Source of the DNA: Fistulifera solaris
Taxonomy: Eukaryota
Direction: 5' to 3'
NCBI GenBank assembly: GCA_030295235.1
Contig: AP026125.1
Location: forward strand, 248,001-312,000
DNA length: 64,000 nucleotides
The translations under genes were made by a program, and so were the position numbers. The notes beneath the pieces are model-generated. The model was given only the letters and a program-made list of their open reading frames with translations, did not search any database and was not told the DNA's origin. Each line of letters opens with the position of its first letter. The stretch's first letter is position 1. This document shows positions 1 through 64,000 of this stretch, piece after piece.

Positions 1-388
1 TGTTTTGTAAAGAAATAATAAGTCGCATGGAGCGACGTGACTGGCTTTCTCATTCGTTCGTTCACTATTTCATCGTCATTCCTTTTATATTCTTTACATA
101 ACGAGTTAACACACCGCTAAGACATAGACTGGTACACTTAGTGACGAACAAAGCCCTATATGACGCCAATCAAAATCAGCTCATTAGCTTTTGCAACAGT
201 CACAATTATACCAGTAATTATCCACATTTTCATTCTTTCCGATGGTTATTTTGATGATGAATGGATGTAAAGAACATGTCAGAGACAATTTAGTAGATTT
301 GAATTAGTAGCCGAGACTGTGTCAATCGGGGTTTTGGTGTGCTGGATCGACCGCTCGAGGCTCACGACTTCGAAAAGAGCGCAACATC

Positions 389-2176
389 ATGCGTTCGTAC
401 TTTGTCGTCATGATGTTGGTGATGGTCCTTGTAGCAATCCGGTTCTATCAAATTCTCTGGATCGGTCATCCCAATTATTCGTTTAGCAATACAGAGAAAG
501 CATCGAATGATGCACGCAATAATTCACTTAGCATATCACATATCACCAATTGTCTCGCATTGAATTCGAACGAATGGATCCAAGGTCAGCGACGAGGCAA
601 TGCGGATCATGAAATGGATGATGCTTTCCTTCAGACGATGATATTAAATGTACCTTACATGTTGCGGGATGGAGTGTCATCAATATTACATACGACATTA
701 TGTCATCGCGATTCGCGATTTCGGAATGAGACCGAAGAGGATGATGAGGATGAACGAACTATTCGACTTTGGGTGGTGCGATTAGTCTATCTGGCATTTC
801 ATTATCATCAACATCATTGGGCTATTCCAGAAGCCGTGAAACGTGGGGACAATTGCAATTTGTCAGAACAAAGTATTGGGAAGTTTGACTTCGAGTGCCC
901 CGACGCCAAATTTCTGTTAGTACCTTTACGAGGGCATGGACTTGGAGCGAATCTTCGTACCGATATTGTACCAGCACTCTTGGTGGCACTCGTATCAAAT
1001 CGAGTTGCTGTTTTCGTCAACCATGCGCCCGAAGGGGATGAGGATGTCACCAAGCCATGGCCGCTGGCATCGTGTGATCGGAAGGACTATCAATGCTTTT
1101 ATCTCCCCGAGTCGCCTTGTACCTTGACCCTGCAAGATATCCGTGAAGCTCATGTATTCCAGAATCGGGTCGATTTCCGTCGAGCCCTCAAACAAAGCAT
1201 CCTTCCCACAGGGTTTGATGACAAAAAGGTTTGGTTGTTCAAACATACGTCCGGTCATACGATCCAGTTACCCAAATTGGCTGTCGCTAGACTCCAAAAT
1301 TATTCCAATCTTCTGCTGAATCACTTACCTGACGATGACGGTCGGCTGCCGACACTGCGAAAGGCCGTAGAATCCATAGGGGAGGAAGATCCGCCGAGAG
1401 ACGGTCTCAATTATGCCATGGCGAATTTAAAAGTACATCATGCCTTAGAATTTTACGCCATGCGACCCAATCTTCCTAATAAGCGGAAACTGGAGCAAAT
1501 TCTACAGGATGTATTACCCCATGACTTTGATCCCGAATACACGGTTGGTTTGCCAGTGCGAGGTAAGTTGTTGGTGCTGTCGTGGTCGTAGTATGCAATA
1601 GCGATCATAGAAATTGCGTCTCAATTTTGAAACGCCTTTTTAGGCTCTGACAAGTGTCGTAAAGAAAGCGAATGCATCAGCTTTGAGCTACATATGCAAG
1701 CTGCTGCGGAAGTGTGGAACAAGCATCGGAATGCAACACACGGAACCCAAAACCCTGCCGTGATTTTCACATCGGAATCGCGCCAGGTGGTAGCCGAACA
1801 ACAACAATTCAAAAGCAACTCCTCGTTCTTTTACGAGCAACACAACCTCTCCTTTGCGTTTGATTTTGTCGTCAATCAACATGACGTGACACCCGACACG
1901 GGATATCTACCCGACGCCGCAGAAACCGTCTCCGCCGATGACGCAATGCTTTCCGCCGTGTCGAGTTTTCAACTCCAACTCATGGCCCGGACATCGGTGG
2001 GGAACTGCTGCTCACATTTTCACCACCTACTGAACGATTTCCTCATTGAAGGCTGTGGTGCGACACACGAGAACCAATTCATGTGTTTGCAAGAATCGGC
2101 CGATCCGCTGTTGCACGTTTGCTGTGCGTGGCACAATGATTGTAAAAGGGCGAAAGCGCTGAAGGCATTGGAGTAA
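389..2176 (+). CDS. Alpha-1,6-fucosyltransferase-like (GT23/FUT8-like) type II membrane glycosyltransferase; 2 exons (intron 1563-1643)
   Basis: N-terminal signal anchor and a 'GHGLGANL' motif. Splicing the GT..AG intron 1563-1643 joins ORFs 389-1591 and 1694-2176 in frame, giving 'VGLPVRGSDKCRKESEC', which resembles the GT23 donor-binding VRRxDK motif. C-terminal 'VGNCCSHFHHLL'. Confidence 0.7.
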
Positions 2177-2306
2177 ATGCAAGTTTTTCTAAAATTACGG
2201 CGTTACGGTATTTTGGCAAAGAATATGACGCTATCAAACATGTCATCAGCAAAGTATAGATGCCGCGTAACGGCACAGTCGGTCCAGGTAGATTGAGTTC
2301 TGCAGA

Positions 2307-3179
2307 TCATCTTCCGGGCGAGGTACATTCATCATACACAGCTGAAGGAGCCGGTGTCTGGCCTCGAACAAATTGTTGACGACAGCAGGGACAACCTTGC
2401 GATTTCGTCGAATGCCGTAGTAGCCACGGTTTAATACAATCAGCGTGAAAGCAATGCACGCAATTTCTGTTTGGAGACCAAACAATAGTCTCGTCGACTT
2501 GGTAACGTTCCCTGCAAATAGCACACTCTTCCGACACGACTCGAAATTTCATCAATTCGGATGTTGTTGATTCTCCAGGTCGAGGTACCATCCATTCATG
2601 TCGACGATCCGGATCATTTTCGGTCCGATTTTTCAAGTAATTTTCTAAAATATGTTTTTCTTCTAAAACCATTGAAAATCCCTTTAGTCGCTTCTCGAGT
2701 TTGCGTCTTCGACGGTTCAACGATTTCTCACTGCGGTCATCGTGGGGTGCTTCCCCGTAGTTCGACCAAACAAACGAAGCAATCGACAGGCACGCCGGAA
2801 CGACGACTCCTAAAAAGATGGAAATCAGCCACGGTAGTACGACCCGGAAATGTCCCGAAAATAGCGTAGGCCCCAGCGCCAGCGCGGTCTGCTCGGAAGG
2901 CTGCCGCCCGTCCCATAATGCCACCCACACTTTTTCAAATTGCACTTCGAATTCACCAAAATCAATAACTCCCGCTAAATGAGGTTTTCCCTGTTGTTCA
3001 TTGAGTTGCAATTTCATTGAAGAAAAGAGGATATAAATGGAACCCAATGGCGCCAAACTAAGGAGCAGCACGACGAGGGAAAGGATTCGGGATGTCGCGG
3101 AACGGGTTGTTCGTAGAATCCGCCAGAGCTCGTGGGAGTGTGCTAAAAGATCGTCATTCTGTGATTTTGAAATAAACAA
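2307..3179 (-). CDS. Membrane-anchored RING-H2 E3 ubiquitin ligase (start uncertain)
   Basis: C-terminal CAICRERY..CVHCFHADCIKPWL..CPCCR (C3H2C3 RING) preceded by hydrophobic TM segments. Confidence 0.8.
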   Translation of the reverse strand: MFISKSQNDDLLAHSHELWRILRTTRSATSRILSLVVLLLSLAPLGSIYILFSSMKLQLNEQQGKPHLAGVIDFGEFEVQFEKVWVALWDGRQPSEQTALALGPTLFSGHFRVVLPWLISIFLGVVVPACLSIASFVWSNYGEAPHDDRSEKSLNRRRRKLEKRLKGFSMVLEEKHILENYLKNRTENDPDRRHEWMVPRPGESTTSELMKFRVVSEECAICRERYQVDETIVWSPNRNCVHCFHADCIKPWLLRHSTKSQGCPCCRQQFVRGQTPAPSAVYDECTSPGR

Positions 3180-3864
3180 CTCGACTTTCTCTTTCTTCTT
3201 GCAAACGGCTGATGATGGAAACTGTCAAACGAATGCTTTCCTTCTATTTGAATCGATATAAAAAGGGCAAACGAAAGAATAACAACAGCGTGGATCTGAC
3301 GAAATTGGACCTTGCGGCGCATGTTTTGGCATCCTGCCAAAAATCTGCGGCAGCATTTCTAATGTCGAACCGTGCGAACAGAAAAGTCTTCGATAAGGTC
3401 CAGTAGCGAATGAAGGCCTTTGGTACTTTTGAGTCTATAAACGATCGTTTTGTATCCGATAATTAGTGAAAATTTTGGCCTTGTTCGCCCAATGCATGTG
3501 CATTATGATTTGATTTTCGGTAAGCTTTAAGCTCCGACGAAAAGAGAAGAAGACGTTAGGCCTGTCACATAAGCGATAACGAACAAACTAATACTAAACG
3601 GGGCTGTTTTTGTCAATAGCCACCGTAGTTTTCTTTAGATCAAGTGCAACGGAAATCCTTCTTACTTTCTATCGTTTTAAAAGTATGGCGTTCTGAGTTC
3701 TGAAACTGAAACTGAAAGTATTCATACACGCTTCGATCTTTGATCATGCCGCCGGACGCCGCCGGACGCAGGATGCACCTCTCCAACAAAAACTGCATCC
3801 ATTTTTTGCCGAGCAGCCATTTTTGGGGTGATGGTTCAATCTTTATTCACTATCATGTCGAGCC

Positions 3865-4885
3865 ATGCGCCAAACAGCCAAACTCCTTCTTTATGCTCCT
3901 TTGACGCTGTTACTGATCGAAAATGTTCTGGTAGGATTTTTATTGGATGGGCTCAATTCGTGTTCAAGAATTTCCGGCTCCTCCCTCGTTTCGTCCTCCA
4001 CGGCGTTTGACACTGGCTGAATTGACGACCAGTAGTAACAAGGATTGTCAATCTCCATTGCTGCACATCGACAACTATCAGATTTTTCTGCCACAAACGG
4101 CCTCTAGCAGCAAACGAATACCGCATATCATCCATCAAACATCGAAATCACGATGCGTGACGCCAAGATTGGCCAAAGCTATTCAGACATGGCAAACATG
4201 GTCCGAGTGGGAGTACTATTTTCATGACGATGAAGCCGTCGCTCGTCTGTTTCAACAATCTGCGCAGCAATTCCCCTTATTAAGTGATCTGTACCCTCAT
4301 TGCTTGGTACATGGGACCGTGCGAGCGGATTTGTGGCGCTATTTGATACTTTGGGAATACGGAGGCGTGTATGCCGACCTGGATGCCGTGCCCGCTTCAT
4401 TCACGACCGATTGGCTCGAAAATAATGATGCTTTCTTTGTGATAGAGCAGTATCACTTATTGAGCCAGTATTTCATCGCCGTAACGCCCCGGCATCCCTT
4501 GATGTGGTACGCGATTCAAGTCTCTTTGAGTAATTTATGGAAACTCAGTGACACGGGCGGTGTGGCGGCGGCTGTCACGACAGGACCCCATGCACTCCAC
4601 CAAGCCTTTATCTTGTTTGCGAAAGACGGTGGGTTGATCATAGATCCTGCAAGACCCGGAGAGAAACCGGTGAAGGCTGGTACCTACGTGGGGACACAAG
4701 GGCGCTCTGTCACAGCCGTGGGTGTCGCAGAACGACAAAATGAAATTATTGATCGAGATGTTTTGGGAAATTTCAAAAAGCGAGACTATGATAGAATGAA
4801 TATGACGTTTCATCAAGACGATAAAAAGAAACTGTTGGGGAAAGCGTGCTTCGCAGCCATTCGAGAATCAAAATTTGGCAAGTGA
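3865..4885 (+). CDS. GT32 (OCH1/SUR1-like) DXD glycosyltransferase; the N-terminal signal anchor is in a different frame (probable indel)
   Basis: Motifs RIPHIIHQT, ADLWRYLILWEYGGVYADLD and TGP. The ATG at 3865 encodes a hydrophobic anchor (MRQTAKLLLYAPLTLLLIENVLVGFLL) that is out of frame with ORF 3947-4885. Confidence 0.85.
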
Positions 4886-4925
4886 AGTACGACAGATTTT
4901 GAGCAGCGTAGGTTAAAAATACAAG

Positions 4926-5791
4926 TCAGATGAAACACTTGGAACTTCTCTTATGCATCATCGTTTCCTCTGGAGCATATCGATTCATGAAACGACCAGC
5001 CGCGATAGCGCCCAAGATCTGGCCTATGAGGTGACAGGATTCCACATTTTCTCCTCGAAATGCTTGAGATAAGAGAAAGATTGGATGCAAAGTACTGTTA
5101 ATTCCTACAGAAGCGTGACAGTACAGAGGGTACATGATAACGGACGTCCATTGTACGGGAATGTGGTTGATAGTCAATAAGACCGGAATCACCCGCATCC
5201 CCACGACGAACGTAAACGTCAAGAGCGCTTCATGAGTCACAACAGAAATGCTTGAGCACTCGTCTTTGTATTGAATGACAGGCAGTATGTGCGAGTAGGT
5301 CTCACTGGAAACGAAACGGTAAATCCAGCCAAATATCATTGTCGATGTCAGAAGGTGTGTAGTCGCCACGCCCATGAGCTCTTTCAAAGTCAATAACCCC
5401 ATTTGCTGCTGAGATATGCGGTAAGCAAGATTCGGCATGATGTTTGTCATTTTTGAAGAAAGAGAAGCATCCAAGGTGGGGAAAGCGAAAGGGCGGGATA
5501 TCGAAACGATTTAATATCACCCAATAAAATACCCAAAAGCCACCGGACCGGCATCGTCAAGGTAGAAGTGAACCAATACTTGTCCCACAGATTCACTTGC
5601 CAAACAATAAATTGTATCAAAATAAAACAAAGAGTATGAGCCGCCACAACGGCGGATTCAAGAAGAAGAAAGCCAATGAATTGCGTGTCTTCCCCCACAA
5701 AGCTGTCACCGGTTGCTTGACGTTCGTCATCATCTCTCCTTCGTCGCAGTTCTTTCCTTGAAGTGTCTACTTCCAATTTATTGCGAGCCAT
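4926..5791 (-). CDS. Multi-pass membrane protein, divergent MIP/aquaporin (SIP/AQP11-12)-like; frameshift near 5450-5475
   Basis: Overlapping ORFs 5447-5791 and 4926-5474 together give about 6 TM helices. MIP-like 'ESAVVAAHTLCFI', 'HEALLTFTFV' and C-terminal 'HLIGQILGAIAAG'. The NPA positions read SPP and HPI. Confidence 0.5.
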
Positions 5792-6199
5792 TCTTGAGAT
5801 CGCGAAAATCAGTAGTGAATTGTTTTAAAAAAAAAGATAACTACACAAATAATAATGAAGTCTTTTGGGAAGAAATTGAGTGTGTCATCGAGCGAACAAA
5901 ATTTTCACGCTGCGTGATGGCGGATAAAAAAGGATTCTATACGGTGCCGGTACGATTCTTTTAGATAACAGGAAGACGTTTCGTTAATAACGAACAAATA
6001 AGATAAGAATGCTTTTCAAACGATCGAGGTGAAAAGCGTGAAACGAGCAGGCCTTCTGGTTAAGACGTTCTTTTGTAGAACTAGAATTAGTGTAGGTTAA
6101 AGCAATGGCGTGCATTGATCCCGTAAATGTTGCAATTGCACGAATAACTCATGCAAAATTACTAAATTATCAAGCAAAGCTACCTCCACCGTCATCGCG

Positions 6200-6962
6200 T
6201 TACATACGACGGTGAATGTATTGCGGATCCCACGCTTCCAAGCGATACAATGCTTCCAACACATAACGATCTTCCCCAGCGGCCTCCGCGGCTTTGGGGT
6301 CCAGTCCAATCCATCGGTAATTTTCTGACTGGTCGTCCAGCTTAATATCAGTGGCGTCCTCTAAAATTTCGACCAAAACAATCGGATTGACCGTTTGTGT
6401 GCCTTTCGATTCCTCTGTATCCCAACTCGACCGTGGAAAGAAAGTATTCCACACTCCCAGTACTTGAATCGGCTTCACGTTGGATAATCCTGTTTCCTGA
6501 AACGCCTTTCGTTGGGCGGCCGCAAAGAATGTTTCTCCTTTCAGCAAACGACCTCCCGGGAGCCACCAGAGACCTTTCGCCGGCTCGCTGCTACGCTCCA
6601 CGACCAATGTTTCCTTCCGCCCCGCGTTGTATCGCACCAGCAATATATCGACACAGCACACCACCGTATCGCGGACTAAATTTCCGTACACGTCCGAAGG
6701 CAAGAATTTGCGGCGATCAGTAATGGTGGTAAGTTCTTTTCATCACCATAATACAAAGAAAGATCATTGCCTTCTACGGTAGCACCCGCTTGAAAATAAA
6801 AAGATGAGATGTCATTCTACTATAGCGCACATTTGTCAACGAAACAACGTACCGTTTTTTACGACGTTTGGCTTGAGTCCAGCGCTCGTACAAATTCTGC
6901 ACAAGAATGGATGCCAGGACTCCGGCAGCGAACGGTATCAGTTTGTTTTGAGACGAAGGCAT
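6200..6962 (-). CDS. Nudix hydrolase, GDP-mannose mannosyl hydrolase (Gmm/WcaH)-like, with N-terminal membrane anchor; intron about 6774-6852, plus probable indel(s)
   Basis: CVDILLV..EPAKGLWWLPGGRLLKGETFFAAAQRKAFQETGL is a variant Nudix box like that of Gmm. Upstream exon MPSSQNKLIPFAAGVLASILV, with a GTACGT donor at 6852 on the minus strand. Confidence 0.75.
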
Positions 6963-7362
6963 CTTTTGTGGGATTGCAATAGCCAAGAAGAAAAAGTGGG
7001 TTGGTGTTGACGTAAATGTTATGCCTTTTGTCGTCGTCGTCATCGTCGTCCTCTTTCGCGCATTTTTTTGCCGCGAGGGATGAAGGCGCACCATCGTCGC
7101 GCAATGCGGGGAGAAAAAGTTATGTACAGTAAGTTACTAGTGTGGCTGGTATCCGGTACTTCCCACTATAACACGTTAAGTAGAGGTCTTGCTTCGCGGT
7201 CGACGAGCGAGATTGACGTATAAAAACGTCATCATGTTGTTGCAACAGCATCAACAGCGATCGATCAAGACAAAACAAAGAACACTCAAAAGCCCGTGAA
7301 AACGCATACTGCATTTCTTCTAAAACCCGACAACTTTGTTCAATAAGCTCTTTTATGAAGAC

Positions 7363-8558
7363 ATGAGAAGGCAAGGTTCATCGTGCATGCTTCTACCCAA
7401 AAGCGGTGATGCTTGCAAGCATCGTTCCGTCACCATCATCAATCGCGAAGACCTCCCTTCGTATTCCTGTGAACGTTTCTATCTTTTGAGCGAACTGCAA
7501 CAACGCGCGCATTCTTCCGTATTTTTGTCGGATCAGGAAGACAACTCGACGCAGGGCACCACATCGACGGCACCGGACGATGATAGTGACCTAGTTGGAG
7601 AGAATCTGGGGCAATTTGCTTTGTTGTATTTATTTTGGAAGCCAGACATGACGGAGGATACGACGGAGTTCATCGAACAGCATATTTTGCCGCAAGTGCA
7701 GCAGTTGCAGACAATGCGAACGGTAGTCAATTCAATGCCTAGTCTCGATCGACCGAGCATAAGTGGGGTAATACACAGAAGGGAGAATGAAGATTCCCAA
7801 GTAGAGGTAGATCATCCTGACGATGCGAAAGATGAGGAAGGAGAGGCGACGATTAGTATATATATAGTGGTAGATCGGCTCTGCGCTTGTGATCTAGTGG
7901 ATGCATCCGATCCGCTCGAGAGCACACGAAAAATGGAACAACAGTATCGAAATGAAGAAGTCAAAATTGAGGACCTTGCCAAAAAGTTGCAGTCCATGAA
8001 CAGCTTCGCGACTTGTGCGAGGGCATCACCGTTGGCCTTTCGAATCACGAGCGTTGCGCTCCGGGATTGGAGGCGTGTTCGGATGCTGTGGCGTGGGGTG
8101 CCAAAGAACGCCGGACGGCACTCGCGTCGATGAAAACAGAAGACGACGGCAGGTCCGCGTTGGGAATTGTTGCGAACGAACCCAATGATCTTCTTGGACT
8201 GCAGTCTGAGTCAACGACGGATGCTGCACAAGGCGTGATGCAAATGCGTCTATCGACCGAGTGGAACGGACAAGGGAACCTGAAATCATTTGCCGAGCGT
8301 GCGCAGTCGTTCTGGCGTCAACAACGCGGTCTTGTGGATACCCAAAAACTGACCTGTCGTCGAATTATTTCTCGGAAACGACGAATACCGGCGAGAATAA
8401 ATCCCGGAGAAATGAACGATTTTCTCATCAATGGACTTGCTCTTCTCTTCATCTTTGGCTATCTTTTCTTTCATCTCTGGAGTGATTTACAGGATTTGAT
8501 CTACTATTTTGACCCATCCGCCTGGGACAACTTCATTCAGCGATTGCGTTCATTTTAG
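7363..8558 (+). CDS. Hypothetical protein with C-terminal TM helix; frameshift near 7990-8015
   Basis: Overlapping long ORFs 7336-8133 and 8013-8558; hydrophobic 'FLINGLALLFIFGYLFFHLW' near the end. Confidence 0.55.
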
Positions 8559-9358
8559 AGATTACACTTTCTGCTTGCCACTGGGCCATTGTGAAATTCA
8601 TATTAAAACATATAGTAAAATTGCCATTATTGTGTGCCTCTGTGTTCTGTATCATTTGTTTAGTGACTAAATCCTTCATCGCTTGGTCAGTCGGATCATA
8701 AACCTATTAGTCTTCGAATTTCTAGCTTTGGGCAAATTTCCTCGTAAGGTTAAGCCAACTTGCTGTTCCTCTAATTATAGCTTGTGAATCATTCCTATCG
8801 CTTTTAGCTCTCTCTTTCTTTCCCTCGGCGCCTGCTCTAGAGCTAGGGAAAGGTAATGGTGAATGGTTGATGGTTAGAGGTGCAAACAACAGACAATGGC
8901 TTTAATGGCTTTAGCTCCAACGCGTTTATGCATCAGTCGCAACGTAAAAATACTTAGTGGACGCTGGGTACTATGTAGTTAAGTCAAAGTTTTGTCACTT
9001 AACGCCACTGTCCGTTCAGATCGCCAAACCAGGTATTTTTAGCGTTGAGGAACTTTCCCGCCAACTTACCCTATCTACAGTTTGTGCTCTGTACCGGTCG
9101 GCATAGAAGACTTGCCCATTGTTATTGACATGGAAGAATGGAAGAGATGCTGATGATGATCTTTCCCACCATTAGTATCAAAAGCATTCTCTCATCGACT
9201 TGTTAAACCTTTATTCTTTCGCAATAAGCAACCCAGAAGATGCCCAAAGGTGAAATTGAATCGTCATAGAGAAATACACGCCATTTGCAAGGGCGCCTGC
9301 TCAGGGGGGGAAGAGCTAGGACAAGTTTGGGCTCGCTTTTTGTCGTATATCCTTCACA

Positions 9359-11847
9359 ATGAATCATCCAACAAATACAATAAGAAATTTCACATCAGAC
9401 AAACGCATAGTCGACAATCAAAAGGATATCTTCTTAGAAAGTTCAAGCAGTCAAGAGGAAAAGAAAGAAGCCGGAAGTAGTTGCGATGAAAGCATCACGA
9501 AACGCTCTAATTCACAACACTCAAAACTGCCCCGCCATGAAAAGTATGACACCGATAGCCCTCGAGGGCCACCACGTCGAGACTCAGCAGCGACGGTGAG
9601 TTCTGAATCCTCATCATCTTCAGGGTCTGTCGCACCAAGGACTCCTCAGCATCAGATACGTGATGTTCGAACATTCGATGATAGAAATGTGAATGAGCTC
9701 TCGGTTCAATCGTTGTTCACTACTTCTGATCGGGATCGCGGAAACAATAGTCACCTGCTATGCCACTCCAGCAAAATAACAGCAAACGCTTCTGATGACG
9801 CACTCGAGAGATATGCTAGTCGGATACGACAGGAACTTCACCATAAAGAAATGATGGAGCTCGCTGAGGCTGCCGAACGAGCAGCAGAGGCCGGCGAAGA
9901 AAGCTTCGCAGTTCGCCCTTCGACGTTCGGAACCAACGAATGGAGTAATGCGATGGACGATTCAATATTGAAAACACCTACAACTTCAGCTGTTACGCGT
10001 ACCCACGGGTTGACTCCTTTGCTCATCCGAAAAAGAGTCGAAAAGATAGGCGTGACGGAATTAAGAGATGTACATGAAGTTTTTCCTGACTTTGGTGAGT
10101 TTCATACTCATTTGAGGACGCACTTAGTACGGAAGGGAGTCGATCGGAAAGCAACAATATTTAAGGAAAAATTGAAGGCTGACGCGGGTTTGAACTTTTT
10201 CGAGATCTCAATGATTGGATGTCACCTTCCACTGATGCTGCATTAGAGCAGAAGCACTCACAAAATAGCTGCATATCGGCTTGGGATATTGGGAACATTC
10301 TTGGGGAGCACATGGATTTGTCCGGTTCGAAAACGCAAGCCGCAGGGTCTTCACGGCACCAAGTAGAAGAAGAGTGTAGTGCCAGGCAGCCTATTGCGAT
10401 CGATGCCCATCCACGCCTTATCAAATACGAGAATCATAAAGTGCATTCACCGACGCGAAGGACATTGCGTAGAGCATTGTTTGACGACGACGAGGGTGAT
10501 TTCCCTCGATCGCTGCCTGAAACGCAAACCTTACAAGATACTCAGACGTCAAACAAGCAACAAGCGCCCAATATGTACTCCAGCACTCAGGACACTAGAA
10601 AGTCCATGAAGGATTTTGTGACACCTGTACGATTACGAGACATCCGTCGATTGTCCGATACGGACGACCGATTTGACGGATTTATGTCACCATCCTCGTT
10701 GCTCGATAGCCCTGTGTACATGGTAAGAGAAAACGAAGAGCAAAGAGAGCAAATTGGCACGGCTTTGCACAATTCAAGAGCGTCTCTCTCGTCAATCATG
10801 TTGCCAAGTCTGGCATCTACTCACTCAGTAGACATGAGGGTGGAAAAGATAGACGCGCGTATGATGGAAGGATCGCAGCCATGCAAAGCTGTCGAAGATT
10901 CACGCGATGAAGCCAGCGAAGATATGCCTTTAAGTGGGTTTCCCATCTTGGGGCCTTTGCTTCTGGATGGGATGACGCCGTTAACTTCTCGGGAGAGCAT
11001 CAGGCTTGAGGAAATAGAACCTCAATCGAATGAAGGGTTGCTCAATCTCAAACTTGTCAGCGTACATCAGGAGCCCAGCAACCAGCACTGCACGAGCTCC
11101 ATCCAAACGCCTCTGCAGGACGAATGCGGGTGTTTGGGCATTCCCACGAATTCGTCGTTGGATTCGAACGAGCCTTCATCGTTGTCACCTCAAGGCGGTC
11201 ACTTATCCATGCTCGCAACGGTAAAAGAAGAACGCTCGTTGTCGACACGAGTCAATCCGCTCGCAAGTTTGATATCAAGAATGTCTCCCAGCAGTAGCGT
11301 TTTTCATTCGATGAAAAATAACCGTCTGTACTTTCGCTCCAAAGCCAACGACGCCTTTTTGAACAATTATCTTTACTGCAGTAAATCGGTCGAACGTTGC
11401 CACAAAGAGCCGTTGAGCTTATTCTCAAAGGCGTGTCATGAAACTCCTAGCTCATGCATGGATTTAAACGTGAACTCGTGTTGTACTGCCATTCTCCCCG
11501 ATACTTTCAGTGACGTCCCTAACATGAAACCGACAAAAAATAATGCGCCGCAGCATAGTTTTGTCTCTCTGGGTGGAGCTTCATCGTTGAAGAGTAAAGC
11601 AGAACTATGGTTTGATCGAGCCACGGAAAATTTTGATCATTTTCTGGAGAAGTTATCCGGTGCGCCTAGCACCAGCAGTGCAAGGAATATTTCTTTTCAA
11701 GCACCTACGTTGAATAAGAAGATAGTCCCTGCGCCGCATGCGGACCTCCCTCCATCTTCTCCCGTCAGCGCCGTGTCGGATATTGAAACAGTGCTCGATC
11801 TAGATTCTATTTCGTTGAAAGAGATGGATCTCTCAACAAACAAATAG
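9359..11847 (+). CDS. Ser-rich, largely disordered hypothetical protein; frameshift near 10200
   Basis: Adjacent overlapping ORFs of 295 aa and 542 aa on the same strand. Confidence 0.6.
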
Positions 11848-12038
11848 AGGACTGACAGAAGATCTCCTCTACCTTGAACTTTATGTGTCATCATGCGAAC
11901 CGTCAACATGTATATTAAAAGACCGTGGTGAATGCACCGGTCATGTATAATCGAAATCTTCTACTGAACCACTAGTGATAAGCATGTCTATTACTCCGTA
12001 TTATTATTTGTATTGCCGTAAAGTATGCTCGAATTCAT

Positions 12039-12896
12039 TCACTCACGCCCCGGCGGCGCCAGATCTTCTTCCGATTCCGTCACGGCACTGAATCCCCGAA
12101 ACGCCTTGTTTTTGCGCACCAACACTTCCGGCACACCACTGCCATCCCGAACTACCAACAAATCATCGTCTACGAACGTCACAAAGAGTTGTCGTTGATA
12201 CTGCAGTTGCGCCGGAATGGCCACTTCCCGGTCCAGAACGTACGCCTTTTCGTACGTTTCTCGCAATCGCACACCCGACTGGGCTTCCAGGGCCGCCGAG
12301 ACGCGGACTTTGGAGGCAGCCCTCCCAGTAGTTTGACATCAATCGATGCTTCGACCCGCGGTTGACTCCGACTAATGGCAATTTCCAAATTTCCCGACAT
12401 TTCCACCAACGCGGCCGGCAATTTTTGGGCCAACGTGAGCGCAAAGATTCCCGGACTGTAGCCACCAGAATACAAAAAGAGCGCTAAATCACGGGTTGGT
12501 GAGGGCAACGCCCATTCGGGAGCGTATCCTCCGACATATTTGAGTTCCCAGATCCCATTGATGAGGGGGTGAAACTGCCGGATCGGGAGTCGGATTCAAA
12601 CTTTCGAGCCGCAACAGGGCTTCGTTGATGGCGGCCCGTGTTTCCGTACTCACCGTACCCGTCAATGTCGAAGGCAATAAATTGATGACTTTGTTCACCC
12701 ATGCTTCCGAATCTGTAGGCACCACGTCTTCCACTTCATCGACCACAACAACGTAATCGTCACTATCATCGACATTGACATCGGAAGGTTCACTGCGCAA
12801 GGATGAAGAAGCGAGGATCGGATGACTCCTCATCGGCATCGATGGGGAAAACGCCGTCACATTCGCGAAAAACAGGAAAGCCCAACTGAAACGCAT
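12039..12896 (-). CDS. Plastid lipid-associated protein / PAP-fibrillin family, plastid-targeted; 2-3 frameshifts
   Basis: Signal peptide with VTA|FSP (ASAFAP-type) cleavage site; 'INEALLRLESLNPTPDP'; 'RQLFVTFVDDDLLVVRDGSG..VLVR'. The coding sequence is spread over consecutive frames. Confidence 0.8.
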
Positions 12897-13245
12897 ATTG
12901 AAGTGCTGCTCTATTGAGAAATAATAATTAAAAAGAATAGGGGATTGACACGTCCTTTCGATAAGGAACTTGGGTCAAAACAAAGCCTGCTTCCTTTTGC
13001 AACGCATCGAAAGGTCGAAGATGACGTGTGTGCGCGAGGAATGCTTTTTGGTTCGTTCGTCGCTCTGTGCTGGTTCAGTCACGCTTCCTTTCCTTCTTAT
13101 GAGTGAAGTACGTTTTCTACATACGAAAGATATGGGGGCCTTTCATTTTTTGACACGCGCGTTTTCGTTCCGATGAAACATTTTCATTACTCACTACTTG
13201 CAAGGCTCCTACCGTTGTTGATTCTCTTAGCAGGCTCGTATAACC

Positions 13246-13527
13246 ATGTCTCAAAACAATGGCGACGACGATGATTTATACGACGACGTCATGGACGTCA
13301 AACCCGCCGCGAAAACGACCCAATCATCCGATCGGCAGGCCGACCATTCTTCCGGTCCGTTGTCACTGACCGAACAAGTTCAAATGCTACAAGAAAGGGT
13401 GAAAGAACTCGAACGAGAAAATGAACAATTGCAACGGAATATGGGTACCTTGTATCGAACGGCCAAGGCCGAGTTGCAACGCAAAGATGATCAAATACAG
13501 CAATTAATGAAGGAAACGAAAGATTAG
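13246..13527 (+). CDS. 93-aa coiled-coil protein resembling the FLASH/CASP8AP2 N-terminal domain
   Basis: Intact ATG-to-stop ORF. 'DLYDDV' followed by 'ENEQLQRNMGTLYRTAKAELQRKDDQIQQL', compared with FLASH 'LDLYEEI...[30 protein letters not shown]' (recalled). Confidence 0.7.
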   Translation: MSQNNGDDDDLYDDVMDVKPAAKTTQSSDRQADHSSGPLSLTEQVQMLQERVKELERENEQLQRNMGTLYRTAKAELQRKDDQIQQLMKETKD

Positions 13528-13835
13528 GAAATGAATTTCGATTTCGAGAGCAAATACCATTCATTTTGAACTCCACATTATTGGCATACGAAGCTGCCCC
13601 TACTGCATACGATGAAAGTATATCTGTGGTTATGGATTTCTTAATTATTGTGGGAGCGATCGCCAAGATGAAAAGTCTTCCCCTTGAACCAGAGAATCAT
13701 CTTGGCAGAGAAATCACCGAAACGAGGCGTCAGTTTTCAGTCATACCCTTCTCTTCGTTTCTTAAACTGTGCTCAATGGTTTTTTCTTCAAAAATCAGTC
13801 GTACGCAAGGGTGTTGTCTCCACTCCTACAACCGA

Positions 13836-15236
13836 TCATCCATCACACAGATCACGTTTCTGGGGTAAACACATTCTTTGATGGGATCCCACCAGTGGTA
13901 CACCCGTTCCGCCTTTTATAGTAAACAGTGGATAGCCGATTAACCGATAATGCGTCTCCATGATAGTAGCTGGATTGTGGTAATCAATGTCTTTCCGGAG
14001 GAATCCGCAGTACACCCAACTGGACTGACAGCCCGCATTGTAGCGTACTTCATCCAAGACGAGCGGATTGGCGCGGTGGGCGGGATAAAAACGACCGTGA
14101 TCGCAACACGCCGAGTCATCCGGATCGAGATCGTGAACAAAGGCGAATAGTCCCTGCTGGGGCAACACTCGATCCATTACAGTCTCCGGATCCACCGATG
14201 GAAAATCACGTTCATGTGGAACCGCCTCCGTTCGGTGAGCAGCCATCAAAATGCCTGCCTCAAGCAATTCAGATATGGCAGGAATAGCATCGTATCTCAT
14301 ATTTAATACTAGATCTGGTTCCGAAAAATACACGTACTTCCATCTGCTGGGGTTGGACCCTAACCAGGCTTGAACGTGATCGGGTTCGATCTGTTGATCG
14401 AGCTGTTTAAAGGCAGTCTGGAGACCGAGAGCGGCCAACTTCGCAACGAGACGCTTTCCTTCCAGCGATATACCGTCATACTCGATTGAGTGCAGCTCCA
14501 TGGTCCGCCCAAACGACGCCATCTGGTCTCGCACGATGGCAAAACTCCGATTGGCCAGAACTTGTTCGTATTCCGACACTCCCACCACAATCGCGCGTCC
14601 CATGCCCACTTTCCATAACGAAATCAACGTCGCCGCGAGTTCCAACGCCAACAAATCATTTTCTTCGGCGATCCCGGATGTCACGCGTACCGGTAAAACA
14701 GCGAGGGTCGCCGGAGCGACGGCGTCCGGGGATAGATCGTACGGTTCGGTGCGTTGTATGTACCGTGTGAGAATCGAAGTGAGTTGCTCGGTCACATTGG
14801 GTTGTGCCGGAAACGCCATCATCCGTTTGACATATTGCGACCAGTGCTCGACCATAAAATCCAACCAATCTCTTGTCAGTCGGATATCCCGGTAATGATG
14901 AAAAATGTATGATTTAAAGGCGACATCTTCCGGGACGCCCATGTCATCGTAATTTGTGTTCAAAAAAGAGTCCAGCTTCTGCCACCACATGCCGCTATAA
15001 TATTCGCCGTACGAACCGAAATCGGAAGGATGCAAAAAATGCACAGTGCGCTGTGTTGGATGTGTGAGTGATGGACGCGTCTCATTGTCACGAGGGAGTT
15101 GCGTGAGGCTCGTGTTCTGTTCATAATCACAAAAACGGAACGACAACCGTTCATTTGTTAAGGAGTAAAGTGAAAGAAAGCCGAGAAAGGAAAGAAGGAG
15201 AGGACCCGATCGAATCTTTCCTGCTGTGCTTGTCAT
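13836..15236 (-). CDS. Type II membrane protein, possible glycosyltransferase-like (diatom family)
   Basis: Long ORF with an N-terminal anchor (LLLSFLGFLSLYSL), a 'WKYVYFSEPDLVL' xPD motif and a Cys-rich C-terminus. Confidence 0.55.
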   Translation of the reverse strand: MTSTAGKIRSGPLLLSFLGFLSLYSLTNERLSFRFCDYEQNTSLTQLPRDNETRPSLTHPTQRTVHFLHPSDFGSYGEYYSGMWWQKLDSFLNTNYDDMGVPEDVAFKSYIFHHYRDIRLTRDWLDFMVEHWSQYVKRMMAFPAQPNVTEQLTSILTRYIQRTEPYDLSPDAVAPATLAVLPVRVTSGIAEENDLLALELAATLISLWKVGMGRAIVVGVSEYEQVLANRSFAIVRDQMASFGRTMELHSIEYDGISLEGKRLVAKLAALGLQTAFKQLDQQIEPDHVQAWLGSNPSRWKYVYFSEPDLVLNMRYDAIPAISELLEAGILMAAHRTEAVPHERDFPSVDPETVMDRVLPQQGLFAFVHDLDPDDSACCDHGRFYPAHRANPLVLDEVRYNAGCQSSWVYCGFLRKDIDYHNPATIMETHYRLIGYPLFTIKGGTGVPLVGSHQRMCLPQKRDLCDG

Positions 15237-16119
15237 GGATAATTCTGTCACCTCATGGGTTCTCTCGCGAAACGTTTGCGGCAAGCTAAATATATTCGCA
15301 GGATATTGATCCTCGTTAGCGTCTCCCGTATCGTTTAATTCAATCGAAGAAATCTCTTACTGTTTAGATTGTTGTGAGGACCTTCAAATTATCTTCACTG
15401 CAATCGAACGTCCACAATATTGTTGTCATTGTCATTGCCGAGCGGACGATCGACGCGATCGATGAGACCGAAATAAAGTATTACCGGTAAGACATATTTT
15501 CAAACTAAAAGTTCCGTCGTTCTGCCGGGAAGCAACAAGCAACAGCATTGGCATGCGACAGGCACGCACTTCTACGCATTTCTTGGTACATTGTTGTACG
15601 TGGTCGAAATTCTGGAAGAAGGGTCGCGTGTCGTTTGTGGCCCGCGACCATCTACTTTATCTTACAGTGTCTCAAGACGTCACCCTACCTTGAACCGTGA
15701 AGCCCTGATGCAAGCTACATTCTGACAAATAGTCCTTCTTCATCCGGTACTAAGAAAAACCCGGATCGGAAATCGGAACAGTTCGCTTCAGTCAGTAGAC
15801 ACCAATGTACAATTGGTTGGAGAGTTCGGCGCCCGAAGGCGACGTACTTTTTCTATCCGAGGACGAGAGGTGGAGAAACAGCAACGTGACTTCGCGTTTG
15901 TGAAGCGCTTCGGCATGCCGTTTAAACTCTGTTCGCTTTCACTCGCCTTTTTCGAAACTCTCCCACAGGTCACTTGTCAGCCGTCCCTTTGCGTCGATTG
16001 CGAACTCGATTGATCGCATTGTCAATCGAGTCGACTATCGAATTGTAAGAAAGCGAAGGACGAGTCAAGAGAGAGTCGACAAGGCATCGAATTCTTTTAG
16101 TCGAGAAATACCAGAAATA

Positions 16120-18389
16120 ATGAGTGACCTCAATGCAAATAATATGAGCAGTATGCTACAAACAACAACAACAAACTTGATAAATGCCACCGCGCCTCCC
16201 TGCCGCCTTGTAGAAGACGAAGCAGATCAAAGAGCCCGCGTACTGGCAGCAGCATTGACGGAGGCTACGGGAATTCCTCTCGAAGCCAGAAACGGAACCA
16301 TCAACCTGCGTGGACCAGCTACCACAGAAGCCTTCCTTCCACCACCAATCAACAACGAGAATGCAGTCCTCATGACCACCATTGGACTCGGCATCGATCC
16401 ATTCTTTGGATCGACGTCCATGACAGCTACGGTGGCGGCCGTCAAAGCGGTACGGGATGCCATGGAGCGAACCATCTTGCGCTTTCCTTCCGACAACGCC
16501 AATCTACGATTACACGTTCAGTTGGGTGTACCTGCGCGGTTTCCACAGCAAACCACACCGATGCACGTGGATATTCAGCAAATTATTCCCATGTTGCCTT
16601 CGTTTGTGCCTCTCTTGCCCGTGGAAGTCGTAGTGGGTGGTTTGTTGAGTGGATTGACAACATCTCCGCAAAACATGACTTGCACGGTTGTGGCGTGTAT
16701 TTCTCTTCGTAGAATCACTTCCGTTCTGGAAGTGAGATCATCACCTAATTTGGTGAGTCTCCCGACGCAGAGAAAAAGTCCGACCCCCGCGCGTGTGGAA
16801 GCCGACAAGCCCGTGCATATATGTGCGGCCAGTATGGAGGCTGCGGAAGTTTTGAGTGGATCATTAAGTCAAACGCGAAAAGAAAACAGTGGGAAACGAA
16901 ACAATATCGATGTACTGGCTCATATCGGTGCCGAACTTCATGAAGAAGAACCCAAGGCGCAGCCGGAGGCGGAAGATGCTGCTGGTAATTGCAGTTTTAA
17001 AAAGCTACCGCCCGGTATGACCAGCAAGAAGAATAAAAGACTGTTCGTCAAGCACAGTTACCGCGACTACTCTCACGAACATCCCTTGCCGGATGAACTA
17101 GATTTGATGGATGCAGGGAACACGAGGACCGTGAATGCGGCTTTTCCACTAAAACTTCATGAAACGCTATCTTTGATAGAAAAGGATGGGAATGATCATA
17201 TAGTGGGATGGTTACCGCACGGTCGTTCGTTCAAAATTCATCAGCAGAAGGAGTTTGTCGAGATGATACTGCCCCAGTATTTTGTTATGACGAAGAAGTC
17301 ATCTTTTTTACGCCAATTAAATTTGTAAGTGAGCTTCGTAAGTTTTTAACTGGCAGAAACTGGGATCCAAGCTGACACCTTTGTTTTTCAGGTATGGATT
17401 TAATCGCTTATCGGGGTCAGGCGCCGATCAGGGAAGTTATTATCATGAGAAATTTCTGCGTGGAATGAAGTTTCTTTGTCGTCGTATTCATAGACAGAAG
17501 GTAAACGGTAACGGGATTAGGGCCGCGGGAAATCCTGAAGGAGAGCCAAGTACGTGAACTCAAAGCATCTTGTGGAAAATGCACCAAATGTTTGCTCACT
17601 TTTTTTCGAACTGCAGATCTCGGTATCTTTCCTTCGTGTCCTTTGAAACTATCGGAACGTCAATTAAATTCTGAACAAACGAACGGAATGCAGTTGCCCT
17701 TATCGTCGCCTCCAGTGGTTGCAGCACAAGGGAGTGGGAGCCTGACATCGCTCGCTGCGTACACAAGTGTATATTTAGCTACTCAGAAGCAGAACGAAGT
17801 CATGGGTGTTACGGAAATCGATCGAATATACGAGGATCAGTCTTCTGCTGGAGACTCGGGATTGTCCGAAGCGGCCAAGTCGACTCAACCTCCGGCATCT
17901 TTCATCTCCGCCAGTTTTCCTCTCAAACTCCATTGTATTCTCGATAAATTGGAATCAGAAGGATCCAATGACATTATTTCGTGGCTACCTCACGGACGGG
18001 CCTTCCTCGTTTCTAACGTGGATCGCTTCGTTGAAGAACTAATGCCTCAATACTTTCATATGAGCAAGTACGCGTCATTCCAGAGACAGCTCCATATGTA
18101 TCATTTTCAGCGCATCACTACCGGTCGCGACAAGGGAGCGTATCATCACCCGAGTTTCTTGCGCGGCTCTTCCGACCTGTGTTTGAGTATGACGCGAACG
18201 AGGATCAACGGAAAAGGAACGCGACGACCCGGCAATCCAGAGGGAGAACCTGACTTTTACGAAATGGATGCCATGCCCGCGGTTCCTCCGGGGTCCATCG
18301 TTGAATTTCCTACGGAGTCACCGGAACCAGCCGATTCGGTAGCGAAGAAGCGTGTGAGAGTTTCCAGCTGTGGCAGCGAAAGTAGCTAG
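16120..18389 (+). CDS. Heat-shock transcription factor with an N-terminal Lin0512-family domain and two HSF DNA-binding domains; 3 exons (introns 17325-17391 and 17550-17616)
   Basis: DBD1: FPLKLHETL..IVGWLPHGRSFKIH..SFLRQLNL|YGF..YYHEKFLRG. DBD2: FPLKLHCIL..ISWLPHGRAF..SFQRQLHMYHF..YHHPSFLRG. Both GT-AG introns keep the reading frame. Confidence 0.9.
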
Positions 18390-18794
18390 ATCGGCTGAAA
18401 CTTGTTGGGGTTCTGTGTATATAAAATAATGCGTTATGTTCTGGGATTAAGCCGCATAGACGAATGTATTTCTAACTTGAAATAGATTTTCTTCGTAGCA
18501 AGAACATACAAGCCATGCAAAAATTTTAAATCCCAAACTTAGATTTGAGGAGGATCTTAGCTCTAGACTTTTAACGTGCTCCCTTTCTAAGGATCTTCCT
18601 TGCCTCTTGATAGGTAGCGTGAGCGGTCAAGCACCGAAGTCGGTCCGGTACTGCTCTGCCGATGATGGTTTTTTCGATGGGTTTTTGCGAGACACCTCCA
18701 AACTTATTTACTAACAACAAGAGGTCTACCTTCTTATTTTCAAAGCTCTTTGCGTGTTTGTATTATTTATTCTTCATCTCATAGTCGAGCATAC

Positions 18795-19799
18795 ATGAAA
18801 CCACCGGAAGCTCTTCGTCTCGCCAAAGCTTGTCTTGACGATGAGTCTTTAACAGAGCAGTCCGTGTCGACCCGACGCGTTTGTAGTTTATGGTCCGGAA
18901 TGGGTTCCATTTATGAACTTCGAGTAGCCGATCGCCTCCATGTTGCCATCAAACATGTACCCGTGGCAAATCCGAAAGCGACGTTTGGTGAACGCCGCAA
19001 AGCTGTCGCTTACCAAGTGGAGGCGAATTTTTACGAACATGCGGCCTCCCAGTTTCCCACGCTACGTTTGCCGCAACTCTATCACATGGAACGTCCGGAA
19101 AATTCCATTACCTTGTGCCTGGAGTGGATGAGTGGACCTCGCTATTCCTCCTCGTCACGGGTGAAAGACGCCTTGACGTGGCTGGCGACCTTGCACGGCG
19201 AAAGTTGGGGAGGACGTGCCGATGCCCTGGTCGCGTCGTGCGGATTACACGCTCAGGGAACGTACTGGCATTTGGACACACGACCGGAGGAACATGCACA
19301 AATGCCAAATAGAGGATGGGAAGGACGGTTGAAACGTGCGGCACGGGCGATTCATGATGCGCTACAGCGCGATGTCATGCAATGCATTGTCCACGGGGAT
19401 GTCAAGGAGCCCAACCTATTACTCGATTCAAATGGGGTCGTGACCATGTGCGATTTTCAATACACCGGAAAAGGTTCTCCCACGCAAGATTTGGCGTATT
19501 TTTTCTGTTCGTCAGTCGACACGGAGGAAGTCGATGAAGAGCAATTGGTACGGCATTATCACCAAGTATTGACGCAGAAAATAGTCGATCCATCCGCAAT
19601 TCCTAGCTGGGATCACTTGCAGCTTTCAATGGACCTCGCTTATTGTGATTTCTGTCGATTTATGAGTGGTTGGGGTTACTGGGGTTCGGTGGATGACATT
19701 CAATCGAGAGTCAAGGCAGTTTTGAATCGCCTAGATAATGGCAAAGACTTGGGCTCGGAGGAAGCGTACGACGCTGCTATTCGTCGTCATTTTTGGTAA
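18795..19799 (+). CDS. Ecdysteroid kinase-like / APH-choline kinase family phosphotransferase
   Basis: Motifs YQVEANFY, WLATLH, CIVHGDVKEPN and CDFQYTGKGSPTQDLAYF. Confidence 0.8.
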   Translation: MKPPEALRLAKACLDDESLTEQSVSTRRVCSLWSGMGSIYELRVADRLHVAIKHVPVANPKATFGERRKAVAYQVEANFYEHAASQFPTLRLPQLYHMERPENSITLCLEWMSGPRYSSSSRVKDALTWLATLHGESWGGRADALVASCGLHAQGTYWHLDTRPEEHAQMPNRGWEGRLKRAARAIHDALQRDVMQCIVHGDVKEPNLLLDSNGVVTMCDFQYTGKGSPTQDLAYFFCSSVDTEEVDEEQLVRHYHQVLTQKIVDPSAIPSWDHLQLSMDLAYCDFCRFMSGWGYWGSVDDIQSRVKAVLNRLDNGKDLGSEEAYDAAIRRHFW

Positions 19800-20081
19800 A
19801 TGGAAACGAAATAATGATGGGAGATGTACCTGGTTAGAACTGTATTATTGCCAACTAGCTGAAGCAGAGATTATAGAGAGTAAAATAGCTAAAGCTACTA
19901 CTTTAGAGATTGAGTTCATAATTCGTGATTGATCTAATTCCCGGGGGCCGTCTGTTGTCGTTCACTTCGATGAGTTTCGTTTCCCTTCCGACACTTTCGC
20001 AAAAAAGGTGTATTGTTGTGCTTCTTATTGATTTCTTTCAAAGGGAATAATTAGAACAACATATCATCAATAAATACACAA

Positions 20082-21008
20082 ATGGAACGACTGCAACAAC
20101 TAATGAACAGCATGCCCGGCGGCATGGGCGGAGGAGGTGACTCGCCGTCACCGGATTGCGCCGAAAAAGTACACGTCTCTTCGTTGGCCTTGCTGAAAAT
20201 GTTGAAACACGGACGTGCGGGGGTTCCTATGGAAGTCATGGGACTCATGTTGGGACAATTTGTCGATGATTACACCATCCATTGTGTCGATGTCTTTGCC
20301 ATGCCGCAATCGGGAACGACCGTCTCCGTCGAGGCCGTCGATCCGGTCTTTCAAACGAAAATGATGGAAATGCTCAAACAGACGGGTCGTCCGGAAATGG
20401 TCGTGGGATGGTATCATTCTCATCCCGGTTTCGGGTGTTGGTTGTCTTCTACCGATATTAATACGCAATCCTCGTTCGAACAGCTCAATCCCCGCACGGT
20501 CGCACTCGTCGTAGACCCCATTCAGTCCGTGAAAGGCAAGGTCGTCATCGACTGCTTTCGTCTCATTAATCCGCAGCTCATGATGTTAGGACAAGAACCA
20601 CGACAAACGACCAGCAACATCGGTCACTTGCAAAAACCCAGCATTCAGGCACTCATTCACGGCCTCAACCGACACTACTACAGCATCGTCATTGACTATC
20701 GCAAGAACGAGCTCGAAGAGCAAATGCTCATGAATTTACACAAACGGAACTGGACGGCCGGACTCAAAGTACAAAAGTACGAAGATCATCAAGCGTCGAC
20801 CGTCGAGTTGGTGGAAAAGATGGTCAAACTCACCCGGGATTACAACGAGCGCGTGCAACAAGAAGAGGGTAAAACGGTCGAACAAATTACGGTGGACAAT
20901 GTGGGGAAGATCGATCCGAAACGGCATTTGGAAGCCAGTGTCATGGATTTGATGAGTTCCAACATTATTCAGTGTTTGGGAACCATGTTAGACACGGTTG
21001 TTTTCTAA
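20082..21008 (+). CDS. RPN11: 26S proteasome lid deubiquitinase RPN11/PSMD14
   Basis: Near-identical MPN+/JAMM sequence: [42 protein letters not shown]. Confidence 0.98.
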
Positions 21009-21090
21009 TGCGTATAGCTGCAAATGGATAGTATAAAGGCATGTATTAGTCTTTTACAGTATAAGTATAAAGCATGCATGTTTAAAAATT

Positions 21091-21320
21091 CAACCTTTGC
21101 TGAAATTAGGCGGTCTTGCTCTTGCGTAGATTCGAATAGAGCGATGCTAGTGTTCGAGCCGTCGCCTTCCCGAAATTAGACCGCTTCGCTTTACCGCGTT
21201 AGTAATCACGGGTTTACTCTCTGCTTCATCTAAAGCGGCAAATACTCCCCTTCCTCTGCTCTTTGCCCTTCCCCGCACCCTAGGATATCGACAGTCCCGC
21301 CGGAGCTGAGACGCTTGGTT
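21091..21320. ncRNA. Candidate structured non-coding RNA (family not recognised)
   Basis: GC-rich, ORF-free island between convergent gene ends, with several nested stems and a T-run terminator-like tract at each end (one per strand). Confidence 0.35.
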
Positions 21321-21488
21321 TTAAATATCGTTCATACAATTTCTTGTTTGGTGCGGAACAAAGTAAAGACTCAATCAATCTCTCCAGCACAATGACAAGC
21401 AAGTCCAAACTTCACATTGCTTATAGAATAATTTATTTATATTATTTGATTATATCTTCAGCTACCGTTCTCTCTTCAGCACAACGCT

Positions 21489-22541
21489 TCACTCTTCTGC
21501 TTGCGCCGCTTTCCATTGGATATAGTCGGCCTTCTGCTGCGCCAAGCGTTCCATCATGCCAAAGTAATCAAATTTGAGGGAACCCTTCCCTCGGTTCGAG
21601 CACTTGCCTTCTTCGGGATAGAATTGATCATGATCTGCTTTCCCATTCAAAAACGTGGGAATGTCGTCTTCTCCGTTCATCAAAAGATCCGCAAGCTTGG
21701 GCTTGGCCTGATCAATTCCCATCAACATGACTTTCGAGGCGAGTCTTCCCGGCATCAGTGGCAGCAGTAGATTCATAACAAATTGAACAATGCTGCTGAC
21801 GGGAGCAGAGATAAGAAGACTGAGGCGATCCGGATAACCACGAACCAAGGCCTTTAACGTATTAATCATGAATTGAGGGTTCGGCGGCGGAGGGGACCCA
21901 CTGTCGGCCACCACGACAAAATCGGTGACACCATCGGGCATGGAACGAATACCCGCATCCGCGAACAAAATCAAGGCATCGACTTCGGCATCGACGTTCG
22001 GATACCAAGGTTTGCGATTTGTTCGGATCCACATGACGGGTCGACCGTCTTTGGTGAACCCGTGCCAGTAGACAGAACCCGTGTTCAAACTGGTGACCAG
22101 TGCTTGTGCTTTCGACAATTTGTCCGGCTGTTCGGTGGCTTCCGGTGCGTACGGATCACCGTTCGCCAGTTTAACGAGCTCTTCCATCTCCGGTGCACCT
22201 GCCTCTTTACGCCATTGCATGACGTGAGTGAGCTTTTCCTGGGAGTATTCCAGAGGACGTCGCTTCTTGGGGTCTTTTGAGTAAGGTTTCGATGCGACCG
22301 AACGAATATACGCGTCCGACAAGTACGTAGCATCCTCCGGGAAATCCGTGGCGATAGCAGCTCGTAATGTCGCAAGTTCTTCACCTGTTACGGCGAATTC
22401 ACCTCGAACGCCTTCGTCTGCATCTTCCTGTAAAGCATCTTCAAAGTCGTTGTCTACTTCAGCAGACATTTGTGCTTTCACTTCATCCTCGTTGTACTTG
22501 GCCGGCTCGGGCTCGGATGAGAAACCCAGCAAATTAAACAT
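21489..22541 (-). CDS. CRAL-TRIO (Sec14-like) lipid-binding protein
   Basis: SDAYIRSV..KLTHVMQWRK; YWHGFTKDGRPVMWIR; GYPDRLSLLISAP..LLPLMPGRLASKV. Confidence 0.85.
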   Translation of the reverse strand: MFNLLGFSSEPEPAKYNEDEVKAQMSAEVDNDFEDALQEDADEGVRGEFAVTGEELATLRAAIATDFPEDATYLSDAYIRSVASKPYSKDPKKRRPLEYSQEKLTHVMQWRKEAGAPEMEELVKLANGDPYAPEATEQPDKLSKAQALVTSLNTGSVYWHGFTKDGRPVMWIRTNRKPWYPNVDAEVDALILFADAGIRSMPDGVTDFVVVADSGSPPPPNPQFMINTLKALVRGYPDRLSLLISAPVSSIVQFVMNLLLPLMPGRLASKVMLMGIDQAKPKLADLLMNGEDDIPTFLNGKADHDQFYPEEGKCSNRGKGSLKFDYFGMMERLAQQKADYIQWKAAQAEE

Positions 22542-23042
22542 GATCTCTTCCTTTCCTTCTTTAAACTCGTACACCGAAAGAAGTTATTCTCACGAGTGAT
22601 CGATGAGAATGATGGCGATGATGATTGCTTTATTTCTTCGCGTGACTTGCACACTTTGTTTCTCGTTGTGTACTTGTACGTGTAGCTTGAGGTCAGCAAT
22701 GGCTCGAACTTCGAACGAAGTCGACCGTGCGTGGCGCGCCCGTCGGTCCATAATGAGTGCGCACCTCTTACGCACTGGTACTAAACTGGTAGAAGTAATC
22801 CAAGTTCTCGTCAGTGACAGATTAACGGTCATTTCGCCGGTCTTGTCCTCGTCCGGTAACAATAATGAGTCCCGATCGATCGTGATTAACAATGAAAGCT
22901 GCATGAAAACTGCATCACGTTCACGATGACAATCAACTGCCGGTTCGACCATTAACAAATCACCGCACAATATCTACTTGTTCAGGTAGCTCCATAGGTT
23001 GCTTATCTGTGAAGAAAAGAGGCTCTACGGCTCTTGTAAAAC

Positions 23043-24161
23043 ATGTCGAATGACACGATTGAGCCTGTTGTGATCATCGACTGGAACGACGTGGCTATTA
23101 CTTCCGAGACAAGCCTCCAAAATGAATTACTGAAAGCTTTTGGACGCGACGGGACGGGTATCATTGCCATTCGGAATGTACCGGGCTTTGTGGAGGCGAA
23201 ACGAGCCTTTCTTCCTTTGGCGCATACCTTGGCGACGCTTCCCTCGGATTTTTTGGAGGCAACGTTGACCGATCCGAATTCGCTGTATAATGCGGGATGG
23301 TCTCACGGAAAAGAAAAACTAGGAGATCAACCTGATTTTGCCAAGGGTTCTTTTTATTTTAATCCTGTTACAGATCTTCCGGGTACAGAGGAAGACCGCA
23401 AAAAGTATCCTCTCTCGTATCCCAAAAATGTGTGGCCCGATATCCCTGAATTCAAGGAACGCGCTACACGGATCGGATGCATCATGAAAGATGCCGTCAT
23501 TGCTTTGACACGACACTTGGATACACTGGCACAATCACAAAAGACGGCGTATCCTCCCAATTTCTTATACAACGCGATGAATGGAACCGAAAAAGTAAAG
23601 GCCCGCCTTCTTTACTACTTTCCCTTGGAATCTGACCAACCACAACAACAAAAGGAAGATTCTTGGATCGGATGGCACAACGATTCCGGATTTCTGACGG
23701 CGTTGGCGGGAGACCTGTATGTGAATCATGTAACAGGGACGGTGGTCGAATGTCCGGATCCCCATGCCGGCTTGTATGTGGCGACGCGTCGTGGTACCTT
23801 TCGTGTCGAGATCCCTTCGGATTGTATGGCAGTTCAAATGGGTGAATGTACGCAAATCGTATCCGGGGGTGTTTTCTCGGCCACTCCGCATTGCGTGCGA
23901 GGAATTTCATCATCGAATGAACAGCCCATAGCGCGTATCAGCTTGCCCTGTTTCGTGGACACTCCACCTTCGTTTCCTCTCTGTGTGCCGCGCGGCTGTG
24001 ATTTACAAGAAGTCATTGACGCGTCTGTCCCTAGCGATCGCGTTCCACCGTTAGAGAAGCGGTGGACGAAGGACGGAATGTCATTCGGAGACTTTCTCAC
24101 AAAGACATTTTCTTTGTACTACTCATGGAACCAAAAGGGTGCAGGGCAAGTCGACAAATGA
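23043..24161 (+). CDS. 2-oxoglutarate/Fe(II)-dependent dioxygenase (IPNS-like)
   Basis: ARLLYYFP, HxD motif WHNDSGFLT, distal His in ATPHCV, and RIS. Confidence 0.9.
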   Translation: MSNDTIEPVVIIDWNDVAITSETSLQNELLKAFGRDGTGIIAIRNVPGFVEAKRAFLPLAHTLATLPSDFLEATLTDPNSLYNAGWSHGKEKLGDQPDFAKGSFYFNPVTDLPGTEEDRKKYPLSYPKNVWPDIPEFKERATRIGCIMKDAVIALTRHLDTLAQSQKTAYPPNFLYNAMNGTEKVKARLLYYFPLESDQPQQQKEDSWIGWHNDSGFLTALAGDLYVNHVTGTVVECPDPHAGLYVATRRGTFRVEIPSDCMAVQMGECTQIVSGGVFSATPHCVRGISSSNEQPIARISLPCFVDTPPSFPLCVPRGCDLQEVIDASVPSDRVPPLEKRWTKDGMSFGDFLTKTFSLYYSWNQKGAGQVDK

Positions 24162-24264
24162 TTAAGACTGGAGACTTTATAGTTGATGTTCTAGTTTATA
24201 GAATTGATACGACATTAGACATTTGGTTCTAGTTTGGACTAGTCAATTGAAAAATCAAAAGGGT

Positions 24265-24336
24265 TAGCACTGCAAGGTTTCGATCCTTGGACCTCTGGGT
24301 TATGAGCCCAGCACGCTTCCTCTGCGCCACAGTGCT
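24265..24336 (-). tRNA. Initiator tRNA-Met (CAU)
   Basis: Reverse complement AGCACTGTGGCGCAGAGGAAGCGTGCTGGGCTCATAACCCAGAGGTCCAAGGATCGAAACCTTGCAGTGCTA has an A1:U72 pair, a GGG/CCC anticodon stem and the eukaryotic initiator T-loop GATCGAAA. Confidence 0.97.
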
Positions 24337-24672
24337 ATTAGCCAATGTGTCTGAATTTTATGTACAAGAATCTGTTGTGCGTAAAAAGGCGGGAACGTGA
24401 AAACTTGCGGAGCCAGGTCGAATGCACGTGTATACGGAGTAACAAACATCAGCTGCAACATCACACCTTCATCTAAGCGTCGTGAGACATTCCTTTCCTT
24501 ACACAACGAAACCCGTCTTTCGACGCATTCAAAGCTAAATATCGCTTTCGCTCTGTCTCGCGCATTCAGCTAGCTTTTTTCGTTTGCAAAAGGCGCGAGC
24601 TGCGGGGAGGCGAGACGTGGGGGCATTGCGGATTCTAGCATCTTATATTCTTCTTGTATTCGCGTTGCAAGC

Positions 24673-27600
24673 ATGAAGGCTTCTATCGCATTCTCTGCCT
24701 TGATCTTTTGCTTCAAAGCTGATTGCATTCGTTCCGAAAATAATGCCGTTGTACGATCTGTCAATCAGCATGTCTTACTACAAGTAAAGACGAACGTACT
24801 GCTTCAAATCGACAACTCGATATCGCACGGCGAGCATATTGATTCGAATTCGATTCCTTTGCAGTGGGTTCTCCAAGTGGATGAGCTTCGTTTTGACTCG
24901 ACATCATTGGGAGCTTCAGAAGACTCCATACGGCTTGACGAACGCATCCTGGATGTGCAATGGCAAGACGGCGGGGCGGGAACTGCAGCTTATTCGTTAC
25001 TCCTTCCCTTGGAAAATTCGACGCGGCGCAGCAACCGCCCTCTTTTAATTGCTATATGGGAAAGAGATTTAGAGACGAAAAGCCGACGATTCCTCTCGCA
25101 GCATTTGACCCACGTCCCGAGAACAGCACCGCTGCCAGGGATTCCGTCCGATCAAGATTATTCCTGGAAACCGAATACCGTCGTTGAAATGAATATCAAA
25201 TCGCGGTATAGCAGCATTGACACCCGATCGTCAAAGAATTACGAAACGGGAAGCTCTACAAACTACGGATTTTGGGCTTTTGTTGTGGCGTCTGTCTACG
25301 GCTTATTTTATCTCCGGAGAGACACGCGGGCCATGCTAGTGTCACGACGATCGACTGATGAAAATGTGGAGCTTGATAACGAGTGTGAGGAAGCCGAGAA
25401 TAGCAATGATGAGGCGGATGAGGAAATGAGCTTGAACGCTGACAGCAACGACCGCGACGACGACGAACGTTCTCTATCCCCCGCTTTCGTTCTCCTTCGT
25501 AGCAGCGCAATTACTTCGGACGAGAGTGACGAAGAAGAGGAAGAAGACCTGAATTTAGAGCGCCCTCCCAGTATGGAACGACATCTTATAAAGTCTTTCC
25601 TTGAAAAAGGATTTCCGTTCGAGGATGCGTTGGAGAAAGCTACTGAGAAGTATCTCATGGAGAAAAACAGCCGCACAGAGAATCCTGTACCTCCTGTAAA
25701 TGAAAGGACACATCCTTTGGAATATAATGATGTTTTGCGCGCTACGCCAGACGGCGCATCGGGGATGAACACAACCAGTTGTGAATCTGTTGGCGCCCCG
25801 GACACCCTTAGAGTTTGTCCAACGATGTCAAATCCGAAATGCTCTGATGTCCCAGACGCCGGCGATGCATCCGGTTCTTCCCGTATCATGCAGAAAATGT
25901 TGAAAGAAGCATCGTCGGGAGAAGGGGTATGCCAAGAAATTCGTGTTAACGACGTGAAAAGAAGCCCTGGGACAATTAGAGAAGGCGTGATTAACGTCGA
26001 AACGAGTGGTGGCGAACCAATGTCTTTGGTGGAGTCTAAGAACAGCCCCGCAACGGTCGCTTTGGCAAGTAAGCCACGGAAAAAGCGACCGAGGACACTG
26101 ATTTCATCGGAACGAAAAAATGTGCTGAGTCGGACAGCGTTCACACATGCGTCGGGTCGCAATCTCAATGTGGAAGTAACTGGAATTTCGTTCCCCCGAA
26201 GAGCTTCGCAGATAAAGCTTGTAAAAGAGCGAAGAGCGCTCCAAGTGACGAGGAATACGGTGGCTATCAATCAGAACCGATCGCCAGAGCTAAGATATAT
26301 TGTCACAGCGATGCGGAAGATGATGCCAGAGTCGTCGCAGAAGCATCATCAATGGCTTCAGCCGGTCTTTTGAACATACTCAGGACGAAACTACACACGA
26401 TAATGCTACTGGCAAAGGGTCAACGAGCGCGTCGCTTGATTCGGGAGTGCAGGAAAACACCGCATGTGAAGAGGAAGACGGCGTATCGCCATCATCGCTA
26501 GTTGTAATCGGTCCACTTAATGTAACTCTGACCGAAGCGACACGTTGCCAGGCGCTCGATGAACGCTCAGCGAATGAGTCAGCAGATGATCCACAAAAGG
26601 TAATAAAGTCATCTTCTTTCTCAATAGCTGCAGCCGTTCCACTCGAAAATTGTACTCGACCTACAGATAGCGATTCTCTCGATGAAGACCCAGCACAGGA
26701 CGATAAAGAAGATGAAAAAGAGCATCTGCTACTAGCACCAGCTGGGCCACTGCAACTTGATCAGACCGAAGCAGCACATAGCGATATTCTCGATAAAGAT
26801 TCACCAGATGCTTCGCTTGAAAGCGGAGTGCAGGACGATGCGGTATACGGCGATGGATTTGTCGTAATACCACCGTCGATGGCTGCAATCGAGCTACATA
26901 AAGAGGGAAGGACCGAAGCTACGCGAAGTGATTCTAGTGGTAACGTTTCGGCACCTGCATTGTTTGACAAAGACCAGGATGATACAACAGATTCCTGTCT
27001 CGCCTCTGGTAACGAACTATACACTTTGCAGTCGGCTGACGACAAAACGAATGAAATGCAATCGACTACCCATCAACCGCGTACATGCTTAGTTGATAAG
27101 CCACAAGCTCGTTTCTCCGCTCCTGACCCACCGTCAGTACGCGTTGACCAGGTAGAAAGGACTCCACGAGCTAGTGACGACGAATCGGACAAACTGAGTG
27201 ATGCAGAGAGAACTTTTTACATTCCGGACAAGATCTCAGCTGTCCAGTCAAAAGCTCCTTGTTCTGCTCTTTTGGGCGCAGAGCCAGTGCACGTTGATCA
27301 GGTTGTAAGCGCTCTGCCTGCCGAGGACAGAGTTTTACCGGATTCCCCTTATGTATCAACCCTTCCTCCAGACTCCTGCTCGTCGTATTCTGATTCATCA
27401 GTCGATACTGTTCGTAGCAACGGTCGCGTAGAGTATGCCAAAGTAATGCTGGAAAAATCGGCCGAGTTGAAGTCTGTAGCTGGGGATGATATTTTGGCAG
27501 AGTTCGTCCCATCGGCGGCTTTGAGAACGGCTGCTATGGCAATGAGAGACTTCAGCTTTGAGTTTGAAGGCAAAGGAAGCCGAGCGAAGCCTTTGACTTT

Positions 27601-28048
27601 AAAAGAGCTCAATGACAACAAAAAGCCGAAACGATCAACGCGTGCAAGATCTGACAGCTTCGGGCCTTCGAAATCACAAGCTGTCGCGACTCGACAGGCT
27701 CGTACAGACCGCGGCCCTTCCCATTTTGTATCTCCTAATCCGACTGTACAGGGGCTAATGGATGTCACGGGAGACAACACACCAGCATTGAAAAACTTAA
27801 TGTCGCCGCCCACCACCAAGCCATTGCGACCGAAGACAACTGATCCTTCTACCTTGCAAACATTCAAAGTGGATGCATCGAAAAAACGAAGAATTACGTT
27901 TGACGGGAAGCCGGTTGAATTGAGCAAGAAGATGAAGCACGTCCCATCCGACGAAGCCTTTGACTACAAGGATGATGCCGAGGATCCTTTTGCTGACAAG
28001 GATGAATTTCCGCGACCGGAAGCAACTCGACCTCCGACCATTCGCTGA
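24673..28048 (+). CDS. Large acidic low-complexity protein with signal peptide and single TM; frameshifts near 26190-26370
   Basis: ORFs 24673-26373 and 26447-28048; signal peptide MKASIAFSALIFCFKADC; TM YGFWAFVVASVYGLFYL. Confidence 0.6.
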
Positions 28049-28204
28049 AAACGTGTCTTTCTTGTAAACTAGAAGAGATGGTTCGCAAATAACGTGTAGG
28101 TCTTTATCAGCAAATATATCTACAATCGAAGCAGCGTCGATGCCTCTTCAATTCGAGCTACGTTCCAGAGGTTTTGATCGAGTTCTAACTGCTCCTCAGC
28201 CCGA

Positions 28205-28501
28205 TTAATTTCCAAGTGGATTCTTTCCCATGGATACTAGAGTTTCGTTTAGCACTAGTCGTACTTGCTTGATATCGGCGCTCAAGCGTTGCATTTCGTT
28301 TTGCAGCTCCATCATTTTCGCATCTTTAGGAGCAAAGCTCTCTTCTTCCGAAAGCTGTCCCTTCAATTGATTGAGAATGTCTCCCTTATAATCTTGAACC
28401 ATTAGATTGTGAAAAATCAAAACGATCAGGAGCGTCACAATCACGCTCCTAGGTCCGCAATTTCGAGCGGCAAGTCGTCGTGACATCTCCAGTAGCTGCA
28501 T
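28205..28501 (-). CDS. Small membrane-anchored coiled-coil protein
   Basis: TM 'VIVTLLIVLIFHNLMV' followed by a heptad-like region. Confidence 0.5.
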   Translation of the reverse strand: MQLLEMSRRLAARNCGPRSVIVTLLIVLIFHNLMVQDYKGDILNQLKGQLSEEESFAPKDAKMMELQNEMQRLSADIKQVRLVLNETLVSMGKNPLGN

Positions 28502-28868
28502 TTCCGGAGGAATGGTTTCATCGTTTCATTTGTCGTATTTTCTTTTCCGACATCGATTATAACAATCTCTTGTCGCGACGCGAGCGCATGAAAAAAATAA
28601 GAAGTTGCAAAGATCTCGGCTTGCTTATACAAATCATAGCGGTACTGATTTAAGTACTAAAATTTATGAGAGAAGAACTGCACCTAACCTTCTAAGTAAC
28701 GGTACCCCGCTCTCACAATTTCGGTGCTAAAAATTCGCTTTTTTTGTTCCGATGCCCGCACTCGAGAAACTTCGTCATAAAAGCGCAATTTATTCGATCT
28801 GTATCCCTTCCAGTTACGTTCACAAAGGAAAATTTTAAAGATCTGTTATTCATAATTGCGTCGGGAAA

Positions 28869-29731
28869 ATGTTTGCGATGTACAATCGCCGTCCGATGAC
28901 GATCATCGCTGGGAGAGCGACTTATCCAAAACTTCCGGCAGGAACCGCGAAGATGATCCGTCCCAAGTTTGCTTCGACACACGCTACTCCCCGCCAAGGT
29001 TTCGTGGCTTGGTACGAAGGTCATTTGGAAGCTCGTCCGGTCGTGACCAAAATGGTGACGGGTTGCTTTCTGTGGGGCATCGGTGATGCGGTGGGTCAAG
29101 TGGTTCCTCAGTGGGCTTCGTCAGAGAAAAAGGACGACATGCACTATGATCTTCCCCGAACCGTCCGAGCGGCTTTCTTTGGTTTCGCATTACATGCACC
29201 GACCAGTCATGCACATTTCAACTTTTTGGAGTGGATGACGCAACGAGCTGGCATTACCGGATACGCCATTCCGTTTTTCAAAGCATTCATGGAACAGGTG
29301 AGTGGAAAAAGATCCCTTTAGGAGCGGCATTCGTCAGTTGGAGCTCACGTCTGTTATTGTAGTTTGTCTACTGGAGTTGGATCTCGAATTCGCTGTATCA
29401 CGGTGCCATGGCCGCGTTACAAGGTTACTCGCCGGCCGAATGTTACCAACGCATTGAAGATAATTTGTGGGATACACAGATCGCTCAATGGAGTTTTTGG
29501 ATCCCGATTCAGCTTCTCAACTTCCAATTCACCCCCGTGCGACATCAACTCAACGTTGTGCTCGTCACTTCCATTGTAAGTTCTCTATTCGGATGGGCAA
29601 TTTAGAATATTTCTTAAGCTCACACTTTTGTTTAGGTTTGGACGGCACTTCTCTCCATGTGGTACCCACCGGAGTCGGGCAAAAGCAAGAACACCAATGA
29701 AAGTGACGAGAAAGACGAGAAGTCTGTTTGA
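28869..29731 (+). CDS. Mpv17/PMP22 family membrane protein; introns 29298-29362 and 29576-29635
   Basis: WYEGHLEARPVVTKMVT..IGDAVGQ; DLPRTVR; WSFWIPIQLLNFQFTPVRHQ..SI|VWTALLS. The introns keep the frame. Confidence 0.9.
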
Positions 29732-29815
29732 AATCATTCTAGTTGAATTTTTTTAAAGTTTCAATCATTTTGGAATCCTTTCTTTAACATTTCGCGCTTA
29801 AACACTCTTCTTTCC

Positions 29816-32800
29816 TTATGTGCTGGATCCTCTCCACTCATAGAAACCTTTGAAACGTGACTCCTCTTCAACAACTGCCCAGAAAACTTTAGCAAACGCC
29901 TCATAATCATCGAATTTCGGTAGATAGAGTCTCCGCGCGCAGGTGTTGGCTCTAGGGAGGCATGTTGGGTCATGCACTGGCAAGAATTCGCCACTCGGGG
30001 ATACTATCGGCACGATTTCAATACGCCCTGGTGTAACGATCGGAACACTAGTAACGAACGACAAAAACTGCCGCCGTTGCTTCGGTTTGGCTTCAAGCAA
30101 TGCTTTCACCAAAAAAGAGATTGTCGGGGATGACTGTCCGAATCGACGACTCAATGCAGCTCCGCCTTCACCCCCTATCGCTGCGACGGCGACAAGTGCC
30201 TCGGTCGCTCCTTTTCCTCCTTGATAAATCGGCAATGCGTAAGTATTTTCAGGCTACGAAACTCGCACTTCATATCCAGCCTTCACTTACCATTTAACTT
30301 GAAAAGCTTGCGGATAGCGCCTTCATCCCAATCATCCACATTGTCTCCAGCTCCACAGACGTCACGTTGAAGCTCTTCCGAAGTGAAAATGCACAAGAAC
30401 TGAAACGGAAAAAGTCTTGAATTCCCTGTCTGAATGCAGCTGCTTGCGTGACAACGCCGTCGGACAGCATAAAGTTCTTCGAGAGAGCTACCCATTCTCT
30501 GATATTGTAGATCGTAACGGCCTTTTGTGTCCTCTGTGGCAAAGACGAACAGCTTCATCACCTTGCGCTGGGTCCAAAGGGTCCACGAACGTTCTGTCTT
30601 GAAAATATTCTTCGAACGAGCAATCGTAAGACATTCCAAAAGCAAGTCTTGCAAAGTTCTTGTCCTCAGCTAGCTCTCTGTATCGACGCTGCAGCTCTAC
30701 GCTGGTTAAGGGTGGCTCACAACTATCGAGATCGTCCAACGCTCGACAGATGTGTAAATCGGCTGCATACACTTCGCCTCCTAAAAAAGCCAGGTCGAGG
30801 GAGATCTGCTGCTGTGAGCAAATTAGTACGCGAGGGTAAGTCCGAGAATTCAAAAATTTCTTCAATGGGTGCGTATTGCACCAAGCGCAAAAAGGAAGCA
30901 CTAATTGGTAAGGGAAACATGAATCCATCCCTCATCGCAGCTGCAAATAAGCGCCCCATAAACCGGAACGCCTGTTGTACCTCGGGAAGTCGGGGGTGAT
31001 AGCTAGGAAGAGGCCTTGGGTAAACCCCAAGACAGCTACGTAAGTCGGCCCTTGGTGTTGGAATGATTACTTGACCACTGGCATCCATATCAGGAATCCA
31101 AAGCGGCAGTCTGGTTGTTTCGCTATCTGCTTCCCCGAATAAACAAGATTTCTTTATATTCGCAACATCTTCAGAAATTGCGTCGCACTTCGACGACGGT
31201 AAAACGCTCGCAATTGTTTCGCTACTTAATAATGCCTCAGCAACGTCAGCGTAGAAGCCTCGCGTGACACCAGCCTCGTCACCAGAAGCGGCGTCAAATC
31301 CTGATTCACCGGCAAATCGGACTTCGAGACGACGCCTATTAATCTTAGAATCAGTGGCATACTTTTCCATTACGTGGGCGGCGTCCGATAGAAGCTTCTC
31401 TCGTCTAACGGCTGCTTTGACAACTTCTAAAGAGTGTTCCTGCCATTTTGCTGACCGAAAAGCAGATCTCACTCGCGCCGCAAGAGCCTCTTCCATTCCG
31501 TATAGTTCATCGGCCTGAAGTTGGAGTGCAGTTGGGTCCTCTGCACCACCTGAAAACGCCTCTCCCATCAATTCTACCGCTCGACCTCTCAAAGCTGCCA
31601 TTCGCTGGCGTAGTTTCCCGACGTCGATTTTACTTTCTTGCTGCTTGAGGATGCCTCGTGATACGCCAAAGGCGGCTCGTCGGAGTAACAGCTGTCTAGA
31701 GGCGTAGCTGAAAACACGGGGTGAAAAGGACGGACCATATACGCACCATCTCGGAAGAGCGCCGCCCACGACACAAAGGGCATCATCCAATTGGCTTGAC
31801 AGTTTTTTCGATAGCGTCGGATTTGCGAATCTGGGGATACTCGGTCTATCTAAATCAGAACCTTCGGATGTATCGCTTATGTGCTGAGCTAAAACTCCGA
31901 TAATTTCCATGCATTGCAAGCAAATAGTGTCAAAGCCATTACAACGATTTCCGCTCTTTGTTTCAGCTTCCAGCGAAGGGGATCGTGCAGACATTTTTCG
32001 ACTTCTGGATGTACGGTCGGGTGACCAAGCCATATTTTCATCAAATTCAGGCTCTCTTGGTCTCTCGTACGAAGGCGTTGTCGTTGGCGGTGGTAACGGC
32101 ACGGACGATGAAGCTTTTGGCCAATAAGTCGCTGTAGACGGATCGTACTCGATGTGCACTGTGAAGTCCAACTTGCACAATGAGTATGTAGGCCAATCCA
32201 TCCCCTTTGTCTGGTTCAAAGTAACCAACGTTTGTGCAAGGGAATCTGATCTAGTCGTCACGATAGAAGGGTGTCCCATCTTATCCTTGGCTGTGATCAT
32301 CACTGATATTTTGGGAGGATTCTCGACGGTAGATGCATCACCAAAAGAGTTACGGTCATCAAGCCAATCTCACATGACCACCACCGATCTCCAACTCCGC
32401 TCGCTCGATCAGTGTCTGTTTCATTCGAAACTACATCCGGTATTTTGATGTCGAGTGGGCGGAGATTAGAACTAAGCGAAATGGCGGACCAAGTTCTTCT
32501 CAAACAAGTTTTTCGAGGCGCAGCAACAGGATTCTCCACACTTCGCCGCCGTACTGCAAAAGGAAATGGGAGCCCTCTTCTGAGTGATGCTCTGTTATTG
32601 ATTTGTCCGGCGTCATGTTGGTCAGTGGGGCTCTCGCGGTCTTGAAAATGAATTTCTGTTGCCGGAACATTTTTGATCACAACACCGTCATCTGATACTA
32701 GAAGTGCATGAAGGTTCTTTTCTGTAGAAGAGGCAGAATCAACGTCGATGCCAATTAGTGTCAATACTTGAACGTCGCCTCCACCAACCGGGATCCGCTC

Positions 32801-35800
32801 TACGCGTTGTCCGATTATCGCACTCAAATCCGACTCGCTAACCTCTGAAGTATCATTGTTCATATTGTCAATGTGATGAGAGTAACAGGCTTTCGGTGCT
32901 TGCTTCGTGTGAGTAAGGATGTTTCTTTTGATCACAACAAATTCTCTCATCGCCAAAATCAGATCGACGTGTGCTTCATCAAAATGACCTCGTCCTCTAA
33001 CAAGGACGTGTTCAGTACTGCTTCTTCGCCGAGTGACTTCGCAGAGAGCTGACAAGCATATCGCAATGAATGAGCTCCTGTCTTCTCGTCGAAAGCAGTA
33101 ATCCTTGCTATTCGCCAAGAGTTCGAGGACAACAGCCGGGATCTTTCAACAATGATGGCTGCATCGGTAACAAGACTTTTGAAAAGAAGATCGCACAGTT
33201 AGAGAGATAAATCAAATATACATTGCGGCGCACACTCTCTTACCTTCTGCAATAGCTGACGTATGTGGAATCACTAATCCTTGAAGATCTCAAAATTTGC
33301 ATTTCAACATCCAACATTGATATGAGAGGTTCGGCAAAAACGACAAGCCTTCTTTCGCCTGATTTTCTCTTTTGATTTGAATTTCAATTGCTTTTGTGAG
33401 CGCATGTAAATCACTACGTCCTTTGTCACCTCCGGCTACGTCAAGAGTTTGGGATGATGTAGAAACTTGCTTAACATTCTCGTACAGTGTAAGCACTTGG
33501 TGGATCCTGCGAAGTAACTCACTTCCGAGAGTGGAATACGATATTTCCTTCGAGGAACCAAGTGCTCGACTTTGCACATCTCTGGCCACCTCAGAACACT
33601 GTGGGTCTAAAGAAGGCAAATCCAGAAGAAGAGCAATAGATTCCCTACAAAAGTCAAATAGGTCACCAGGAAACGTTTTCGAATCCTTCGAGCATCGTGG
33701 CTTCTTTGTCTTGCGGCCAGGATTGGCAGCGGTAGACGTGTCGTTTTTGTGCGATGGCTTACCGGTGAGCGACTCGTGTAGCGCCGGTAAGACAAGACAA
33801 AGAAACTGATAAAACGTTACTCTTCCACGACCCTGAAGAAGAGCGCCAAGCTCTTTTACGGCTTCAACATCACGTTGAAGCAATTTCGAAACAACTGCAT
33901 TGAGTGGAGTTAAAACGTCCTCCTTAGCCATTTCCTCAACAACATCACCATGTGGAAAGTCGGCCAGTTTTTCTTCAACCTCAGAATCAGTCACATCCTC
34001 CGATGCCATCCTCAACACTTCACGAGCCAGCTGTCGAATGGCATTGCCTTTGATAAGTCCACTATCGGACTTATCGGTACACTCCTCGCATGCATCCCAG
34101 TCACACTCGCGGCAGCCGTGCATGGGCATTCCTCTCTCTACACCATTACCGCAGATGTCACACCTGAACGACGAATGCCGTGTTATGTGAAGCATTGCTG
34201 TGTGTTTTTTCGGGCACGTAACAACACCAACCTCTGCACACTTCTTTGGTGACATTGTGTCTGTAATTGAGTCGCACTTAGTCTCAGTTGAAACGTCAAG
34301 ACCAGAGGCGAAGTCTCTTGAAAGGATCTCTGAAATCCGATTTGTTGCCAGCGAATCGTGCAAAGAAACTAGCTCGTTAAATCCATATCGATCAATTAAC
34401 GAGCTGCTTCGAAGTTGTGGAAAATTTGCAAGAAATACTTTGTACATCACAAGTCCAGCAGCAGTGTCTGATAAATCTTTGCTGGAAAGATAATCTTCCA
34501 ACAAAAGAAAAAAAAGAAATAGCGCTCTCCTCATTACTGAACAACGTCTCGCCTAAGACCGAGACAGGGAGCAAGCGTAAAACACCACCTGGAATAAGGG
34601 ATTGCATTCCATCGTCTAGGGGGACTCTACCACTACGATCTGCTTCATCGTTCGCTTCGTTAACACCTTCTGTATTCTTCGGCAATTTTTGTGCACGCTG
34701 AAGAGCTTCAAGCATAAGATCACCAGCTAATATCCGGCTGACCACCTGATTGCAAACAGCTGTACGAGGTGATGGGTTCCGGCGCGTAGAAAGTCCAAGA
34801 GATATCAGTTTTTTCACGACAGACGCGACGAAATCTCCGGCCGCCTCTCGCATTTGACGGTCCAATTCATTTTGTCTTTCTTTGGCTTTTCTTAGTATTT
34901 CCAAAACCTCATGCGAGCATTTTTCAGTCGCAATAGAATCGGAAGCGTACGAGCTATATTGCAAAAGTACAGACAAAGTCTCGGGTTGGTTCGTGTATGC
35001 GGCATTTCGAAGTTCGGCAGGACCAACTGGAGCACCAAACGCGATAAGAACTCGAATGATAGCTGGGCTACATCCCAATAGGATAGCCAGCCGCAGTACA
35101 GGCATGCCATCTTCGTCGACCGCATTCCGTAAAAAGACTTTAGATGAGCCTTGCAAAGGCGTCTTCTTTGATTGGTAGGAATCTAATAAGGCTTGTGTCC
35201 ACTCCTTGTTGTCAACGAGCAGCCCGCAGGCAATGAGTTGCCTAGAAAACAGAAACAGAGACGGACTGCTTTGTCTGAGATTACAACTCGCACCCTCGGC
35301 GAGAATACCGCGACAGCGTAACAGATAGTCCAACGCAGACATCTCCATGGGTGTGGTAGTAGTCTCCGGCTGACTTCCTTCTTCCTGAGAACGTATCGAC
35401 CCCCAAACCTCTCCCATATTTCTTTGGTTTTCAACTGAGGAACCGAAAACAAATGAACGCGAGCCACCAAACGGGCGACCCACGTCCATATCCATAAATC
35501 GCCGACGGTCGTTTAAATTATTGGTAGAGCTGCCTCCATGATATTGGTCACTGCGCGACAAAAGAACCGACAACATTCCGCGACGCTGGCGAAGCGATGC
35601 ATCAACGATGTCCATACTAGATGCCATATCATTAATATTTTCGCCTCTAGAAGCAGACACAACACGAACTGCATCGTCATTTCCTTGAAAGGTTAACTGT
35701 TGCGACGAAAAGTGGCCGTGGTCTGTAGATTCCGACTCGTTGTCCATATCCTCGTTCTCGGAGCTGTCACAATCAACCTCCGAGTCGTCACTATAGAGCT

Positions 35801-38724
35801 TTTCTGATATTGTTTTCATTAGCACTCCAATAGCAGTGATCTTGTCAGCCAAGTCTTCACGCGGTTCAAGGCTAATAGATTGCTTTGTAGCAAGATCAAC
35901 TGCTGACAGAACTGCTCCGGGCAGACCAGCGCCAAAGAGACCCGGTAAAATGTCGGAATTCTTTCTGCACTCCCTGGCTATCAGTTCAATCGCAGACTGT
36001 TCCAGTCGACCTACGGCCGAAATTTCGCTCGTAAGTTTTTTCTCCAATAGGGGAAACTACGGAAAGCGTAGGTTCACCTCCTTCATCGAAGCCGTCCACG
36101 GATTTAGCTGTATCATTGGCAACTATATGGTCTCGGAAGTGTATCGCTGAAGAGTGAACAAGCTTACTCGTCCGTACTCGTCGAACAAAGAGGGCATGAG
36201 CCTGATCTGACGAAGCTGAAACAGAAAGCTTTAATCCGACGCTCTGTGCAAAGGCCCCTCCTACGAACTCTATCAACACCGTACCCGAATCACGACTATG
36301 CGGAGTACAAGGCGTCCTCGACGAGTGCGATTCCGGAACAACGCGACCACACCAAATTCCTGTGGTTGCATTTATATTTGCTTCGTCCCTTGCTTTCTTC
36401 GGAACGACAACATCTCCATTGAGCCACGACGACGTACTGACTTGTCTTCCCTCCATAGATTCTAGCGTTTCTGCGTCGTAGCCATGAACACGAAGCAACC
36501 CGGATAGAAACCAAATTGCAGCTGAATCTATGAGACCAGATCGCTCAGATATGACAGCTTGAGGCTGATACCACCACCTTCGTCCACTATGAAGTACTCT
36601 TATAGATCGTCTACAATATATATAATCATCAGATAAATGCATACATGAATGCCAATGCCCCAGAACGCCAAACCGTGTACTCACCTTTCTCCAGTTAGTC
36701 CGCGTTGTATTTCGATGACAGATCCTCGATCACCAGGTTGCAGAGGCCCATTTGCCGAATCACCTAACTTTTCAAACCCCTCCACCAGTTCAACCTTATC
36801 TCCTACCTACGAAGAAAATTTTTTATATATACTCAATATGGAAAATGGAATCCACAGCCAGTTTGAGTGCACTTACCTCGCATAAAGATTCATTTGAGGA
36901 TGTGATGCTCCGAGTCAAATCATTTTCAGAGGCATCGGCAGCTACCACTTGATTAACAACGCTAAGAAAATGGTGAAATTCAATTTTTCCCGCGTTTTTA
37001 TCAACGTCGTCGAGAACATCGTTTAACGTAGACAGCCGTAACCCACATCGATACCACAGGCGATGCGCCATCACAAAGGATATTTGAACCTCAGAATGTT
37101 CCGTATACATGAGAAAAATGTCGTAAAGAATGTCCTTTACTTCTTTGGTCAACTCGCAATTTTGAATGAAGCGCAATCGCTTCTGCATAACTTTCTGCCG
37201 AATGGCTTCTTCTCTTCCTTGTTGACTCCGCAAGCGATCCGAAACAACAACCTGCAGTCTATGAAAATTGTCAGTATGCGCTCGAAAAACAGGGTCGTCA
37301 TAAAGATCATACTTACAAAGACAAAGGATCCTGGCCGATGCCAGTAATTGCAACTGAAGCACCTGAATTGAATGGCACTGCGACGGGGTAGAGCTCTACG
37401 GAAGGAGGCAAGTTTGATACCAAAGAGCCCAGTAAGGTTTCATTCCTCCAAAAAGTCAACGTAGATGATTCAAAATCGCATACAATAGTCACGACATCAC
37501 GGCATCCAAATAATACATTTGCGGAATTTAGTGGAAGTCTCTCGGAAGCGAGACTCGACAAAGTTCGCCGTTCCCCAGCTGCCGCTGCTCGGAATGCAGC
37601 AACGGAGGATGAAGTCAAAGACCCTTCACATTTCTGACCCGAGTCCTCAATACCCCAGAAAAACGGTGACTTGTGCAAAGTATTAGGTTCATGATATCCT
37701 GTATATGCAGACGTAGTAACGCCTATCCAATGTCCACCTTCCATGTTACCACCCGCCTCGACAGAAGGAAGATCAAAGGCCACGCGAAATCCAAATGCCC
37801 TCCGTGGGTTCGGCACCGACGCTAGTACCGATTCATCGGCATCTCGAGGAATCGCCGTCTCGGCACGAACCGCTCGACCTTCTCCAGTTACTGCTTGTGA
37901 ATATGCAACATGTTGGGCGTCACCTTCACCTACTTGAATGTGTTCGAACTGCTGATTCCGTCTTCCCCGTGCAGCGACAAGATCCGAGGGAGAAATCCAA
38001 GCTGGGTTATAAGAAGGACCGTTTGAAGTGGCTATTCGCAAAATTAGAGTTGAGTCTGGAGCCGGGGTCCGTGATTGCTGCGTCAATGCCCGCGCCGCTT
38101 CCAGAAGTCTCCTGCCATTGGAGGCAGATGCTAACCTGGCATGCCCCAATAGACGACTATCGAGATCACCTACAGCAGCAACAGCCGCCATATTGTCGAC
38201 CATCGCCTCAAGAAAATCATCGTCTTCATCCAAAGCATCTTCCATGAGAATATCTTCCGCATGGTGATTTCTTCCTCGTGGTGCGAGCCCACGGGCCAGC
38301 CACCAGCTCGTGCAGCATAGGCGGCTCCGTGTCTTCTAAGAATAGAAAAGCCTGTATTTTCAATTAGTTGAAAACAAATTTAGTGCAACAGCAAAAGGAA
38401 TAGAACAGCAAACACAAAAGTCGCTCGTGAAGCAGTTTTGTCGTATCGATTACGATCGATTATGCAAATGTCGATCAATTGCATTTTGTACCGACAAAAT
38501 TCCGCAATGGAGTACCCAGAAGCATGACCTGACCCCCTGCGGACTTGTCTCACGTTTATGGTGCGATCAAGAGTCTTTGCATGAAACATGAACTTACCAG
38601 AATTACTTGTTCCGCAGATGGAGCATGAACTGTCGCTCGGTTGATTGGTGTTACAACCACAAGCTTCACAAGTCCATCTTTCATTCGAAGAAGGATCTTC
38701 CTCTTCGTTCGACTGGTCTTCCAT
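29816..38724 (-). CDS. Giant HECT E3 ubiquitin ligase (UPL3/4-TRIP12-like HECT) with RanBP2 zinc finger, SPRY-like, ankyrin-like and C1/ZZ-like zinc-finger regions; several introns and many frameshifts
   Basis: Chain of minus-strand ORFs: WTCEACG..CSICGT at the N-terminus; SPRY-like 'WIGV..WG..DVVTIVCDFESSTLTFWRN..LYPVA'; 'CDICG..GCRECDWDACEEC'; HECT 'LEVRFAGESG..GVTRGFY', 'FRFMGRLFAAAMRD', 'FLSFVTS' and catalytic 'LPRANTCARRLYLP'. Confidence 0.85.
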
Positions 38725-39324
38725 GTTTTACTCCTAATATGTTTTAAAAACGGATGTATCGTGTCTTTCAAAACAATCCACTCGATGTTGTGCTGCTTAT
38801 CGAAAAACCTGGATGCAGTCACCGTCACCGAGCTTGCAGTGAGCCCGCGATGGAAGCAGGAATTCCATGATATTTCCTTTCAGGTTTTCGCAGGTTTCCG
38901 TGAAATTCCTCTTGTACTTTACGAACCAGATTGAATACATCACTTTCTGTTAAGAAGTACTGATTTCATCTTCGGTGACATCTCACATTTATTTAGCGCC
39001 ACAGTAAGGGGCACGGTCGAAGGGTCAGGCCAGACGTCACCTCTGAAAAAGGATCACGATTTTTAGATAACGAAGTCAAGCTAACGGGCACCTTTTTTTG
39101 TACATAAGTCCTAAACTAATTAACACAACGGAAAAGCCAACAGATGCTAGACCTTAACTACATATACGAGGATGAATAACCAACATAAAATATAAGTCTT
39201 TACTGCATGCTTCACTTTTTCAACAAGAGCAAAACAGCAGCAACAACAACACGAAAGCAAGGATCATGGACAACGTCAAACGTCGATGACAAATACATGA
39301 CAAGGAAATTGCATCATATCAGAC

Positions 39325-42079
39325 ATGAGCAATAAGACATCCTCACCGCTGACGGGAGAACGACCCGGACATTTAACCCCAATCACCATACCGCTGTTAC
39401 GAGGACCCGACGAGAAGGAGAATGTCAACGACGGAGCACGGAATGAACAGGCTATCAATGCATCTCCCAACCAACCGCTGAAGGCGTTACAACCCTTTCA
39501 ACTAACAGCTCCTCGAGGCTCATGCAACCGCCTTCTTCCACGACCACATCTCCGAGATTCCCACTCGCCCGCGACGGCATTACCACCCTTGCAGCAAACA
39601 AAGAGGAACACTCCACCAACCAGGGGAAAATGGAGCGGCAACAATATACTGAGGCCAGGAGAGAGTCTGGAGTCTTTCTTCGGGATTGATCAAGCATCCA
39701 CCGACGAATACCGCCAGCTTTGTCGAGCTATCTCAAATGGTATCGAAGATAACGCGAAAACATGGCACCGAGTTTTGCAATTAGCTTCGCAGCGAGCAGC
39801 GAATGACCGTTCTTGGTTCTCTAATGGTAAATCTCATTGTAAATTCAGTTCAAACGTTTGCCCTGTCAGACCTCACACCTTTCAGGAGTTCATTTGATTC
39901 GATTACACCGAAGAGCAACTTCTCGACTAGCAGATGCAACATTAGATGAAGCCAAATTAGTATCCGCCATCTGGTTATCGTATGCGCAAGCGTTGGCTCG
40001 TTATGGGTCGGAGAAAGATGCACGGGTGATGTTTCAGTATATTCAAAACCAGCGTCTGTGTGAGTCGGACGCAAATCTCTATGTTGCCTTATCGGAGTTG
40101 GAGGAGAAATCAGGGAATGATTCGGAGGCAAGAGCTTCACTGCAGCAAGGATTGGAAAAAGATGCCCAGCCTGTATCGATTTTGAGAGAAGCGCTGCAAA
40201 AACTGGATTCAAAGGCGACCATACGAGAGAACTCTGCCAAGGAAGAAAGCACAGAGCAAAGTCCTAAGAAACGACGGAAGTTAAATGCAGATGCAATCAC
40301 TCCAAATCCTTTGTCACTATCTTTTGAAGCGAAGGAAGTTGATTCGCGCAATTTGGTCAGCTCAACCGTATCCTCGATTGCTCAGAAGAAAGAATCACTG
40401 AGCTTTCAACTGAGGCTTGCACCGAAACCATGCAATACCTTTACTTCAGATGACTCTACTCCTCCAAAATCCAACCTCCAATCACGATTGCAGTCAACTA
40501 CAGACCCTTCAGAATCGACTTCTAGTAGTGGTTCCAAGAATAGTGCACAGAAGGCCGAAAATGAAGCGCAACAACACGGTTCAGGAGTGAAGTCCCAATG
40601 TCTACGTTACAACGGTATCTTTTCTACAGTTCGTTCCTCGCGACCGCCACTTCTTTCCAAGACACCGCTCCCTCTAAAAACACCTCTTATAAGCCGTGGA
40701 TCCCTGGGGAAGCCTGTACGTGTCGACCCCTCCACTGCTTTCTTGGCAAATATTGATACGGACGACGAGGATGGTAGCCTCCATGATGAGGCGTCGAAAC
40801 AAGAGAGTGAAACCAATACAGAGAAGAAGGAAAAGACGAAAGCTTCAAAGATAACGAAAATGGATCTTAGTTATATGTGGGCATGGGACCCCGACAAGAA
40901 GCCAAGCAAGGATGGAAAGATTGCCGAGAGAACAAACGAGCATCTTCCCCCTTCGGCCCAAGGGATGGATTGTCTTTCTGGAGACTCCAGTAATTCAGGC
41001 CAGCATGCTTCCGACACTGCAAAAGCTGCGGAAACTACGAAATCTTCGGACGAGAATCAGTTGAAGTTCACAGAAGAGGAATCCAAGGATAAAGGTCAAA
41101 GCAACGATGAATTTCTCCCACTCGTTAAAGAAAGCAATATGATACGAGTCAATAGTGTTCCATACGCCAAACTCGGCGTTATTGGGCGGGGTGGTTCCTG
41201 TAAAGTTTACCGCGCACTTTCTACGAACTGCAACGTCATTGCAATAAAGAAAGTGAAGCTTGACGGAATGGACAAAAAAGCCATTGACGGTTACTCCAAC
41301 GAGATAGCATTACTGAAACGTCTACGAGGCAACCCTGCAATCATCCAAATGTTCGATAGTCAAGTAGATTTGGAGAGGAAATCTATTTTGTTGATAATGG
41401 AGCTCGGAGAGGTGGACTTGAATCACGTCCTCCAACAACAAGAGATTGCAATGGCAGCGAAGAGAGATCGCCGACAATTGAATCTCAACTTTATTCGCCT
41501 CACATGGCAGCAAATGCTCACAGCGGTTCACTCTATTCATGAAGAGCGCATCATACATGGTGATCTAAAACCAGCAAACTTTTTATTTGTTCGTGGAGCG
41601 CTCAAATTGATCGATTTCGGCATTGCCAAGGCGATTCAGAGCGAAGATACAACAAACATTTACCGTGAAAGTCAAATTGGGACTTTGAATTATATGTCAC
41701 CGGAAGCAATACTCGACACGGGATCGTCAAGTGGTCGACTTCAGATGAAACTGGGCAGGGTAAGTGAAGTTGAAGAAACGCATCGTCGAATAAAAGTGGT
41801 TGCAGCCCCTCACATTGTTTCTAATCAGGCTTCTGATATTTGGTCCCTCGGCTGTATCCTATACCAAATGGTTTATGGTAAAACCCCTTTGCAGATTTAC
41901 ATATGATCCAAAAGCTACAAGCGATAATAAACCCAAACCACAAGATAGCTTTTCCCGGAGACATGGACGAATGCGCCATTGATGCCATCAAACAGTGTCT
42001 CCAACGCAACGCACAAGACCGACCTCCTATCATCGGAGACAATGGCCTATTGAACCATCATAAATTCTTAAACGGTTAA
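39325..42079 (+). CDS. MPS1: Mps1/TTK spindle-checkpoint kinase; introns 39827-39885 and 41760-41828; frameshift near 41885
   Basis: N-terminal TPR-like region; IGRGGSCKVY, AIKKV, HGDLKPANFLFV..LKLIDFGIAKAIQ..TTNIYRESQIGTLNYMSPEA; LGR|ASDIWSLGCILYQMVYGKTP. Confidence 0.92.
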
Positions 42080-42408
42080 AGCGTCTCATTTGGGAATTTC
42101 TCTTCTAGTTTAGGCCTTAGCTCTAACATTTATTGCGGTCAGTCATCTTCGTCCTTTGTGACATCAAAAAGTACCGAGAAAGGAACCTCATTCGTAGAAA
42201 TAAACCGTGTTATCATCAATGTAATTTTGTTAATTAAACAAAGATCTTTTTCACTTAAGCTTTGAGACTTATCTAGGTACCGGATCAGAACCGGTGCGGG
42301 TGATCAGTGGTTTTGCCATCAAACTTTCATGATCACTTTTTGGCGACGACACATTTCTCACTTCCTGTCGACATGAGCACTCATTAAGGCCTCAAAAATT
42401 TGCCAACC

Positions 42409-45096
42409 ATGACAAGCAAAGCTAGAATTTCCTTCTTAGCTCGATCAAAAGCGGTTTATCGACTGCATCGTCAATCAAATCTAATAGGAGCGGGAAAAGC
42501 ACCAGTGGTAGGCCCGATGCTCCGGTATCGCGCTCGAAAAGCGGCTTGTCGGCTGCTTCGGAAAAATCTGGACGGAGCGCGAAAGGTTCAAGAGGAAGGA
42601 TTACGGGGCAGAGCTCATCGAGTGGTGTCAGAGCAGTTAACAGCAGAAGCAATAGCATCGAGTCCATCCGTTCGTACGAGACTTCTGATCGACAGGAGGG
42701 CCCTTCCTTAGATTCGTGGTGGAGGTATTTGTCGGAGCTGCCTTTCGACGAAAGCAGCGACGGAGACTGTGAAGTGGCGACATTTTCGCCACCAGTATCT
42801 CCATCGACGTGGTGGGAAATGAGAATAGAAGACAGTCCTACGAATGAAGTCGACCCCTTCGAATTGCAGGCAGCAAGCTTCGAAGAATCGGTGAGCTACA
42901 AACGAAGCTCTTCTCAAAGTTTTACCAAGCCATCTGTTAAGAGAACAGATAGCAGGAGAGCAGATACAAGGAGAGCTGATACGAGAAGAGCAGTTGCGAG
43001 GCCAGTGGCAAGGAAACCCACGAAAAGAAAAAGGCACCCGATCAGAAGACATAAGTCATCGAACTCGGGTTTCTACAACTCCCCATATCCCGGTATTCCA
43101 AGCCAGCAAACAGGAACAGCAATTGATGAGATATGTAAGGGGGGTACAGCGATCCTGGATCTTCTGGAAAGAATGTTTGCCCTTCAGATTTCGTTGACTC
43201 TCCGACTATGCGCCGACTTGAAAGCAACACCATCTTATGGGACTTACAGAACAAAATCGATGGAGTTGATCATAAAGCTCTTCTCAAGATTCTCAATAAG
43301 AAGAGGCACCGTGATCTCGAGGAAAGGGGAGTGAGCTCCGATGATTTCAGTGCAAGTAGTGAGTCGTGTCCGCCCAGCCCAGTCTCTTTTTCTGATGTCA
43401 AGAACATTATCTCAGACCTGGAGAACGACTCATTGCATGCAAAGAACAACCAATTGAATGAGTTTTTGCCACCGGATACGATGTTCCAACGCATGAGCCT
43501 AGGCTCGACGAATGAGGACTGTGCCGCATTTGCTGCTACTACTAAAGTCGTCCGAAATCGAAAAAGCGAAAGCGAAAATAGAAAAGCTTTCAGATCGCAC
43601 AACCATCAAGACCGACATCAACAGTCGAAGCAATCAATGCATGAACCCTTCTTTGCAATAACGAATATCACAGAGCATGAAAAGCCGTTCCTTCCACCTT
43701 CGGAATTGAAAACAAGAATTATGTACGCGACGAATTCCAATGAAATTGTCCCTGCAATGGTTAATGCTAAGAGTCAAGAAGGACTAGAGCATTTCGATCA
43801 CATGAGCACGCTTACTGAGGAGAGAAATCCGTTTATTTTTCCTCATTTGCACGAGACTCGTAGTTGCGTACCATCGATGCGAAAACTGATGATGAAGATT
43901 CGAAGTGGGCGATCCACCTCCTCCATGTCCTCCGCCAAACTCCTCGGTCAGCAAAGTACTGCAGAAACCGAAACGCCCTCTGAATTGGTCAACTATGTAT
44001 ACGGCTACGAAACCGCCAATCATGCCTACGTTGCCTTTTTTAGAGCGGGGCGGCTCGGAGTTCGTCAAAATGTACGAACATCCGGCACCACCGTCCTTCG
44101 AAAAGATGAGTTCCGAAGTGTTAGTCATGGTCGATGTGTCGACCGTATCCCCGTCCGATGGCTGTATTCGACGAGGAGAGTGGTGGGGAGAGGGTTCGCG
44201 GACTCCGTTGACACTCCCCATCATCCTGGGTTCCGCCTTTGTCGGAACCATCGAGTCCGAAGGAAATCGACAGTTCCAAAAAGGTGATCGTGTTCTCTCT
44301 CTGGTCCGAGCCGGGGCCAATTCGCGACACATTATTACCGATAGCGAACGTCTTATCAAAGTAGTGTATGATGATGTGCACAACGACATGCTCGCGTGTT
44401 TACCGGAAATCTATTTGAGTGCCTTCCAATGTCTGCATTACGGCCAAACCCGTCGATACCGCAAACATGCCCTCTGCAAAAGAATATTTTGATCTTGGCG
44501 GTGTTTCGACCATCCGTCGGGCGTTGGTCGAAGTGGCGAAAGCGGCGGGAGCGGATGCCATTTACGTCACGGGACGCGAAAAAGAGTTCAGTGCCATTGC
44601 CAGTGTCGGTGGTCTCCCACTGAGTAAAGATCCGCGTCACTGGCTGTCCATCTTGATGGGAAAGATGGATCTCGTGATTGGTTTGGAGGATCCGTACGGG
44701 ACACCCCAATTGAAATACGAACACATCAAGGCACTGCATTCGAATGGCAAAGTGGTGGTGCTGGGTGGACCCAATCCCGAACAAGAAGTCATGGACTTGG
44801 ATCCCATCGATGGCACCCTAAAGCGTACGAAACGGAAACTGGTGCACTACAATGTCTTTGATTCCTGGGAAAGCAATCCCCGTCAAGCCAAAAACGATTT
44901 GTTGCATTTGGTCAAACTGGCGAATCACGGCGCATTGAAACCGGTCATTGCGGAAAAGATCCCACTCAACCAGGTGGCCCAAGCCCACGATGGTCTCGAT
45001 GCCCAATCAGGCTTTGTTCTTTGTGAACCGTGGATCATTGGTAAGAAAGCTCCTTCGGAGAATGGTGCATTTCCCACTAGTGAAGTTTTGTGGTAG
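42409..45096 (+). CDS. Medium-chain dehydrogenase/reductase (quinone oxidoreductase-like) with a long disordered N-terminus; multiple frameshifts
   Basis: EVLVMVDVSTVSPSD..LPIILGSAFVGTI..FQKGDRVLSL..GAN; LPEIYLSAFQCLH; LKPVIAEKIPLNQVAQAH. Spread across five consecutive ORFs. Confidence 0.7.
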
Positions 45097-45438
45097 AGTA
45101 ACCAATATATATTTATGTAAGATAAACGTTTTCAAGGCAAGTGCGATCTATACAAAGTAACCTTACTGGTACTGGAGTGAGTCGTCGGATTCATTCTTAC
45201 TTTCACGAACGGCGACGCCCGTCCTCCCATCCGCTTTCGGTTTGAAACTACCCGGAGTATTTTTTTTTTTTGACACTGCATTTCGAAAAATGATAGCATT
45301 GCATCGTTGCATTTCAATCGATGATAGTAAGCCTCCCTTGTTTCTTCTTAACTCTTTCAATGGCTTTTCTTTAAACATTCATGAAACGTTCTACTAATCC
45401 GACTTGCTGCGATCGATAGTTCTACGACGAGCCGGAAG

Positions 45439-47046
45439 ATGACTCATCCTTCCATGGAACGTGTCTTGTATCAATTGCATCATCAATTGTGTTCCTTCGC
45501 CTTGCAACATACGACGACCTGGGGACGAAAATGGGCGGAACGGTTGTTACTGGTGGCCTTTTTGACGGGTTGTACTGTGACGTTGCTTTTGCATGTCACC
45601 TTTGTGCATCGCGATACTACCACGTTGGATGGAAAACCGTTGCACAGTATTCCCTTGACATGCTTACGAAATATTCCGGGATTTTCAGATCAAATGGATG
45701 TCACGCATATTTCGCTGCGTTTGTGGGAAGATAATAATGACTCGATCGGTAGTTATGCTTATCAGTGGGGAGATGGAAACGCCACTTGCGACACAACAAC
45801 CATACCTCTTCCCTACTATTCGTACTCCAAAATTCAAGGATATCTATTACTGACACCGGAACTTTGTCACAACATTCGCGTCCAATCGGTTGTCATTGCT
45901 CGAAATGATCCCACGTGCTGGGGTCCGCCGTGGATGCAACACATTGTCTTTGCGGTGAAGGGACACGAGACCGTCATGATCAATTGGTTGCTGGGGACCT
46001 TTCATGGGCAAGGATTCTTGTACAATCCCCGCTCCAAGATATTATACGATTGGAGTCAATACTCCTTTGACTCGCAACTCTCTTCCAAAGTCGGTGTGGT
46101 GTTACAAACATGTTTTCTCTTCTTCATGGTCACCACCTTGGTGTCTTTCATTTTGAGGGAAACCCAAGAACGAATGTTGGCCTTCACCAATCAACTGCAA
46201 ACACGGGTACGACAAAGACGGCCCATTACGTCTTTGGTGGGTACGCATTTGGTAGAAAACCTCGTCTTTGTACCGGTCCTGGTGGGAATGATGTTTTTTC
46301 TCATTGAATTCTACCGGGGAGACAAGGTGGTGGCCTTTGTCGTGCTGAGTTTGATCTGGATCTGTGAAGCCTTTTCCATCATTAGTTTGCGATCGAAAGA
46401 GGGGATGCATTTCTTTCCGCGCATGTTCTTTTGGGAATTTTCGATTGTACACTTTTACATGTTCATGTTCCCCTTTGGCTACTCCTACATGGCGTTGGCG
46501 TCGACCGCGGTGTGCGTGATGCATTCGATGCTGTTTTTCTGGCATCGCTACGAGCTACCGGCCGTGGCGTTGGGTCATGTGACTTTGGAGCATCCGCGAA
46601 TGGGGACTATGATGAATTCGAACGGAACCAGCTCTTCTGACCCCTTTTGGTTCGACCACCATCATCGGCAAACATTGCGCCATCCCCAACCATTATCATC
46701 TCATCCGATCAGTGGACAATCTTCAAACAGTCTCGAACGTTTGTCTCGAGAAGGGAGCTCCATTTTTAATATTGCCGGTGACGACGATGATTCGGTTTCA
46801 TCCTACATGTACTTATTGAATGGAGAAGTGGTGGTGCACCGTCACCGATCATCACCGACCGCTCCCACAACCGCTTCAGAAGAGATCCGGTCGGAAGAAC
46901 GACGTGAAAGTAGTTTATCGACAGATCGTCCTTCTACTCCTCTTTCATCATCACCATCTCATGCACCGTCTTCTCCCGTCAGTACGATCGAAGCACGATC
47001 GAATGCCCCGACGCCTCGCGTCCACAACCGCACTCCTACAGAATGA
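45439..47046 (+). CDS. Membralin (TMEM259)-like ER membrane protein
   Basis: LLHVTFV, YSYSKIQGYLLL, VSFILRETQERM, VPVLVGMMFFLIEFY, FFPRMF, HSMLFFWHRYELPA. Confidence 0.85.
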   Translation: MTHPSMERVLYQLHHQLCSFALQHTTTWGRKWAERLLLVAFLTGCTVTLLLHVTFVHRDTTTLDGKPLHSIPLTCLRNIPGFSDQMDVTHISLRLWEDNNDSIGSYAYQWGDGNATCDTTTIPLPYYSYSKIQGYLLLTPELCHNIRVQSVVIARNDPTCWGPPWMQHIVFAVKGHETVMINWLLGTFHGQGFLYNPRSKILYDWSQYSFDSQLSSKVGVVLQTCFLFFMVTTLVSFILRETQERMLAFTNQLQTRVRQRRPITSLVGTHLVENLVFVPVLVGMMFFLIEFYRGDKVVAFVVLSLIWICEAFSIISLRSKEGMHFFPRMFFWEFSIVHFYMFMFPFGYSYMALASTAVCVMHSMLFFWHRYELPAVALGHVTLEHPRMGTMMNSNGTSSSDPFWFDHHHRQTLRHPQPLSSHPISGQSSNSLERLSREGSSIFNIAGDDDDSVSSYMYLLNGEVVVHRHRSSPTAPTTASEEIRSEERRESSLSTDRPSTPLSSSPSHAPSSPVSTIEARSNAPTPRVHNRTPTE

Positions 47047-47274
47047 ATGTGGATGCTATCATTCATAATTATTGTTCAAAAGTGGCAATCGTTGATAGAT
47101 CGATTCAAGCAATCATCTTATTGCCCGGTACCAATACAGAAAACCGCTTTCTTCGTCGGACAGTATCCATCTTTTACGATTCTGCAATCATACAAAATAT
47201 TTATGCAATTGATGCTGTATTTAATAATGATATAAATAGGCCTCTCTATTCTTACATACCAACTCTTCGCTCCA

Positions 47275-48377
47275 TCAAAAACTCGACACCGACTCAATGT
47301 TGGGACCTTCGTCGTGCGCCGATGTAAATTGTACCTCGTCCGTCATGATGATGTCGTCGTCCCACGCTTCCGCTTCGATTTGTTGCTGCAGCTTGTGCCG
47401 TCGTTCTTGTTCTTCTTTCGAGGCGGCAAAATGTGACGGCGCCAACACCGATTCCAGTTGGGGTGCTGCTACGGCAGGAAAATCGTCCATCCACGACGAT
47501 GTGAGCATATCTTTTGCACTTGCACACGGATCGGTTCTTCGGGACGGTAGTGACTGGGAACGGCCTCGGAAATGGTTTTGAGAATGGTGGAATCTCCCGC
47601 TTCGGTCTGCACCGTGAAACTTCCTTCACTGCGATCGTCACCGCCGCGAGGGAGGCGTGGACTCGGGGATCGGACTTCGGCCGTTTGCACCGAAACCGCT
47701 TCTTTCGTCGTTGATGTTGGAGGACCATAATACCGTGATATCAGTAAAGCCACCACCGCCACGACGGCCAACGTGGCCGCGACGGAAATCACAATAATGA
47801 TCACATCGTTTTCGTTATCGTCATCCTCGTCCGGCAACACAATGGCTTCATCATTCGGTCGATCCGCCAAAAAGACGGAAAATTCCACTTGACTCAGTGG
47901 CGCACTCCCGGCACCCCCACTTTGCAAGACGCCCGGCAACAAGAATTCGAGGGCATATTGCGTCCATTCTTCCAACAGGGCGGGAGATAAATCTTGTTTG
48001 AGGCCGGAAAATTGCGCCAAGCCTCCCAACGGAAACGACAAGGTGGTTTGATTGTTTTGAAATTGTCCCTCCATGTCCCTTAAGAACATATATTGCAAGG
48101 TGGCGTCTTGGAGTTGGGTTCGAAAATACGTTTCAATGACTCGGCTCAACACCCCAAACAAATCATCCAATTCCACGTCTTCGAGTGGTTCCGGTGTCGG
48201 GGCCAATACAAGGAAAAAGGGATTCATCATGATCCGAAAGGATCCTACAGTATCATCGAGTCGTCTTTGCTGTTGTGTTGTCGCCTGCGTGAAGGAGGCC
48301 CACAGGCTCATCAACAGGAACAGACCTGCGATTGAAGAGCGCTTCCTCCGTAACGATCTCATCGTTGCTGCTATCAT
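47275..48377 (-). CDS. Type I membrane protein with signal peptide and RRL motif; frameshift(s) in the cytosolic tail
   Basis: Signal peptide ..SFTQA, QQRRLDD, TM VIIIVISVAATLAVVAVVALLI; the tail continues in ORF 47275-47508. Confidence 0.7.
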
Positions 48378-48818
48378 TTTTCTGAAGTATGTATGAAGAA
48401 TAGCAATATCCTTTTAGGGTGCTTCAGTGTTATAGATTACTCGGTGCAGCATGTTATTGTCGAGGATCGCGCCAAATGAGTCTTGTATTTTCGGTGTTTG
48501 TGGGTCTTGAAGGTGCGCGGTGGAGAAAATGGAACGAGAAGCTTAAGTACAAAACGCCTATCGTATCAAACTACTGTTTACGCCATGACTTTCAGTGCCG
48601 CTTTTGAGTCCCACGAAGTAGACTGTGGACAGAAAAGTAGAAGTCGTTTTTCCAGAAGGACCGACTGCAGCGCGCCAGCGTGTGACTCGTGATCCATGAT
48701 ATTCATTCACGATATCGGAAGAAGAAAAAAAACTTGCGGAAAGATTTTTTATGCTCTTCGTTATTCGCCTCGTTGGCTATGTTCTTTCATAATTTCTGCC
48801 TTCCACCAGATTTGAATC

Positions 48819-50358
48819 ATGAGATACACTTCCACACGCGATCGAACTATTTCCTGTACGTTCGAAGAAGCAATCTGCTCTGGATACGCTCCGGATGGAG
48901 GTTTGTTTGTTCCGGAAGAACTCCCTGTAATTTCGGTCGCTACGCTCCAAGAATGGGCGAAACTCGATTTTGCGCAACTTGCTCAAACCGTATTGCGTCT
49001 CTTTGTGAGTGAATCCGAAGTCAGTGCGCCCGAATTGTCGAACATTGTGACCTACGAAGGCTTTGCCCCGGCAGTCGTCCCCCTCCAGCGCGTCGGATCG
49101 TTGTACGTGGCGGAATTGTTTCATGGACCCACTTTTTGTTTCAAAGATCTCGGTATGCGTGCCGTTGTGCGATTCTTGTCGCTGTTTGCGACGAAACGAC
49201 GTCAACACCGAACCTTGTTGGTCTCGACGACGGGAGATACGGGTCCGGCCGCGGTTCAGGCGGTGTCCGACGCCAAGAACCCATTTCTCACCCTTTTGGT
49301 GCATTATCCCGACGGACAAATCTCTTCGTTTCAACGGAAGCAATTGACCACGACCGATTCTCCCCAAGTTCATGTGGTAGCGTTTGAGGGTGGAGGGGAC
49401 GATATGGATCGTCCCATCAAGAACATGTTACAATCTCCGGGCAGTCACTGGACGGGTGTCAATTCGTACAACATTGGGCGGCCGTTGATGCAAATGATTC
49501 ATTACATCTGGACGTATCTTCGTGTCGCCGAACGAGAAGAATGGGAAATTGGAAAACAGAAACTCGATATCATACTGCCCACGGGTGCCATGGGAAATTT
49601 AGGTGAGTCGTTGAAAGGGATGAGAAAGGGACTTTTGTCTTGTGTGTGACGACTCATTATATCGCTTCATCGTTATAGCGGGTGGTTACATGGCCAAGAA
49701 AATGGGCATTCCTTTGGGAAAATTGTGTTCGGGGGTCAATGTCAATGATATCACGCACCGTGTCATGCAAACCGGAGCCTTTCACTCGAGTCCTTGCATG
49801 CTAAAAACGTTATCCGATGCCATCAACATTCAGATCCCTTACAATTTTGAACGAATTTTGTTTTATTTGACCGAACAAAATGATCGATTAGTTCGGGAAT
49901 GGATGACACAGGTCGATGCGACCCAGAAACTGGATTTGAGCACCGAATGGTTACAGCAATTACAACAAGACTTTGATTCGGCCCGCATCTCGGATGAAGA
50001 CATGTGCACGATCACTCGCCGAGTCTGGAACGAGCACCACTATTTGATGGATCCCCACACGGCCGTAGCTATGGGAGCGGCCGAAACACTGGGCTATTTT
50101 GGTAAGACCGCGGCGGTATTTGCGACCGCATCGCCCTGTAAATTTGAAGAGTCGGTCACGATGGCGGTGGGGAAGGACACGTGGGACCTGTTTGAACAAA
50201 GTGACCAGTTTCCAGCATCCGCGCGAGCCATGCTGTTCCAACCAGAGCGTCCACCCACCATCTACCGAAACAATCGATCGCTTTCGTTGTACGAGAATCA
50301 AAGGCAGTGGGAAGAACAAGCCCGACAAATTGTTGCCACGCTTGAGAATATGGCGTAA
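48819..50358 (+). CDS. Threonine synthase (THR4/THNSL2 type); intron 49603-49678
   Basis: MRYTSTR, GYAPDGGLFVP, PLP-lysine motif ELFHGPTFCFKD, STTGDTG, NSYNIGR, PTGAMGN, DPHTAV, TASPCKF. Confidence 0.95.
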
Positions 50359-50446
50359 AAAGCTTTAATCGAAATATATACTCTTTGAAACCAACCAATA
50401 TTCCGTTATGTCAAAGCGTTATTTTTATTAGAAATAAGAACAATAG

Positions 50447-52165
50447 TTACACTTCCTTTTCGGAACCAGCGATAATTTGGTCCATGGAATAGTCGGATCG
50501 GCGACTCGATGCTCCCAGGAGTAATCTGGAATCACTTTTCTTGCGCAATGGAGGCAGCTCGGAACTTTGGCTTTTCGATGGTGGTGTTACCACTGCAGCT
50601 TGATATTCATTTTCTGTACTCGTATCATCCTCCGGATCCCAATCGAGTTCAAAATCACTGACATCATCCTTGACGGTGGCCTTGTCGTGGATCGTGCTGG
50701 GCACACTTGTGGAAGTGGGACAACACAAACCATCGTCAAAGAGGGGAGTATACGGACAGAGGGTCGGATTCCGCACTTTCGTGGCATTCATTTGTTTCCA
50801 CCACGATGTTCCGCAAATTTCTTTCTGCACGACCGTCGGCGTCGGATTGGAGGGAAGTTCTTCATCAAAGGGAATGCTGTTGGGTGTCGTGGGACGTGGT
50901 TTATTGCGAGGCGTCAATTCAGGTCGCGGTAACGACCGTTCTGTCGCGTGACGATATGTTTTGGGTGGAGTCTGTTTTTCCGGAGACGAACTGGCGGTCG
51001 TTGACAGTGTCTTATTGAGGTCATTGTTGTTCTTTTTGAGACTGATTTCCACCGCTTGTTCCAAATCACCTTCTTGGTTGGTAGTCTGTAAAGGAGCAAT
51101 CCCAATGAATCCGGAAGCATTGGAGGATTCGTCATCGTCCATGGGTGTAAAGCGGGCCTTGGTGGAGTTGCGTTCGCGTTTCTTGAAGACAAAAACTGCT
51201 AGCAATAACAGAGCCGCGAACCCCACCGCGACGGTAGTGAGCGGTACCGTCTTGTCGTTTTGCGATCGGATGGCAGGTTCATTGACGATCCCACTGGTTG
51301 TGGTGGGGACGCGTGTGGCTGTGGCAGTGGGAGGTGCGGCAATGGAAGGTGCCGCCACGGGTACGAGAGACGGCACTTGTGAGGTGATATCCGAAACCTT
51401 TGCGGTCGGTGCCGCCGATGGTGCCAGTGATGACACGAAGGTCGCAGAAATGCTCGGTTCGGTCGAGAGGACGAGTAGTGCAGACGGACTGACCGAAGGG
51501 GTTGCTACAGGAGTAAAAGATGGTACATCCGAGGGAGGATCGGACTCACTCGATGACGTTACTTCGGCGTATTGAATCGTCCCCAACGCGGGCAATGCGG
51601 CCCGCCACACCGTATCACACGTCTCGGAATAGGACGCTTCTTTGACACAATTCGCAATGGTCGCCGGTAAGGCATCCATTCCGTTGAACGAAAAGACTCC
51701 ACCATTGATGAGCACTTCCTGTTCATCATTCACACACACGGCTCCTCCTAAACCGATATAGGCGGCATCAATGTTACATCGTTCCCGACTGTACACACGC
51801 AAACAATCTTCCATGCCATCTCGCAACGATTGGGCCGTTGTGGAGGTACAAGGGGCGCCCGTAAATTGCAAGACGAACGGATCAAAGACCACGCGGTACG
51901 AAGTTTGTTGCAAGTCTCGTGTTGTTGTTGTAGTAGTCATTGTAGTTTTAGCGTGCTTCGCGTCCTGTCGGGTTGTCATGGTGAAACGGCAACTGTATTG
52001 TTGTTCCGTCTCAAACAAATGTTCGAAGGGAGGAGAGGGAGTCTTGTAATCAATGAAGGAGAACTGCGCTTTCCTTCGTTTTGATTTTGGCAATGGACCT
52101 GTTTGGTAAATAGCCGCGACGGCGAAAAGAGAGGTGCACGAAACGGCACGAAACGAGACTTCCAA
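50447..52165 (-). CDS. Type I membrane protein with RDL motif and Pro/Ser/Thr-rich stalk (start uncertain)
   Basis: 572-aa ORF; PSxxPS-type repeats; TM VAVGFAALLLLAVFVF followed by KKRER. Confidence 0.7.
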   Translation of the reverse strand: MEVSFRAVSCTSLFAVAAIYQTGPLPKSKRRKAQFSFIDYKTPSPPFEHLFETEQQYSCRFTMTTRQDAKHAKTTMTTTTTTRDLQQTSYRVVFDPFVLQFTGAPCTSTTAQSLRDGMEDCLRVYSRERCNIDAAYIGLGGAVCVNDEQEVLINGGVFSFNGMDALPATIANCVKEASYSETCDTVWRAALPALGTIQYAEVTSSSESDPPSDVPSFTPVATPSVSPSALLVLSTEPSISATFVSSLAPSAAPTAKVSDITSQVPSLVPVAAPSIAAPPTATATRVPTTTSGIVNEPAIRSQNDKTVPLTTVAVGFAALLLLAVFVFKKRERNSTKARFTPMDDDESSNASGFIGIAPLQTTNQEGDLEQAVEISLKKNNNDLNKTLSTTASSSPEKQTPPKTYRHATERSLPRPELTPRNKPRPTTPNSIPFDEELPSNPTPTVVQKEICGTSWWKQMNATKVRNPTLCPYTPLFDDGLCCPTSTSVPSTIHDKATVKDDVSDFELDWDPEDDTSTENEYQAAVVTPPSKSQSSELPPLRKKSDSRLLLGASSRRSDYSMDQIIAGSEKEV

Positions 52166-52513
52166 ATACGTCTTTATACGACTGGCGAAGGAGTTCTCTG
52201 CAAGAAAGTGTACAGACCCGCCAAAGACTGTTCCTAAGTACTCGAGGGTGTGTCACGCAAGCCACCCGAAAACGTCCATAGGTGCAAGATTGGAAATAAC
52301 GGTTTAACGTCTAAACCAACCAACGGAACTTTCGGCGGGACTGCCGGAGAGTCCCGACCGACGGGGAACTCGTCCGGGTTTCGTCGTGTTCGGCGACCGC
52401 CTCGTTGCGATGGATGCGCATTCTGTGAAAATAAGATCTCCCTGCACTCTATTCCTTCGCCACAATGACATTATGTATTGTTGACTAAGTCGCTAAAGAA
52501 AAGATAAGGGAGA

Positions 52514-53535
52514 ATGAATTCGTCATCGAACGTTTTTGGTTCGATGCAAATCGATCAACAACCCGCCCTGTTTGCCTTGACCGAACACGAATCCTCCTAT
52601 CGTCTCGCCATTGCGCAAACTTCCGGTACCTTTCAAGTCCAACTTTCACTTCAAGATCTTCCCCACGAAGGAGTGGAATTTTTGAAACGACAATTATTCG
52701 AAAAAGACCCCGCGTATACGACACGTTACGAATCATCTCCGGACTCGATAAAGATGCAAATTTCGCAACAATTGTCGTCGGGCATTGTTCGCCAAATCTG
52801 GGAAACCACGTTATTGCGTGCGGGTACTTTATTTGGGTTTACCGAACAACTGTTGCAGTTTCAGCAACACGGTCAAACTTCCGGCGAGAAATTACAAACG
52901 ACGTTGCGACAAATCGAACACGATCGGGAGGAATGGAAAAGGACGGCCCAGCAACTCGAACACGTCTGGCAAACCGAGAAGAGTGAATTGTTGGACAACT
53001 TTTTAGTTTTGTACCATCACCAAAAAGAAAGGACGACGAAGGCACAAGAACGCATTCACGAGTTGGAGCAATTGTTACAAGAAAAGAGCAAGAACTCACG
53101 AATGTCAAAAACAACAATAAGAGCGACGATCATCGCATATTGCTGCAAAATGAACCAGATGATATGGATACGGAACTTTATCCACAAGAATTGGTCGATC
53201 GATTGGCGGGTGGGAAGAAGGTAAAGAAACGACCTGCTACGACAACAACAAAAGCCGTCGTACCCAAAAAGAGGCGGAATCAAGCGACCGGTGCTATGGA
53301 ATATTTTGATGCAGACGAAGCGGTGACGGATTTGATATTGCAGACGGAACAGAAGAATAGTGATGCGAAAGAGAATCCTTTAGAATCCGAAAGGAAGAAC
53401 GACAGTAAGAAAGCCCGCGGAAAGAATGCAAAGGACGATAGTTCGACCGACTCGGCGGGAAATTATTCGTACAGCAGTGAACTGGATAGCGATATTTTGG
53501 CGCAATTGGCGGCAATGAAGAAGAGGGGCGATTAA
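52514..53535 (+). CDS. XRCC4-like NHEJ protein; frameshift near 53080-53140
   Basis: Beta-rich head, then a long coiled coil with 'EKSELLDNFLVLYHHQK' (compare the XRCC4 LigIV-binding 'E..LY.RF..VLNEKK', recalled), then a charged tail with NLS-like PKKRR. Confidence 0.55.
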
Positions 53536-53598
53536 AAAAGGATGTTTCCTTTCACACGCCTCGGAGGTGTGCTACCCCGCCGTTTCTCCGCCATCATT

Positions 53599-54557
53599 TT
53601 ATTCATAATCTCGAATTTCAATTTCAAACACCATTTCCATACTCTTTTGTATACACACGGCGACATCTTGGACGGACGGCGGTGCTTTCTTTACTCCCCG
53701 TTCTGCCCACACCTTAGCGATACTCGTGACACCTCGTCCATCCAATCCACACGGTAATATCTGTGATGTATCAAAATACGATAAATTCGGTGCAACATTG
53801 ATAGCAAACCCGTGATACGTAATCCACCGCGAGGGAGGATACGCCAATGGCGGCAATCTTATCGTGACCGACCCATACTCCACTATTAATCTCGTCGCGA
53901 CGTCCTTCTATCTCATAATTCGTCAGCGCCGTGAGTATCGACTCTTCCAATTGACGGACAAACCAGTGCAAATCTTTACGAAAGGGTGCCCGCTGCAAAT
54001 CAAAGATGGGATACACCACCAACTGACCCGGACCATGAAACGTGACTTCTCCACCCCGTTCGACCCGATAAATGGGTATCCCCTGCGGACTGAAAACCGG
54101 GGTCGCTTCACGGCACTGACGATCCAATCGCGCCGAACCGGGTCCCCGCGACGTTCGTGACAACCGTTCTCGTTCATCGACACTTAATTTGTCAAAAAGG
54201 TCAAATGCTGCTCGTTGGCTCCTCGTCCCAACGTATAGACGGGAAAATGTTCGAAAAACAGAATGGTATTCGGGCGCTGCGATTGCAATGCCCACCCTTG
54301 CGCATAGGGGATGCATCCTTTCGAGAGATAATTGCGCGCCAAGCAGGTTGGTCGCATTCCGGAAGGGCCTCACGCAAAGTTAAGGCGACTTGTTGTGTAA
54401 TATAGCAAGAATTCACTCCGAATACTCGTAGTAATGACAAGTAATGACAAGAAAGGTACCCTCGTATTATCGCCTTTTTTGCTTTAGCGATGATGAATTG
54501 CGGACTGTGAATGAGGCGATAATGTTTTTTATTATCGGAAAGAAGCCAGAGCGACAT
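53599..54557 (-). CDS. lipB: Octanoyltransferase LipB/LIP2; several frameshifts, start uncertain
   Basis: EHFPVYTLGRG (third frame), RVERGGEVTFHGPGQLVVYPI, GVWVGHDKIAAIGV, RWITYHGFAINV..ILPCGL. Confidence 0.9.
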
Positions 54558-54868
54558 GAAAATGGTCACACGCGCAATCTTATCATCTTTTGAGTCTATC
54601 TTGACCTTAGAAATACCCGTTACCTGGTACCGGGTACTTTGTTTCACACCAGCTCTAGCTAAAGTAGTAAACTTCAATTCTAGTTATTCTGGTGTCTAAG
54701 AGCTGCAGTTACATCCTCGGCGCTTTTAATTTTTGCGAGGCAGTCGCCGCTTCGGTCCCTCGGTTAAAAATGTAATCCCATCTGTAGACATAGGACTTGA
54801 AAATGAGAGCTACCCTTGGCGACCATGCATGCTAGCTCAAACAGTGCTGTGCCCAGCCGGTGCTCGTA

Positions 54869-55438
54869 TCACCCGATTTGCATACTATCATCGGCGGCCC
54901 GCGCCAAGGCCGTTTCACTGCGGCAATCCAAACAAAGATCGGTCACGAACCCGTCCGCATCGTAATCGACGGTTCGACAAAATTTGCAATACCCATGACC
55001 GCATACTCCACACGCGGCCACGCATTCGTGACACACGGGCTTTTCACAAAACGTACACGATTGTCGTTGTGACGTACTTTCCAAGTCCACGACAACGGGT
55101 GGTGCAACCGCCGGAGACGCTTGAAAATACGACCACAGGGTGGTATTCCGCAAACCGGCGCGTGGCTGTGTCATCGTCATGGTAGAAAAGACGCGTTGAC
55201 AAACGGCACAACTGTCACGGGTCGGAGGAGGCTTCGTTGTTTCGCGTGGGGGTTTCTGGTTCCACCATGCTTCTTTCGCGACTACGGGTGGCGACGGAGC
55301 TAAAATAGGCGTTTCTAATAAAACAGTATCGGCAAGCCGTATTCGTTTCAGAGGCGATGCAAACATTTCACGATCGTCATATCTTCGTTTGTTTTCTGGA
55401 TGCGAGAGAGAATAATTACTACTTAGAGAATGATCCAT
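54869..55438 (-). CDS. SIVA-like zinc-finger protein with a PIP-box-like motif
   Basis: CAVC...CTFCEKPVCHECVAACGVCGHGYCKFCRTVDY...LCLDC matches the SIVA Cys spacing; NTTLWSYF motif. Confidence 0.65.
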   Translation of the reverse strand: MDHSLSSNYSLSHPENKRRYDDREMFASPLKRIRLADTVLLETPILAPSPPVVAKEAWWNQKPPRETTKPPPTRDSCAVCQRVFSTMTMTQPRAGLRNTTLWSYFQASPAVAPPVVVDLESTSQRQSCTFCEKPVCHECVAACGVCGHGYCKFCRTVDYDADGFVTDLCLDCRSETALARAADDSMQIG

Positions 55439-55593
55439 GCTATCTGTTTTTTTCCTGCTTTATGCGTTGATTGTTTTCGAATGTTAATTATTTGTTGAAA
55501 ACGAGTGAATGAACCCTTGCAAGCAAGCCGCTTCTCTAAAAAAATTTCCCTCCAAAACGTGCGGCTTGCGAAAATGCAAAATCAAAACTCGAT

Positions 55594-55665
55594 TGTCATC
55601 GCGGCGAATCGAACGCCGGTTTACCGGACCACAACCGGTGGTACTAACCACTATACGACGATGAC
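55594..55665 (-). tRNA. tRNA-His (GUG)
   Basis: Reverse complement GTCATCGTCGTATAGTGGTTAGTACCACCGGTTGTGGTCCGGTAAACCGGCGTTCGATTCGCCGCGATGACA forms a cloverleaf with anticodon GTG; G-1 is not encoded. Confidence 0.96.
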
Positions 55666-55809
55666 TTAGCCGTTGGTAGTGTTTTTGCGCAACTTAGTTT
55701 CTGTTTTCGATATAGTTACTACGTACTCGCAATAAACATATGCCCAATCAATTACGAGACGGATAAATAACCATTCCTTGCTGAAAAACTAGACCTATTC
55801 TACATTGTT

Positions 55810-56900
55810 TTAAGAAAACAAACGACAATACTCTGCCATGGCCGTCATGGCTTGCACATGTCGATTGCCCGGCGGAGCCGTTGGCACATACGGTCGTTCC
55901 CGCAACCACAATTGCGCAATCCATTTATCCCCGGAGACCACTTGCTGTCCACAATGCAACGTCCGGATATCGTAGGGCGTCTCGGGGAGACCACCGGCGG
56001 CCGGAAAAAGAGCAACGCCGTTCCTTGCGTAGGTCGGACCGCCAGTCGTTGGCCGTGCTCGTCTTGTAAATCGCGAAAGAGGGTGGCACCGCCGTCTTCT
56101 ACCGACATATCGGTCAAATACACCAGCAACGTTGCAATGCGTTGACTGTCTTGTTTTTCGGTAGGCCCTAGAGCATCCAAATGCCACGTAAATTTTTCCT
56201 TGCGACGGTATCGTACCGTTTGTGGTTCTTCCCAACAATCAATGGAATCGAGTCCCAACAAACGCGATGCTTTGACCATGAGTTCCGGGACACTGGCGAA
56301 TGGGTGATACCATGTTGTACTGGTCCGTTGCGCTTTCGCAGCAGCATCTTTACCGACTGTAGGAGAGCGGCTTTCGAGAGAATTCGTATGGGTGGAAAGA
56401 GCCAGGTAACGTTGGCATTCGTCGGCGGTAAAAAAGTTGGGAACGGAGATGACGAGAGGATCCACGTGCAAGACTTGCAAATTGCTAAAAGGGGGTAGAC
56501 TATCAAACATGGTGGAAGATGAATCCAAAGTTGGACTCTCCGACAATGTTAAGAGATTTTGCAATAGTGAAGTAGTACTCGATGCTGGCGTATCGTAATT
56601 GAAGTCCGGAAAACCATAAATTTGATCCAATCGTTGATAAATTTCGCTCGAAAATGTAGTTCTATCGGATGGAATCAATGTCGACAGAATATTCGGATCC
56701 AAGCTCGGAAATATAGCATAATCATCTTCGATTTTGGGTGCTTTCTTGGGCATGCCGAATCCGCCACCACCCTGTCGTCCTTTGGCGTGCAAAGCGGACG
56801 TCGGTTTCGGATCTCTGCACAGAAAGCCGTCTGCAATTTCTGACACGAATGCCAGCAGTAGGAGAAGGCATTTGTTGTTCGTTAGTATCATCATCGTCAT
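55810..56900 (-). CDS. Prolyl 4-hydroxylase-like 2OG-Fe(II) oxygenase, probably plastid-targeted; frameshift near 56005
   Basis: Signal peptide ending ADG|F; DPLVISVPNFFTADEC, RTSTT, EEPQTVRY, HLD, RIATLLVYL, GGATLF; second frame RTLHCGQQVVSGDKWIAQLW. Confidence 0.88.
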
Positions 56901-57164
56901 ATTTTGAAGCGGCGTTGTAAGTTGTAATGAGTAATGATGCAAAATGGAAAAAACACGGACGAGATGTCTGTCGTCTGTCCGTACGTCATCCGTTTTTCAC
57001 TACTAAAGCATCCGCGACTGACAATGAATCAGTCACGTTTGCCTCATTCTTTCGCAAAATAAAGCGAGCGTTGTGCTATAGTTGCTAAAACATAAAACAA
57101 CCAAAAGAATGTCTTTTGTTACCAACTAACTGATGAGATAACACTACAGAGTATAATAGATAGA

Positions 57165-57545
57165 ATGCAAGCAGTGAAAAGCAATCCCTACCGATCGGGT
57201 CGTGCGACACCGCAATGGATGATATTCTGGGTCAAAGTTCTTCTCGTTCTCATTCTTCTCTTGCTGTTGCCCCAACTGGTGGATGGGAAGAAGAAGATGA
57301 CTCGAAAAACGATCCGAAAATGGATACGAAAAATTCAATCGCACTGCCGTGATCATGTTTGTTTCTCGGGTCGGCTGGGAGAATCGATGAATTGTATTCT
57401 TTTCTGTGTATCACCGGCGTGTTACGAATCGGTCTATGGTGACATGCCGTTAGAAGACGGTGAAATCGATTTGGTGCGAGAGGCAGCGTACGAAACCTGT
57501 TTACAAAAGGAATTACGACAGAAACGAATGGTCGCTACCGAATGA
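57165..57545 (+). CDS. Small secreted Cys-rich protein, DUF4787-like
   Basis: Signal peptide; NCILFCVSPACYESVYGDMPLEDGEID..RE..Y..C. Confidence 0.7.
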   Translation: MQAVKSNPYRSGRATPQWMIFWVKVLLVLILLLLLPQLVDGKKKMTRKTIRKWIRKIQSHCRDHVCFSGRLGESMNCILFCVSPACYESVYGDMPLEDGEIDLVREAAYETCLQKELRQKRMVATE

Positions 57546-57712
57546 ATCCTCGTCTCGTTTCATTATGTTTCATACGATTGCTTCTTTCACACTTTCTGTA
57601 CATAGAATAATAACAAATTAGTCCGAAAATGACCATTATTTGCTATCGTTCGAACTGTTGACTCATCTGGGTGAATGTTACTTCCTTTTCGTTTGAATCT
57701 TCTCTCTTTTTA

Positions 57713-58450
57713 TCAACCATTCACTTCTTCCAGCGTCAGCTCGTCACCAAAACTCGCCATTTCAATCGTACGTTTCCCGGTCCAATCATCTTCATCCAAA
57801 AATTCGTGTGAAATGTCATCCAAAGAATCATCAAAATCGGTATCAATGTAATGCGCGGCCACGGCACGATATTCCCCCCGTGACATTGATCTTCGTCGGT
57901 TCCGTACGAATCGCAGGGTTACGAACAAAGCCGCCCCCACGCTCAAAACAGCGAAGAAGGGATGATTCTGTGAAAACGTGGTCGTTTGACACATCATTCG
58001 ACGCATCCAACTGGCATTCGTAGAACACGATTTGTGCTGAGTTGTTTTTGGTGGTGGCGATGGATCCGATATGGTTATCGAGGGATGATGATTGAGCGTT
58101 TTGTTTTTCGCGGGAGAAATGTGTGGTTCCATAGTTGCGTGATCTGAATGTTGATACGTGTAGTTGAATTCTGGATCCGACAGTGGATTGGTCATGTTCA
58201 TTATAACGTCGTGTGAATTTTGTTCCGCTTTCACATCATCGTCGTCGACATGAATCACATCATCATCTTGCTGCGGGTTCGCCTCGGAAGGACTGTCCGT
58301 CGGTATATAATGTTGATACGTTTCATTGAACGCCGGATCGGAGAGAGGATTCGTCATGTTCATGACCGGCGGAGGACCGAGTAACAGCGATGTGACGTCT
58401 GGCTCTTCCAGGCGTCGATGCGACGCGATTCGCGATTTCGTTCGCGTCAT
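57713..58450 (-). CDS. Single-TM protein with RRL motif, an internal 19-aa duplication and a YxxPhi/acidic cytosolic tail
   Basis: HRRLEE; VMNMTNPLSDPAFNETYQH and IMNMTNPLSDPEFNYTYQH; TM FFAVLSVGAALFVTL; YRAV. Confidence 0.65.
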   Translation of the reverse strand: MTRTKSRIASHRRLEEPDVTSLLLGPPPVMNMTNPLSDPAFNETYQHYIPTDSPSEANPQQDDDVIHVDDDDVKAEQNSHDVIMNMTNPLSDPEFNYTYQHSDHATMEPHISPAKNKTLNHHPSITISDPSPPPKTTQHKSCSTNASWMRRMMCQTTTFSQNHPFFAVLSVGAALFVTLRFVRNRRRSMSRGEYRAVAAHYIDTDFDDSLDDISHEFLDEDDWTGKRTIEMASFGDELTLEEVNG

Positions 58451-59059
58451 TCTAAATCTTCTTATGGATTGCTACTGATTAAAGGGAATACTTGCAGTAG
58501 ATCACTACGTCTTGGCGTTGCTTGTGTTTGTTTAGTTTTTCCATCATCGTCGCCTTCTATCGTATCGTTGTCGATCGTGCCCGTCGTGCGCGTTGTTCCC
58601 GAACGCAACGAACGACGGCCAAAAACCGTCTGCTCGTCGGCGGCAGGTGGAAGATCAATAACCGATGCGACGCTTTGGCACTGGAATGCTGCGAATACAC
58701 AGTGCTGCGCTTCGAGCTGATGTCAACAGGATACACAAACGACAAAAAAGGATCTACGAATCGAAGATGATTGATTGCTATAGAGATGATCGCTAACAAT
58801 CGTGAAGGAGCGGCAAAGACGGTAACAGTACGATGGCAGCGTTCGGTTGACCAGGTTTTTTCGATGTGCGAGCGAGTAGATCAGTTCATGAAGAGGGGTG
58901 ACCCGTCACAATCAGCCAAGTTGACGAGGAAGTAATAAGGAGGAGAAAAGATATTTCTGATGACGAAATGAGGCTTTACACTATTGGTGGATGGATCGAA
59001 AAGAAAAAGTCCAGAGACCGCCTGTTATGTTCTTCATTATCGCAGTACTTTTGTCTAAA

Positions 59060-59659
59060 TCAAAAGTAAAGCACCGAAGCTACGGCCGCCATACCCTGAA
59101 GACGGGACGATGAACTGACTTGCTGCATTTGAAGGACGTTCGTACCAGAATCGGTCGTACCGGGATCGGTGGAGGGCGCATCCGAGGCGTCGGGGTCTTC
59201 GTCGTCAAAAGAATCCATGGAAGGACCATCGCGATCATCGTCGCAGGAATGATTCGAGTCCATGGAGAAGTTGTGGTGATGAAAGAAGTGGTCACCATCG
59301 AAGGAATGATTGCCGTGGAAGGAATGATTGCCAAAGGTAACGTTTCCGTACATGGTGTGATTGCCACCGTGATGCGGCCTACCACCCATCTGGAGCTTTC
59401 TCCCGTCCGGTGCGTCGGAAGAGCGATCATGGTCACAGGGACGGTCCATGGGGTCGCCATGATGAAAGTCGTGATCAAAGGAAGGATCGCGCGAGTTTCC
59501 ATTCATGGAATGACGACCACCGTGATGCGGCCTGCCACACTGCTGAAGGTCACGCTTTCTCAAAAGATCACTGGTCATTGGAGGCGGATGGACCATCATG
59601 GGGTGACCCGTGCCCGAAGCAATACAAGAGGCAATGAGGAAGACGGTAGAGAATTTCAT
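59060..59659 (-). CDS. Secreted His/Asp-rich protein, probable GPI anchor
   Basis: Signal peptide; LRKRDLQ; GRPHHGG twice; GNHSF repeats; C-terminal [15 protein letters not shown] followed by a hydrophobic tail. Confidence 0.75.
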   Translation of the reverse strand: MKFSTVFLIASCIASGTGHPMMVHPPPMTSDLLRKRDLQQCGRPHHGGRHSMNGNSRDPSFDHDFHHGDPMDRPCDHDRSSDAPDGRKLQMGGRPHHGGNHTMYGNVTFGNHSFHGNHSFDGDHFFHHHNFSMDSNHSCDDDRDGPSMDSFDDEDPDASDAPSTDPGTTDSGTNVLQMQQVSSSSRLQGMAAVASVLYF

Positions 59660-60125
59660 GTTCTTTGTCGAAATTGCGATTGTCTTGCTTTACAAGATCA
59701 ATGATCCGATATTTTGTGAGGATAGAAATCTCGGCATGGGTATTCAAAAGTGGTGTTTGGTACGATTCCTAGAGATGATCTCTCGGATCCACGAGTTGAA
59801 CCGTCTCCGACAAATCAGAAGATGGATCAGCCGATGCGACAGGCATGTTGTGTCGCTCCTTTCCCAACAGAAAGTCGTGTGTACGAATTGAAACACAAAC
59901 AACAAATATTCGCCATGGTCTAGTATTTGTCCTGTCGTGCGTAATTATCCATTTGTGAACATTGTCAACAATGACAGGGCGACTCTTCGGTGCAGATCGG
60001 TGACTTTTGAAGTTACTGTCGAGTCGGGCTACGAGCTTTCAGCTGACAGACGTGAAGAAGTCACAATCTACGAAAGAAGGTCACTAGCGATGGCAATCTA
60101 CTCTAAAGTTAATCTTTTCTCTAAA

Positions 60126-60729
60126 TCAAAAGTAAATGGAAGCAGCAGCGAATGCTGTTGCTTCGACGAAAAAAAGGGCGGAACGATGAGCTGACTTGCT
60201 GCATCTGGAGCACGCTAGTACCCTCTTGTGCATCCGTGGTGGATTCCGAATCCGACGATGTGCTATCCACGGAATCATTGTCCGACGAGGAGTTGTCGGA
60301 ACTAGTGTCGATGGATGGGTTAGTGTCCATCGATGCAGTATCGGAGGTGTCATCCGCGGAAATAGTGTCCGAAGTATCATCTGCCGACGGGGTCCCCGTG
60401 GTATCGTCGGCCGACGGATTATCGGAGGTGTCATCGGCCGACGGGTTGTCGGGGGTTTCGTCGGCCGATGGGTTGTCGGGGGTTTCATCGACCGACGGAT
60501 TATCGGAAATATCGTCTACCGACGGATCATCTGTGGTATCGTCGGCTGACGGATCATCGAAGGTGTCATTCATCTTGGGATCTTGGAGCTGACGCTTTCT
60601 CAATTGGATACTTTCGCTATTCATAGCGGGGGCCCTTGCTTTGACCAGTATGCGTTGGTTCTCTCCCATGGCGGTGCTCATGCTGGAAAAACAAGCAAGT
60701 AGTAAAACAGAGGCGACGGGAAACTTCAT
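60126..60729 (-). CDS. Secreted Asp/Ser/Thr-rich repeat protein, paralog of 59060-59659; frameshift near 60170-60185
   Basis: Signal peptide; LRKRQLQ; about 8 PSADDTxDN-type repeats; [13 protein letters not shown]; hydrophobic tail [16 protein letters not shown] in the adjacent frame. Confidence 0.75.
60330..60560 (-). repeat. Degenerate 27-bp coding tandem repeat (PSADDTxDN)
   Basis: Recurrent tcatcggccgacgggttgtcgggggtt-like units on the + strand. Confidence 0.85.
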
Positions 60730-61689
60730 ATTGGATACTTTTTATGCAAGTGATGGGTGAGTAAACTTTGGATCTGTGAATTTGTGAGGACGCTGTCAAA
60801 AGTTGTGGCGGTTTTGGTACGATTCAAATCACAATCGGCTTGGACTTAGTCGTGACTTGCAGTCCGTCGTCCGTCACTTGGTTCTAGACGGCCAATGTCC
60901 CTGCTGCCTTTCAGTATTTTTGCAGTGTAGATCTAACCTTGTCGCCCATGCGTGCCCGCTCTTCGCCCTGCTCTCTGCTCTCTCCTCATTATTTAGTCTA
61001 AAGTGACTCCACAGAAATAATTTGACTAGACCTAAACCAAGCCTAAACTATGATGAGATTTTTTTAGTCAAATTCTAGATCTCCTCTAGAGTTAACGTTA
61101 AACCAGGAGAAAGCGGAGAAAAATGCAAAACGCGTATTACCACGTACTTTAGACTTTACTATGTACTACGAAAGGTATACTACAGCGTACGGAATACGGA
61201 ATACTTTAAAACTGATACAACTCATTACAACGAACAACGAACATCGAACATGGAGCATTATTACTTGTACTTGAACATCTTTCCGCTTTCCGCTTCTTCA
61301 CTATTCATTCACTTTTCACTTTCACTATTCTCTATTTTCACAAGTTCAAGTTTCCTACCTGTACTACGTACTACCTACCGCGCTTACGTAATAAAGCAGA
61401 AATAATGAACAAGTACACATGCGCATACAGTAAATGACCTGGTTAAGAGAAGCAGATGTTCTTTTCACGGTTTACTCATTTGGCCTATACTTACGTCGCC
61501 TTTTTAGATTCGCCGCTGACACGAACCATCTTGCCGATTTTGGTTCGGTTTTGGACCGAGAAAAGATCGGCCTTTTCGTCCTGTTGGTCTCATCCGTCGT
61601 CAACAACTTGTCCTCACTTTCGACAAACCAATAGATTGTTCTCCTCTCGTATCTTTGAGAAGGAGATAATAATAGCAGAACTTTTAGTA

Positions 61690-62348
61690 ATGTCTATCGA
61701 TGATCAAAGCCAAGATACGGAAGCAGTTTACGTGCATCCGGCTCTTCATGAATCAAGGAAATTACAGAATTCCGAGTCCGACGAATTACCTCCGTTAGAA
61801 ACTTCCACCGTTTCCTCCGGCTGTGCGGACGATGACGGTTCAATATCTTCGGTCTCTACGGTAACAAGTGTATCACATAAAGGAGTTCGCCCCCGATCGT
61901 TGTTCGCTACATACTGGGAGAGAAATGGAGGACGAGGTAGCTCGCCTCCACTTTCTCCGTTACCCGATGAAGTTGTAGCCTCATGCGAACCCAAACAGTC
62001 CGCAGATGAAACGCTATCCAAAGATATTTCTTACGAGGAGATCATTCAGGAAACAGCCGTAAGAAGTCCCGAAATCATTGCTCATGGGCGAAGGCGGATT
62101 TTTGGACAAGTTCCGTCAAGCAGTAGTGCACCTTTTCTGCCTGCGCTGGCCGAAACGGGAGAATTTCGAAAGACGAAATCAACTTCAGCTTTGGGTGCAA
62201 AGAAAGGATGCTTGCGTTCCTCGTTCAGGAAACAAGATCGGCGTCCATCGGATAATTCGGTCACGTTCAGTCCGAGAGTCGATGTTCGGATTTTTGAAAC
62301 ACCACTATGCAGTGGGCTGCTAAGGGATGGTCGAAGTTGTTCAGTTAA
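61690..62348 (+). CDS. Ser-rich hypothetical protein with an RVxF-like motif; frameshift near 62300
   Basis: RSLFATYW, GCLR..SVTFSPRVDV; a plausible C-terminus (QWAAKGWSKLFS*) lies in the adjacent frame. Confidence 0.55.
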
Positions 62349-62689
62349 AGTACAACCACAAACGACATAGAGGCACTAAGCTATAGATTAAAAGCAATAA
62401 AAGTATCCAAGCTTCATTTCATTTTCCCATGTGATTGGATCGATCATTATTTGGATTCTTTCCATCGGATAAACATTAGGATGTAACGTGACTTCACGGT
62501 CCCGCACGTAATTATTTCGTGATGTCCCTAATTTTGACAACGTCCGACGTTGAGATGTGAGGATTGAGGACTGCAAATCTTCGCCCGTCCGTCTACCGTA
62601 CCTTTTCGTGATTAACATCATTCCCGTGTGTATTGGTAGTGGAAACAGTGTTGATTGTTTTTCTTTAATCATTTGGTTAATATTAGTCA

Positions 62690-64000
62690 CTAACGGAGAG
62701 AAGTTTCAATAGCTTTTTTGCGATTTGGGCTATCATTGAAACAAGCCATGATAAGTTTTGATAGCTCAGGGGCGCTGATACTCCTGAATAGACCTTCTGA
62801 TAGGTTCGTCTCGATATCTGCTAGAGACATATCCATGAATCGTCCAATAGCAAAGAACCTATCCATGAGTTGAGATCCAGTTCTATCCCCCCTCAGTCAT
62901 GTTATCAACTTCTTTGACAACTTTTTCAAACTGAGCGTTGACGAATTGACAAGCGGGTGTGCTGATATCCGAAGCCTTCATGATCTGGTCGAGCAAGAGA
63001 GAAAACAGAACATCAGCTAGATATCCAATCGAGCGCGTCAGAACATCATAGGAAAGTACGGGTCTCCAAGCCTTATTGAGATGTCCGAGGTGGTAAAGAC
63101 CTGCAGCGACAGCAGCTTCCGCTTCGGACCATTCTGAAACAATTTCATCCGATCTCAGCGATTCCCCTAACATCGCAATCGGTTTGCCTACAAGTTCCAC
63201 GATCTGCTTCGCTTGAATATCCAGCATTTCACCCATTGATCGCTCCGCAAGGTCTCGGAACAAAGGAACCATATCCACAAAGATACACGTTTGCTGAAGA
63301 AGATTCCCTTGTGGAGTTTTTGCATCGTCGGTGTACCGCTCGCGGTACTCAAGACCAAGGCTTAAACAGTTGTGAGCGATAAAGACACAATCATTGTGAA
63401 GAATCGCAGCTGTCCTCGGAACGTGAGCGATTTCATGACCATGGGTAACGGGAATGATGGCTCGAAACAACTCCAATACTTCGCGAGCTGTACGATACAA
63501 CGTGGCCTGTAAGGCAGCCAGGGATGTGCTGCACTCGTTTGGTACTGGCGCGGCAGATTCATCCATGGTCCTTCGACATAGCTTCATGATTTGAGCAGCA
63601 GTATCGGAGATGCTTGATTTTTGTAATCGAAAGACAGCCATGCCGTCCGAGAGACCAAGGCGTTTGTCATCTTTATCCGGTCGTACGTCTACACCGACTT
63701 CAACCGTGTTGTGGTAGTCATTGTTGAGCAAAAGACGTCGTGCCTCGTTGAGAATTGTGCAACGACGCTTTTCGACATACTTTGCTTCAAAGTTTGCCGC
63801 AAAAGACGACAAGCTAGGCTCTCCTTTTCCGAAATCAACTGCAGAGAAACAAGAGCATCATGAAACGTGGACAAGAACGACTCAAACTCCGAAGCGATTG
63901 CTTTCAAAGAATGAAACTCCTCCGGCAACAGGTGCGTGGGAATGCTTGATTTTTCTAAAGCGTCAACGAGCAACTCGCGTAAAATACCATTATCAATCCC
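62690..64000 (-). CDS. ZW10: Kinetochore/ER-tethering protein ZW10, 3' part (5' end outside the window); frameshifts near 63810 and 62890
   Basis: VPRTAAILHNDCVFIAHNCL, FVDMVPLFR, AWRPVL, DIS; the shifted frame gives MSLADI..ELSKLIMACFNDSPNR. Confidence 0.85.

Follow-up and report, generated by a model that had tools for sequence, protein, structure and literature searches.

Two adjacent genes of Fistulifera solaris share a leader and a tail around different low-complexity middles

Results

Two minus-strand genes at the locus

The window, by which we mean the whole stretch of 64,000 nucleotides that was analysed, comes from the oil-producing diatom Fistulifera solaris. The list of open reading frames confirmed two adjacent minus-strand ORFs in it, at 59060..59659 (199 aa) and 60121..60729 (202 aa), which we call gene A and gene B. 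Gene A is FisN_11Hh226, and its product is 100% identical to P0001 (201 aa, ending ..YFLI). The features of both genes are collected in Table 1. Two further possibilities for the locus were rejected. The tail and leader patterns, the promoter box and the stop box gave two loci only, leaving no third copy within the 64-kb window. Genes on the plus strand (antisense ORFs of 146 and 151 aa) were set aside since the orientation of a poly(A) tail and the homologs both favour the minus strand as the coding strand.

Table 1. Features of the two genes and their flanks, in positions of the window.
Feature	Position	Strand	Basis
Gene A coding sequence, FisN_11Hh226	59055..59659	-	ORF stop in window 59060; stop 59055-59057 once the missing base is restored
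Gene A signal-peptide-like start, residues 1-16, small residues at -3/-1	59612..59659	-	Rule-based; maximum 9-residue hydropathy 2.8
Gene A LRKRDLQ (RXL motif, then Gln)	59543..59563	-	Pattern and DNA block D10
Gene A His/Asp-rich unit 1, residues 39-88	59396..59545	-	Internal duplication D4
Gene A second RXL (GRKL), end of unit 1	59390-59401	-	RXL listing
Gene A His-rich unit 2, residues 89-131, F-x-G-N-H-S-type hexapeptide repeats	59267..59395	-	Sequence repeats
Gene A acidic Ser/Asp segment, residues 132-171, two D-x-P-S-x-D units	59147..59266	-	Motif positions 59230 and 59182
Gene A conserved 15-residue tail motif	59102..59146	-	Pairwise alignment, DNA block D6
Gene A C-terminal spacer and uncharged end (13 residues in P0001), candidate GPI attachment signal	59058..59101	-	P0001 sequence
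Gene A conserved stop box, with T4 run read as five bases in runs	59054..59070	-	Motif and run contigs
Promoter box GAATCGTACCAAA upstream of gene A	59756..59768	-	About 45 nt past the furthest RNA-like contig end (59713)
Gene B coding sequence, intronless	60121..60729	-	ORF; continuous contigs 60113-60750 and 60085-60740
Gene B signal-peptide-like start, residues 1-20	60670..60729	-	Rule-based
Gene B LRKRQLQ	60583..60603	-	Pattern and DNA block D10
Gene B acidic 9-residue (27-nt) array, D-N-P-S-A-D-D-T-S type	60331..60569	-	Period 27, 6.1 copies, 78% matches; block D1
Gene B conserved 15-residue tail motif	60178..60222	-	Alignment, block D6
A7 run in window, one base too many relative to all four runs	60163..60169	.	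Run contigs (base left out at 60169 in X1, X2, X3 and X4)
Gene B conserved stop box; extra A behind 60127 in all four runs	60120..60136	-	Motif and run contigs
Gene B 3' untranslated region, poly(A) addition site 60085	60085..60120	-	Run X4 contig
Promoter box GAATCGTACCAAA upstream of gene B	60813..60825	-	Motif match

Transcription and corrected reading frames

Gene B is transcribed: in a contig of run X4, a stretch of 25 T precedes 60085 (plus strand), which is a poly(A) tail for the minus strand. RNA-like contigs were confined to 59368-59713, in the 5' half of gene A, and to 60085-60750, at gene B; that the 3' half of gene A (59060-59367) had none speaks neither for nor against its transcription. 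Runs X3 and X4 are only presumed to be RNA; they were handled as cDNA-like on the strength of contig placement and the one poly(A) tail. The contigs show a polyadenylated transcript for gene B and, for gene A, transcription of the 5' half.

The hydrophobic end of gene B (..AAASIYF) had been predicted across a frame shift, and the window places it in another frame (a 120-aa ORF). In the contigs of all four public runs, the A7 run at 60163-60169 is one base shorter and an extra A follows 60127. Together these two indels restore the hydrophobic end, and the first frame then resumes with the closing codons for L and I and the stop; in the window, some 13 codons lying between the indel sites are misread. 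Since four of four runs correct the frame, this end is real, as predicted. Gene A lacks one base in the window, with run X1 adding an A behind 59061 and run X2 a T behind 59063. Both corrected proteins extend by two residues and end in LI. The assembly behind the window carries homopolymer errors that change reading frames: one homopolymer length in gene A is corrected by one run, and two lengths in gene B by all four.

The ends of the two genes form a shared chassis

Both genes had been noticed to carry LRKRxLQ and a near-identical C-terminal tail, and the pairwise comparisons bore this out. The 15-residue tail GT(N/S)... is identical at 13 of 15 residues (E = 5e-5 for a single comparison), and the score observed for the pro-region ending in LRKRxLQ was reached by none of 2000 shuffles. 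For the whole N-terminus, 2 of 2000 shuffles reached the observed score. By a rule-based reading, a Lys occupies position 2 of both N-termini, the hydrophobic core peaks at a 9-residue hydropathy of 2.8, and the residues at -3/-1 are small. At the DNA level, five collinear blocks are common to the genes at a spacing of 1040-1076 nt (D6, D7, D10, D11 and the promoter box). The promoter box GAATCGTACCAAA (13 nt) has two matches in the window against 0.09 expected, and the stop box two against 0.02. Across all six frames of the 64 kb, the patterns LQMQQ and L[RK][RK]R.LQ occurred in the two genes only. LRKR is encoded by identical codons in genes A and B. Among the 15 tail codons, seven are identical, six differ synonymously and two non-synonymously, and this preponderance of synonymous differences indicates purifying selection on the chassis.

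The middles are variable

Between these ends, the cargo parts of genes A and B showed no significant likeness (score reached by 210 of 2000 shuffles). The claim that the middles differ completely is right in part. A weak likeness extends over the 45 residues preceding the tail (39 of 2000 shuffles), and both genes contain D-x-P-S-x-D, with two occurrences in gene A and six in gene B against three other six-frame matches in the whole window. A fixed chassis with a variable middle is what the pair displays, and to this extent the proposal of a modular family stands, although "family" is too strong a word for just two paralogs and close variants of gene A.

The His-rich units of gene A are an internal duplication (54 nt, 78% identity, block D4). 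The His module was duplicated along with its RKLQ junction, as expected if the junction is functional. Residues 39-131 are 18% His, and gene A has two P-H-H-G-G cores. The GNHSF repeats are N-glycosylation sequons; six N-x-S/T sequons lie at residues 100-138, five of them inside unit 2, and P0002 also has six, several being retained despite residue changes. Mature gene B consists of 28% Asp+Glu and 36% Ser+Thr. Lysines number three in gene A and four in gene B and form no clusters, so a silaffin identity was rejected for both. RXL sites were found as RDL (residue 36) and RKL (residue 87) in gene A and as RQL (residue 46) in gene B, where the one junction lies ahead of the repeats and none between them. 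Gln follows each of the four RXL junctions seen, of which gene A has two and gene B and P0002 one each. For P0001, the Atlas model scores a pLDDT of 0.37 and a pTM of 0.10. Both proteins, of approximately 200 residues, are best explained as largely disordered with a pre-pro layout.

Relatives and database searches

The relatives found were variants of gene A only, namely P0002, P0003 and a shorter homeolog-like copy. Unit 1 is missing from P0002 and from the homeolog-like copy, which was seen in runs X1 and X3 (joint 59397->59553), and the variant in run X2 has an in-frame insertion of 18 nt in unit 2. The orthologous variants hold the frame, and their insertions (18 and 6 nt) are in-frame as well. 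When gene A of the window is compared with the run X2 variant, 19 codon changes are non-synonymous and 6 synonymous, a near-neutral pattern suggesting that the cargo may be under little constraint.

A search of 5.8 billion clusters for other tail-bearing proteins returned five candidates and two matches, both of the gene A type. A profile of gene A and P0002 run against 1.84 billion representatives found only P0002 and P0003. For gene B, 4464 word-sharing candidates were retrieved, none at E <= 0.01, and no database protein matched. The metagenome protein-alignment scan gave 434 pattern matches with zero confirmed, and the metagenome scan with a degenerate DNA pattern of the tail gave 0 matches. 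Neither protein hit a Pfam family. In the Protein Atlas, the best feature score of P0001 was 0.79 (below lead level), its structure matches had TM <= 0.27, and gene B had no usable match. In the searches made, the gene pair is restricted to the Fistulifera solaris lineage, and gene B may be absent from public annotation. Our literature search found no publication for the locus tag FisN_11Hh226 (0 of 11 supplementary files of PMC5935921) and no localisation, proteomic or condition-specific expression data for these genes. Nor did it return, among the papers listed, work on GPI-anchored histidine-rich diatom proteins or experimental work on GPI anchoring in diatoms.

C-terminal layout

GPI signals follow simple rules: the attachment site and positions +1/+2 are occupied by small residues, and a short spacer separates them from a hydrophobic end that is uncharged and reaches the C-terminus. 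At the locus, the SSS triplet is invariant and lies 20-22 residues before the C-terminus, with a spacer of 4-5 residues behind it. Uncharged runs reaching the last residue span 13, 15 and 13 residues in P0001, P0002 and P0003, respectively, and the corrected end of gene B has an equivalent uncharged layout except for one Glu. By these rule-of-thumb features, the C-terminal layout is compatible with GPI anchoring. The shortness of the uncharged end (13 residues) and the Glu in that of gene B speak against such a reading. VLQMQQV, upstream of the presumed site, is more strongly conserved than GPI signals are known to require, so another purpose of the tail is conceivable.

Discussion

Interpretation and alternatives

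We infer the signal peptide, cleavage, glycosylation, GPI anchoring, localisation and ion binding of both proteins. Our preferred reading, to which we give about an even chance, is that the two genes encode disordered, cation-binding proteins that are processed at RXL and fixed to the cell surface or wall through a tail of GPI type. The signal peptide would send each protein into the ER, and a propeptide of 22-28 residues would be cut off at the RXL motif, between L and Q of L-R-K-R-x-L-Q, to leave an N-terminal glutamine. This use of RXL, which the original prediction had named for diatom silica-associated proteins, is supported by a review in which RXL figures as a motif for the processing of diatom wall and silica proteins in general. 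The ectodomain of gene A would bear N-glycans on its G-N-H-S-F-type sequons, and that of gene B probably O-glycans and/or phosphate on its Ser/Thr/Asp 9-mers. The conserved GT(N/S)... tail and the short uncharged end would act as a GPI-type signal with its attachment site in SSS, leaving the proteins tethered on the plasma-membrane or wall side. The result would be a charged cation-binding coat, imidazole-rich where gene A contributes and polyanionic where gene B does. The second RKLQ junction of gene A may free the first His/Asp unit as a peptide of approximately 50 residues.

The same pre-pro layout could belong to precursors of the biosilica matrix, which would travel to the silica deposition vesicle, be cut at RXL and be active in silica formation while the tail holds them at the vesicle membrane. 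Gene B would then be a silacidin-like polyanion once phosphorylated, and gene A a His/Asp-rich peptide akin to the sponge protein glassin. We know of no biosilica protein with a membrane-lipid tail, which counts against this account, as do the scarcity and scatter of lysines and the lack of sequence similarity between either gene and known silica proteins in the Pfam, protein and profile searches. In its favour, silaffins, silacidins, cingulins and frustulins typically have an RXL behind the signal peptide and at the ends of repeats. Silacidin precursors are described as repetitive and releasing Asp/Glu- and Ser-rich peptides, which recalls the composition of mature gene B, and glassin as a His-rich silica protein with HX/HHX repeats, which recalls the His content of gene A. 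Taken as a whole, a role in biosilica seems to us unlikely, if worth keeping in mind. Trace-metal capture at the surface is likewise rather doubtful. The P-H-H-G-G and G-N-H-S-F repeats of gene A would serve as ligands of Zn, Cu, Ni or Co and gather the metal close to transporters, the role proposed for ZCRP-B, and gene B would buffer cations. The His density and His-Gly-Gly cores of gene A fit this, and the shared promoter box contains a GTAC core, which we regard as a lead only. In green algae and plants, GTAC forms the core of copper-response elements. A surface-tethered zinc ligand has already been proposed in diatoms in the form of ZCRP-B, but this protein is folded and NikA/CntA-like, whereas gene A has a disordered repeat. 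Moreover, a His in the middle of a sequon (N-x-S/T) may just be tolerated, glycans there could impede metal binding, and the cargo of gene A evolves near neutrality.

Two other accounts dispense with a lasting anchor or with a function. If the genes encoded precursors of released peptides, whether signals or histatin-like antimicrobials, the C-terminal part would be needed for sorting alone and lost afterwards. Cuts between RXL and Q would indeed yield peptides with N-terminal Gln and leave unit 1 of gene A untethered. Yet the tail is better conserved than the putative peptides, the homeolog-like copy and P0002 do without unit 1, and gene B, with its single RXL junction, would release no small peptide; we consider this account very unlikely. 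Restriction to one lineage, near-neutral changes in gene A and repeats that keep several frames open on both strands would also suit fast-evolving orphans with no specific function, or a chance ORF pair in repeat-rich DNA. This is highly improbable in view of the polyadenylated minus-strand transcript, the conserved promoter and stop boxes and the in-frame insertions of the variants, and also of the mostly synonymous divergence of the chassis codons, which indicates selection at the protein level.

A bolder extension of the preferred reading, tethered RXL-processed proteins, would make the pair a natural surface-display cassette: a fixed promoter box, a signal peptide with RXL leader and a GPI-type tail around exchangeable low-complexity cargo, with the conserved tail stretch as a diatom-specific sorting or attachment determinant. 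The freedom of the cargo is suggested by the His module in one gene against acidic 9-mers in the other, the homeolog-like copy having lost a unit, the differences in repeat number between strains, and the 19 non-synonymous against 6 synonymous changes between strains. We nevertheless hold this extension to be distinctly unlikely. If true, it would offer the first characterised lipid-anchor signal of diatoms and a compact anchor for surface engineering of oil-producing F. solaris.

Significance

The F. solaris group has sought anchor proteins for cell-surface display (PMC4712521); the search was made because diatom wall and surface proteins are species-specific and few are known. The pair described here is a small, intronless, expressed chassis of leader and tail whose middle varies naturally. 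It could provide a first way into the experimental study of GPI-type anchoring in diatoms. Because the RXL junction with its Gln is duplicated inside one protein, gene A is also a clean substrate for asking where and how the diatom RXL protease cuts.

Comparison with known systems

In layout, the pair resembles Sil1p silaffins, silacidins, cingulins and frustulins, with a signal-peptide-like start, a short pro-region ending in RXL, and a low-complexity, species-specific sequence. Gene A, like RXL wall precursors, repeats the RXL at the end of a duplicated unit, and the composition of gene B is Ser/Asp-rich, as in silacidins. Unlike the RXL wall and biosilica families, with which they share no sequence similarity, the two proteins have no lysine clusters, and a hydrophobic C-terminal end behind a conserved motif is foreign to those families. 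Gene B further departs from silacidins in having no RXL between its repeats, and no homology to them was detected.

GPI-anchored, disordered, Ser/Thr-rich surface glycoproteins are exemplified by yeast wall mannoproteins and classical arabinogalactan proteins. The pair is like them in its putative signal peptide, its disordered and modifiable middle, its small residues and its short uncharged C-terminal end, and unlike them in its RXL pro-region; the GPI signal here is only putative. Classical arabinogalactan proteins consist of more than half Pro/Ala/Ser/Thr (PAST) and have many AP/SP/TP dipeptides. This identity was rejected for both genes, mature gene A having 0.25 PAST; with PAST of only 0.50 and three AP/SP/TP dipeptides, mature gene B lacks arabinogalactan glycomodules. 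The prion protein is GPI-anchored and N-glycosylated, and its disordered octarepeats bind Cu(II) through Pro-His-Gly-Gly-type repeats. The two P-H-H-G-G cores of gene A resemble these without homology, and metal binding by gene A is putative.

Glassin of hexactinellid sponges is a His-rich, disordered, secreted, silica-linked protein with HX/HHX repeats, to which the His/Asp-rich and His-rich units of gene A may be likened by description rather than by alignment. It comes from an unrelated organism, and in gene A the repeats are sequons and the tail is of a membrane type. With ZCRP-B of Phaeodactylum tricornutum, the pair shares the idea of a diatom surface protein that concentrates a scarce metal near transporters; unlike gene A, ZCRP-B is a folded relative of bacterial NikA/CntA that responds to Zn and Co.

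Two tandem genes share a chassis

The window is diatom nuclear in character, with a G+C content of 47% and densely packed long ORFs. The original prediction described genes A and B in it as tandem secreted paralogs with a common chassis. This is confirmed and can be sharpened: the two minus-strand ORFs have five collinear DNA blocks in common, spaced 1040-1076 nt apart and comprising the repeated families D6, D7, D10 and D11 and a promoter box. The encoded tails agree at 13 of 15 residues (E = 5e-5), and the similarity score of the two pro-regions was attained in none of 2000 shuffles. Seven of the 15 tail codons are identical, six differ synonymously and two non-synonymously. The mostly silent differences therefore show that the duplication is not a recent one and that selection preserves the peptide. 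The promoter box occurs twice in the window against 0.09 matches expected, and searches with the motif, the promoter box and the stop box found no third gene copy in the 64 kb. The promoter box has a CGTAC/GTAC core; in green algae and plants, SBP-domain factors bind copper-response elements built around GTAC.

Positions of the two genes, their shared blocks and other ORFs of the region
Feature	Position	Strand	Description
Gene A ORF	59060-59659	minus	199 aa in the window
Gene B ORF	60121-60729	minus	202 aa in the window
Promoter box, GAATCGTACCAAA	59756-59768 (gene A), 60813-60825 (gene B)		13 nt; ~70-110 nt upstream of each ATG
Shared block			5' leader of each gene
Shared block			LRKRxLQ coding sequence
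Shared block			44 nt; codes for the tail, GT(N/S) plus 12 residues
Stop box			17-23 nt; spans the stop codon; 2 matches vs 0.02 expected
Antisense ORF	59249-59704	plus	151 aa
Antisense ORF	60152-60592	plus	146 aa
PF13640 ORF	55845-56900	minus	351 aa; signal-anchor-like start
245-aa ORF	57713-58450	minus	Internal 55-nt duplication, 82% identity (D3)

Gene A corresponds to FisN_11Hh226 (P0001), an NCBI hypothetical protein of Fistulifera solaris of 201 aa, with 100% identity over its length. With gene B as query, no protein reached E <= 0.01 among 4464 word-sharing candidates, so the gene may be missing from public annotation in its frame. The antisense ORFs, open through the repeats, could misdirect gene callers and may be the reason for this missing match. 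All relatives found are close gene A variants: P0002 (190 aa, 83% identity where aligned to gene A, without the first His-rich unit), P0003 (a 69-aa fragment of gene A type) and a shorter copy recovered from reads of runs X1 and X3. A word search with the tail over 5.8 billion clusters at lengths of 109-349 aa returned five candidates and two matches, both of gene A type; two metagenome scans for relatives gave none, and neither protein matched a Pfam family.

Two further ORFs lie nearby. One matches the prolyl-4-hydroxylase-type family 2OG-FeII_Oxy_3 (PF13640, E = 8.8e-9); the secreted proteins of the pair contain Pro, and its position 2 kb downstream of them may be coincidence. The 245-aa ORF has no relation to the pair; it contains one hydrophobic segment, its C-terminus is acidic, and it gave no Pfam family above threshold.

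Common ends enclose mostly unlike middles

In both proteins an M-K-F start leads into a hydrophobic core, with small residues at -3/-1, which by rule reads as a signal peptide. An RXL pro-region comes next (22 residues in gene A, 28 in gene B, ending in L-R-K-R-x-L-Q), then a low-complexity middle, an invariant SSS, a short spacer and 13-15 uncharged residues to the end. Gln follows RXL, a diatom processing motif, in all four junctions seen, including that of P0002. In the Atlas, P0001 is modelled as disordered (pLDDT 0.37).

Gene A has two homologous His-rich units (D4, 54 nt, 78% identity), the second of which opens with its own R-K-L-Q; the junction was thus duplicated along with the unit. 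His accounts for 18% of residues 39-131. The 'GNHSF' repeats, arrayed as hexapeptides (F-x-G-N-H-S), supply six N-x-S/T sequons within residues 100-138. P0002 likewise has six, several retained despite residue changes. Gene B repeats an acidic 9-residue unit about 6-8 times (27-nt period, 6.1 copies, 78% matches), and its mature form contains 28% Asp+Glu, 36% Ser+Thr and 1% Lys+Arg.

That the middles differ completely needs qualifying. The cargo parts aligned no better than chance (score reached in 210 of 2000 shuffles); the 45 residues preceding the tail are weakly alike (39 of 2000). D-x-P-S-x-D is also common to both, with two occurrences in gene A and six in gene B among 11 six-frame matches in the whole window. 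Gene B thus appears to have expanded an acidic unit also present in gene A, and gene A carries a His module, first added and later duplicated.

Reads correct the C-termini and reveal a second copy

Contigs of four public runs were compared with 58600-61200. Three homopolymer runs within 1.1 kb (59061-59065, 60127-60131 and 60163-60169) are one base off relative to the read contigs, and all three differences change the C-termini. In gene B, all four runs have one base fewer in the A7 run at 60163-60169 and an extra A behind 60127. The reading thus exits the window frame after ..SSSFRPFF, enters that of a 120-aa ORF and regains the original frame for L, I and the stop; the hydrophobic end originally inferred for gene B is borne out. 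In gene A, X1 has an extra A behind 59061 and the metagenomic run X2 an extra T behind 59063. Gene A ends in ..VLYFLI, the same as in P0001; the X2-type variant ends in ..LYLLI, the same as in P0003. Nanopore-only assemblies carry homopolymer errors. We read the three differences as such errors, since a nanopore-only assembly of the species (Canu plus nanopolish) is described in bioRxiv 10.1101/2021.11.10.468027. Other reading frames in the same assembly may be affected likewise.

Runs X3 and X4, listed as 'RNA?', yielded contigs confined to 59368-59713 and 60085-60750; those of X1 and X2 span the whole stretch. One X4 contig extends, ahead of 60085 in plus-strand orientation, into 25 T, the poly(A) tail of a minus-strand gene B mRNA with a 3' UTR of 36 nt. 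The contig is unbroken, so gene B is intronless, and cDNA-like contigs cover the 5' half of gene A in like manner.

A contig of X1 and X3 joins 59397 to 59553 (segments 59368-59397 and 59553-59613) with six mismatches and unlike flanks. It is a second, shorter gene A copy that, like P0002, has no first His-rich unit; its signal-peptide sequence differs, and it occurs in both a DNA-like and a cDNA-like run. The literature describes F. solaris as allopolyploid, its genome comprising two subgenomes. The simplest reading is that this copy is probably the homeolog from the other subgenome.

Relative to the window, the X2 contigs carry 40 substitutions and several indels. All of these fall within 58600-59684 (gene A and its downstream flank); over 59685-61200 the contigs are identical to the window except at the two homopolymer sites. 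Either the contig is chimeric or a sharp haplotype boundary lies just upstream of gene A. The X2 variant of gene A carries two in-frame insertions, 18 nt that add a further hexapeptide and 6 nt that add two His.

Proposed function and known systems

By rule-based prediction, the layout is most likely that of a secreted, processed surface protein with a GPI-type tether, and a lipid-anchor tail is probable on both proteins. The review PMC4557024, together with PMC9650480, documents RXL as a probable general endopeptidase site in diatom wall and silica precursors. The proteins would be exported via the signal peptide, cut at RXL, modified in the middle and tethered GPI-style by the tail. The original interpretation is supported in part: the common chassis and the RXL motif are borne out, and a GPI anchor is compatible with the layout. 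Our preferred reading, at even odds, is that they form a tethered surface or wall coat, glycosylated or phosphorylated and predicted to bind cations. Against it stand the shortness of the hydrophobic end, a conserved VLQMQQV stretch that this reading does not account for, and nearly neutral change in the cargo of gene A (19 non-synonymous vs 6 synonymous codons when the X2 variant is compared with the window). Within the coat reading, a role in silica formation appears unlikely, and trace-metal capture equally so.

The pair would chiefly serve as a convenient system in which to test RXL cleavage and GPI-type anchoring in diatoms, and it might also provide an anchor for display in F. solaris.

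Silaffin identity was rejected for want of lysine clusters, and neither protein has the characteristics of arabinogalactan proteins. With silacidins it has composition alone in common, and glassin, ZCRP-B and prion octarepeats are functional analogies only. GPI-anchored Ser/Thr-rich wall glycoproteins are alike in layout, and RXL-processed diatom precursors work in a similar way. The pair is a set of small lineage-restricted genes of a known general kind, the diatom RXL-type secreted low-complexity proteins.
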